The notes under the pieces were generated by a model. It ran no database searches. It was not told the DNA's origin and saw only the letters and a program-made list of their open reading frames with translations. Made by a program: the position numbers and the translations under genes. Positions 1 through 64,000 of a stretch of 64,000 nt of DNA are shown here, in pieces. The number at the start of each line of letters is the position of its first letter. Within the stretch, counting starts at the first letter, position 1. Source of the stretch: Lytechinus pictus (Eukaryota); assembly GCF_037042905.1 (NCBI RefSeq), contig NC_087248.1, forward strand, positions 3,782,001 through 3,846,000, read 5' to 3'.

Positions 1-371
1 TCTTTATCAACATTTTCATTTGAAGAATTCACATCAGAAACAAGTTGAAAAGCAATTGACAAATTCAGTGGAGCAGCATGTGTACTCAATATGTTTTAAA
101 GCTTTTGGTTTCTCAAACTTCCTTTCATATAGAAGATATAGCAAGTTTTAAATTTGTATGAAAATCATGATTATTCATTTTCACTAATCAAATGCAAACT
201 GTATTCTTACTGTTTTGTAACTGTAAAATGCAGATCGTTTATCATGATGCTTGTGAACTCTTCACTTCTACACATACAAATGTATCTTGTTACAGAAGAA
301 CCATTTGTCATAATTAATGAGAAGTATTGCTACATGAGTAATAATGAAGGGGGGGGGGTATGCCTACTTAC

Positions 372-510
372 CCGATGGAGTTGAACCAAAGACCCTGATG
401 ACTGGGACCTGTTTGACCTCTGACCCCCTGAATTCTGAGAAGGTCACATCCAAATCTTCAATAGGGGAAGTCTGGTAGTAGTTGAAGGTCACAATTCTTA
501 CAGAAAACAT
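372..510 (-). CDS. REV3L: First coding exon of DNA polymerase zeta catalytic subunit (gene continues off left edge)
   Basis: Minus strand reads MFSVRIVTFNYYQTSPIEDLDVTFSEFRGSEVKQVPVIRVFGSTPS-G, matching the REV3L N-terminus as I recall it (MFSVRIVTADYY...KVPVVRVFGATPAG). It ends at a phase-1 donor G|gtaagt; acceptor ttcactag| puts the exon start at 552. Confidence 0.95.
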
Positions 511-523
511 CTTGTCTGGTTGA

Positions 524-544
524 CTACATGCAGTTTGCAATCAT
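524..544 (-). promoter_or_regulatory. Upstream ORF (MIANCM*) in REV3L 5' UTR
   Basis: ATG ATT GCA AAC TGC ATG TAG lies inside the spliced exon and ends 13 nt before the REV3L ATG. Confidence 0.75.
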
Positions 545-1379
545 CTCTATTCCTAGTGAAGAAATAACAAGTATGAATAATTAAATGGTGCATGCATGAG
601 AAATCAATCTTAATCTTTATTACCAAAAAAAAAAAGTTTTGGCAACTTCATTTGTTGGATTGGGAATGTATTAAGTAGGTTCAGTTTAATAACCCAGGCA
701 CCACACAAAAATTCCTATTTACCGTGTTTTCTTTTTATCAGTTCTGTTGTGTAAGACATTAAAGTTATTGTCTAGCTTCATACAGGGGCTAAAATATTTT
801 TATCTTGCTGCTAAGGCTGTAATAATAATTTTGCAAACATTTGCATAAGACAGGAATCACCTGAAACTTTGAAACCAATTGGTTGCTTTCTTGCTGTGAT
901 AATGGTGACTAAAATAGTAACCTTTTACTTATTGTGAAACATGAAGTGATACATGTACTTATGAAATCAAATCATATTGTCAGGGTTTCCTAAACTGTCT
1001 GCTTGACACATTATTGTATGCACTGACAGCATATAGGGCTCAACAGCTCATTCTTTGCAAACCTCCAGAGTTACCCAAATCCCTTGAATATTTAGTATTT
1101 GCCCAAGAATAATACTGATATATACTATGTAGTTCAACTTCATGTTAAACTCTCAGTCATTCACCTTCACTTGTTTACAAACTCCCCCAATGTCATCTTA
1201 GAATCCCAAATCCCCCATTAACTCCTAAACCCTGACCATAAAAGACCAACCATCAGTTACATCAGCTAGCTTCAAGGAACAAAAGATATAAGAAGTATGA
1301 CTCATAATACCAGCCAATTGAGTCCAATATTTGGCAAAACACAAGCTTCTGGTAGTAAGTAAATAATTTCCGTTTACCA

Positions 1380-1644
1380 TAATTTTTCAATTTTATTTTT
1401 TATGACATTAATATTCAACATTTGCACTCCAGAAATACACATGATTTGTGTTTGATTCAAAGATTGTATTTTTGTTTTGGTCCAATTATGCTTAAGTGTT
1501 TGATATTTGGGCACTTTATTCAACCATATTTTTTTCAATTCTATTTTTATATGACATAAATATTCAATATTTGTACCACAGAAATACACATGATTTTTAT
1601 TTGATTCAATGATTGTATTTTTGTTTTGGTCCAATTATGCTTAA
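1380..1644. repeat. Diverged ~150-bp tandem duplication
   Basis: Block cagaaatacacatgattt...gattgtatttttgttttggtccaattatgcttaa occurs twice, ending near 1495 and at 1644. Confidence 0.8.
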
Positions 1645-2032
1645 TTCCAGTAGTTGCAGTAAACACTGATTTCATGAGAAAGTCTGTAAAACCAGGCTTA
1701 ATTATCAGTATATCATCGAGGATCTAGATCTGGTACAGTTACATAAACCAAACTTTGTGAAATCTTGAAATCTACGCTGAAAAATGTTCAGACTGAACTT
1801 CCCCAACACAGATAAGTGCACGTGGGACAGTGTATAATTATTGCTTTGAGTGTCGGGCCCGACGCTCTACCCGAATCCTGTGCTTATTTGCTGATTTCTC
1901 AGCAATTACACAATTTCTTCCAGAATCCTTTGGCACATGCGTTTTATTTATACAAACAGACACTTTGGTGGTCATTTCATTGGATTCTGTACGAACTCAT
2001 TTTGATATCGTTACCAAAACTAGCATTTACCT
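1645..2032. mobile_element. TTAA-flanked non-autonomous DNA element (Kolobok-like), left end eroded
   Basis: TTAA at 1641-1644 and cct|TTAA at 2033-2036. The interrupted tandem unit appears to resume shortly after (gtgtccaatatttgggcact vs gtgtttgatatttgggcact). Confidence 0.5.
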
Positions 2033-2220
2033 TTAAGATCGGACAAGTGTCCAATATTTGGGCACTCTACCATAACGTTACTAGGCCTACTAATGTTAGA
2101 TTTATTTATCTGCACCAAGACAAGTTTCTATGGTGGTGTGACCTTAATTCGTGCCTTAGGCCTACCTAATTTTGTGCACGGTTGAATATCTCTATATCTA
2201 ATTAATATCTTGAAAAACTT

Positions 2221-2380
2221 ATATCACCAACAGAAAAAGCGACCCAAAATTATCAGTATCATTATTTTTTTTAGGTAAACTGGTAAGGTCTCAATTTGTG
2301 AAAATAACTGATATCACCAACAGAAAAAGCGACCCAAAATTACTCAGTATCGTTATTTTTTTTAGGTAAGGTCTCAATTC
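2221..2380. repeat. ~90-bp tandem duplication
   Basis: atatcaccaacagaaaaagcgacccaaaatta...ttttaggtaa is present twice. Confidence 0.85.
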
Positions 2381-3160
2381 ATGAAAATATTGGCAATCAG
2401 CAAATTTTGTTACCTTTTGCGTCCACTCCGAGAAAATCCGATCTTCTCGGCAAGCATAAAAAAATTGCCAGTTTGCAAGCAGAGGTCTCAAGATAAGTAC
2501 GTAAAATCGGATACCATCCGATTTTATGTCATTTTAACCTCAATCTTATATAATTATCTTACCTTTGTCTGCTTGATTTTGTTTCTAATGTTTTGCAAAA
2601 CGATCGTGCGCAAATTAAGGTCACACTTTTTCAGCCGAGCGCGCACTAGTCGATCGCCATGGAATTTTGAGATCGCGATACGAGCGAAACCCTTGACCTA
2701 CTTTACAATTCCGTCAAGCGAATTTGACTTTAGGATCTTGCCTTCTATCTGGTATTTATGATTTTGATCAATTTTGTGTGAACTGTGAGAAATCACTCAC
2801 ACGTATTGCGAGGTTAGTATTAGTATACTAATGGTATACTATATAGTGAGACCACCACATATCGACCACCTCTTTTGAAACCGACCACCTTGCGCGCATT
2901 AAAATTATTGTGTATTACAAACGATACGTGCGGGAGTGTAGGCGCAGTTTCCATAGGAATGGTAAGAATCGATTTTACGAGATAACAAAAGAGGGGAAAG
3001 GGCAAAAATTTAGTAGAATTTATCAAAATTATTTTGACAAGACCCAAACTCGCCCCGTTTCCGATAGGGAACGGCTTTAGAACAAATATCCGTCGTCAAT
3101 CGTGGAATCATGTGCCGGAGCTTGCAGTGTGGGTAGTGAGACAATGATTTAGCATGTTGA

Positions 3161-4522
3161 CTGGCCGAAGTACTGGCCGAAGTGGAAGATACTGCCGATT
3201 TAACTGTTGCAGATTCGTCTGAAATCAACATCAGCGATTACACAATAAATGAAGAGGACACAACAAAGAAAGCAAGAAGAGTTGTTGATTTTTCATCAGT
3301 CCCAGAGATTGACAGGAAGAAGGATCACAAGACAAGCAAGGGTAAAAAGAAAGCAGAAACCAGTAAGTCTGTAAAACCAAAATCTAAACCCAGAAATGAC
3401 AATACCAAGAATGGATTCAAATGTTCCAAGTGCAATACGATGACAAACCGTATGATTGAATGTGAACTTTGTGATAAGTGGTCTTGCTTACCATGTCAAG
3501 AGATGAATGATGAAGTGTATTCATTTATTAGTTCATGCAATAACAAGCAAGTACACTGGTTCTGTATTGACTGTGACAAAAAAGCACTGAAAGTAGCCAA
3601 GAATGCTCTGACATCAATGAACATAGACCAGGAAGGAAGTCAAATTCAAATTAACTCTGATGATGTTGATAAGTTGGCAAACAAAGTAGGAGAAAAATTT
3701 AATGAAAATGTTGCCAAAATCATATCCCAAGCCCAACAGTCGATCAAGGTCATGATAGGCAAAGGAGAGAAGAGATTGAGAAAATCATATGCGGAAGTGG
3801 CAAGTTCTAACTTAGCTAGCCATACTGTTAGCCGGAATACAAAATCAGGCACCACACAGGCCTTCTCTGAACATGGTCATAAGGATGATCTGAATATTAG
3901 CAAACCCTCAGATGTGGTGAATATGGTGACGATGGAAGAAGTGGTTGAAAGGGAAAAGAGAAAGAACAACTTGATTATCCACAACGTTCAGGAATCGTCC
4001 TCTGACCAGTATCAAGAGAGGCAAGAAGCAGATATCCGTACTTTCCAAGACATTCTGAAAGAGTTGAATATCAAAAATGTGAAGCCAGTCAAATCCATCA
4101 GACTTTGTGGAAGAAACCAAAACAAAAGGACCAAGCCAAGGGTTCTTTTAGTAGAGCTGGAGTCGACAAGAAAGAGAAGGGAGATTCTGGAGAAAGCTAA
4201 AAGCCTAAAAGATTCTGAGGCATGGAAAAATACATACATTTCCCCTGACCTCACACGACTTGAGCGACAAGAAAGATACAAACTCAGACAAGAATTGAAG
4301 CAAAGACGAGAAGGTGGGGAAATGAATCTCGTCATACGAAGAGGAAGGATAGTTCAAATGGCCAACCGAAATACCAAGCAAACAAGAAAGGGAAATGAGC
4401 AGGTTGTGACCCAGAATGAATCCAATAATCAGAATGGTGCTGAAGTGATCTGTGATAGTAATGACAGTGAAGCCGAGGAAGAGTTGCTCGGAGCCGTGGG
4501 TGGTTCGGAGGATGAGCAATGA
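3161..4522 (+). CDS. LINE ORF1 protein (PHD finger, coiled coil, RRM-like L1/CR1 ORF1 C-terminal region)
   Basis: CxxC..CxxC..C..C..WFCxxC PHD pattern and the typical RKNNLIIHNVQES...R.G...PRVLLV...IYISPDLT.LER motifs. The frame is open from CTG 3161; the first ATG is not until 3440. Confidence 0.85.
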   Translation: MAEVLAEVEDTADLTVADSSEINISDYTINEEDTTKKARRVVDFSSVPEIDRKKDHKTSKGKKKAETSKSVKPKSKPRNDNTKNGFKCSKCNTMTNRMIECELCDKWSCLPCQEMNDEVYSFISSCNNKQVHWFCIDCDKKALKVAKNALTSMNIDQEGSQIQINSDDVDKLANKVGEKFNENVAKIISQAQQSIKVMIGKGEKRLRKSYAEVASSNLASHTVSRNTKSGTTQAFSEHGHKDDLNISKPSDVVNMVTMEEVVEREKRKNNLIIHNVQESSSDQYQERQEADIRTFQDILKELNIKNVKPVKSIRLCGRNQNKRTKPRVLLVELESTRKRREILEKAKSLKDSEAWKNTYISPDLTRLERQERYKLRQELKQRREGGEMNLVIRRGRIVQMANRNTKQTRKGNEQVVTQNESNNQNGAEVICDSNDSEAEEELLGAVGGSEDEQ

Positions 4523-7429
4523 CTGAATGAGCGTGTCCACACACAAGTACAGGATCATGAAGAAGTGAAAGATTTTGAAGTAGCGCAAGAAACAACTCAT
4601 GCAGCTAATAGAAAATTGACAGTATGGTACACAAATGCAGATTCTTTAAGTAACAAAATGGAGGAGCTTACTCTGGCAATAGCACAGAACAATTCAGACA
4701 TTGTGATGATAAATGAAGTACTACCAAAATCAAGTGCCTTCAGTCATTCAGCAATTTCGTACAGTATTGAAGGTTATGATATGTTTTCCAATCTTGACAC
4801 TGGTGCTAAGAGAGGGGTGTCTATATACTGTAAGAAAGCCTTGAAAGCAAAGGAAGTGCATTTCGACTCTGATTTTCAGGAAATGATTTGGTGCAAGATA
4901 AATTTGCTTAAGAAGAAGGAGCATCTCTTACTTGGTTGTTTGTATCGCAGCCCGTCTAGTGAAAAAGCAAACTCTGACCAACTTTGTGATCTTATAGGTA
5001 TAATAAGCGATAGTCAGGATTCACACGTAATGATAGTTGGAGACTTCAACTTACCTGAAACAAACTGGAAAAGTTTGCAAGTAGAAGCACCTAGTAATCA
5101 CCCAGCACATATGTTTCTCGACGCACTACAAAGCAAGGATATGGTCTAGCATGTAAGAGACCCTACTAGATATCGGGAAGGACAGAGAGCAAACATTCTA
5201 GATCTGGTCATTACTGATGATGACCATATCATTCAGGAAGTGTCCCACCAGTCACCTATAGGAAAGAGTGATCACTGCAGCCTCGTTATTGATGTTTGCA
5301 TTGATGATGAACTTCCGAAGGAGAAAAGACCTGATCGATATGTAATGTATAAGGGAGATTTTGAAAAAATGAAAGATGATCTTTGTTCTGTTGACTGGGA
5401 CAATACATTGAAGGATAAATGCTGCACTGAGACATGGACAGTGATTTTAGACATGCTACATTCTTTGATGGAGAAGTATATCCCCAAAGCCAGTAATAAG
5501 AAGCAAAAGAAAAGGAGTATTTACATGACCAAAGATGCATTGATCCTCCAAAAGAGGAAAAGCCACTTGTGGGATAAGTACCGGAAGTCAAGATCAAGAT
5601 ATTATTATGACAGGTATAGAGAAGTTAGTAATGAACTTCGGAGTCTTACACGACAGCTCAGGAAGGATCATGAGGACGATCTCATCAGTAACATTGGATC
5701 GAATCCAAAGGGTTTCTGGAACTATGCTAGCCACAAGAAAAAAGCAAGAGTTGGAATTGGAGACTTGAATAATGATGATGGGAGTCCCATTCATTCAGAC
5801 CAAGGAAAGGCAGAAGCTTTGAACACATACTTTGCTAGTGTCTTTACCAGTGAAAATGTGAATTACCTGCCTGATCTAACAGGAATTAATCACGGTGAGG
5901 CAGTCATTAAGGAAGTGACGGTAAATCCAGACATAGTAGAAAAGAAACTCAGGAATCTGAATGGTAACAAGTCTGCTGGGCCAGACAACATTCATCCCAG
6001 ATTCATAAAGGAACTGGCTAGAGAACTGGCAGAACCAATGTCAGTCCTTTCCAACAGATCATTGGAAGAGGCAAAACTTCCTGAGGACTGGAAAGCAAGA
6101 AATGTCACGCCAATTCACAAGAAGGGAAGTCGGAAAGCTATGGAGAACTACAGACCAGTTACTCTAGCATCAGTTGATGGGAAGCAGCTTGAGAGTATCA
6201 TTAGAGATGCCGTGATGAAATTCTTGGAAAGGAATAACCTTCTCTCCGACTGTCAACACGGCTTTGTTAATGGACGGTCGTGTATGACCCAGCTTTTATT
6301 GGTCATTGAAGAATGGACTAGGATATTAGACGATAGCCAACCTATTGATGTTTTATATCTAGGCTTTTGATGCAGTACCTCATGAAAGACTTTTATTGAA
6401 GCTGAAAGCTTATGGAATTGAGAACCCTCTTCTTGCCTGGATTAGTGCCTTCCTGAAAGGCAGAAAGCAAAGAGTGGCTATAAATGGAGTGACATCATCT
6501 TGGACAGATGTTAAGAGTGGCATACCGCAAGGGAGTATCCTCGGGCCCATCCTATTTGTCATTTTTATTAATGACTTGCCTAGTGACATAAACTCCAGGA
6601 TCTTACTCTTTGCGGATGATACTAAGATGTACAGAGCAGTAGGGAATGATGAAGAATCCCAGGCCTTACAGGCAGACCTGTCCAAACTTACCATGTGGGC
6701 TGAAAAATGGCAACTTCCTTTCAACCAGAATAAGTGTACAGTTCTTCACTTTGGGAAAAATAACAAGAAAGATAAATATCACATGAATGGAGATGAAGTT
6801 GCCTCATCCACCAGAGAAAAGGACCTGGGAGTATTGATTGACTCGGAACTCAAATTTCATGAGCATATATCAATGGAAGTAAGCAAAGCCTATCAGCTCC
6901 TTGGTATTATCAGACGGACTTTTACTCAACTGGACACAAGGACCCTAAGGATTTTGTTTAAGGCATTGGTAAGACCACACCTAGAGTATGGCAACATCTT
7001 GTGGAACACTCGATGGAAAGAAGATGCGGATAAAATTGAGAAAGTCCAGAGAAGAGCAACTAAGATGGTGCAGGAGATAAAAGAACTCCCCTACACAGAT
7101 AGATTAAAAGTATTGGACTTACACTCCCTGTATTATAGAAGAAGGAGAGGAGATGCCATTATGGTATTTAAAATACTGAAAGAAATGGTCAAGATGGACT
7201 CAAGTCACTTTTTCTTGCCATCAACTAGTTCACATCTTCGAGGTCATACGTTAAAGATATTCAAGGAACGATCAAGACTCGACATACGCAAATGCGTTTT
7301 TAGTAACCGGGTAGTGAATGACTGGAATAGCCTCCCCCAAGAAGTTATTGACTCAGGCTCCATCAATGTACAGTATTAAAATTAAGACTCGATAAGTTTT
7401 GGTGGTCTGAGCGTTTCAATCTCCAATGA
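4523..7429 (+). pseudogene. LINE ORF2 (APE endonuclease + reverse transcriptase), disrupted
   Basis: Motifs WYTNADSL, GDFN, SDH, GPD, NYRPV, QHGF, GIPQGSILGP, FADD and WNSLP. In-frame TAG at 5147-5149, a frameshifting deletion in YLDFxKAFD near 6363, and a frameshift near 7375 before RLDKFW. Confidence 0.92.
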
Positions 7430-7553
7430 TCAAAACCGTCTCTACCCTCCACGTGTGCAAGTTTTTGTTCTTATGTAATAACACATCGTATGGAGATGGA
7501 CTGCAATTTCAGATGAAGAGATCGAGGTCAACAGGATTACCTCACCTCGTAAC

Positions 7554-7596
<43 letters not shown>
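7554..7596 (+). repeat. (ATG)n microsatellite tail of the LINE
   Basis: Perfect atg repeat directly after the 3' stem-loop. Confidence 0.95.
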
Positions 7597-8656
7597 CATC
7601 ATAGAACTGATTTGGAAGAGTCAAAATATTTCGCAACCGCGACAAAAATCGGCTGTAAACTTAGTGTATCGCGGGTGGTCGGTTTCAAAAGAAGGGTGCA
7701 AATGTAAAACCGTTGTATTTGTTGTTCGCCGATATATAAGCGAATTGAATTGGAGTCGCCGATCGAAACATGGGAATCTGATCTGCTCAATTTTCTGCAC
7801 AAATGAGACGAAAACTAGGTAAAACTGACAAATATTTTCGCAGATATGATGCTTAGAAAATTAGGTGGTCGATAAGGGGTAGTTCCAACCATATGATATA
7901 GGCCTATGGTGAGAAATTTTGATTGAAAATCAACTTCATGATAATTTTTAAAATATGCGCAAAATATGGTCACCCCATCATACAATTGCTACTACCAAAT
8001 AATAACTAACAAGTACAAGCACACGCTCTCTCTCTAAAAAAAAACACAAAAAAACCCTAGGCCTACAAAAATCAGTAACAATCTCATTTATCGCAAAAAT
8101 AAAAATCATCATACTTATAAGATGAATTACAGACATGGATAACTGCATACGGGACTGAAGTAAAACCCAAACTTGCATTTTTAATTATCTGCATATGCGC
8201 TCGCGTAGAACAGATATAATAAAACATATACTCACTTTAAGCTATAAATATGCTTCTACTTTATCTACTCCTTGAATTCGTCGAACATTCAGAAGAAAAG
8301 ATTACATTTTCAGGCGCAGGCGAGTCAAAACATGATCATGGTCCAAGACAAATTCACGATCCAGGGTTATTTTTGTGACTCATCGACAAGCCTTTATTTA
8401 TAATGACGAGAGAGGGCGCACGTCCGAAAGACATTTTCTCAGCTTGAGGCTTTTGAACAAAGGGAGTCTTGTGGTGTCCATTTATGGGCAGAGAGATCAA
8501 AAATATGTGCATCTAAACTCCATTTAACCGGATTATTCTATATCAAATCATGCTGTACACTGAAATGAGCTATAATTTAAGACAAATTTTAGTTTTCGTA
8601 GACAGATTTTGTCAATTTTTCATCCCATTGTCTCACGATCGGGTTTGGTATCTTTG

Positions 8657-8761
8657 TGACGTCACGTATACTAATTAGAAATTCCTCTGTGATAGCTTGG
8701 GAAATCATCATTGTTCTACCAGAAGGACGCGTGGACGGCACGCGACACCCTCGTGACGTCA
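8657..8761. promoter_or_regulatory. Two palindromic CRE sites in a CpG-containing region (candidate promoter/enhancer)
   Basis: TGACGTCA at 8657-8664 and 8754-8761, with CCAAT near 8784. Target gene unproven. Confidence 0.35.
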
Positions 8762-11700
8762 GATATTATTTATTAACGGGTCACCAATATAGACCTATAC
8801 TCGTTGCCTCTTGTGCGTCAAGGTTTTTCCATTTTCTCAGTTCAGACTTTTCAAATAATGTAACAACTAATAATAATAATAAAAACAACTTTAAATTTTC
8901 TTGGCGTGTGAAAAAAATGGGGATAGTATTACCCTTATAATTATCTTCGAAACCATCATTTAGAGGCAAATGGAAAAGATGTGGGGTAAGATGGAGCCGC
9001 GTAAGTGGCCGGGGGGGGGGGGATCCGGCTAGCCATGCAAAAAGAAAAAAAAAATCACAATCAGATGGCATTTTCTAAGAAGCCCCCCCCCCCCGCCCGA
9101 ATCGGTTCCAAGGCCCCCGAGATGACCAATTTACGGTAATAAATTCATTTCATTGGTGTTATATGAAGTACAGACTCCTTTAGACCTTTGGTTTAGTCCC
9201 GGTAGTGTTTCAGATCTACCTCTGACGCCTGGAAACAGCGCTTGGTGTGACATCATGATCAAGTCTTTTTTTATTTAAGTTATCTTGATCAAGTCTAACG
9301 GTTTAATTAGAAGAGCCTCTTTATTCTTTTGAAAAGTGCACAGTTCAAAAGTAGGTCTACCGGGGCAGCTAGGGGTTGTGCCATCGGGTATTTATAGTAT
9401 TTCCATTAGAGGGAGAAGAGCACTGATTTCAAAGTCTTACACCCCCCCCCCCCTTAAAAAAGGTGCATGAAATATTATGTTGCAATTATGTATCATTTTT
9501 TTGTCAATTTGTTTTTACTGTACTAATAGGCTTGCTTGTATTATTGCCTGGTTGAGGATTAGTGTTATGTCAGTAATCATTATCCTCAAGATATTGCTGG
9601 GTATACATGAAAATAATACAGACATTTACTGAATTACCAGCATAGAATGGGCTGTTCATGACTGAAAAATATCAAAGAATGTCAAAAATATTGCTTTATT
9701 TGATTCGTCGCATTTTGTGTACTTTGAGTAAACTTAATTCCCATTTCAGAAAGCGGTTATCAAACATTACTTACCCTCAGGCGTAATTATGCATAAAATT
9801 AAATGAAATGAAACTGTTTTATGGAATAAGAATAAAACGTTCATTTATCATGTAAGGAACAGTTCATTTAATTGGTACTTAATTCAAACTGCTGTTTTCA
9901 TTGTATCAATTTCTTAGGTTCAATCAATTTGATGCACCCTGCCAAAGAAGTCAGTGTGGACAGTTGTTTTGGCGTCAACTGATAGAGACCTCATGAGGCC
10001 TTTATGACCACGGCATCTTTTAGAAACGTCATTTTGACAACTTTTCTTAAATAAATATATATATGTCTTTTAAGGCACTCAAAAGTATCATGCCCCACAC
10101 CTCATGTTTAACCCTTTTCTTCTTAAAAAAAAAAACATACTGAGCAAAAGTGGCTCTCTGATTATTCAGGTTTCTAATGATAATTTGCCGATATTTTGAT
10201 TAGTCATACTAATTGTATAGGGGAAGACTTGCAATTGAAAAGTACGAAATAACAACAAATAGACAAAAAACAATTAACACAACTGAAAATCCACAAGATT
10301 TTATAAAAATGCGTGCTTTAATTCTTTTCATGATACACATTCATAATCACTCATTGAATAGTTAGCGCCTGACATTCAATTTACTTATTTTGTTAATAAC
10401 ACTATTACATGTAGTATAAAGGTGTAGAGCAGAGGAACTGTCAGATTTGTAAGCCTATCATTCTCAATTTTTGTCCATCTAATGGTCCATCTAAAATAAC
10501 CGATATAGGTATAGTCCAAACAAAATTTCAGCTAATTCCGTCAGTTTTATTTTGCATTGAAAGTATATGCACTCAAATTGGGTATAATATCGAACACAAT
10601 GGATTCACCTTTAAATTTAACTTACTGTGGTAAATGTATAAGAAAAAAGAAACCTCATAGTGATTTGTGAAAAAGTATTATCAACAGGGCGGGCCCGGGG
10701 ATAAAAAAAGATCATGTGCCCATCTATGGGGCACAGTATTGCACACAATTAGAAACGTGCGATGATTAGGGATTCATCTTGTGCCACCCTTAAGAGAGAG
10801 GATTAAATCAAGTCAATTTTCAGGGTTGAAACCCTTTAGCAAGTTTAGTCAATGTTTGAGGGAAATTATGACATTTTTATTTGGGCGCAGGTGGCGATAT
10901 AATTTGCTCATTTTAGCATATTGATACCAATAAACGTTCACAACTGCATAACAATGCATTGTCACCAAATGGTAAGCACGGCAACACTAACTTGGAAATA
11001 CTCAATGATGTCAATGACGCCAGTTTTAGAACAACGTACTATAATGGCACGTATGCTATTAATCAAAAAGTTAAAATTTTCATCAACAAACTTTTCTTTT
11101 GTCGTGTTTTGAAAAAATCTTGTTGATCTCTTTAAATGTATAATCAACTTTGTTGTTTTTCGATAGATTTCCATCCAACCATCATTAGTTTGTTCTTTAA
11201 AATGTTTTGCGTTTATTAAAACATTTTTAGTTCAGGAAAAACATCAAATTTAAGGCACTCAGAAATCAAACTAAGCGTAACTTTTAGCCTTTGATATTAT
11301 AGGCCTACTCTCTTCAATATCGTGTTTCAGACTCTCTTACAAAATTCAACTTCGTTGGTTCTACAATGAGGTCATGTCCCCAAGAACTGTTGGGATTTGA
11401 CTCTCGCTTTTGATTGTTTTGGGATTTTGTTTCATAACCATCACCAAAATTAATTACTGGTTACTAGTATATCACTTTTTGCAAAAGGAACGTATATTTT
11501 CAACTTAACACTCTATTTTTTTGTGAAACCAGTCTGAAATTCTATTCAAACATATACTTGTGATAAACTAACCATATCGACATGTACTGTTTACTTTTAG
11601 TGTAACGTGACTCATCAACGCTGTAATATTTTCATTGCTTTAAAGCTGACATATACGATCAATTTAAACTCCATAACTAATACAACCTAAAGCAGTGACA

Positions 11701-12416
11701 CTAAACAAATCATTTGAATAAAAATTGTTGTAACACACGCACATATTCTGAAATCTTTAAATAATCATGAATATATAAATTTTTCCTTTTCGATTATCAA
11801 TTTGCAAATTTCAATTGTATAAAACAAATCTATATCGAGAAGTATTGGTTATTCTGTTGAAGGTTGGAGAGATGGAGAATGTAGATAGACCAGTTGCACT
11901 TTAAGTGTGAAGTTCGTAGTATGAAGATCAATGTACTTATTGAAAAGACACTGATTGGACATAATCAAGAGAGGTAAAATAGCAATCTCCTACTTGATAA
12001 AAGTTGACAGTATTAGAAATGAGTGGAAGAGGATATGGCGTCCACTGTTCTTTCAGATTTTACTTGGCGGATGTATACATCTTGGCTTGAGATGACATAA
12101 TAATTTAGGACTATGTAAAAGTAAAAGTACGTTGATTGTGTATAGTCGACGACAATTATGTTTGATACAGGTCCAATGCTTTTAGCTGACGTCGCTACGC
12201 AGTGCTCATTAGCCTACATACTATAGTGACGTGGAACTCTAAAGTCAAAGTTTGCTTCCTTGCCATGTCAGATGAAATAACGTCACTCAAGAAAGTTGAA
12301 AATGCAGCATGCGTGGTAGTCACTATATGCATTCATGATATGAACTGTAAAACTTTTGCTGACAGTCATTATCGGTATATAATGTCACAAATAAATAAAA
12401 ATAAAATATAATACGT

Positions 12417-12655
12417 TCATTGTTTCTTTGGTATGAAGTAGAGTTCTTTCGTGAGTGTTGACACAAAACATGGCATCTGCTTTCGCCCGTTATATCTCAC
12501 ATCACTGGATATCGATTCATATCGATAGGCAACTGTTCTGTTCACACGTGTCATCATTTGATTTACATCCATACATGTTCCGTATTTCTCAAAGACTGTG
12601 ATAATAGCTTGTATGAACCAGGATCCTTCCTTGAGACTTCGCCACGAGTAGTAAC
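12417..12655 (-). CDS. Caspase exon 6 (small subunit, stop)
   Basis: Acceptor ctcctgcag|GT TAC; reads GYYSWRSLKEGSWFIQ...ELYFIPKKQ*. Confidence 0.96.
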
Positions 12656-15600
12656 CTGCAGGAGAGAAGAGGAGAACAAGAAAGGACAATAATTATTCGT
12701 CTCAAATCAGTGTTAAAATGATAGGATACGAAATAGGGACTACATGAGCCTGAACAGAATTCTCCAGTCGGACAATTTTCAAGGGAAATGTGGGTAAACA
12801 TTCGTTAAGGCTTGTTACAGAAATGTAGCTCAAAGCACTGTCTTATGGTCCTACCTGACTTAAAAGCCACACGAGACATTGTTGACATAGAATAAATTAA
12901 ATGATTGAAAAGTCCCTCAATTTGAACATGGGTTAGGCCCTAAATGTTTTTTTTTTCAAAACAAATCCATAATTCTCCTGAAGACGACAATAACACACTT
13001 GTCGAAACATCGAATTTGGGTGGTCCTTTTCAGGACCAACACTTGCCCAAGAAAGATACATGGTGTACCGTGAAACCTACTACACTAAATCCATAATTAC
13101 AACCCCGTTGTTAGCTTTGGTTAGTTTATTTCTCAAAATGACGTTATCGCCAATATTGTCCTTTGCAACCACATGATGTATTTTTAATCAAATGAACATT
13201 CCTAATATTGTGTCAATCTTTCTGCCGAAAATGTAGTTAAAAAAACTGACTAGGACTACAATGTAGAAAGTCATTGGTATGCCATCCGAACAAATCTGCA
13301 CAAAGAATAATACCAAAGTAAGGAAAGGCGAAGAAAATCGAAGAATTCACAAAGATCTATTACATTACTTCATGATTGTGAAAAATATATACATTCTATT
13401 GTTTTACCTGGAGTTGATGAATATGCCATGAGGAAATCACCTTCCACTGGGATTGTATAGAACATCTTCTGAGCAATAGCAGCATCAGGTTCATCGTCGC
13501 CCTCAACGGCAGGAGTACGAACACCGTGATCCATCTGCGTTCCTCGGCATGCCTAGACAGATTATAGGGGAAAATAGGAAATGTACCATTACAAAAAGAG
13601 ATCATTGTTAAACATAACAAGATATTTTGTTGTTGTTGTTTATCCACTGTCATTGTCCCAATGAACAATGGAACTTTATCTCCCCCTTACAACTGCCCTT
13701 TGATGTTGTCAATGATGTCCTTGGCAAGGCTGCCCGCTTAACTCTGAAGGTGCATGATTTGATTTCCATATATATTGGTCTTTTGTGCAAATAGTAGTGT
13801 ACAAAATAACAAAATAGTGTAATTACGGAAGTATAAATATCTTGACATTTCTAATCTGAATCGTCATCACGACTTATATCGAAGATTTCAAGTTTAAATA
13901 TGCGATTATATAGCTGAACGATCACAATCACTGTGGGTAAACGAGATAAGTCGCTTGTTGGTACGTATAGCAATGAAGTGAATAGGGTGAAAGGAGAAGA
14001 GAAATTACTGAATAAGAATCGCCTGAGGCGGACGACGGGACTGAGGGAGGGGAGGGGGGGGGGTATAGTCATGATGATGGGGGAAATGTAGAAATTTAGT
14101 GTGGATGCAAAGGTGTGCGTGCGTGATTGTACGCATGAAAATGGTGGGTGGTATGCAAAAGATTGGAGGAGATATGAAACTTACTAAACATAATTTTTCT
14201 TTGAAAGATGTGCCTGCGAGTTGATATTTAGATGAGGAAAAATGAAGAAACTTATTTTATCGTAAGGATTTTGTGTGGGTTTGTGTCTTAGGCATTTTTA
14301 ACGTGTGGGTGTGTAGGTGGGAAGGTGATAATGTGTTTATGTGTAAGTGACGTGGGTGTCGGCCAGGGGTAGATACACGCAATTGAAAGGTGGATAACTT
14401 ATGGTGTTTATAAGGGGGTATATGCGTGTGAGTGAGGGTCGGTGAGGGTGTGAGTTTTGCACGTGGCTCCATGTGTATGTTTGTATGTTGAGTGAGTGTG
14501 CAGGTGTACGTTGAGTGTGTGTGTGTGTAACATTGTAATGAATTGCATATTGTTAATGCATATGAATTGAGAATGTATTTATTAAAAGAACGATGTGGGG
14601 GTTAGTGTGTATGTGGGTGAGGGTGTGGGTGTATGCGCGTATCCTAATACAATATTAGGATGGAGTTAGAAAGTTGTGAGTGTGTGTGTGTGTTATGTGT
14701 TGGTTGATACGATATCGGATAAAGGAAATGCATTGGAGAAAGAGGAAGAAAGAGCATTGCATAATGGATTAGGAAAGATAACGAAAGAAATTATAATTTA
14801 TGGTTCCTCATCAGTTGCGTACTGGAGGGGGGGGGGGGGGATAAGGGGAGCACTAGGTCCGGGTGCCCTTTCATATAGCGTTAAAAATGAGGGAATTACA
14901 GAAACTAAGGGAAGAAAAAAAACGGGGAAAGGGAAGACCCCCCTTAAGATTAATGTCATGAAAAGCCATAGCATCTAATGCAGTATGAGAAAGAAGGGCT
15001 GTTTAAGACCCGCAGTTTAATAAGTGATGAAGATTGGATGATTCATTGTTTGCTACCATCATCGGAGGTCGGAAAGGCTAAATTCCCCCTTCCCCTTATT
15101 TCTATACACGCCACCGTGGTCCGTACAATAGTCAATGCAGAGATAAACTTACGTTTATAACCCATAATAGCATACACTGTTTATCGTGACAGAAACAAAT
15201 TTTATCCACAGTTCCGCATCTCAAGGATTCTTGATCACCATCACAAAATGTCAATGACTTTGCTCCGTAATTAAGAGCTCTCCTTTAGGCATTTTGCTTC
15301 CCTTCTCGCGGTTTATTACGCGACAATTATGTTGATTCATTTTTTACGCAGTCAATTGCCCTGCACTGAATCAAAATACTTGTATTCCGTAAGAAACACA
15401 TTGGAAACTAGAAGGTTTCAATCCTTCTTCGTGAATCAAACACATATGCCATTGAATGATACAAACTATGACCTCTCAAAAATGTCATGGCGTCAGTGCC
15501 TTAGCCTTTTCCTGCCCGGCCACTTTAATTGATTTGAAAATTTGAAATTATGTTTTGATCATTTGCTTTGTAATTACATTCTAATTCACATTATTGTAAA

Positions 15601-18600
15601 TTAGTCCTTATAGCTTTGCTGCTGCATGGTCATTATTTATATTTACACTCATATACCAATAAAGGAATAGATAAGATATCTTTCAGGTATCTCCTCCACC
15701 CTTCTCCTATCACAAACATAAACCTACACATGGATAAGACTTTAACTCAATCGGGCAACGGGGTAGCGGTCGTTCATGTTTACATGCTTTTAATTTGTCA
15801 GCCGTCTGAACGTGAAATTGAAAATTAGTCTTTACCTGTATAAAGAACAGCTTAGGTTTGCCAACGAGTGTTGGACACATAATGCCCTTGAATCGGAAGG
15901 CCAATTCGTCAACTGCTACTGTGCCATCTTTACAGTATAGGGCGCCATCTTCCCCGTGGCTCATGACGATAAAAAGTAGGCAATCATCACTGCTAAAGTC
16001 TTCATTGCTGACTGAAGTAAGACAAAGCAAGAAAGAATGTCACATTGCACTTTATTAATTCTACTTTATGAATGTTGCACACAAAAAAATACTTCTGATG
16101 ATTGCGGTTCTAAAATACAAGGGTCTCTTTAACTTTTGAGTCAATCCTCAATGAAGACTATACGTCACAGTAAACAAGGAGCATCCATACGGTATTGGCA
16201 AGGTATGCTTCCGTCTAACGCGGTATGTTTGCAAAGCAAATAAAAAATAAGAACTTCCTTTGGTTTTAGAGTGTTTGGAAACTCATGGCACAAATCATGA
16301 TGAGGTTCATCTGATACTTTTCGACGCAACTGCTACTATTTGTTGAATAATAATTGATATATAGTATAAAGGCCTTCAGAAGTGTCTTTTCCCAGAGTCA
16401 ACTTACGTTCAAAAAGAAGTTTTCTAAATTCGGCTACCGTCAAATCACTATGAGCCTTCGTTCGGAATCCAAGATGGCAAAACACTCTGTCAAGTCCTTC
16501 CAAGTCCGGGTCGGTTCCTTCCCGGTTTGACATGCCAGTTATTGGATCGAAACGGGTCTGGTTGACGATAACCGCCTTCCCTCGACTCGGATAGTCCATC
16601 TTATAAACGACTGGCTGAACACTACTCTTGATGTTAAGTTTCTGAAGCTGTTGTAAAGTGTGTGAAATGTCACCGTTAGGCATTCTGTAGGAAGAAACAT
16701 AAAGATGAACCACTCATTTTATTTTACAGGACTGGTTGCCTAACTAGTCCACGTGGCTCATCAGTAGCGAAGGTTGGAGGGTGTGAATTTATAGATAATC
16801 TTCTTCCGACTAACTACCATATTCATGCATCTATGAGTAGGGAGTAGGGGGAAACACTGTGAATGCAATTAAGAGATCAAAATTTCAATTTACCTCACTT
16901 TCTCAGGTGAACTATTTTTCTCGGATGATCTGTCACTGGCCAGAATGGCTGCCCTACTCGGACGTTGACGTTTTCCGATGCCGACATCGCGATGGTCCCC
17001 GATCTCAACCACGTCGTACCCATCACATATACTGTCCATCGTCATCATGTCTGAGTCGACAGTAAGTCGGTCCGAATCGAAGTCGAAGTTCTCGTTGATG
17101 TCGAAAGCGGGTTCTTCCTCCTCTCCTCGCATTCCAGCGTAATCCTCACCAAAGTCGTGACTTAGACCAGCTGAGATTCTACTCATACTAGTGGAATGTC
17201 CTGCAAGACAACAGTAGTTCAAGTAAAACTTGACATTAGTATTGTAACTTGGACAGAAGCTATATGCCTTCCGTTATTGAGTCGAATGTACTGGCTTTAA
17301 TTGATAATGTTTATGATACTCAGCTCATTCCCCACAAAAGAAGACACATATATAAAGAATATACATAATAAACATTAGAATTCTTCGAAAAAGTAAGCTT
17401 CAGACATCCAGTTTACTTCAAGGCTGTCAGAACAGGATATGACATCATACAAACGACAAAGCAATGAGAAATCCTAAACAAACCTCACCACGCTATGTAA
17501 ATAAAAGTTCCTAAGAATATTACCAATATCGTTATTCAAGTTTTTAAATTCTAACGACAGAGTGCAATATTACCAACACCAAAAGACTAAAAGTCCTCGC
17601 CAAAGTATAACATGGTCGAAATATCTACGTTGTTTAATGTAGTAATGGTCTATAGTCAATTTACATGACGAAATAAAACACCGTATCCTTATATTTGCAG
17701 GTATTTTTCAGCTTACCAATAACTCTTTGCTTTATTTTCACGAGCATGATAAGTCTTCTCAAATTACATACATGTAGCACTTGGGGCCCGCTGTGTATTA
17801 TTTATGGTAAGTCTGATTTACATGTCATTGGAGAATTCGAGACAATCAATTCATGAAACTGACCTAATTAAAATGGGAAAGGGGTGAATAGATGAAACAA
17901 ATAGATGGATAAATAAAATAGATAAATACTCAAATATATAGAAAAGCATAATGAGAAAGAGTGTAAATTATAAACAAGAGGTACAGTTAATCAAGCTTCA
18001 ATGCTCAATTATGAGCCATGCATTATATGCGTGGCAGGTAGAGATTTCTGCACGAAACTCTGCCCAAATTTTTTGACCAGTGTGTTGGCTCAGTTGGTAT
18101 AGAGTGTCCGTCTCACAACCGGGAGGTCGGGAGTTCAAACTCCGGCCGCGTCGGACCAAAAGACGTTAAAAGATGGGAGTTGCTGCTACCCTGCTTTTGG
18201 CGTTCAATAATTAAAGGGATAGAGCCTCGTCGATCTGGCGCTGCACAGCGGCTGCCGGGCCCACGATCAATTGGGCAAAACAAATTTTCGGAGTACTTCA
18301 TTTCTATTTCGAGCAATGAAATGTGGATTTAAAAAAAAATTATTATGTATGATAGGATTATATTATAAGAGGCTTAAATGTATGAAATGAACGGCTGTAC
18401 ATGAATGATGTATCGACTTTCTACAATCATTATCAGGGACATATGCAAAAATCTTTGAAAGTAGCTTTATCTGATTATCTCTCTGTAATAATTAATAGGG
18501 CAAAGTTCATATTACTGCTTACTTTATTTGAAGTTTGTAAACAAACATTCATGCAGATCAACCTACTTCAATACGATCTCGGGCGAATGTTTTTTGTAAT

Positions 18601-21600
18601 CGTTATCAAAAGATACCACGCATTGAGCTGGCACTGGTAGTCAACGCAGGCTATATACTAATATAAATCTACAGTATTAGCTTAAGTTTACCCTAGTAAT
18701 TGAGATGAATATACATAGACATAGCTATTCATCGTTGCTCATTCACATTCCTTCTGTGTTCTAAATAAGCAACAAATTTCTAAGTAAAGAAGCATTTGTG
18801 CTGACTTTATCGGCATCATTTATCCCCACAGACAAAATTGTTGAATACAACCCTTCAATAGAGATAGCGATGTTTAACGTGTTTAAGGGCGAATCAGGGA
18901 ATGAAATACGTTTAATAGCATCGTATATTTTCAAATGCAACGCTCACAAATGCTTCAATCCGAATCATACTACTTATCTGTCATTTGATTTGCAAAATGG
19001 ATCGTACGGATTGTGGCTCCCTCGCCAATTCCGTTTCCAATTCCAGAACAGAAGTCAATGGCGCCACGGTTTTATTAAGTTCAAACCATTGTGCTAATAC
19101 TATACAACTCTGTACTTCAAAGAGGGTTATGAGTTATAAAAGGATGCACTGGGATGAGTGTGTCTGCTGTGTGTGTGTGTGCGCATGTGTGAGGGACAAC
19201 TGGTGTGTATATGGGTTCCTGTATCTGGCTCTTACCCATTAATCTTTCTGCATCTCAGTCTACCAACCACACACCCACACACACATTGAGTGTGGGCGTG
19301 GGTGGTAGGAAAAGTTAGAGAAATAAGAGAGATTGGGGAAATGAGAGAAGAAAGAAAGATTCGAAAGAGAGATGGAGAAAGCGTACAGAGACAAGGTTAG
19401 AGAGAGACGGAAATGGAGGTAATAAGAAAGATTGTGGAAATTGGGACAAGAAAACGATCTTAATGTAATGAATCCATTTTAAATGGAGATTCGTGAATTA
19501 CAATAATGGATATGCATGGAGAGGTATTTTTTTCAGGAAATGACCAAATGCAAAAGAAATGATAGAAATATGTTTGAACCGATCGGTTTTAAAATACATT
19601 TTTTGTTTTTGTTTTTAATTCCCTGTCTCATTGAGAACATTTCGTTTAAAAAGAACAAGTGGAAAGTATACCTTTTAGAGCATGAACACATTCGGAAAAT
19701 ATCAAACTTTGGAGCATACAGCCTCATTGTTATTTATAGTAAAATGTTGTTTTTAAATAATGAAAGTGATCCCCTATAATGTTCCCCCGTCTGTACTCTG
19801 TGAACTCTGGTTAGATACTCAGACAGTGTCGTCTGCAGATAAATCGAGAAAGCACATAAATATATAGGACCTATTCAGGGTAGAGATTTGTTATTGAGAT
19901 GATGATAGTTATATCGATAATGACTTGAAATACTTATGCTGTCAGCTTGTTTATATCAGCTCTTCATAGGTTATACGCGTGCAACATATTATACAGGAAG
20001 CGTTTCATGTGATAGTTTGTCTCCGATTTTCACTGAAAACAGTTGCGCTGGCTAAGCCAATCAAAATAATTTAAGGATTTTAGTAGCTTATAACAGCATA
20101 CGANNNNNNNNNNNNNNNNNNNNNNNNNNNNNNNNNNNNNNNNNNNNNNNNNNNNNNNNNNNNNNNNNNNNNNNNNNNNNNNNNNNNNNNNNNNNNNNNN
20201 NNNNNNNNNNNNNNNNNNNNNNNNNNNNNNNNNNNNNNNNNNNNNNNNNNNNNNNNNNNNNNNNNNNNNNNNNNNNNNNNNNNNNNNNNNNNNNNNNNNN
20301 NNNNNNNNNNNNNNNNNNNNNNNNNNNNNNNNNNNNNNNNNNNNNNNNNNNNNNNNNNNNNNNNNNNNNNNNNNNNNNNNNNNNNNNNNNNNNNNNNNNN
20401 NNNNNNNNNTTTGGCAAAAGGAAAATCCAAAGACCCATCGACCGATATCCAGAGATAGCCAAAAGGACTTGTGAGATTAAACAAAATTTTAAAATATAAA
20501 AACTCAGCTAGTATTTAGGAAACTTTCGGCGTGGCTTTTGTTCATTTTCTCTCAAATCACATTGTTGTTTATGCTGCTTTGGCATTTAGTAAGCAGGCTT
20601 TCAGTTTTAAAGTTCTTGCAATTTTCAGATCTTGTTATTTTGGATATAAAGGGGCGGATCCGAGGGGTCGAACGGAACTTGCCCCCTCAAGTTTTTTTTC
20701 TGCCCTCTCCCCCTAAGTTACAGACACTACAATTTTTATTCCACGGTGTTTGACATTCAACTAATACATCACATATCATCGATGCTATTCATCCTAAAAA
20801 TTCACATACATTGTGCCTTAAAGAAAACCCTTTTCAACGGGCAACTGACAAAAAAAAGTAAAGCAAACTTTAAAAAAAAATACGCGCATTCGGTCCTCTT
20901 TCAAGTATTATTCGTAGTTCCATTCTGCGCATGATCAGAAGAAGGTCATTTTAAAATCAAATGGCATGGTGGTTTAACTCTTATAATATTCAATGAGACA
21001 AGCACCAGCTTTGATTCATATAGTCTGTTGAATGTTGATTCATTAGATCCACTGGAAAAGAACAATGCTTCAATTAGATACTGGTATTTAACAGTTGGCC
21101 AAGTAAGTTGTAATAACATCATTCAAATTCAAAGTATACATGCAACAGAGAGTTCGTTGATGTGCTATTCTAGACAAGTCACCTGGTCTATGCAATATCT
21201 GCATACTGCTATGTCAGGTGTGCTAACGTAATCTCTTGCTTTGGAAGTTGCCTATCATTATGAAAGAAAAGAATGTTATTTGAGAAAAAAACTTGCCCCT
21301 GACGTAACTTCGAGTTACTCCTCAATTTATTCGTGTGTTTCGCACAACATTCGGCAATGTTTTATTTTTGCGACCTTACTTTGACATGTTTGATGTTGAT
21401 TCATTGAAACAATTTGCATGTCTGCAAGTAAATGTATTTGTCCACTATGATTCAAATGGCCGAATATGGCTTAAAGTTGTAGTCATAGGGTATGAAGAGA
21501 TTTTACACTCAGTGCACATACTATGACCATGTAATATCCGTTATGAAATGTATGTATATGTAAGGCCTACTGGTGTTTGTATTTGCATGGCGCGCAGGAT

Positions 21601-23475
21601 ACATGGTCTTATCATATTTTATCAAAGTCTGATGACAAAGGAGACTTTGGTATCTATTTCAGTTTTTTACCGTCAGGCCTACTATCATGACTAATTGACT
21701 TTTGTCACGATTCATCGAGAGAGGAGATTAATTTCTTGAAATTGAAAAACGGAATTGGAAAATAATCGTTGAATATTGTATGATCTGTTTAAAGGCCGAA
21801 TGCAATCATCTTTGTACTCTTATAGATTAAAGGAAATTCCTACACATATGCAAAGCTATCTGAAAGGGGAAAAGAAGCCAGGAAAATTGAAGGTTTGAAC
21901 AAAACAAGACAATAAATCATAGGTAAATTAAGAATCTTAAGAGTTGTAAAAAGTTATATGCTCCATATGGGATTATTTTTATATTAGCCACATGAGTGAT
22001 GTCACAGTGATATAGGGAAGGGACGATTCTTCTATTATTTTGCTCCAACACACACACAAAAAAAAAATCATCATTTCAAAACTGTCACGCATAATGGTAT
22101 ATTTCTTTTATGAGAGAATATGGTAATCTGTTAATATATTTGATTACCGTCCAGAGGTAATATGTACTCTGAAGAAAACAAAATCACAAAATTGAAATTA
22201 AGTGAATGGCAAATACGAGAGTAGTCCAGACCACTTGTTGCATATTTATATAGTTAGTGATCACATTGTTTAAGAGCGTAATCTTTTCATTCCTAGCCCT
22301 GATTCTTTCACACTTTCAACATTCAGTTTTCCTTATTTTTTCTCTCTTTATTACGGCCAAGGTTGGATTCTATGTAACTATACCTGTAAAATATATCTTA
22401 AAATTTGTTCAGTGTATTTGTGGCTTATCAGGGGAGCGTGGGTGCGTCGTGGTCTAGCGGTTACGAATCTCGTCTATCAATCTGAGGGACGTGGGTTCGA
22501 ATCCCAGCCATGGCGTGTTTTCCTTTAGCAAGAAATTTATCCTCTTTGTGCTGCACTCAACCCAGGTTAGGTGAACGGGTACCCAGCAGGATGAATTCCT
22601 TGAATTCACCAAGCGCCTTTAGCAGCTGGAACTACAGCCGGTGTAATTAATAGTGCGCCGTGGCCGAGTGGTCTAAGGCGCCTGGCTATACATGGAAAGT
22701 CCGGGGTTCGATCCCCGGCCGCGGCACCTCTGCCCGTGAGTAAGGCATTCAATCTTTAATGCTCTTTTATCCTGCTTTCAAATAAATGAAAATGCTAAAT
22801 GTATTATTGGTAATTAGGTGTGCACTTGTTTATATAAATATAAATAAATAAATGAATATATATATACATATAGTGCACCCTTGAACAAGTAACTAGATAA
22901 TCTGCGCCGCATAAATGCTATATTATTATGCACTATAGGCATTTTTTGACTACTCTCACGCATTTATCCAGTTTGCTTCCATTTTCATTACGTAATTTAA
23001 TTTCCAGTGGTGGTATATATCGATACAAATAACGTGGGTATAGGAATTAAAAATTACCCTCATGTGTTGTATTGTAAAATATAAATAATCATCATTTAGT
23101 CCTTAAATCACACGGAGATGTAGCTCAGCACATTGTCACAAGTATTCGGCCAATGAGAAGATGGAGTATTGTAAAGGAAGACATATTGCGCTTCATTAAA
23201 CGAAATTGACGTCAATAAAAAGTAGTGGTTGTGCCGATCATAAAATAATAAGCAGTCAGAATTTCAAAGTATATTGTAGCAAAAAAAGCTTATCGAAATT
23301 ATTGATCATGATTGTTAACTTCCTTACCGTCCACCGAATCGTCATCGCGATCGTTCGAACCTTTACTTCCTTCCATAGCAGACGACATCGAATATGTCTT
23401 CTTTCGCAATTTCCAGTCTGTCTCCTCACACTGTTCTTCAACTAAATGATGATTTGATGACATCTTCGACCCCAT
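12417..23475 (-). CDS. Caspase-3/7-like cysteine protease, six coding exons, 430 aa: complement(join(12417..12655,13408..13552,15836..16011,16407..16684,16894..17200,23328..23475))
   Basis: All introns are GT-AG with matching phases; 1293 nt in total. Motifs: YKMDYPSRGKAVIVN, REGT, MSHG (catalytic His), KPKLFFIQ|ACRG (catalytic Cys), DFLMAYSSTPGYYSWR, GSWFIQ, KQMP..VSTLTKELYF. Confidence 0.93.
12975..13086 (+). mobile_element. Short Penelope-like (or Ngaro-like) terminal fragment with hammerhead-like core
   Basis: 12-bp direct repeat aaatccataatt at 12963-12974 and 13087-13098. Begins ctcCTGAAGAc-gacaa-taacacac-ttgtc-GAAAc. Confidence 0.6.
13408..13552 (-). CDS. Caspase exon 5 (ACRG active site, linker)
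   Basis: ctgtctag|GCA TGC CGA GGA ... CCA G|gtaaaa; reads ACRGTQMDHGVRTPAVEGDDEPDAAIAQKMFYTIPVEGDFLMAYSSTP. This frame is absent from the ORF track. Confidence 0.96.
14100..14700. repeat. Degenerate (GT)-rich low-complexity tract in caspase intron
   Basis: Many gtgtg/gtgggt runs. Confidence 0.7.
15836..16011 (-). CDS. Caspase exon 4 (SHG catalytic His)
   Basis: ttacttcag| ... ATA CAG|gtaaag; reads SNEDFSSDDCLLFIVMSHGEDG...KPKLFFIQ. Confidence 0.96.
16407..16684 (-). CDS. Caspase exon 3 (start of large subunit)
   Basis: cctacag| ... GAA C|gtaagt; includes YKMDYPSRGKAVIVNQTRF...REGTDPD. Confidence 0.95.
16894..17200 (-). CDS. Caspase exon 2 (acidic prodomain)
   Basis: tcttgcag|GA CAT ... 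GTG AG|gtaaat. Open and in phase with both neighbouring exons. Confidence 0.88.
18075..18340 (+). mobile_element. tRNA-derived SINE
   Basis: A box TGGCTCAGTTGG (18086-18097), B box GAGTTCAAACTC (18131-18142), then a non-tRNA body and an A-rich tail. Confidence 0.85.
20104..20409. other. Assembly gap
   Basis: Run of N. Confidence 1.
21827..22380. mobile_element. Old degenerate TTAA/Kolobok-like MITE, resembles the 32211 family
   Basis: ttaaagg start and the shared internal motif tgagtgatgtca; the right end is eroded. Confidence 0.35.
22431..22929 (+). mobile_element. tRNA-derived SINE with conserved central domain, interrupted by a second SINE
   Basis: A box TGGTCTAGCGG, B box GGTTCGAATCC, a tcctttagcaag...ctcaacccagg...gggtacc core and an ataaatgctatattattat tail. 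Confidence 0.8.
22657..22869 (+). mobile_element. Nested tRNA-derived SINE
   Basis: A box TGGCCGAGTGG, B box GGTTCGATCCC and an (ataa/ta)n tail. Flanked by the direct repeat atagtgc (22650-22656, 22870-22876). Confidence 0.82.
23328..23475 (-). CDS. Caspase exon 1 (N-terminus MGSKMSSN...DRDDDSVD)
   Basis: atcATGG strong Kozak context after an in-frame TAA. Ends GAC G|gtaagg, phase 1, matching exon 2. DSVD resembles the caspase-7 propeptide site. Alternative in-frame ATGs at 23463, 23388 and 17186. Confidence 0.75.
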
Positions 23476-23800
23476 GATAACTTATTTGGTAATATTCCAC
23501 TTAAGCACGCAATATTTATCAGATTAAAGTATTTGTCCACAAAGTAAACGATTAACACCCAAAGTAAATACACACATCGGCTTAGCGGAGAGAAGTGTTT
23601 GTATCCGAGAATGCGGGGAAAAACCAGTGAGTTATCCCCAAGTGTTGATTCCCCGCATCGAATGAAACCAATCGTTTGCTGAGTGGATGTACCGATAGCT
23701 TGTACGTGCATTTTGTCGTCTGCTCGTGACGATGACTTTGTGTCGATAATGCTTTCTCTTGTTGGGTTGTTCGCGCGCAAAAGCGGCACGAGCGATGTAC

Positions 23801-23806
23801 TATATA
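23801..23806 (-). promoter_or_regulatory. Candidate TATA-like element for the caspase gene
   Basis: TATATA at the edge of a CpG-rich stretch about 330 nt upstream of the ATG. Confidence 0.3.
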
Positions 23807-24289
23807 TGTATACGTAATGACATGATTTAGGGCAGTCCTCTACAATAATCACAAGAAAAATATGTTAAACGGGAATCCATCTAATTTAATCTAATAAACC
23901 CACTGAAAAGTCCCCGAAAAAAAATTTCAAATACTTCACGAATCGTGTTTTGCTTTGGTCGTATTTTTGCTAAATTCTTATATTACGATAAACACCATTT
24001 CTTGTTAGTTTACCTGTAAGGGCCTGTAAGTCATATTTGTGTGTTTGACAATATAATAAATTATAGATGGTTTAGAAGAAATGTCACAACCCATTTAAGA
24101 AGTTTGTGGACTTTTCATCTCAGTTTCCAAATGCAGGGTATTGGTAGAAAGTAGACGATTCGGGTGTATGCGGGTGTGTGTTTTAGTTTTCAAATGCAAG
24201 GAATTAATATAATAATTGGAGATTAAAGTGTGTGTTGTGGGTGTGTTTTATAAACATAACTCACAGATAGAAACCAACTAACTATATTT

Positions 24290-24430
24290 CGTCTCTCTCT
24301 CTCTTTGTTATCCTTCAACTCTCTCCTACTCTCTCTTTCCCTCTATCTTCTTTCATTCTTCAAGTATTTCCCTAATATATCCTTTCTCTCTCTCTCCCTC
24401 TCTCTCTCTCTCTCTCACTTTCTCTCTTCA
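24290..24430. repeat. (CT)n pyrimidine-rich microsatellite
   Basis: Seen directly in the sequence. Confidence 0.85.
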
Positions 24431-27266
24431 CATTACTCCCTCGTGTTTGGTTGGCACAGTAAATTGATTTCGTTCTAAACAGTTTCATATCTTTTTAAAA
24501 ACTGAAAATAACAATAATCTCTGGAAATGAGAAGCAGTCTAAATGTATACAAGAAAAATACGGAGGAATTTCATTACCTTAAAGTTAAGGAATAAATAAA
24601 CAGAGATTATGCTAAGAATATCTTTAAAATACACTGTCATGAATTCAATATGCAAACACCGGCTCTATGCAATTTTGAAGGGAAAGAATGGTTTTATATA
24701 AAACAGATTCCATGAATTTTACAAGAATGATTTTCAATGAATAAATCATGACATACACTATAAACATAGTTTACTTATCGACGTTAAAAACGAGGCCCCT
24801 TCTGCCGTTATGCGATTATCTTATTGCAGCCGAGATTATTATTTGCAAGTTCGATATAATGCAATGAATTGATTTCACTCATTCATATTGATAGAAACAT
24901 CTCCCCCGGGCGGTAGATTTATTGTAACATTTCAATCATAGGCAATATTATTGAAGTTAGATATGAGAGGAGGGAATGAGAAATGTGAGCATCTGTTGGA
25001 CCGTAACTATTTAAATATCTCCTACAACTAACACTAATAAATATATTTGTTTACATGCAAGTATATTGTATTTTTATTTCCTATACATTTGATGAATACA
25101 ACTAGCATGACTTAATGATTTTTTTGCTCTTGTTAATGATGTTAAATTGGCATTGATGGGTATGAAGCCGTTCTTAAAACAGCATATGTGTATATATTGC
25201 GTTTGATGGAATAATATAATGGTCTTTATTGATACATCAAAAACATTCCTTGCAGCCAAAGGCTAAATCGCACATGCTCATACAATGTGAAAAGATTCAC
25301 ATATAAAATTGACAAAACTGCAAACAAATAAGATATATTATATGGATGAAAAAAACAGCCAGTCAATACATAGTAAAGAGTGAACTCCATTCGACCTTGC
25401 AAAAGTGTAACCAGAAAAAAATGAATAAATGAGAGTGGCGATATGGAATTAGGTTGATCAAACAGCATAAGACATCAATAAGTTTTTAACACATTTGGGA
25501 ACAGAAACAGTATGAAATTTTTTGCTTTCGTGACAGAAATATTCGATTTGGAATGCATGGACAATACATTTAAGGTTCATCTTTTTCTTCGTTTTCTGTG
25601 CATCATTATAACTGCTAATAATCCCTACCGATGATAGATCATTAGAATAAGTATGATTAACTTATTTTGCCAAATATACAATTAAAAAAAAAAGCTTTGA
25701 TTGATAAAGAATATCTTGCCATAACCCTCCGTACATAAAATATTCTGTGTCTGCCAAATGAATGGTGTGTTCTTGTTTTGGTATCGAAACGATGATTCAT
25801 CGATGAATATATCAAGTTAGAGGCCAGTCAAAAAGATGGTGCTTTTAAATTCATTATTATTAAAGAAAATAATCATGCCCTCTATATCAGCTTGGATGCT
25901 GGCCCATATGAATTCTGAATAAATGTTAATTAATTCAACTACTGAAACGAATGTTTGTGGTTAACTAAGCAAGTCCATCTCCATTCGATGAGAAATAATA
26001 AGCTGTTAATGTTAACCTGGTGCTGTATGAGGTTCTTTTTTCTAATAATGATCATAGATTTAGTTACAAAATATAAACAATTTATATTAATTCAAATGAT
26101 ATTTCGATTTTTAAGATATATGTAGGCAAAATATATGTTTCATGAAAATCATATGAGTAACATGCACTATGTAATAACAATGCCTTATTACAAAACATAT
26201 ATATTTTTCGTTTTTAATCATCACTTATTATTTTTAAAGTACAGGTTTAAAATGCAAACAATTTAGTGCATTGGAACGTACTTGCAGTCCTTTTTAAGTG
26301 CTTTATCTCAGTATAGAAACATCGCCCCTGGAAACTGAATCGCTTCAATTCCGTATAAAGCTTCGATTTTCCATCTTGCGAAAACATTTTGAGAAACGAA
26401 TTCAGTTTGATGAGGCTGCTAATAAAGACAATATTTGCTTTCTGACGCCAAGGAATAATTTCAAATCAAATCACATAAATGCTTCCTCAGCTAAACTCAC
26501 ACAATCTGATCGTATTTTATGCGCCGACACACAGAAACCCTCACACAATATTACACACTCGCATAAACGCACGCAATAACCCACACATGTTGAACAGTTT
26601 TTCGGTGAAAACCTCTCTTCTGATAACTGCTAAGTGTCGTAAAACAGGATTGCTTTTACTTCGATTCTCTATCTCTCTCCATCTCTTCCCCCACTTAATT
26701 TCCTTCTTTCTTCCCTTCTCATATTTTATAAACTAATAGAATCGCTTGGAAAGATTTCGCAGGATCATTGCTGTGAGAGGTTTCTCAAAATTATAGCATG
26801 TGGTTGGTGTTCCATAATGATGCAGCGTTAATGCACTCTAATGATATATTAACATGACTCATGATCAACTTTCCCAGGGCTGGCTATTATGAAACATTAT
26901 GCATCCATGCATGTATGCTCTCTTTAATATCAATAATATCAGTAAGAGACCGCGGAGTTCAAAAGAACTGTCTTTATATCGAGCTTGTCGCATAAATCAA
27001 TGATGTCGCAAAAAAATATTGGTATCGATCACTATTGCTAAGAAATTATTCACAGTGTTATATAGGAATCATCCATAGACATGACATATGTTTTTGTCCA
27101 TACACAGATGACTTCTATTATATGTCTTCATCTAACTCTCTCTCTCCCCCTCTATCTCTATATATCTCTCTCCCCTCTCCTCTCCTCTCTCGCTCTCTCT
27201 CCTCCCTCTGTTGACTATTTATCTGATTTTCTCTCGTTGCACACATTCAAGCATGTAACTTTTTAT

Positions 27267-27727
27267 NNNNNNNNNNNNNNNNNNNNNNNNNNNNNNNNNN
27301 NNNNNNNNNNNNNNNNNNNNNNNNNNNNNNNNNNNNNNNNNNNNNNNNNNNNNNNNNNNNNNNNNNNNNNNNNNNNNNNNNNNNNNNNNNNNNNNNNNNN
27401 NNNNNNNNNNNNNNNNNNNNNNNNNNNNNNNNNNNNNNNNNNNNNNNNNNNNNNNNNNNNNNNNNNNNNNNNNNNNNNNNNNNNNNNNNNNNNNNNNNNN
27501 NNNNNNNNNNNNNNNNNNNNNNNNNNNNNNNNNNNNNNNNNNNNNNNNNNNNNNNNNNNNNNNNNNNCCTTTCTCTTTAATCNNNNNNNNNNNNNNNNNN
27601 NNNNNNNNNNNNNNNNNNNNNNNNNNNNNNNNNNNNNNNNNNNNNNNNNNNNNNNNNNNNNNNNNNNNNNNNNNNNNNNNNNNNNNNNNNNNNNNNNNNN
27701 NNNNNNNNNNNNNNNNNNNNNNNNNNN
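27267..27727. other. Two adjacent assembly gaps (27267-27567, 27583-27727)
   Basis: Runs of N next to a (CT)n tract. Confidence 1.
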
Positions 27728-29512
27728 ATTTTTCATTAATTTGTTGTTACACCTCTTAATATCTCCCAGTCAATTTTTTTTTAATTATATTTGATTCTTA
27801 TTCATCCATTTTCATTCTCATCTGATGCCAATTATACTGTGAGGCCACTTTTTTTTACCATTTCAAAAAACAATTTTCTAAATTAGGTCTGAATAAAATA
27901 TGTAAAGCCGTATCCTGTCAAGCTGTGGTTCGAAATGGAACATCGCGGTTCTATGACTCATTCTACCGGCATCTCTAATTGCTGTCATGAAAAATGATAT
28001 GTTTTGATTCGCGTTGAGCAGAGATGTTGAGCTAGATGGAATTCATGGCTTGCATTTCCATTTAAAACAGGTATATTCCATTAACATGATTAAGATAAAT
28101 CTGCAAAATCATTGTTTCTTTATTCATATAATATAGGAGTAAAAAAGAGAAGATATTTCTGATGAACTTAGAACTTAAGAGATGAGTGAATAATGTCACA
28201 TCCCAGCAATATTTTGTCACAGTTTTATAGCTTTGAAAAAAAATAGCTCTATATTTTACAAGATAATGATAATATAGGAACTGCCTGTTCATTATAGTGT
28301 TTGGTTTCGCTCATAGTTGGCAAAATCATGCAGGGATAAAAATCATAAAATGGTTTTAGTTTATCTACCCAGCAAGTACTTTTAACATTCATTCATATTA
28401 TTTTACAGCTCGAATTTCAATTGGTGCCATGCCTATCAGAAAATAAAATGACTTTGGGATATCTAAAGTGATTCAATTTGAGATATCATAAATCATCACA
28501 GATAATAGATTAATCCCAATAATCTGCACCATAGTGCGGAATCTCACTATCCAAAATTATAAACTCATGTTGTAATGGGTGGCAATTCCCTGGTTTAATG
28601 ATAGGCTTATTTTTACAAGCCCGTAAGACCACTTTCACCTTCTCCTTTTCACTGGATCTGAATTAAAATGACATGGAAAAGGTTTCATCGGTATTTGAAC
28701 TCACCATCCACAAGTTCTGTCATCATTACAATCTCCCGATTATTAAACTGAATATGTTTGATAGGGGAATGATTAAACGAGGATGATGGATCACCCATGT
28801 TCTGTTCTCTTGATGGAAAGACATCGAAAATAACATAGAGAGGGGGGTATTCGGGTGGAGGTGGGGGGTAGATAGAAAAAAGTTATGGGGTGACTGGTGA
28901 ATTGCTGAACCAGACGGATCACGGTAACTAAAAAAAAAGTGTCGCAAATTTATGATAGTGCATGTATTGCAGATTTTTTATTTGTATACCAATAATTATT
29001 CCTGTTATTATAATCTGTTAATATATATATTAGCGGGACCTACATGACTGGCGCTCGCGGATATTTTCCACGTATATCGCGATAATCTCAATCCTGAAAC
29101 GAAAACGGATGTAGAAATACCCATAGATAATGGCTCTTCTTCATCTCCCCCCGGATTTCGTCAAATTATTTGTTCTGTTTTGCTCCCTCCTTCCACGGTT
29201 CCATTACCGGCTTGTCAAGTCTTTTAGTATGAAAAGTGAAGATGGGGGATGCCGGGGAAGTAACGTTTTGTGGCAGTGTCCTATTTATGCAAGTATGAGT
29301 CATCTCAATCGGGGATCACCTAGCTAGCTAGCTTGACTTTATAAAGCCTTCATCCTCCTTACCTTTCTGATAGAGAAATAGAAAGTTAAAGCTGCAGTAC
29401 TATGTTGAGTATTTCAGGATAAAAAAAATATTGCACGAAAAAAATTTAATGTAAAAATTTAATGCTTAACTCCGAGTATCTTTGACAATGAAGGGTACAG
29501 AAATTCGGTTAA

Positions 29513-29544
<32 letters not shown>

Positions 29545-29993
29545 TGGAAGACTGATGATGATTGATTAGGAAACTGGAAATTAATGGAATATGTCGGAGA
29601 ATCCTTTTATCTCTCTCTACTTTTCATATTTGCTTTCATATTTTAAATTTTGATAAATAAAAATGCAAAATGTGCCAAACTATAGCATTGTAGACCTCGT
29701 TAAAAACACCAAATTTTCTTTACTTTAACCGACGCGAATAGGATGACATTTTTTAAATGAGATATTCTACGAATAGTGAAGGTTTAGCATATTGATTATT
29801 TCTTTTGACCTCGATTTCGGATTCAAGCCAAGCCATGTGGGATGTATACACATTCACCACTCCGTGTGGAGTGTTCCATTTATGCACATAGGCATTCACA
29901 ATCAAACTGATGAGCATCATTATATAAACCTCCTGGATACGATCCAAAGACTGACAGCTATAGGTGGAAGGCCTATGGGTATAGAAATGGCCA

Positions 29994-30370
29994 ACCCCTT
30001 TCATAAACCTATCCTCCAATTAGCCGCCTAAGAGTAATGCGGATAATTCAATAAAAATTGCGTTCACAAACTCCGAAAATAAGCCGCATTATTTTTACGA
30101 GCGCCCGTCCTGAAAAGGCGGATAATCGTCATGACAACTGGACACGCCCCCTCCGATGCGGTTGTGTTTGAAAAGGGTGACCTTGTGACCGCACCATGGC
30201 AATTATCCGCATTATTTGGAAATGCGTTCATAAACTCAAAATCTTGTCCCAATGCTGCTATTATGCGGATAATAGCAGCATCAGAATAATGCGGATAACT
30301 CTGGTCCTCCTCCAATTTTACGACCAAATTATGCTGCTATTAGCCGCATAATTGGGTTTATGAAAGGGGT
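29994..30370. mobile_element. MITE with 16-bp terminal inverted repeats
   Basis: acccctttcataaacc ... ggtttatgaaaggggt, with a recurrent internal gcggataa/ttatccgc motif. Confidence 0.8.
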
Positions 30371-31912
30371 AATAGATTAGTACGTAATGTATTATACTTT
30401 GATCTTGCAAAGAACTGTTCAGTTGCCGATGTGCCTTCATCTCAATCTGTTTTTTACTGAATCTACTGGTTCAACTAAAGAGGTATGACGATTTAAACCT
30501 CTGCCTCTGATCAATAAGTCTATCTGAAAAGAGATGTCATCAATCTGTAATTTTAATAAGCCCCCAAACGATTGATGATATACTGCACTGGCGCCTAAGA
30601 TTGACGCCATGTTTGACATTTTATACCCTACTGTTCTCACTAAAATTCCCATGTTACCTTTACCGAGGCAAGTGTCCTCCCCTGAAAAAGGTAGTAACAT
30701 GTCTTCGAAGGCCTGATGCGAATGATCTTGAATCTATCTATATACAGATGGAAACCAGACTGGGGTTTTTCAGAAGAAAAATATATAATTAACCGTGTCA
30801 TTACATTTGTGATGTTCGTATTTCCAAAGCCAACATTTAAAAGCGTTTTGTGACTTCATAGGGGATAACTTGGTTTCCTTAACTTTTGAACTATGAATAA
30901 TTCGATTCTGTTTAAAAATGTGACACCTCTTGTAAATTCAATGAAATAAAAGTTATTGGATTTAAGAGTAGTTAGTGGTGCGAATGGCCTATCATATAAG
31001 TATAAACGAATATTGAACCACATATCTACGTCTATTCTGTTTCCACGTCTAACCAATGTGATATAATGGCGTTAAGATGGTATTATGAGTCACACCATTG
31101 TTCAAAAACAATCTTGTGATAAAGATAAGATATCGATGCATGAGATCTATTACTGTGTTGGTCTATCCAGAGACACCCCTCTATCAACTTTTCGTACGTT
31201 TGTACGATGTCTAGTACGATACGTATCATCCTTATCGACCTGTTCTGAAGCAACACCACGGCGTCGATACGACGCGTCGTTTCGACATAATCATGATTAT
31301 GGCATTGAGACATGAAAAATGTCAATATCCGTATGTCCTATATCAAAACGTCCTACATTCATACTTCGTACATCAATTCGTTGTATATTAATGAAAGAAG
31401 ACCCCGACTGTAAAGGTGTATGGATAAAGCATAACTTTAAATAAAGTGGTCAGAACATTCCTTCGCTTCCCGTCATTTCGTCTGCCACGGGGACATTCAA
31501 ATAAAGAGACATTTCGTGAATTTCTATGAATAAAAGAGGAGAGACCATATAATTCCGTGGAGAAATCAAGAAAGGCAATTCCTCCAGCATCAATACTTGA
31601 CCCTATTGATAGAATGCAGAACACGAACTAATTGCTCATGCAACAGGACGACAGGTTTCCGTGTTTCAAAGATTTATGACTCAGCCTTTGGGAACATATA
31701 GCGCGTTTAGACGGTTTTGAGGGCATTCACAAAGATATAAATGTCATATAGAATAATCGTATGAAACGATTCCTAAATCATTTTTTAGTTGAATAAGAGC
31801 ATTCAAACAATTAAAAAAGTCCTGCATCCATATGTCTGAAAAAGGTGTGAGATTCCATTAAACACTGTAAAGATGTATTGGCATAGCATAAAATGGGGTA
31901 AGAAGATTTATA

Positions 31913-32066
31913 CCTCTGTCACATTTCCCCTACGGCGGCCGTGCGGCGAGTCGAAAACAGCCGTCTTATTATTTTTTTATTCAAACCACCTATGTAGCCG
32001 GTACAAAAAATCAAACGGCTGTTTTCGACTCGCCGTACGGCCACCGTAGAGCAAATGTGACTGAGG
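31913..32066. mobile_element. Palindromic ~155-bp MITE
   Basis: cctctgtcacattt...cggcgagtcgaaaacagccgt pairs with acggctgttttcgactcgccg...aaatgtgactgagg. Confidence 0.85.
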
Positions 32067-32210
32067 AATTAGGAAGGATCGGTCGATATAACCGTTTATA
32101 GATATTGTCATTGAGCATAATGCTATGTGGATTGTTTGTTATTGTATAACGTAAATGTTAACGCTAATATTAACATTAATATGAAAGTCATATATATCTG
32201 GATATATTAA

Positions 32211-32813
32211 AGGTCAAGTCCACCTCAGAAAAATGTTGATTTGAATCAATAGAGAAAAATCAGACAAGCATAATGCTGAAAATTTCATCAAAATCGGATG
32301 TAAAATAAGAAAGTTATGACATTTCAAAGTTTCGCTTATTTTTAACAAAATAGTTATATGAACGGGCCAGTTACATCCAAATGAGAGAGTCGATGATGTC
32401 ACTCACTCACTATTTCTTTTGTTTTTTATTGTTTGAATTATACCATATTTCAATTTTTACGAATTTGATGATTAGGACCTCCTTGCCTGAAGCACAAAAT
32501 GTTGAAATAATGGAATTCCACGTTTTCAGGGAGGAATGAAACTTCATTTCACATGACAATGACGAGAAAATAAAAATATTTCATATTTCATACAATAAAA
32601 TACAAAAGAAATAGTGAGTGAGTGATGTCATCAGTTCACTCATTTGCATACCGACCGAGATGTGCATATAACTGTTTTGTGAAATGAAGCGAAACTTTAA
32701 AATATCATAACTTTCTTATTTTACATCCGATTTTGATGAAATTTTCAGTGTTATGCTTGTTGAAATTTTCTCTTTTTATTCAAATCAAGTTTTTGTTGGG
32801 GTGGACTTGTCCT
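32211..32813. mobile_element. Kolobok-like MITE with long TIRs and TTAA TSD
   Basis: TTAA|aggtcaagtccacc ... ggtggacttgtcct|TTAA. The inverted similarity extends roughly 200 bp. Confidence 0.88.
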
Positions 32814-32839
32814 TTAACTAAATACCACATAGTTGATCT

Positions 32840-33240
32840 TATCATGAAATTAATCATCATCTTTATCATTATCATCATCTTTATCATTATCATCATCGTC
32901 ATCATCGTCATTGTCATCATCATAATCATCATCTTTATCAAAATCATCATCATCGCCGTCATCGTCATCATATTTGTCTTCGCTATTTGTCGTCGCTATC
33001 GTCATCTTCATCAAATTTTCGTGGTAATTGTTGTCATCTTAACCATCCTCGCCATCATCACCGCCACGGTATTTTCTATCCTTATTACGATGACATCTCT
33101 GACAAAATACAACTTTATCCGTGGAATTAATTGCGCCACTTCACATACTTCATCATTACCACTGCCATACCACAATCACCTTTGCCAGCACCATCACCAC
33201 CACTCTCACCGTCATCACAATCTTCCAATCAATCAATTCA
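32840..33240. repeat. Degenerate (ATC)n microsatellite
   Basis: Seen directly; explains the spurious Ile-rich ORF. Confidence 0.85.
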
Positions 33241-34811
33241 ATGAATCATATATAACGTCAAAAGATATCACTTTATCTCCACCAGGCACCACAAAAATAA
33301 TAATAAACGCAAGGAAACAATAGAGAGTAACAAAACAAAAACAATCGCCAAAGCAATAATAAAAAAAACCCAATACAGCATTATGTTAGGACTTCCAATA
33401 CAAAGTATAAAACTAAAACATAAAACGGCTATGACATTCGACAATTTCTGCATTTGCTTTTGATTTTAAGAGGAAGGTGAAAACAAGACCTTGACAAAGG
33501 TTCGTCACCTCATTTAAGAGTGTTAAACCTTTAATGTAGAGCAATGACTCATACTACACACCTTGATAAAGTGGATGCTAGAGGAGGGCATACATGAATA
33601 TGCCTGCTGCATCCTGGTTTGTGAACAGGTCGATGAAAGCGGTGTCCATTAGTTTGTTTTTCATTTTAAGGAGGATCAGGAGAAAGGGATGGAGAACACC
33701 ACTTGATGCACGAGAGGAGAGGGTATTCGAAAAGAGGAATTGTAGGTTGGGGGGTAATGATCTACAGTCACATCAATGAAACCGATTCCAAAACGGCCGA
33801 TAGTATATGCCATTGGTAATAATGGAGTAGGCATTGTCGGTCAGGAGACTGTTTAGCTTGTGTGACTGTAGATTGAGCTTAACAGAATGGAAAAAAGTAG
33901 GTTGATAATGTATACAGAAATTTTTAGAGGAGGGAGGCATCGGAAAAAGAGCTAGATAAGAGTAAGGTAGATGAGTGTATGTGTGTGTGGGGGGGGGGGG
34001 GGGCGGAAACACAAACATACAGATGGGCAGACAAGCTAAGCCAGAAAGACACGCGAATAGGAAGAAGATAGAGACAGGAAGGGAAAGGGATATCTTTAAA
34101 ATGAGGTGAGCATGCTGAAAGAATGATATAAGAGAAAAGGAAGACCGAAAGGGGGAATGAATGGCAAAGGGCTCGGAAACGGACAGGATGGAATAACATG
34201 TTGGATGAAGAATGGGGGGGGGGGGGTGATCTCTTGGGAGACAAAAAATCAGTGTGTGTCGATAACCCCCGCTGGCGGGGGGGGGGGGGTTAAGTCTTGA
34301 CCAGTGTCGTTCGTAACTCGGGATGCATGCCAATCAATCCATGGACCAATTTTGAAGTAATAGTTTCATGCTAATTTATTCGGAATGTGATAGAAATACA
34401 CTCAGCAGATACTATCAAAACATTCTCTGTGCGCTTATGAAAATTGATCGATGGATTGTGGTTTTAATTCTCGAAGCATGGCTGTTTATTTTTGCTTTCC
34501 ATTTGTCTTCAGGCGTTTTGTTTCGATTTATACAGAGAAATTAGGATGGTCATGATGGTGGCGGACATTACACTGTCGAATGGAGAGAAGCGAGATTACT
34601 ATCTTGCAAGTAACAGTGCCACGGCTATTATGACTTATTTGAAAATTAAATCAGGGTTATCAAATCCAAATCGAAAAAAAGATATCCCGCATCAATTCCA
34701 TTATTACAAAATACAAAATGGAAAATATGTATGTTCCCCCAAAGAGTTATATTTATTGAATGGAAATAAATTCTTCATCTATTCAGTAATTCACACCACG
34801 CAATACATTCT

Positions 34812-35292
34812 AAGTCTACCCTTATGAACTGTTTATTTGAATATATAGAAAAGAAAAGCCGAATATTTCATCAAATTCGGATATAAAGGTAGAAATGTAT
34901 ATGCCCTATTTCATAATCATATGCTTAACATGAAGGTTCTAGCAATAGGTCCTTGGTTCTAGTGATGTCACATGACCTAAATTTACAATGTGGTTTGACT
35001 GCCCTTTTAATAAGTGAGTGTCATGAGTATTGTTACTTATTCAACAATAAAATCAGATTTTTTAGTTTAATGAAAAAGATATGTACATCCATATTACAGT
35101 ATCATGAAATACAAAATAATCAGTGTGACGTTTATTAATCTCTCATAGTCTCATTTGCTTTTCGCATGCGTAATGCATAATCTTTGTGAAATAAAGCAGA
35201 AGTTTTAATGCATCAATTTTTCATTCTAAATTCGATGAGATGTTGTTTTCTATTAATACAAGTCAACTTGCTGTTGAGTTGGACTTGACCTA
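34812..35292. mobile_element. Degenerate copy of the 32211 MITE family
   Basis: aagtctaccc...tttgaat...aatatttcatcaaattcgga at the left and ggacttgacct at the right. Confidence 0.45.
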
Positions 35293-38200
35293 TTTGACGG
35301 AATGAAGTGTATGTGCTATTAGCAGGCCTATTATTTGCATAATGCCCAACTCAAATCAAATAAAATATTCAACGAATGAATAAAATAAAAATTGTAGAGC
35401 CTTGGACAGTAGTGTATTTTGACATGATGAGGGCAATGGTAAGGTAAAGTAAGGTCATTTTATTTTCAGAATAAAAAAGGTAGATTGTTACACGTCCTAT
35501 TTATTGCTTTCCCTTCCGAGCCTTTCTTACTGTCCTTGTTCCCCCTTCCCCCCTCACTAATAAAATCTTAAGGTGTGTGGTAGCCGCATGAAGTAAGACA
35601 TTTACATCAAAATAAAACGGGCAATTGTATACTTCATACAACAAACTGTTCTTATAATTAATACCTACTGAGTTGGGAGTCCCGATTTTTGTTTAAATAT
35701 ATTTCTTAATCAATAATTACAATCGCCACCAAATAAATAAAACAAAACAAAAATAGAAAACATAAATGTGGGTCGCTCAGCCAACTTCTTGAAAACGAAA
35801 CTGATGTTGAACCCATAACTTTAGTAGGCCTACATACCCCAACTTGAACTATACAAAGGGTCACTTCCTGGTCATTCTGCCTTGTTGACCATTCGATTTC
35901 TGACCCTGAGGCGATGTCACCTATTGTCGTCATCGCCGTTAATTAATTTTTGTTTATTTTCTCAACGGACACTCGATCTCGCATTCGACCACAGCCTCGA
36001 GGGTCTTCCGGGGTTGGGGTTCATCATGGAAGTCCAGTTTGGCTTCGAGGAGGGAAGTGATTATCGACGGAATTCGGAAGAGCAAGTCGAAACTTGTCGC
36101 AGTTTTCTATACCTTCTTTCTTTTTTATGTTCTATTTATATTGTTATTACATATAAGTTGTGATGAATAAAATAGACAAATCGATTTAACCCACGACCTA
36201 TTTTATAAGAACACTCGATGCTGGGAAGAAGAATCTGGAGTGTTTTGAAAATTGATGAAAACGTGACACGGCCTACTTTCATTATGATCTTTCATGGCGC
36301 CTACACTTTAAATTGGCCATGTTACTGTGTCATTGTCAGCGGAACGATAGCTCAATACTGATTCTGGAATTATTATAATTTTCCCTTAATATTTGCTTCT
36401 TATTCACCTCAAGCCTCTCAGTTTTGTACAGATCACTATTTTGCACTATTGGATCTGCCCTCTTTAGATTAAACATAGTTATGTATAATCACTCTTGTTT
36501 GCTCTTGGTGCCATGAGCCTAATTACACCAGGAGGGCTTAAGATATTCGTTCGACCCAACCCATTCGATTTTTTTCAATTTGATATTGCTGATTGACAAA
36601 AGTGTATGAATATGGTTCAAAATCTAACACTGATTTTAGAAATGGTAACTACTGAACTTCCTTTGCCCAAATTGGGAAGATATATCAATGATTTGGAACT
36701 ATTTTTTGACTGGCGAAAGAATTTGGGCTATTTTACTGTTTCAGTTGATGAATTTGATTCCATCATAGTTATCTTCATAAATGGCGATTTATTTTTAAAA
36801 TGAGCTTGCTACGATACCCTTCTCTGGTCAGATATGGAATGTCAGATATATATCCTATCCAAAGGTAGTAACATTTGACCCTCTAATTTCACATTTATTT
36901 TTTATGAATTTTTCTTAAGTGCCATTTTAACACACAAGTCTATGGGGAATGTTTTACGCGGTGACACCTCTTATCCCACATTGTTTCATATAATTCTGAG
37001 GACACATTGGCCTAGAATATTTGATAATCATTTTCTACCACTCTGCTGGCTGGATTTAGTATTTCTTATTATCAAGCTTAAATTGGCCGTCACAATGTAT
37101 TACATAGAGTAAATATAATATTGAAATATATCCTTCTGATTTTCTTTCGGTAGTTGTCCCCAATGGCCTCCAGATATTAATATCTACGATTGTTAATCCT
37201 CTATACGCTTTTTATCTTAACTCTAATTTATCTTGTTTATTTCTTGTTATTATTAATGATCCATAGAATGCTGCAAATGTTTTTATTTTATATGATAAAA
37301 ACAATATGAATGCATTTCAGTTACCATGGCAGTGACAGTTTTCAGTAGCCGCTTTGTAGAGGACAGTGTGCTCGTTTAGATATTAAACCCCCTTAATTCT
37401 GTCTTTCTTTTATAATGTAAATACTCTTCGGTCAAATATGTAGAAATGTCTGATTTGAGGGTGAAAATATTTGTCCTTTTCTTTGAAAGGCATTTGTGTT
37501 TAAATTCTACAGGTCTCTTAACAGAAATGTACAAGTGGGCGTAGGAATATTGACCTCTTATATCCATATTTGTTTTTCACGGACGTCTCGTCAAAGAGCG
37601 AGGATATTTCTTTTTCTCTTCAAAAATATTAGTACGTCCTACTTATTTAAAAGTAAAATCACCACATGAAAGGAGCGAAGGGTGACAACACAATGAATAT
37701 TCGATTTACAATAATAACCCTTAATAGTTTAAATCGTGATTCGAGCTTTCATACAATCCAGCATCTTCAAAATGTATATGACAGATGGGAAATTAATGGT
37801 CACTCCTCATTGCATTTTGACTGGTAATTTTTGAGTTCTAAAACTGATTCTTATCCATGCTTCAAAACTTTTAACCAGACAGTCTAAGCTGAAATGATCA
37901 ACTATTTGAAGTCGATATTATTTTTTCAATATATGGTTACACTCGAAACGGCACTCTTCATATATGTTCACAGATTTCTTGAAAGCGTTTACGATTACAT
38001 ATTAAACATAAAACTGTAAACAATCGAAAAGGAATACCTTATTAGGCAAATTTTATTCCGAATAATATTGACAATGAGTTTGTCGTATTCTACTTGAGGT
38101 GATATTACAAGTATATTCCGAAAATACAATATTTCACAGAATAATAATATAAGAGCGAAATTGTATGATTGAAAACAATCAGTCATATAAATTAATCATT

Positions 38201-38742
38201 AAAACAAAATAAAAACTGACTACTCAAAAGTTTCCAGTGAAAGGTATAAAATAATATATTGTTATGTTACCTTGATATAGTCTGTAATAAATAATACAGA
38301 AGGATCTTTCATATTACATTGTATAATCAGATGTCATCAGAAACGAAAATAGACATACATAGTTTACTTGTCTCCTGGCAGAAATCATAAGTAACTATAA
38401 TTGAATAGATAGGTAACTGTGATCAATCAAATAGTATTAGTGACTTTCTGCCAAATTATTCATAAATATGCCCGGATTCCATTTTAAAATGTTAATATTC
38501 GTTCTAGTTCCGGATTCTTAGAGCCCAATCCCCACGTTGTGACTTTCATGAAACTGAGTTGTGATATTTTATAGTCAATTTATCAATAAAAGAAAAGTTA
38601 TTTAGGATCGCCACGTAACCCTAGGTGGATACTAAGAACCAGAGTTAAACCGTAAAACGTCAAAATGTCTCCAGTTTGTCCAATTTCCTGGTAAGATCTT
38701 CCCAATGTTGTACCCCAGTGCGCATGCGTCCCTCGGGTAAAG

Positions 38743-41325
38743 TTACAATGTTGTTGGGAGACACCGGGAGTTACAATCATCGCAATCAGAACCTAGAGCA
38801 CAAAGGCTTGGTGTCACAGAACCTTGTCCTCCATCTTCACATATCTCATTCCTTCGGTTGTAACACAGGTTAGAGCACTTGATCTCTATCGGAAAAAATA
38901 TGAAAACAGAGAAATAAATGATAAATAATCCGAAGAGAAGAGAGAGGATGTGGATTATTCCTTAAAAATCTTAGGCATTCTCTATACTCCAACCTGGAAT
39001 ATGGGGAACGACATCATTCGCGAAATCGGGCCCTTTTCCTACTTTTAATCCCACAAATCATGGAGAAATGTAATTTTGACTGTATTCAATTTTGCGTGCT
39101 TTGACCTATTTCTTACCATGCAAGTGGTGATCAGCTAGTGTCCCTCTCACTATAGATACACAACTAGTCCCCTCCTTTCGAAAATATAATATTTCATTGA
39201 TTGGAAGGCCTACATCATTGGCTTACAAATGGGGGCGACTAGTGGATACTATTTCCCTGTAGAAATTACATGTCCGAGGAAAAAAAAAGAGGAAAAGGGG
39301 AAAATGACAGGAAAAGGGTTAATGTTATATCATATTTTGGATATGTCAAAATTTGCCTCTAAATTAGATTTTATTTCAAAGGAGTAGTTTGCTCACTTGC
39401 TTAGCTCTGTCTTGTAATAAAACCGCGTATCATGTCACCTTGAATATTTTATCCATGATTCCTCTGGCCTACGTAGTATCAATACACGGCTTAAGAAGAC
39501 ACAATGGAAGGCAAATAGGATGGATGATTGCGATAAGGATCGATCTGGGCAAGCTTACCCTTTTGTAAATTAAGGAATAATCATGCAGAGGTCAACTTAG
39601 TCTTATAACCTACCTTCTTCCCTGCCTTCCATTGTGCATTCGAAAGCCGCACTCATAACAATGTCGTACATAAAATCAAGACACTATAGGGGTGTTTCAC
39701 AAAGATTTTAAAAATGATTTTTTTTTTAAAGCAAGATTGGTAAGTGTGTTTAGGGGACGCGACCGGGACGCGAGATACAGCGGGATCATCAAGTGAAATT
39801 TGTATCAAATTCCACGTTTGAGTTCGTGCTTCAGAAATGACTAAAAAAAAACACTTGCCCTTCAGTCCTCCCAAGCTATCTAGATAAGATATGAAAGTAG
39901 AGCCTACAAAAAGTCACCTGAATATTGATTTGCATCGTAAATAAACCTTTATTCTACATTCCACGACTTTTTTTTTCATGAATTATTCAAAACCTCAGTG
40001 TCAGACTCACACCAAGGTACGGTCGAAGAGACCATACCCTGCGACCGATCGGACGTGCTTTCACACCGACGTCAAAATTGGTCAGGCCCAGAGCGGTCGG
40101 TCGCTGTACAGCTGACCTAGCCGAAGGCGGAAGTAGAGCGCGTGGGCGTGTATGGGGGGGGGGGGGGTCATTGCATTTCAATCGGTCGCTGAGTACGATG
40201 TGCTTTCACATCAAGCTTGCATCGGTCGCGATCAATCGCTGAAGACCTCTTATGTCGGACTCTGCGACCGATCATCTTGGTAAAAACGATTGGTCGCTGA
40301 GTACGATGAAATGCATGCTTTCACACCATGGTTTCATCGGTCGCTGGGTAGGCCCTACGGTCTGCGACCGGACCTTTGTGTGAAAGCAACATCCAAACAC
40401 CCATCTTATGTCTGTAAGATTGTAACTTACCGTTAGTTGTACTGTTACATGTGTGACACACGTTGCCTTCCCACTGATCTTTGCATTCACATGTAAAGTC
40501 TATGATAGCCGAGATTCCATTACCCACACGTCGGTCGATACATTCTCCACCATGATGGCAAGGACTGGAGCTGTAAAGAGGTAAAGAGGGTGTAAAAATT
40601 TAGATGATGATCATCATCATCAACATGATTACGGTTATCCTCGTCACCATCATTATTAACATCATCATTATAATCATAACCATCATGCATCATCATCATC
40701 ATGATACTCATCAAAATCATCATTATCATTATGATCATAATTGTCATTGTAAAGTCATAATCGTCACCATAGTCATCATTGTCATCCATCATCGTCATCA
40801 TCATTACCATCAGCAACAGACGCATCATTATCATTATCATATTATTATCACCATCAATATCATCAACATCGTCGCCCTCATCAACATCATCATTATCAAC
40901 ATCACCGTCATTATCATCATAATCACTACCATCACCATCATCATCACCAACCTCAAAATCATTATAATCATCATTTTCACCACCACCACCACAACCACCA
41001 CCACCATCAACATGNNNNNNNNNNNNNNNNNNNNNNNNNNNNNNNNNNNNNNNNNNNNNNNNNNNNNNNNNNNNNNNNNNNNNNNNNNNNNNNNNNNNNN
41101 NNNNNNNNNNNNNNNNNNNNNNNNNNNNNNNNNNNNNNNNNNTATTTTTTACCTGCAGGAACACTCTCTGAATGGTGGTTGAGGCGCTGGTGTATGTGTT
41201 TTTGTTAGCAGAGCTGACCGTATGGTTGACTGACTCTGGACTTCATTGACCCCTCCACCGATCAGGAGAACGAAGACACAGACCACAATGCCGACAGTGA
41301 TGGTATTAGCCAAACGGATATCCAT
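38743..41325 (-). CDS. Small secreted protein, 151 aa: signal peptide + EGF domain + Cys-rich CEDGG/GSDCDDC module; complement(join(38743..38885,40431..40570,41153..41325))
   Basis: Phases match: TGC AG|gtaaaa...tttacag|C TCC and AAC G|gtaagt...ccgatag|AG ATC. Hydrophobic leader TVGIVVCVFVLLIGGG. EGF domain CSSSPCHHGGECI...FTCECKDQWEGNVC. Last exon IKCSNLCYNRRNEICEDGGQGSVTPSLCALGSDCDDCNSRCLPTTL*. Confidence 0.85.
40004..40388. mobile_element. MITE with degenerate TIRs and internal gctttcacac / tcggtcgc repeats, in an intron of the EGF gene
   Basis: The left end tcacaccaaggtacggtcg resembles the reverse complement of the right end cgaccggacctttgtgtgaaagc. Confidence 0.65.
40603..41014. repeat. 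Degenerate (ATC/ACC)n microsatellite, intronic, followed by gap 41015-41142
   Basis: Seen directly in the sequence. Confidence 0.9.
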
Positions 41326-42075
41326 TTTTCTTGACGTTCTGCACACATGAATAATTTTGAAATGTAAGAAATGTTATTTTATCCTATATCTTATATTATT
41401 CAGGCATACGCGATAATGTAATTATTCTTTGTGCCTTTCTTTCTCTTGATGTGTTGTTTATCTATTTGTCTGTCTCTTTGATGTCGGTTTCCCCGTCTCT
41501 CTTTCTATGTCTTTCTACCATTTTCAATTATCATGTCGCGCATATTCATTTTTTTTAAATGCCAGTGGATTTATATTAATTTATCAACATATCAAACTTT
41601 TCATGTTGTAAGAGGGCAGCAAATAACCTGATCAATTGTGACAACATGCATGGACATGGGGAAAAACATAATCATTGTGTCTGGTTAAATTTGAGACAAG
41701 AAATAGTGTTAAATTTGTATATATGACAACAATATAAATTATATGCACCATTTGAGCTGCAACAAAATTCACTTACGACAAACAAACAAGGATGAAAATT
41801 TTTGTCTGATTTGGTAAAATCTATATTAAACACATTTAATCATCAAAAAGACGGAATATAGTTTATTTTACTAAATTCAAAATGCTTTGATTTATGATAC
41901 AAATAGGCCTAGCTTTTCTCGATTTTTATCAATGTCAGCACCGCTATAATATTTTGATGACATCTAATTAAAGAACCAAACGATAGGACAAAATATATGC
42001 CAGTGCCATTTGTAAATAATTCAACTCCTTTAAATTTAAGCATGCCCAATACTAGTGATGGTACATTTTACTTAC

Positions 42076-42182
42076 CGAGCTGAATGGTATCCAAGTTTGT
42101 AAATGAGAAAACAGAAGCATTAAATCGTTTATTCGCCTCGTGTTACCACCGTAGACTTTCGATGCTTCAGACTCGCTTTATA
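42076..42182 (-). promoter_or_regulatory. TATA box and 5' non-coding exon of the EGF-domain gene
   Basis: TATAAA on the minus strand at 42177-42182 and a donor gctcg|gtaagt at 42076/42075. The downstream acceptor tgtgcag| puts the next exon start at 41338, 13 nt before the ATG. Confidence 0.6.
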
Positions 42183-42829
42183 CGGGATGGTTCCAGAGTA
42201 ATGACGTGTCAAGGTTTAGAACTGTTATAAAGTACTGAAATTATGCATGCTTTTTTTCCAGAACACGTGCCCAGGCCAAAAAAATACAAGGAATCTCGGA
42301 CATTGTTGATGATCTTCGGACAGGTGACTGGCATCCAAATTCACTGATGATTCTTTTTGAGACATAAAGAGAATTTCATGAAAAAATAGTTTCCTAAAAT
42401 AGACCTCCTGAAATCGTGCATGTGATTGGTTCAAAGCAAATCTGTCAGTGAAAAATCGCTGACAATAATGTTTCGTGAAACACATAACTGAGCTGGAGAC
42501 CTGTGTATACATGATGGCGAATTATTCCACTAACCTGTTATTTTGAATTGACTGACACGCTGAAAATGCAGTCTGCATACATTCCTTGATGCTATGTTAG
42601 GTAAGATTTCACATCGTCAGGAAGATTATTTAATTTAACAATACCTTTTCACTGTTTCAGGTGGTATCTTTACAAACTTAGCAAATAGGCCTACAAATAA
42701 AGGTATTGAAATGGCGAATAGGCCGATTTCACAACACTATATTGAGACAAGAATCCCAGAGTGGCATATCCAGTAGAAACAACGCCCCGCCGAACACAAA
42801 ATAACACCGGTTCCAATGTTATTTACGTT

Positions 42830-43093
42830 CATGACCGTACCCAATCGGGGATGGGGGGTATAGGGGGCGGCTGCCCTTCCCCCAGAAATGTTGAGAAATT
42901 ATAGTTTTTACTAACAATTTTCACAAAATTAACCAAAAGGACGCATATAATCCTTTAATTTCACAGTTAGAATATGCAAAAGCACTTCATGACAAGCTTT
43001 GTGGCTTCGCTCCCTAGCATTCAAGTTTCTTTTGATTTTTTTTTAGTCTTGCCCCCCCCCCCCCAGGAAAAAAAGTTTCTGCGTACAGCCATG
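42830..43093. mobile_element. Small non-autonomous DNA element with poly-G/poly-C subtermini
   Basis: catgaccgtac ... gtacagccatg termini; imperfect 8-bp flanks tttacgtt/attacgct. Confidence 0.55.
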
Positions 43094-44218
43094 ATTACGC
43101 TAGCTGGAAATTGCCTTGCTCTTTTTTTCCATTTTCTTCTTATACTGTTGCCCTCTCCCCCTCTTAAGATGCGCATGTGGTATGTGCCCCTTTACCCTAG
43201 CTCCTGTATACGCCCTTAGATACGCCTTTTGTTAGAAAGTGGGAAGTCGCCCAAAATGTTCTATATAATTCAATACATCCGAATCACTCTATTTTTCAAA
43301 TCCTAGGTAAGATGTCCGGACTCTTATGAATTATATCATATAAACATATATGAAATAATCTTAAAGAAACAAAATTAAGCTATCTTCGGCGTTATTCTGA
43401 TAAAGATATTGCATACCGAGCGTACCTCGAAAAAGCACACCTTTCATGTATAGTTTTGATATAAAAGAATGACATAAAGGCATGGATCTGTGCTTGGTGA
43501 AACTTTGAGGGGTACGACGCAGTGCGGAGGGCAATTTAGAATTAAAATACATTTTTGAATAACATTTCTATTGTTTGGGTTTTTTGCTCTTATTACTGCG
43601 AAATAATACAATATCAATGTGACATGATTATATGCAATATGCAAAAGAATGCATAACATAAACAATATACTCATAAACTGAGTTAAAAAAAAAACTTATC
43701 AAATTCACAAGCGCACTACACAAATTCCATTCAGTCAAAATGAACAAAATTTTGACACAGGCTAGCTTCAATAATCTTTATCAAGCACATATCAGTAATT
43801 AAAAGATTCATTCAATAACAAAGAGGCTGTAGCCCCTCAAATCAATTGGTTCCAGAATCCAAAGTCACAAAATGGCGAAAGAAAGACCAATGAAAATGAG
43901 ATGGGATGCATATTAGTATGCATTAATGTGGGCCTAATGAACCTACTTATGAAAATAAAGCTGGAAAATACTTAATTCATCTGGACTTATATAGGCCCGA
44001 TCCCCCATCAACCTGGCTAAGTTGGTTAGCTCTTTAATCAGTGTCAAGCATAACTGTGCAGTAATTAATATATAAATGTTATGTAATGAAATCAAGGAGA
44101 TATCATATCTCCTTGATGAAATGAAACGCTCATATTGTTTGCTACATGAAATTGTGTTTTTGCAAATGTTTCTCGATCATTGCAGTTTAAGAAGAATTAC
44201 TGTTTTCTTTTTATTTTC

Positions 44219-45503
44219 TGTTATGTATTGGTTATTCATATCAATATAAATTCTGTACAGTTTTATTTAGAAATAAAACATTCCTAAGGTATGAATGAAA
44301 TTCACGGGAAGGAAGAAGGAAACTTCTGGTGAAAGATGTCCAAGTAATTATAACGTTAGATTGGATTTAGTTCGATTTCTTGTGAATATCCCTAAAAAGG
44401 AAGCCATATACCCATAAAAAGAAAACCGGGATGAATGGGGTAGAATTGTTTTGGTAAACATTGACCCAGACAAACGTCAGAACATTTCCTAGAAGAAATA
44501 ATAGTTCTGTTTCCCACTCAATCCGGTGTAAGTGGTAATAAAATCTCTAAACCAATCGAATTCCACAAGGGACAAAATGGGCGACCAGGCATTAGCCAAT
44601 TAGAGGGGCGTATACTTCAGAATACTTTCCAAGAATATTAGAGTTCCACTACTCTTGACCCTTACCATTAGGTCTATAAATCAGCTCTCGGTGAATACAA
44701 CAAGGTGTTGTTAAGGACAACCTGTCTGTCAACCAGTCTGGATCTAGGGATTCCACATTGACAGAATTGGATTGGCATACAAAGTAAACACCAACAGGAA
44801 GTTGTGGGTACATATTATTTTAGTATTTTATGATTACCTGTACTTATTATAAACATGATCTATTGTGTTGTATTGAATATCATATAACTGAGTTTTATTC
44901 CGATGAATATTGTTGTGATTACAGTCTGTTAATATGTTGTATGTTCTTGTTTGATTATTATGTTAAGAATACTGTGTTAGTATCATATTATCATATTATG
45001 CAAGGTTAATTGATAATACCACCATAAATTCTGAAATAGTGATTGATGGTATGAAACATACTTTTGGAAAAAAATTATATATTCTAAATAATATGTTGAA
45101 CCTGTCAAGATACTTTAACTTGATATATCCATAAATGTTTGGGGTTTGAACAAATCACTAGAAATGGATTATATTTATATATAATTTGACAGGGTGTTTA
45201 GGATTTATGATCTGTAACTGGAGTTAAAGAGACGGAACGGAATCATGGGTCTATAGGTCTCGATTCAGACACAGCTTTAGGAGCTTACGTCAGACAGATA
45301 GTTATCGTCAGGACACTCATGAAGAAACAAAGAATCAGAGAAGAAGAAGAAATAGCTAAGCATCATCATTAATCATTGAATTGTATCAATTTGTTGATAT
45401 CTATATACTTACTTTATAACCTGTAATCTTTGTTAAAATAATTTACTATATAATAAAGGTTTTCTAAAACCTAATGATTTGTGTGATTGGTATCCTGTTA
45501 ACA
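44219..45503 (+). mobile_element. Possible solo LTR
   Basis: TGTTA...TAACA ends, TATAAA at 44675 and AATAAA at 45452. No TSD found, so the left boundary is uncertain. Confidence 0.35.
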
Positions 45504-45606
45504 AGTTTGCAAAAGTATGTCGGTTCGTGGAACATTCACTGCAGTCAAAAGATCCCAGCCACGAGGTAGGCTCGAATCATATAGATATATACTAATAATA
45601 TATCTC

Positions 45607-46807
45607 CAGTGGCATAATTACGGGGGGCATGGGGGCACGTGCCCCCCCCCCCCCAATCGGCTGACCAAAAAAAAAAAAAAGACGGGGGAAAAGGAGAAAA
45701 AAGGAGAGGCGTAGTGGAGGAAGAATAAACTAGTGTATATTCTATTATATTAAGTTATATATATATTATATTATTTTATTATATATTATATTACATAAAT
45801 ATTTTTTCATAACTTTATGAAACATATTTGCTGAGGGCCTATGAGTACATTGTGTTCATCATTCCTGGTGCTCGCAATTTCTGTTTAATGAAATATACAA
45901 TCCTGATGTACTAAAACATCCCTTTTTCAAGTCAATATACACCATACACATGTATTTCCTCGCACTTCGAGTTATTGTTTTATGTAGTGACATGCTTCTC
46001 TTTCATGACTACTTAAAGAGATTGCCCCCTTTTAAAGTCTGAATATAAAATATTCCCAGTTAGTGTTTACTTTCGCATAAGAGGATTGGTGAGATATGTC
46101 TGCTCTTCATGAATTCCTGAAAACAGTCCTTAAAATTTTCCTTTTACTGCATGGTATGAATACTCTATCTGAAATTTTCAGCTCGCGCTTCGCGCTCGCA
46201 TCTTTAGTAAGTGAAATACGTATGGTCTAAGTGAATTTTTTTATATAAAGAAGTCTGAGAATGCCCCTCTTCAGGTCTGAATTTCAAAAATTTCAGGTCG
46301 CGCTAAGCGCTCGCAGTATTTGATTAATGAGATACATATCATGTTCATGATTACAATGAGTACAAAAAGTGCTTCATGTGTTTAGGTGTAATTCTTACAA
46401 AATCAGCAAGAGCTTGACGACGCATTACATGACTGGTGAGATATGTATGCTCTTCATTCATTCCTAAAAACTGGTCCTTTTGTCCCTGTTTGGGGTTAAT
46501 ATGTACAAAAATTTCAGCTCGCGCTTCGCGCTCGCCTTGTTTGTTTAGTGAGACAGGTACGTATCATGATTACACAAAATTGCTTATCTCCCTTTTTTTA
46601 GGTCTGAATGTCAAAAATTTCCAGCTCGCGCGCTTCGCGCTCGCATTATTTAATCGGTGAGTTACATATCTGTTTAATGACACGGTCCTTAAAATGCTTC
46701 TATTAGGTCAGTATAACTGGCAATTGAGCACGCTTCGCGCGCCCAGTAAGTGACTCAAAATTTCGCTGGTGCCCCCCCCCCATGCCGTGACCCACGGTAC
46801 GCCACTG
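45607..46807. mobile_element. Non-autonomous DNA transposon with 8-bp TSD (hAT-like)
   Basis: TATATCTC|cagtggcata ... tacgccactg|TATATCTC, with internal ctcgcgcttcgcgctcg repeats. Confidence 0.9.
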
Positions 46808-47387
46808 TATATCTCTATGGTCAAATCTACCCTGTGACAATCAGCCGATCTGGTACATGTGGATAATTTAATTTTCTGCCCTCCCTCTCCTCTTGACAAT
46901 GTTGGATCATGGACCTATAAGTTGGATCAATTGGTGAACTCTGGTTCCCACAATTCATGGTTAATTTCATTAAAACTCGAAATAATAATTAAAAAAGGGC
47001 CTTGAAATAAAGATATTCCGACTACAGCTTATATTTACCTTGTTTGTACCATGAAAAGTGAGTGTGAAATTCTTTAGAATTATGAAGCAACGCCAAGCGA
47101 TTTTGCTATTTCTCCCCTATTTCCCCCTGTCATCATCACCCGGCGGCCCCTTTCCCCCACCCCTCTGAGTGACAGTGCGTAGTGCCACCACAAAGACAAA
47201 GGCGTTAAGGGTTAAACTCCTTTGTATTACAGAATGGAAGGACTATAACGAGCTCATTTAGCCAATACAGGCATTTAAAGGAATTCGAATTAATTTCCAA
47301 ATCCAAGCATAATTGACACATCTATGATGCTTTTTTCTCAAAGATACCTTCGGCAAAATCAGCTGATTGACTCTTTAATAGATCTGG

Positions 47388-47534
47388 GCATGCGCAGTAG
47401 CTTTGTTTTGCCTTTTTTCAGCAGGTTGACCGACTTGCTTGACTGTATGTCATCTCGATCTTGGAGAGGTCGTACTCGTAATGCATGTAGGATCTACGTC
47501 GTTTGAGAAATCAGCTTGCTCAAAACTTTATTGT
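47388..47534 (+). promoter_or_regulatory. Candidate promoter / first non-coding exon of WDTC1
   Basis: NRF1/P3A2-like GCATGCGCA at 47388-47396, a CpG-containing stretch, and a donor |gtaagt at 47535. The WDTC1 ATG exon has an acceptor, so an upstream exon is required. Confidence 0.45.
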
Positions 47535-47814
47535 GTAAGTAATATGTGATTGTGAGTGAGATAATGTTTGTGTATCGATTACAACGAAGGAATATAAGCA
47601 TTTTTGGTGTGCTGTGCTGTGAAATAAATGTGAAGGAATAAAAATTAAAATTGTGTTGTCTGTTAGTGTTGTTTGTTGACCGAGAAGTCGCCCTTTTTTC
47701 TCTGTCATTGTCACTCAGTAGTTTCAGTGCAAAGTGTATGGAACAAGAGCTATGAGTTGTGGATGTATAGCCAGATCATCCAGATGATAATTGAAGGGTC
47801 ATGATGCTGGAGTG

Positions 47815-50800
47815 TAGTATAGTGACGTATTTTATTACCGGACACTATCATGATTCCGGACGCTCATATTACTGCGTACGAAAACAATTTCGTACCGTAA
47901 GACTTCCACAATTCAATTTCACAGAGCAATACATAGAACAGGATTGCAAAAACAAGGCGAAAAAATCCAACCTTTACCTTATTTATCTCTAAAATGACAG
48001 AAAATGCTTAAAATATCAAATAACATAGTTTTGCATTAATAGGTACATTCTCCACAAAAGTGCACCAATAGGATTGGACAAACTTTGAAATTTTGACATA
48101 CGAAAATTAATTAAACTCATTTGAATTCAGAAACTTTAATACTTCGAGAACACATAACAACAAACGGGTGATTTTTGACCCCAACATATTTTTCAAGAAA
48201 TAGCATTGAACTTGAACACCTTTTTACATAGTTTTTACCACCCGTCAGATACGTTACCATTAGGCCTTAGGCAAGAAAAATCGCTGTGGATGTATCATTT
48301 GTGGACCAATAGTATCAGTAAATATTTCAAAGTAAACGTAACTAATATACACACATGATAAAAAATAATTCTTGACATTTGATTGGTCGAGATGTATCAA
48401 AATGATAAATGTTAGAAGTCTGTAAGTCAAAATCAGCGTGAAAAAAAATAGTATATTTTCAGATAAAATACATTACCTAAATTGCAATTCATATCTCTAA
48501 TACAATTTGATCTTATATTGCTTTGAAACATTAATAAAAATCATACATAAATACTGAAATTATTAAAGAAATTTCATTGTAAGCACACTTTACTACAGAT
48601 TTCATACATTCTGAATTACAAGAAAAGAGAAAATTGGTAACGTATCTGACATACTTCCACAAAATTTCGTTTACTGTGGTTTATATCTCAAGATAACGAT
48701 AAACTCAATCGTGCAATATATTTTACATCCAAACGAATTATCAACTACGAACATTCAGATTTATAATCCCGATTAAAAAACACTCAGTAATGCAAAGTCA
48801 TGTATTCATCTATAGCATATATACGTGCATGCAAATATATAACTGTAATATGTCAATATGGTAACGTATCTTACAGACATCTATACTACAAAATGTTGTT
48901 ACTGTGACGCAATAACATAATTATGTTCTGTTTGAAATGTATGAGCTAAACTTTTTATTTAAAGTACACAACGTAGTCCATTTCCTTCTATAAACTCACT
49001 GATAAGATATCTAACACTATTAAGATGGAACAATATCATCAAATTTATTACCTGCGAGTGCAAGGCAAATATATAACTGTACTATGTCAATATGGTAACG
49101 TATCTTACAGACATCACTACTACAAACTATTGTTACTGTGACTTATAATAGTAACATGCGTAAACTCACTCTTGCATTTTGTCTTACATCAAAATGTTAT
49201 ATCCACCTCGAACATAATGATTATTTATGATGATCACCTTGACATAGTTCAGTAAATAAAATTATGCATCGATAAACAAACACAGACAAAATTAACCTAA
49301 GACATAATTATAATACTGTTTCAAATATATGACCAAAGCTTTTGATTTCTAATGTGTACAGTCTATTATGTAGCTTTGTTAACTTTTAATGAAATATGTA
49401 ACATCATGCAGTTAGGAAAAACTTGATAAATTTGATTACATCCGAGTGTTTAGACAAATATATAACTGCAACGTAGGGTAACGTATTTGACTGTTGATAA
49501 TTTAAACTTATAAGTACGATGTTATTTCACTTGGGCTATACTTGGTGTTTCGGCTCTGCTCCTAAAAAAAGAACCTTTTTAAATTGTATAAAAGATCTCA
49601 TTCTTAACAATTAATCACGCTGAATAGTTATAAAAAGATTTGTATAAATTAATGTATTTCCACATGTTCTGTCATAAAATTTGTTTTTAAAATTTAAAGA
49701 GAGCCAAGGAGCTATACGGTAGATAATGGTGGTAACGTAGCAGACACAACTCTCAAGTAATTAAAATGTCTTTGTAGCACATCTGATTCATCATCCACTC
49801 AAATATTTCGGTACATTAAAGCTTACACTATATTGACGGATTCTACTTTTTCATATTTTTGTACATTCAGAGAGCCAAGACAAAACAACTAGACTACGGA
49901 ATCGAAATATTATCCTTCCACATATCAGTTGACAATTAACATTATGTTGCCGCTTGTACATAATGTGGCACGTATTAAAGCAAAAAGCCGGGTAAAAAAA
50001 ATGATTAGCATGATTTAAGAAGGAAAATACAAACCGGATAACAACCGACAGCAAGTAAGGAAAATATTATATTTCAAAATTTCACATTTTCAGAAAACAT
50101 ATTCTAATGAGCAAGTTGTTAATGTCATCCCCTCATAATTTGTCACGTTTAAATGACATTTTGGATTGTTTTTGCCAGCATTGAGGCAACCATACCCCTT
50201 TAAGATATGTCAGAACAAATATTTCAGAACAAATAGCATCTCTCATTCATTTTGTTTTAATTTGGGGTTAGTTGAATAGGAAAACTTTACTGTATCATAT
50301 TTGATAAATGGATTTTTTAAAGGATTTCTGTAAATTAAATGTGAAGAAAATTGTAAGGGAATTAAATCGTTAACTTGCTCATAAAAAAAGAAATGTTTTC
50401 CTAAAAAAAATTAATAACGTCATTATTTTCCTTTTTTATTAAAATATGCCATTTTCATCATTCTTGCATCACAGGGAAAGGATTCCTTTTCTTTGTAAAT
50501 TGTTCGAAAAATGGGAGGATATGGAAAGTGCATAAATACAAGTAATGCTGTCCAAATATTTGTCACCTGCAAATTCTAATATTGATCCTTTTACTTAATT
50601 TGTGCTTCTTTATATTTTTTGGCCAAATCTTCGATTAGTGTCAACTGTTTGATGGTTAACTCAGATTTTCTCTCTGACTTTCCGGATCTCAGCACGCGTT
50701 TTACCCATGTCTTTTTTTTTCTCTGAAATAAACGAGAGACAGACAGAGAGGAAAAATATCAGCATGGGAGTTTTATATGTACATTATTTTATAATTAATA

Positions 50801-52702
50801 ACAAATAAATATAAAATAGTTAGTCGTCGTGTACGTAAAAACAGGACATTAATATCTAATAAGATACGTTACCAGTCGGGTAAGATACGTTACCGTGCCT
50901 ATCTGGTAACATTCTAATGTTCATGTGAGCTATCACACACACTAAACAATCGCATGCATACGTGTTAGATGTCTTATGCCTATAACTGTTCCATCAACTT
51001 CAAATAACTCTCAAATGTATCATAATACTCAAACAGATAAATGAACTATATTCTGTCAATATTCAAAAAATGAAAGTTCTTACCAACCACGTAGCTGGGA
51101 TGAATAACAAACGGCGAGAAGCCTTACATCTCCCTCAGACTCTCAGCACGTAACGCTCAATGCTTTGAAGGGTGGAGAAGCGCTAAAAGCGTGTGCACAA
51201 TTAGAGAATGCGCGAATGGGCCTATCAACGCGCAATGCGGTAACGTATTTGACGGTAACGTATTTGACGGCCTTTAGGATCAACCTTCTGTTTTCACAAA
51301 ATAACAACCTTTTCTTTCGTAACTCCCATGTATTACCATAAGCAATGTAGAGTGCTCTAAAACAAAATACATTATAACTTTGTTAACCAAGTTATTTTTC
51401 TGTAATAGAGCAAAGTTTCAGTAACGTATCTTATTTTACCTTATGGTAACATACACAATTGAAAACTTTGTGTCTGAATATATTCATTATTATAGAGATT
51501 CAGTATACACTATTTGTATTTATATAGCCTTGAAATGGACTTCATTCACTACACCGAAATACAGATCACTGCATTATTGTCTTCGTTCTTTTTAGGGCAT
51601 CATACAAAAAGTAACGTATCTTATCCCGATTTGGAGACACCTTCGCTAAGACCGCAGGAAAAAATATACAAAAGTTTTTTCGCTAAGCAATATGCTTTTT
51701 TACTTAGGCACCGAAGGCACTATAAATTAGTGGACAAAACATGAAGTTCGGATATTACGGTAAAGAGCGGGAGTATGAAATATAATCACACAGGTCGCTG
51801 GAGACATGGGTAAAATGAGCACATATATGTTTTGTGCTGTCATATATAATTTTTTCATGAGGTGGGGTGACCTCAGTTGATTTTAATTCTACTCAACATA
51901 TTCTGTAGTATAAATAAAAGTCAAAAAATTGGTTTCCTGATGAATTAAATTATGGTTTATAGCCTAGAGAAGGTTGGAGACACGAAAATGTCCTTTGGTG
52001 CCCCTTTTCGGAGAATGGCCCAATAATTGATATATTTTCTAACGGAAATATGGGTCTGATCTGCCGAATTTCAATCTCGTCCGCTCCTTCGATCGAATGA
52101 TGAGGTGTGGTGTATTGTGGGTGATCGTCGACGGCTAGTTCTCAAGGTACCCGTGCGCGAGGTTTACCGTGAGTATAGAGCCGTCGACGATCGGCAGCGC
52201 ATCGATAGAACTTGATGAGCGTCACGATACAAACGAGCATAATATGGGGCATAATATTGGAAAGTTCCATGAAACATGCAGCTAACAAGAAAAAATAAAA
52301 TAAGTTATCAAACACGAATTTATTACCAACATCTGCTCAGAATCGATATAAAAACAGCAAATAAAAACTTAGAATTTACTCATGATATGATATAAGAAGA
52401 AAAAATCACACAAATTTGTTCTTACACCATTATAATCAAGAATATCTTTACCCGTCCAGCGCGCGTCCGGAATCATGATGTACTTTGTCACGCACGAAAA
52501 TAACTGTTTTTCGTGGAGGGGTATGCGTCAAGTGCGATGCAAAGAAAATGGTTGGTAAATATAAAATAATTTTACCATATTCATAATTTTCATAATATTT
52601 GGAATAGCTAGTGCGAATTTTTCTTGATTGTATTTCCTCTAGTTGTCATTTTTAAAGGACTGAAATAAAGGTGTCCGGCAATTAGGATACACTGCCATAC
52701 TA
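47815..52702. mobile_element. ~0.9-kb non-autonomous element (copy 1), interrupted by a 4-kb insertion
   Basis: Imperfect ~31-bp TIRs tagtatagtgacgtattttattaccggacac / gtgtccggcaattaggatacactgccatacta. 47815-48041 plus 52026-52672 is collinear with the reverse complement of 53775-54625. Confidence 0.8.
48042..52021. mobile_element. 4-kb non-coding DNA transposon with 4-bp TSD (Sola2-like)
   Basis: AATA|ggtacattctccacaaaagtgcacca ... tggtgccccttttcggagaatggccc|AATA. The empty site is visible in the sister copy. No transposase ORF. Confidence 0.8.
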
Positions 52703-53076
52703 CATGTAGTACCAGTTCTTACCTCAGGTGAAGGTTTGTATGATCGATATTCGCATAGACTATTGCCTATTTCATTTGATCTAGCCTAAATAAATTTAGT
52801 AATACTACTAATAGTATTAAATTATTCTCTTTTTTTTATTCTTTAGCTAAAGTCATACTCGTGAATATTCTTGATCTTTAGCTGCGATCCCCGCACATGC
52901 GCAATTTGCGTTTGCGATGTTTTGATTCGGCAGTAAATTGATAATACGTGTGACTGTGAGGAATTGGCAACTGGCTTTAAATCACCGATTTTGAGACTGA
53001 TAGTTGATGGATACAAAAAAGGGAAAGGGGTGAGACTGAGGAATGTAAGTTGAGTTATGATAGATTAAGCGTAAGG

Positions 53077-53626
53077 CCCGGGGGGGGGGGCAGGAGTGGA
53101 TCGATACCATGCGTGACCATGGGGTCTCGAAAAGCACCGTAAACACGTATTTTCCATATACTGAAAATGCACCCCTTTACAAGTATTATGTAAAACCCTA
53201 CCCTTAACAAATATTGGAAACAAAACGATACTCTTGGCAAGTATTCCCTGAATTGAACCCCTAAACAAGTATTTCAATTGTTATGTCACAGACGTCGGCC
53301 GTCGGTTTTACCTATACCTAGCTACATATCATTGGGTATAGTACAGCCCCACCTCCCACACCTCGCGCAAATCGTACTCTAAACACATAGTGTTGACTCT
53401 TGGGGCAGAAAGTACATCCTTTATAAAACATTTTAAGTCTTAATTTTTTATACCCTCGCAAATTTGACCCTAAACACGTAGCTTTCCTAGCGAAATTGAT
53501 ACCCTTTTTTCATTATTTTAGTGTTTTTGACACCCTTATTACGTTACATACGTAACGTGCCCAATCTTGAAAAAGACATCCTTTTTACATGTTTTTTTGG
53601 TCGTCAATGTAAGTGGCCCCCCCGGG
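53077..53626. mobile_element. CCCGG-terminal non-autonomous element
   Basis: cccgggggg... / ...ccccccggg termini; imperfect 8-bp flanks gcgtaagg/gcgtagtc. Confidence 0.7.
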
Positions 53627-53774
53627 GCGTAGTCTTTTTTTGACACGACATGTTGCGTTTAACCACAAAAAGTGACACAGTGACAGTTTGTCACTCGTAG
53701 TATGAGAGCGAATTTGCCACCTGAGAAGGTTCGGGTAGGCGTAGCGGTAGTGAAGTCTAGTGGAGCCTACACGA

Positions 53775-54625
53775 ACCTTTATTTCAGTGCTTTAAAAATG
53801 ACAACTAGAAGAAATACAATCAAGAAAAAATAGCACTTGCTATTCCAAATATTATGAAAATTATGAATATGATAAAATTATTTTATATTTACCAACCGTT
53901 TTCTTTGCATCGCACTTGACGCATACCCCTCCACGAAAAACAATTATTTTCGTGCACGACAAATTACATCATGATTCTGGGCGGGTTAAGATATTTTTTA
54001 TTATAATGATGTAAAAAAGAATTGGTGTGATTTTTTTTTCATATATATCATGAGTAAATTCTAAGTTTTGTATGCTTTTTTATATCGAATCTGAGCAGAT
54101 GTTGGTAAGAAATTTGTATTTGCTAACTAATTTCTTTTTTTTCTTTTTAACTGCATGTTCCATGGCACTTTCCAATATTACATGTATGCTCGTTCGTATC
54201 GTGACGCTCATCAAGTTATATTGATGCGCTGTCGATTGTCGACGGCTCTAATCACGGTAAACCTCGCACACGGGTACCTTGAGAACTAGCCGTCGACGAT
54301 CACCCACAATATACACCACACCTCAATCGAAGGAGCGGAAGGGATTGAAATTCGGCAAAACGGGCTCATATTTCCGTCAGAAAATAAATCAGTTATTAAT
54401 GCAAAACTATGTTATATGATATTTTAAGCATTTTCTGTCATATAAAAGATAAAGAAAGTAAAAGTTTGATTTTTTTCGCCTTGGTTTTACTAGCAATCTT
54501 GTTCTGTGTATTGCTCTGTGAAATTGAACTGCGGAAGTCTTGCGATACAAAATTGTTTTTGTACACAGTAATATGCGCGTCCGGAATCATAACAGTGTCC
54601 GTTAATACAATACGTGACTATACTA
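53775..54625. mobile_element. Copy 2 of the 47815 family, inverted and uninterrupted, lacking one terminus
   Basis: Reverse-complement similarity to copy 1 along its length. Confidence 0.8.
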
Positions 54626-54761
54626 TTAAAGCTACTGTGTAACTTAAGACAGCAGTACTTGTGATAATCTATGTATTACTGTACTAGTGCTTTTGGTAAG
54701 GCGGACACTTTGCATGGTAACAAGTTAGACCAAAAGCTTCAGTCTCTGTAAATTGGTTGTT

Positions 54762-55258
54762 CTTGATACTTGATACTTCATGTAGTAATCCCTTTGGCAG
54801 CTCATACAGAAGCTATACTGGGATGATGAATAAAGTGAGCCACTGGAAGGAGTGTCATGAAGTGCAGAAATGGTGATGGATAGACATAGCAATTTTGTAT
54901 ATGTACAGTAAAACATGCTATGCTGAGTGCAAGTAAAAAACAAGCTTTTGAATTTAAATCATATGGGATCCAACAGGGGGCTGCATCATTCTGATGGTAG
55001 GGAGAGCAGCCTCCTTGAAACTGGACATTCCTTTGGTGTTGACAGCTGAGCTGGGTAGGTTGTTCCAGTTCCTTATCGTTCTTGGATAGAACGAGAACTT
55101 GAAGGGGTCGATTGTGGCTTCAGGAGTGATGTACTTCAAGTTGTGATCATGTCTTGTAAAAAATGTTGCTGGGGTGACGATAGGTGGACGAGTTATGAAG
55201 ACATGATGGTAGTGGATTTTGTGAAAGAGGAAACATTGGGCAAGGATTCGGCGTGTGT
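54762..55258 (-). mobile_element. 5'-truncated LINE fragment (CR1/L2-group ORF2 C-terminus and 3' UTR)
   Basis: RR...LFHKI...TRHDH...FKFSFYPRTIRNWNNLP...SSFK, with a short (aagtatc)n tail. Confidence 0.8.
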
Positions 55259-55818
55259 GTAGTGCTTCCCATAGTTCTGCTGAACTATTTTGGCTCTACT
55301 CAATGGGGATAACAATAAAATGTCAGAAATTTTTGAATAAATCCCCAGAACGACAGTTATTCCTGTCTATGTGCACAGTTGCGTTTAGATCTATGCAGTC
55401 AAGTAAAAAAATTCATAGCATCCCTGGCTCGGCCCCATCCTGGAGCCTGCCCAGTGCCTTTGACACCAGCAATTTGCAAGCTGGTAATGAAAATTTGTTG
55501 GGCGGGGCGAGGATGCACTGCATTCACTAGAGTTGATCTTTCACTATTCAGGGTAGTTTCATTGTAAATTATAAAGAACTCTCGCTTGATGAATCACCCA
55601 TAACAAAATTACATGCTGTGTTTTTTTTATTCTTTTTTTTTTTTGGGGGGGGGGGGGGGGGTAGTTTGTTTGCTTCTCTTAAGCATTTTTACAGAATAGT
55701 GATATCATTTTTTTGCTTGACAATTTATACATTACTCATGTTGAATTGTATTATACAGGGCATATGGATCAGATGGTAGAGTTCGCGAGGTCACTTTAGA
55801 GGTCATTTAAGGGTCACC

Positions 55819-58800
55819 ATGGACACCAGGCCATCTAGTGTCTTACATCATGCAAGGAGAAGAGAGATTAGGGTAAGTGATGGGAGTATATCCTCCGTGG
55901 GCTGGTGAAACCTTGTATCAAAATTTGAAAACTCTATAGTACAGTTCAAAAATAGCTTTCTTTTGTAATAGAGTTATCACATACAATGTAAGTGGCAACT
56001 TTCATTATCCTAGAATAAGTTCGGAGTAGGAAGCTGTTTTCTGACAATATAGTAGGCCTACTGAGATACTGGGCTTTCTGTATGAGATGTCCACACTTTT
56101 AGGAGATTATGAGATGCATGGCTTTGATAATGCAATCAGTGCAATCAAGCATACATACTGTTCGATCAATGGCTGAGCTTTGTGTTACTTGCCCCGGAGC
56201 ATTGACAAGTTGTCACTGCGGAATTTATTATTATGGGCAACATAGAATGAAAACAGTACGGTAATTTACATAAACAAACATAAAACAAGATATAATAATT
56301 ATGTACATATCACATGATTCGATTCTATTCATAACAAAATTCATAGTAAAGTACTAGTAATGAGAGGGGGAAAGGAGGGGGTATGCTATCTTGTGGTTTA
56401 ACTTAAGTTCTTCTGATTTTAATCATGTATATGAGAAGTGCATCATTTTAAACATTTTGGTTTACAAGTGTTGTTTAAAGGGATCGTTTAACTTTGTGAG
56501 CAGCTGATTAAAAAAATTCTCAAACTGAGTTGAAACGTGCATATGAGTGCCTGTATTTGTCCTCAAAAACCCTGAAACAGACCACAATATGGGATGAAAA
56601 ACTCTAATTTCGATACAAGTAGCAATTTATTAGCCTGATTTTGAGAACCGTCTAGTAGACGGGTTCGGCTTATGACCAGTTTTCTCCAATTCAAAAAGTC
56701 AGTTGGCTATTTTGACTGCCTTCTGTTGTGTGTATCTCCTATACACACACTATTAGCTGCACTGTACATTCAGAGTATACCTTGTACACACTGTATGTAG
56801 GTCATGCTGTGTTCATCTAGAATTAATGTGTTGTGGTGCACAGATTCCCTGTATACACATACACCTGTAGTCATTGAAACCAACTCCCAATTATTTCAAA
56901 CTTTGGTTTATTACATCTCCAAGGTTTTAAAATTGATCCTGTAAATATAATACTTTGAAACTTTTGGGATGGTATTTTTACACTATAAGCCTAATGTTTA
57001 GCCCATTTTCAGGAAGTAAAAGGAGAATTTTTTAAATCAGAACAAAGTGAAATGATCACTTTAAGGAACACCTTAAATGTACAAGATTAGTTGGATTTAT
57101 AGTATTTAATGAAAAAAATCTTAATTTTGAATTTTATTAGTTTTCGTCGTAATAAAAAAATAAGAACAAGATTTTTTCACAGACCACATTCTCAACAGTG
57201 GACATGAGCATTCATTATTAAAAAAAAAAGATATTGTAGTGAGATGCCAAGTAGTAGAGCGGATTAGCCGAACAATTGTGCAAATTATGACTAAAGCATG
57301 AAACTTTCACAAGTATTAGTATATGCCGTAAGATTTATTTTAAAGATGGGAGGTAAATTTATAAATGCCATTTTCGGCCGTTGCCATGGCAACGGATTAA
57401 TTTCTCAAAAATAACATACATTCCCATGTAAATGGTAAATAAACATGATATAGATGACCAAAATGATAATTTTCAGGCTTTCAATTGAATACATATGAAA
57501 TTTAGAAATATTCAAGATCACCAAGATAGTTCCAATTGGTCCGTTGCCATGGCAACGGCTTGTTTTTCCCCAGGAAAATGAAATTTTTGATTAAAAAAAC
57601 GTTGTAGAATATGATTTATCTCTAATTTCCCCTAATTTTATAGTGTTAAACAAAGATATTTTGGTTGCTAAATATATCAATTACATCTCAAGCCATTGCC
57701 ATGGCAACCCAATAACATCTAATTTACAAAAATAACATGGTTGACAAGACAATGGACAGGTGGAAAATACAATAAGAATTGACTTGATCTGTATGCTTAA
57801 GTTTTACCCCTCTCATTTGAACAAAAAATACAGAAAGTGTTCTGCAGGAGTTCTTAAAAAGATAAAAAATTATGTTGCCTTGGTAATGCTTGAATTAAAC
57901 TTAAAAAAAACAATATTGCAAAGTGCCCGTTGCCATGGCAACAGCTTATTTCCCTCTAGAAAGGTAAAAATACTGATAAAATGTAGAATACATGTATGAT
58001 CATCATTCCACTTTCAATAATTTAAAGGTACTAATCGAGATATGTTTGTGACTAAATTTATAAATATAACATCTTAAGCCATTGCCATGGCAACCAGATA
58101 ACATCTAATTAAAAAAAAACCATGGATGACAAGGTTATGGACAGGTGAAAAATACAATGAAAATTCACTTAATGTACATGCATAAGGTTTGACCTACTCA
58201 ATCAATTTAGGGGAAATAATACAGTGAGTGATCTGCATGAACTAATTAGAATGATAAACGTTTATGTTGCCTTGGTAATACTTGAATTCAACGATAAATA
58301 TCAATGTTGCAAATGACCGGTTGCCATAGCAACGGCTCATTTACCCAAGAAAGTACCAGTTTTTATTAGAAAAAGGACTGTAGAATCTGATTTTTCTTGC
58401 ATTTCCCCTAATCTTAGTGTGCTGAACATAGAAATGTTTGATGCAAAATGTATAAATAACATCTGAAGCTATTGCCATGGCAACCAAATAATATCTAATT
58501 TACAAAAAATAATAATTTGGATGACAAGATTATGGACAGGTGGAAAATACAATTACAAATATCTCAATGTGCGAAAGGTTTGGCCAGTCATCTAATTTTG
58601 AACAAAAAAATCACTAAGTATTCTGGATGAGTTCATTAGAATAATAGATTGATGTTGCCTTGGTAATACTTGAATTTATTAATAAATATTAGTGTTTCAA
58701 ATGTCCCGTTGCCATGGCAACAGCTCATTTTCCCCAGAAAAGTATCAGCAGCTTTGATAAACAAAAACATTGTAAAATCTGATTTTTCTTTCATTTCCCC

Positions 58801-61800
58801 TAATTTTAGGGTGCTAAGCATATATATGCTTGTTGTTAATACATAGATAACATCTTTAGCCATTGCCATGGCAACCAATTAAGATATAATTTATAAAACC
58901 AAAAAAATAATACGGTTTAAATGATAATGAACAAGTGGAATGTAAAAATTACTTAATCTACATAATGTTTGACCAGTCATTAAGTTTTGAACAAAAATTA
59001 CAGTAAGTGTTCTGCATGAGTTCATTAGCATGATAAAAACTGATGTTGCCTTGGTAATGCTTGAATTTAATGATATGAATGTTTGCAAATGTGTGTTCCG
59101 TTGCCATGGCAAAGGATCACTTTATTCCCCGGAATATACCATCTTTGATAAAAAAAATACCCTAGTAGAATCTTATTTTGTATTTATTTCCACTAAGTTT
59201 AGGGTGCCAAACATTTTTGTTGTTAAATGTATAAATAACATCTTCAGGTATTGCCATGGCAATAACATTATAACATTTAATCTACCAAAAAATAACATGG
59301 CTGACGAGATAATGGACAAGCGGAAAATACAATAAAATTAACTTAATATGCGTAAGGTTTGACCTACTCTTTTAATTTTGAACAAAAGTCACATTAAGTG
59401 TTATGCATTATTTCATTAGGATGATAAAAATTACTGTTGTTTTGGTAGTGCTTGAACATAATGATAAATATCAGTGTTGCAAATGGCCCCAGAAAAGTAC
59501 AAATTTTGATAAAAATCTGTTTATTTTATTTCCTTTTCCCTTATTTGGGGGTGCTGAACATAAATATGCTCAATGATAAGCACCATCTTTTTTCATTATA
59601 CATGGCATCGAAATAAGACCTACAAAAATCACATCAGACTTTTTGGGCTCAAATGAATTCCCGAAACTATAATTTTGATGCTGGACAATTTCGTTCAAAG
59701 TATTCGCAGGCGGCCACTTTGAAGAAAGCATCTTGGGGTGATTTGTGCTTTAAAGCTGTTCATCATATCAATATATAAGGGGATTATAGGGGTTGATAAA
59801 TCAAAATCTTAAGTCTATTTGAGGAGTTGACATGGTCTTAAACTCCTAATCAAAGTAAGTACAGTAAATCAAATTTTTACATGGAAATCATAAAAATTAT
59901 GCCTTGTCTGACTGTTTTAGCATAATACTTGGCTTGAAATTTGATGGCAAAGCACTATCAAGCATCATCTGCCCGGATACGCCTTTCAATTCCTGCAGAT
60001 GAATATCAGGAAATTGTTACTTTTTGAAAATTCCCATCCTTTCTTAAAAATTCCTGAAAATTTCCGAAAATTCCAAAATTCCCACAAAAGTCCCGTTTAT
60101 TCCCATGGAAAGTTTCCATCAAGAAAATCCCCGGGAATTTTGCAACCCTACTCCCACCAAAAAATCATTACCAAGAAAAATACGGAGAAAGTGATGGAGA
60201 AAGAGATGGATGAAATATGATTATTTTACGAATACTATACCCAAAATGAAAAAAATATACGATCAAAAATACCCTCTTTCTGGTTGAAAATAATTTTAAG
60301 CACTCCAGAAGGAAAAAGGAAAAAAGGAGGGAAAAGAAAGGATAAAAAGAAGAGAAGGACGACGAGTGCATAACATAAGATGAGGGGCAGACTTGGAAAA
60401 TAAAAAGGATCTTTCGTGCCACTATATAAAATTTTCGCTCGCGCTTCGCGCTCGCATTGCCTGTTAGGTGATTTACATATCTTGTTCAATATGGAGCTCA
60501 AATATCAAGTTTGGAAGTCAATATACAGAACATATTTCACCTCGGAAATCGATCTTTCATTATTTTGTGTGATTTACAATTTTTTTTTTAAGGGCTCTGT
60601 AAAATGTCAGTTTTATGATCTGAATAATTGTATCAACATTTGCTGCTTGCGCTGCGTGCTTGCAAATTTTGATTTATCAGGTACCTATTATTTTCGTGTA
60701 TTCCATAAAGTTTTCAAAATATCCCTTTTCAGGTCTGATTGTCAAGACGTATCAGCTAGCGCTGCACGCTGGCATTTTGATTGGCGAGTTATGTATGTTT
60801 CAATATTGATTATACAACAAACTCCTTAAAATCCCCTTTTCATGACAGTTTATCAAAAGTTTTAGCTTGCGATTTGCGCTCGCATAAATGGTTAAATATA
60901 TATTAACTGATGCATCCTATTCCTAATTACAAAAGTGAAATGTCCAGTTTTTATGCCATAATATCATCAGATTTCGCGCCCTCATTAGGCATTAATAAAT
61001 ATGATATTAATTTAATAATTAAATTGTCCCTTTTGTTTCATCTCGCGCTTGGCAAGAGGAATAGGAAGACAGTCATCATTTTCATGACATGTCGTAAGGA
61101 TGTCCCGGTCCTATGTCAAAACTCAAAGTAATAATAATGAAAAAAAAAAATTAAGTGCGATCCATATCCACCTTACAATTTTCCTACAAAGTGCTTGAAA
61201 TATAAAGCTGTAATTGACTCTTTTTTCGGATCGGAATATCAAAGTTTCATGATTTTCATGATTAAAGATGTATTTAGAATGCCTAGATTCTAGGTCTAAA
61301 TATGAAACACGCGCGCGCATGTTTATTCAAATACTTAACTTGTTCTCTATTCAAATCATTATCCAGTTTCAGATCACAATATCAAAATTTTTCTGCTCGC
61401 GCTTTTGTGCTCGCATTATTAATGTAGGAAGACCCCCTATTACTTATCCTTTTCATTATTTACAAAACATTGATTTTGATTGATTTATTTTATTTAATCA
61501 CGGTAAAAAGCCCTCGATCAGCCTATGGCTGTTTACAAAACATGAACAGAGTGGCCCATTTTTAAGTCTAAATCTCGATTTTTTTTTCCGCTCGCGCTTC
61601 GCGCTCGCATCAATTGATGAGTTATATAGCTATCCTGTTCACGATTACAAAAATTGATTAAAATTGTCCATTCTTTCTTTAGAAATGTTCAGGTCTTGCG
61701 TCGCGCTCGCATTTTTTGATTGATGAAATATGTAACGCCTCCATGGCTAAGTGCAAGCAGTCCAGGTACCAGTTCAGGTACAGGTACCAGTTCAAAACGT

Positions 61801-63760
61801 ATATAAAAATTTTCTGCTCGCGCTTTGTCCATTATTATGTCAACCATGTTATTTTTTTTCAAATTAGATGTTATTTGGTTGCCATGACAATGGCTTTTGA
61901 CGTCATTTGTATGTTAACAGCAAACATATCCATTCTTACCCTAAAATTAGGGGAAATGAAAGAAAAATCAGATTCTACAGTCCTTTTTCTAATAAAAACT
62001 GGTACTTTCTTGGGTAAATGAGCCGTTGCTATGGCAACCGGTCATTTGCAACATTGATATTTATCGTTGAATTCAAGTATTACCAAGGCAACATAAACGT
62101 TTATCATTCTAATTAGTTCATGCAGATCACTCACTGTATTATTTCCCCTAAATTGATTGAGTAGGTCAAACCTTTAATATGCATGTACATTAAGTGAATT
62201 TTCATTGTATTTTTCACCTGTCCATAACCTTGTCATCCATGGTTTTTTTTTAAATTAGATGTTATCTGGTTGCCATGGCAATGGCTTAAGATGTTATATT
62301 TATAAATTTAGTCACAAACATATCTCGATTAGTACCTTAAAATTATTGAAAGTGGAATGATGATCATACATGTATTCTACATTTTTATCAGTATTTTTAC
62401 CTTTCTAGAGGGAAATAAGCTGTTGCCATGGCAACGGACACTTTGCAATATTGTTTTTTTTTTAGTTTGATTCAAGCATTACCAAGGCAACATAATTTTT
62501 TATCTTTTTAAGAACTCCTGCAGAACACTTTCTGTATTTTTTGTTCAAATGAGGGGGTCAAAACTTAAGCATACAGATCAAGTCAATTCTTATTGTATTT
62601 TCCACCTTTCCATTGTCTTGTCAACCATGTTATTTTTGTAAATTAGATGTTATTGGGTTGCCATGGCAATGGCTTGAGATGTAATTGATATATTTAGCAA
62701 CCAAAATATCTTTGTTTAACACTATAAAATTAGGGAAAATTAGAGATAAATCATATTCTACAACGTTTTTTTAATCAAAAATTTCATTTTCCTGGGGAAA
62801 AACAAGCCGTTGCCATGGCAACGGACCAATTGGAACTATCTTGGTGATCTTGAATATTTCTAAATTTCATATGTATTCAATTGAAAGCCTGAAAATTATC
62901 ATTTTGGTCATCTATATCATGTTTATTTACCATTTACATGGGAATGTATGTTATTTTTGAGAAATTAATCCGTTGCCATGGCAACGGCCGAAAATGGCAT
63001 TCATAAATTTACCTCCCATCTTTAAAATAAATCTTACGGCATATACTAATACTTGTGAAAGTTTCATGCTTTAGTCAAAATTTGCACAATTGTTGTGATT
63101 TTTGGAGCTAATCCGCTCTACTAAAGATAATTTTCCCCCCTTTACCTGACAAAATAATGAATTATTTTTTTCAAATTTTTCATTGATAAAGTGTGACCTG
63201 TATTTTATAGATTGATGCCCTTTCTCATATTTTGAGTGATTTTTAATGTTTTTCATTCTTGTTTCTGATTGTAGGATATTTCTGTAAGGAGATTTCAACA
63301 GATTCATCATGTAGAAGAAACACTCATCAATAGACTTGGCTTGGAACATGAGTTAGAGGTAGGAGTCTATTGAAATCCATGTATTTCTTTTATTTAGTCT
63401 TTTAGGATAAGTTCACCAAACAAGTTGTAATTCATCTTGATACACACATGAAGGAGGTGCAAAGCTATTCAGAGAACTTTTTGGATCGCTACTTGAAAAA
63501 CTGACTACTGTATGTTCAGTATTAGTCATGTAGATCAAATTATGATTTTCTTTCTGCAAATCATGTGTCAAAATGATGAGTACCTGCTAGTGTACACCAA
63601 GTGAAAATAATAACACATTCTTTAAAAAGTTTTGACTCTTAATGAGTATGTTAAATAATGCTTGCAGATACATGTATTCTTATGTGATGACTTTAATTTT
63701 TGTATTTTTTCAGGGTCACAATGGATGTGTGAACTGTTTAGAATGGAATGAATCAGGATC
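55819..63760 (+). CDS. WDTC1: WD and tetratricopeptide repeats protein 1 (DCAF9/adipose), first three coding exons: join(55819..55872,63275..63358,63714..63760); continues off right edge
   Basis: MDTRPSSVLHHARRREIR|DISVRRFQQIHHVEETLINRLGLEHELE|GHNGCVNCLEWNESG matches the WDTC1 N-terminus as recalled (..RRLGLEAELQGHSGCVNCLEWNEKG). caccATGG Kozak context and canonical GT-AG junctions in phase. Confidence 0.93.
56479..57060. mobile_element. Kolobok-like non-autonomous element, TTAA TSD
   Basis: TTAA|agggatcgtttaactttgt ... acaaagtgaaatgatcact|TTAA. Confidence 0.75.
57252..63123. mobile_element. Academ-like non-autonomous foldback transposon with >1-kb TIRs
   Basis: AAG|tagtagagcggattagc ... 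gctaatccgctctacta|AAG (3-bp TSD, TAG termini). Arms 57252-~58410 and ~61947-63123 are nearly identical inverted copies built of ~390-bp subunits. Confidence 0.88.
60150..61845. mobile_element. Nested element of the ctcgcgcttcgcgctcg-repeat type inside the Academ-like element
   Basis: Same recurrent motif and purine-rich leader as 45607-46807; termini not resolved. Confidence 0.6.
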
Positions 63761-63859
63761 GTAAGTATTACAAAACATGAAATATTGACAGCTTTACCAA
63801 CATATCCTTGCATATTGAGGTCTTTTCAATACTTAAGTTACATCTTGAATATCTAATTT

Positions 63860-64000
63860 GGTCTCGCTTGCATAGCAGTGCGAGACTATAGGTGCCGCTT
63901 TTCCAACAGTGGCGGCGTCGTCAATATTGAAATTTTAACCAAGGTTAAGTTTTTAAATGTCATCATAACTTAGAAAGTATATGGACCTAGTTCATGAAAC
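63860..64000 (+). mobile_element. Start of a hairpin-terminal non-autonomous element (Crypton-V/HINE-like), truncated by window edge
   Basis: gtctcgc-N12-gcgagac hairpin followed by a gcggcgtcgtc tract. The family assignment is from pattern recall only. Confidence 0.4.

What the first reader, a model, noticed from the sequence alone, without database searches (positions are those of the whole stretch)
38743..41325. Small secreted protein joining an EGF domain to an unusual CEDGG..GxDCxDC cysteine module
Seen: an intact spliced gene with a TATA box, a 5' UTR exon, a signal peptide (likely cut VQS|Q), a Pro/Thr stalk and one EGF domain. Its terminal phase-1 exon encodes C-SNL-C-x7-C-EDGG-QGS-x5-C-ALGSD-C-DD-C-NSR-C. 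That exon's frame is missing from the ORF track. Recalled, not verified: a motif like CxNxCx7CDDGGxGSx4-5CxxGTDCxDCGxR is common in haptophyte/algal and myxobacterial proteins, and I know no characterised animal family with it. Inference: an undescribed ~120-aa secreted ligand or defence/adhesion peptide. The acidic, possibly Ca2+-binding module may have arrived by exon shuffling or ancient horizontal transfer.
Basis: partly seen in the sequence, partly recalled or inferred. Interest (0 to 1): 0.75.

Follow-up and report, generated by a model that had tools for sequence, protein, structure and literature searches.

The report
Sea-urchin EGF protein with unnamed cysteine module
This is a real, expressed and conserved sea-urchin gene for a small exported protein that joins one EGF domain to a 40-residue acidic six-cysteine module; the module belongs to a large family found in marine bacteria, haptophyte algae, giant-virus bins and acorn worms that none of the domain or structure libraries searched here holds.

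Summary
RNA contigs and stranded reads show both junctions. The assembly gap lies inside an intron and does not touch the reading frame.

The 151-aa product (about 120 aa once the leader is removed) is identical to the RefSeq protein "jagged-1-like" of Lytechinus pictus. So the gene is already predicted, but misnamed. Orthologues with the same exon phases exist in L. variegatus, S. purpuratus, Pseudocentrotus and Diadema. dN/dS between the two Lytechinus species is about 0.1.

The last exon has no match in Pfam, NCBIfam, PDB or Swiss-Prot models. It is nonetheless one copy of a large repeat family, consensus C-x-N-T-C-x4-DG-x-CDDGGxGS-x4-C-x2-GTDCxDCGxR. I found the family in Myxococcota, Planctomycetota, haptophytes, giant-virus bins and hemichordates. 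In two hemichordate genes each module sits on its own phase 1-1 exon, which supports exon shuffling.

Membership of LNR or LDLa is not supported. Whether the module came by ancient transfer or by vertical descent is unresolved. Function is inferred only: an extracellular, probably Ca2+-stabilised, binding module. The gene is ordinary; the module family is the interesting part.

The parts
42176..42182 (-). TATAAAG motif upstream of the 5' UTR exon (candidate TATA box; transcription start not mapped)
   Evidence: Sequence read. RNA contigs extend 81-98 nt beyond the acceptor at 41339, that is to about 42157-42174.
42077..42157 (-). 5' UTR exon. The 3' end at 42077 is exact and followed by GTAAGT; the 5' end is approximate.
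   Evidence: The loose ends of contigs X1 and X18 at 41339 match window 42077-42104 uniquely.
41153..41339 (-). Exon 2: 14 nt of 5' UTR, ATG at 41325, the N-terminal hydrophobic leader, and the conserved motif SALLTK.HTPAP.PPFR. It ends in phase 2.
40571..41152 (-). Intron holding the assembly gap (41015-41142) and a (GAT/GGT)n low-complexity tract
   Evidence: The junction 40570/41153 is seen in 2 contigs and 3 reads.
40431..40570 (-). Exon 3: one EGF domain with two extra flanking cysteines and an N-glycosylation sequon (NST)
   Evidence: Pfam PF00008: E 5e-5 on the exon alone, 7.6e-6 and 26.5 bits on the whole protein.
38886..40430 (-). Intron 2, containing a dispersed repeat at about 40040-40400
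   Evidence: The junction 38885/40431 is seen in 2 contigs and 4 reads. Unrelated high-depth contig pieces lie at 40181-40350.
38743..38885 (-). Coding part of the last exon, entered in phase 1: the six-cysteine acidic module plus a seventh cysteine, then stop TAA at 38745-38743
   Evidence: AlphaFold2 model with pLDDT 92.3.
38037..38742 (-). 3' UTR of about 700 nt, with AATAAA at 38057-38052. The end is approximate.
   Evidence: Contig X18 runs 263 nt past 38300. Sequence read.

Best explanation
The locus is the Lytechinus pictus copy of a conserved, sea-urchin-wide gene for a small exported glycoprotein. The precursor is 151 aa. After leader removal it is about 120 aa, 13 kDa, pI about 5.4, with 15 cysteines.

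The protein has four parts:
1. An N-terminal hydrophobic leader.
2. A nearly invariant 17-residue linear motif, SALLTK.HTPAP.PPFR.
3. One EGF domain flanked by two extra cysteines.
4. One copy of a roughly 40-residue module with six invariant cysteines and invariant acidic and glycine positions (N/D4, D/N11, D/E15, D16, G17, G18, G29, D31, D34, R38), plus one extra cysteine specific to echinoids.

Shown:
- The gene is transcribed and spliced as modelled, and it is under purifying selection.
- The module belongs to a very large repeat family of extracellular proteins in Myxococcota, Planctomycetota, haptophytes, giant-virus bins and hemichordates.
- That family has no model in the Pfam or NCBIfam copies searched and no relative in the PDB.
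- In the two hemichordate genes examined each module occupies its own phase 1-1 exon. The echinoid gene therefore looks like an EGF exon joined to one such mobile exon.

Inferred:
- The module folds as a three-disulfide knot whose conserved Asp/Asn cluster binds Ca2+, in the manner of LDLa or LNR modules but without detectable kinship to them.
- It acts as an extracellular binding or adhesion unit.
- The conserved odd number of cysteines suggests either a disulfide tying the EGF to the module with one free thiol, or a covalent dimer.
For: Splicing and expression:
- Both junctions appear in two RNA contigs and in stranded raw reads. The first-mate strand fits a minus-strand RNA.

Identity and orthology:
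- The spliced product equals P0262, RefSeq XP_054752781.2.
- Orthologues are 55-97% identical in L. variegatus, Pseudocentrotus depressus, S. purpuratus and two Diadema species.
- Exon phases are identical (0, 2, 1) in four species.
- A WD40/TPR gene lies head-to-head upstream in Diadema and in L. variegatus.

Selection:
- dN/dS between L. pictus and L. variegatus is 0.107 overall and 0.073 in the part after the leader.
- Six of seven coding polymorphisms in the RNA data are synonymous by my codon reading.
- All 15 cysteines after the leader are invariant.

The module family:
- 297 hits at E<=1e-3, with up to 9 matched stretches per protein.
- 874 instances in 275 fetched proteins, 780 of them with all six cysteines.
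- At least 246 confirmed loci in bacterial genomes, mostly Myxococcota and Phycisphaerae.
- Named haptophyte and hemichordate proteins.
- Partner domains are extracellular: trypsin, subtilase, papain, leishmanolysin, LCCL, ShK, EGF and the MopE motif.

Absence of a known family:
- No Pfam or NCBIfam hit.
- No PDB sequence hit at E<=10 with a 136-sequence profile.

Structure and exon layout:
- The module model is confident (pLDDT 92.3).
- Its only structural matches are other members of the same family.
- One module per phase 1-1 exon in Ptychodera and Saccoglossus.
Against: - No direct evidence exists for secretion, Ca2+ binding, disulfide pattern, dimerisation or any biological role.
- The 19-residue hydrophobic N-terminus could be a signal anchor rather than a cleaved signal peptide.
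- The full-length model failed (pLDDT 38), so nothing is known about how the EGF packs against the module or how the three extra cysteines pair.
- The urchin module departs from the family consensus at three well-conserved positions: Gly36 is Asn, the 'DG' before the third cysteine is 'NE', and Asp15 is Glu.
- The tissue and stage of expression are unknown because the run labels are coded.
Confidence: 0.8

Rival explanations
1. The C-terminal module is only a divergent member of a known animal Ca2+-binding cysteine module (Notch LNR or LDL-receptor class A), so nothing about it is new.
For: Language-model feature search put clusters with partial PF00066 (23% of members) and PF00057 annotation among the nearest neighbours, at scores of 0.84 and 0.69. 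Those scores are below the tool's own trust level. One of 127 full-length family members has a Pfam LNR hit at 2.6e-5, and I did not locate it within the protein. The size, the six cysteines, the acidic cluster and the short helix all resemble those modules.
Against: None of 136 module instances hit PF00066 or PF00057 even at E<=10. The 136-sequence profile finds no PDB chain at E<=10, although LNR and LDLa structures are deposited there, a fact I state from general knowledge. Foldseek against PDB and against Swiss-Prot models, and VIA-align against 48,161 chains, return no LNR or LDLa match. The cysteine spacing C-x3-C-x7-C-x12-C-x5-C-x2-C differs from both families as I recall their consensus. 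No classic LNR pattern occurs in the family members.
Confidence: 0.1
2. The protein is not freely secreted. It is a type II membrane protein held at the cell surface by an uncleaved N-terminal signal anchor, and it displays the EGF and the module.
For: The hydrophobic stretch is 19 residues long with mean Kyte-Doolittle hydropathy 2.2-2.6 in four species, which is long for a signal-peptide core. The low-confidence full-length model shows a helix over residues 4-22. One hemichordate relative (P0011) is membrane-anchored, although at its C-terminus.
Against: A small-residue -3/-1 site (V-Q-S|Q) follows the hydrophobic stretch in Lytechinus and Pseudocentrotus, and comparable sites occur in S. 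purpuratus and Diadema. The N-terminal flank has only 3-8 residues and little positive charge. No signal-peptide predictor could be run here.
Confidence: 0.2
3. An ancestor of echinoderms and hemichordates acquired the module by horizontal transfer from a marine microbe, alga or giant virus. It is not an old animal domain that was lost elsewhere.
For: Named hits are confined to Ambulacraria among animals, and otherwise fall in haptophytes, Myxococcota, Planctomycetota and Bacteroidota. The module also occurs in giant-virus metagenome bins, which could act as a vector. A tree constraint that holds all animal modules as one clade is not rejected and scores better than the free search (p-AU 0.67). 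Taxon labels cluster on the tree more than in shuffles.
Against: Only 38 alignment columns were usable. The tree is unrooted and largely unresolved, with 67 of 105 forks open. Absence from other animals was not tested systematically: only named hits among the best-scoring 120-150 were inspected, and I could not run tBLASTn on animal genomes. A single origin is equally compatible with vertical descent and loss. The giant-virus bins may contain host contigs.
Confidence: 0.35
4. The cysteines bind a metal such as zinc, as in a zinc ribbon, instead of forming disulfides.
For: A few module instances give weak Pfam matches to zinc-ribbon or zinc-finger models: 10 of 136 to PF18445, 7 to zf-HYPF, best E 0.006. 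UniProt's automatic name for one family member is 'RING-type domain-containing protein'.
Against: All of those matches are below the curated cut-offs and stem from the C-x2-C spacing. Family members inspected carry signal peptides or lipoprotein-type leaders and extracellular partner domains. In that setting six invariant cysteines in 40 residues normally form disulfides, which is general knowledge. The invariant residues besides cysteine are Asp and Gly, not His.
Confidence: 0.04

Closest known systems
LDL-receptor class A module (Pfam PF00057) and Notch/LIN-12 repeat (PF00066)
   Same: All are extracellular modules of about 40 residues with six cysteines, little regular secondary structure and a conserved cluster of Asp/Asn residues. 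They are often tandemly repeated and, in animals, encoded on symmetric phase-1 exons. In LDLa and LNR the acidic cluster holds one Ca2+. This is the best working analogy for how the module operates.
   Different: No sequence, profile or fold match was found. The cysteine spacing and signature differ: CDDGGxGS and GTDCxDCGxR here, against DCxDGSDE in LDLa or DGGDC in LNR as I recall them. The taxonomic range also differs, being mostly Myxococcota, Planctomycetota and haptophytes.
Putative metal-binding motif of MopE type (Pfam PF11617), common in Myxococcota
   Same: It is a short, acidic, cysteine-containing extracellular repeat. It occurs in the same bacterial proteins as this module.
   Different: It is a separate repeat at separate positions, for example P0193 residues 66-93 lying between module copies. 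It has its own consensus (DCDD...P.A.E.C.G.D.NCDG), and no module instance matches PF11617.
Jagged/Delta (DSL) ligands and fibropellins, the names RefSeq gives this gene family
   Same: They share one EGF-like domain of the same general type. The EGF has extra cysteines flanking the six canonical ones. Scan note s1-324872 describes a similar eight-cysteine pattern in sea-urchin EGF arrays, which I did not test.
   Different: This protein has 151 residues, one EGF, no DSL domain, no EGF array, no transmembrane segment after the EGF and no avidin-like end. The names come from best-hit transfer, not from membership.
Hemichordate multi-module proteins (Saccoglossus XP_006820193, XP_006813987, XP_006813079; Ptychodera XP_070549967, XP_070561372; Glandiceps XP_077984197)
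   Same: These are the nearest animal relatives of the module, at 37-51% identity. They carry signal peptides, and each module is on a phase-1 exon. The nearest non-echinoid neighbour on the tree is a Glandiceps module.
   Different: They carry 2-7 tandem modules and have no Pfam EGF hit. Some have a C-terminal membrane anchor or a Ly6/uPAR domain. All are uncharacterised.

Membership tests
EGF-like domain (Pfam PF00008) | HMM score above Pfam's gathering cut-off | tested here: met
   P0262 residues 57-93 score 26.5 bits against a cut-off of 21.5, E 7.6e-6. The exon alone gives E 5.4e-5.
EGF-like domain (Pfam PF00008) | Six cysteines spaced C-x4-C-x5-C-x(8-16)-C-x-C-x8-C | tested here: met
   C57, C62, C68, C85, C87 and C96 are invariant in nine echinoid sequences.
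   297 proteins at E<=1e-3 and 45 at E<=1e-10, with matches covering query residues 3-40. The window's own module scores 50.4 bits against the family HMM.
   All are present in the window's module. It deviates at three less strict positions: G36 is N, D11-G12 is N-E, and D15 is E.
Notch/LIN-12 repeat (Pfam PF00066) | Match to the Pfam HMM | tested here: not met
   No hit for the exon or for any of 136 module instances at E<=10.
Notch/LIN-12 repeat (Pfam PF00066) | Fold similarity to solved or predicted LNR structures | tested here: inconclusive
   No match in PDB (Foldseek or VIA-align) or in Swiss-Prot models. The tools warn that a missing match for a tiny domain does not show that the folds differ.
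LDL-receptor class A (Pfam PF00057) | Match to the Pfam HMM, including the DCxDGSDE calcium cage | tested here: not met
   No hit at E<=10 for 136 instances. The motif is absent from the sequence.
Jagged/DSL Notch ligands (the RefSeq name of this protein) | A DSL domain, an array of EGF repeats and a C-terminal transmembrane segment | tested here: not met
   The only Pfam hit is one EGF. The protein ends six residues after the module.
Fibropellins (the RefSeq name of the S. purpuratus orthologue) | Many tandem EGF repeats followed by an avidin-like domain (from general knowledge) | tested here: not met
   P0264 has 146 aa. Its only precomputed Pfam domain is one EGF (PF00008) and its sequence carries one C-terminal module. 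P0262 aligns with it over its whole length.
Calcium-binding disulfide-knot modules (functional class) | Bound Ca2+ coordinated by the conserved Asp/Asn residues, and three intramodule disulfides | not testable with these tools
   Model coordinates are not exposed. Only residue conservation and model confidence are available.

The most novel reading that the evidence does not exclude
The module is an undescribed extracellular Ca2+-binding domain superfamily of marine microbes. It entered the common ancestor of echinoderms and hemichordates by horizontal transfer, perhaps through a giant virus or an algal or bacterial associate. It acquired phase-1 introns, spread by exon shuffling, and in sea urchins fused to an EGF exon to make a lineage-specific signalling or matrix protein.
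Probability: 0.25. Interest if true: 0.65.

Novelty: new variant of a known kind. Interest (0 to 1): 0.45.

Why it matters
The gene itself is an ordinary small exported EGF protein, already predicted in RefSeq under misleading names. The value lies in the module.

The module family is large and sharply defined. It has at least hundreds of 50%-identity clusters and up to nine repeats per protein. It had no model in the Pfam copy (2025) or NCBIfam (2026) and no relative in the PDB or Swiss-Prot models. Its distribution is strikingly patchy: predatory and marine bacteria, haptophytes, giant-virus bins, and among animals, so far, only acorn worms and sea urchins.

This matters in three ways:
1. 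It gives domain curators a clean seed alignment.
2. It gives structural biologists a confident 40-residue target with a probable cation site.
3. It gives evolutionary biologists a testable case of domain gain at the base of Ambulacraria followed by exon shuffling.

It also corrects the 'jagged-1-like' and 'fibropellin-3' labels, which could mislead studies of Notch signalling in sea urchins.

Tried and rejected
1. Pfam and NCBIfam scans of the exon, of 136 module instances and of about 150 full-length relatives gave no family for the module. Only sub-threshold zinc-finger noise appeared.

2. The profile search of PDB sequences at E<=10 found nothing.

3. Fold searches of the confident module model were uninformative. 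PDB by Foldseek gave two spurious rows. VIA-align wide gave no Z>=2. Swiss-Prot models gave nothing. AFDB clusters and the ESM Atlas returned only members of the same family.

4. The full-length AlphaFold2 run with a nine-sequence orthologue alignment failed (pLDDT 38). It gives no information on interdomain packing or on pairing of the extra cysteines.

5. I tried to infer disulfide pairs from joint loss of cysteines across 874 instances. Too few variants exist.

6. Regular-expression searches for classic LNR patterns in family members found none. The one Pfam LNR hit among 127 members was not located.

7. Literature searches by motif strings, accession numbers, gene names and topic found nothing relevant.

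8. The first word-based protein search with the Diadema orthologue found only itself. Adding the window's own exons to the query alignment recovered the other echinoid orthologues.

9. PF26571, precomputed for three relatives, is not in the local Pfam copy. From the peptidase M15/VanY-like hits in the same region, I judge it to be the N-terminal enzyme domain and not the module.

10. Contamination or a recent transfer as the source of the exon is rejected. The exon has spliceosomal introns, conserved phases and conserved gene neighbours in several echinoid genomes, and it appears in spliced RNA.

11. A findings search by sequence was blank.
Full report
**Gene model and the assembly gap**

On the minus strand an ATG at 41325 opens an exon that ends at 41153 before GTAAAA, in phase 2. 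A second exon (40570-40431) lies between ...TTTACAG and GTAAGT. A third exon starts at 38885 after ...CCGATAG, is entered in phase 1, and runs to TAA at 38745-38743.

The gap at 41015-41142 lies inside the first of these introns. Laying public runs on 38300-41500 showed both junctions, 41153/40570 and 40431/38885. They appear in two assembled RNA contigs (X1, 815 nt; X18, 1274 nt) and in raw stranded RNA reads of X22 (3 and 4 reads). Coverage is confined to the exons, and first mates lie on the plus strand, as expected for a minus-strand RNA in a standard stranded library. The contigs pass straight from one exon to the next, so nothing coding is hidden in the gap and the frame is continuous.

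Both contigs also continue upstream of an acceptor at 41339. The continuing sequence maps uniquely to 42077-42104 and is followed by GTAAGT, which confirms a 5' UTR exon. A TATAAAG lies at 42182-42176. The transcription start was not mapped, so calling it a TATA box remains plausible but unproven.

The 3' UTR runs about 700 nt to an AATAAA at 38057-38052.

The exon-3 frame is absent from a mechanical ORF list only because that frame has no start codon until 24 residues before the stop.

**The product**

The spliced CDS is 456 nt and encodes 151 aa. It reads as follows:
- a hydrophobic leader, MDIRLANTITVGIVVCVFVLLIGGGVNEVQS|QS;
- a short linker;
- one EGF domain (Pfam PF00008, 26.5 bits against a cut-off of 21.5);
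- an N-S-T sequon;
- the 46-residue last-exon peptide.

Removing the leader leaves about 120 aa, 13 kDa, pI 5.45 and 15 cysteines.

I could not run a signal-peptide predictor. The hydrophobic core is 19 residues long, so a signal anchor remains a live alternative.

**The gene is already predicted and is conserved across sea urchins**

The word-based search with the Diadema relative alone found only itself. A query alignment that also included the window's own exons recovered more proteins:
- XP_054752781.2, 'protein jagged-1-like' of Lytechinus pictus, which is 100% identical to the window's product;
- two L. variegatus proteins;
- Pseudocentrotus depressus BAJ23055;
- S. purpuratus 'fibropellin-3' and 'fibropellin-3-like'.

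Two Diadema species had been found earlier. The window is therefore almost certainly L. pictus.

The names are transfers from the EGF domain. The protein has no DSL domain, no EGF array and no membrane segment after the EGF.

Exact spliced mapping shows the same three coding exons with phases 0, 2 and 1 in L. variegatus, S. purpuratus and Diadema antillarum. A WD40/TPR gene lies head-to-head upstream in Diadema and in L. variegatus. The window has one weak matching exon at 55813-55878.

dN/dS between the two Lytechinus species is 0.107 overall and 0.073 in the part after the leader. By my codon reading of the differences, six of seven coding variants in the RNA data are synonymous. The seventh is E28K, in the leader.

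In the nine-sequence alignment all 15 cysteines after the leader are invariant. So is the linker motif SALLTK.HTPAP.PPFR. The linker is therefore more than a loose Pro/Thr stalk.

Three cysteines are extra to the canonical domain sets: C55, two residues before the EGF; C99, three residues after it; and C146, after the module. An odd total that is conserved for this long suggests one interdomain disulfide plus either a free thiol or an intermolecular bond. This is inference only. The full-length model was too poor to help (pLDDT 38).

**The last-exon module**

The module has no Pfam or NCBIfam match. Searched with HMMER against 1.84 billion cluster representatives, the 46 residues gave 297 proteins at E<=1e-3 and 45 at E<=1e-10. 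Most of these hold several copies, up to nine matched stretches.

An HMM built from the hits finds 874 instances in the 275 proteins fetched. Of these, 780 have all six cysteines. The consensus is:

L-C-x-[ND]-T-C-x4-[DN]-G-x-C-[DE]-D-G-G-x-G-[SA]-x4-C-x2-G-[TS]-D-C-x-D-C-G-x-R

Conservation at the key positions is D16 99%, D31 99%, D34 99%, G17 and G29 96%, and R38 96%.

The urchin copy keeps every invariant position. It departs only at G36 (Asn), at the 'DG' before the third cysteine (Asn-Glu) and at D15 (Glu).

With a 136-sequence alignment AlphaFold2 gives a confident model: pLDDT 92.3, mostly irregular, with one short helix.

**Is it a known domain?**

- None of the 136 instances matches the LNR or LDLa models of Pfam even at E<=10. 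The only weak matches are zinc-finger models that share the C-x2-C spacing.
- The profile finds no PDB chain at E<=10.
- Foldseek against the PDB, VIA-align against 48,161 chains and Foldseek against Swiss-Prot models give nothing.
- AFDB clusters and the ESM Atlas return only other members of the same family, at 35-47% identity and TM 0.75-0.84. These sit in otherwise unrelated proteins from algae and bacteria.
- The language-model neighbour list hints at LNR and LDLa, but at scores below the tool's own trust level.

I conclude that the module works like those small Ca2+-caged disulfide modules. That reading is an analogy resting on size, six cysteines and a conserved Asp/Asn cluster. Membership in either family was tested and not met by sequence, and is inconclusive by fold.

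**Where the family lives**

- Named hits are hemichordates (Saccoglossus, Ptychodera, Glandiceps), haptophytes (Prymnesium, Chrysochromulina) and Myxococcota, Polyangiaceae and Alphaproteobacteria MAGs.
- A scan of one genome per bacterial species gave at least 246 confirmed loci. Most are Myxococcota (Polyangiales, Sandaracinaceae, Bradymonadia including the cultured Lujinxingia vulgaris) and Phycisphaerae, with some Bacteroidota.
- Fourteen loci came from IMG/VR, most of them in three giant-virus metagenome bins. One is a 932-aa AT-rich ORF with several modules.
- Partner domains are extracellular: trypsin, subtilase, papain, leishmanolysin, an M15-like peptidase, LCCL, ShK, collagen, the MopE-type motif (a separate repeat) and EGF.

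**Animals and exon shuffling**

Hemichordate proteins carry 2-7 modules behind a signal peptide. Some also have a membrane anchor or a Ly6/uPAR domain. Exact spliced mapping shows one module per exon, each exon entered and left in phase 1. This holds for four exons in Ptychodera and two in Saccoglossus. The echinoid module exon is entered in phase 1 at the equivalent place.

A maximum-likelihood tree was built from 108 labelled modules. Only 38 columns were usable and the tree is mostly unresolved. It places the four echinoid modules together (SH-aLRT 96), nearest to a Glandiceps module. Forcing all 32 animal modules into one clade is not rejected and scores better than the free search (p-AU 0.67).

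That result allows a single origin before echinoderms and hemichordates split. It cannot tell horizontal gain from vertical descent with losses. I also did not survey other animal genomes systematically.

**Verdict**

The gene is real and conserved but already predicted and misnamed. The module is genuine, widespread and absent from the libraries searched, and no literature search found a description. Exon shuffling is supported. Transfer and function remain open.

Noticed in passing
window 41190-41240 (protein residues 37-53): The linker between the leader and the EGF holds a motif, SALLTK.HTPAP.PPFR, that is invariant from Diadema to Lytechinus. It is more conserved than most of the EGF domain. 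It may be a processing, glycosylation or docking site rather than a spacer.
   Followed up: partly
window 40040-40400 (intron 2): A dispersed repeat with internal 'CGGTCGC/GCGACCG' inverted units. Unrelated contig pieces of high depth (29-83x) and reads on both strands land here. It therefore looks like a multi-copy element transcribed elsewhere, not part of this gene.
   Followed up: no
window 40600-41014: A long (GAT/GGT/GAC)n low-complexity tract fills intron 1 up to the assembly gap. It is the probable cause of the gap.
   Followed up: no
window 55813-55878 (+): A short exon-like match (E 3e-6) to the WD40/TPR gene that lies head-to-head upstream of the orthologue in Diadema and in L. variegatus. 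It suggests the gene neighbourhood is conserved.
   Followed up: partly
L087-L097 (IMG/VR giant-virus bins); L093:2414-5212: Three giant-virus metagenome bins carry several loci with the module. One is a 932-aa AT-rich ORF (identical at its start to P0085) with several modules separated by proline runs. It could be a vector for transfer, or it could be host contamination of the bins.
   Followed up: partly
P0182 (ENA metagenome contig of 22.9 kb): A 388-aa protein alternates calcium-binding-type EGF domains (FXa_inhibition, cEGF, EGF_CA) with this module four times. This is an independent EGF-plus-module combination in an unidentified organism.
   Followed up: no
window 41244 (codon 28): All six X22 RNA reads carry T instead of C on the plus strand, giving E28K in the leader. 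Six other coding differences seen in the RNA data are synonymous by my reading. Contig X1 also differs by small indels in the 3' UTR, so divergent alleles are circulating.
   Followed up: partly
RefSeq names of P0262, P0264, P0270: The automatic names 'protein jagged-1-like', 'fibropellin-3' and 'fibropellin-3-like' are attached to proteins of 146-151 aa with one EGF and no DSL or avidin-like domain. The names are misleading.
   Followed up: yes
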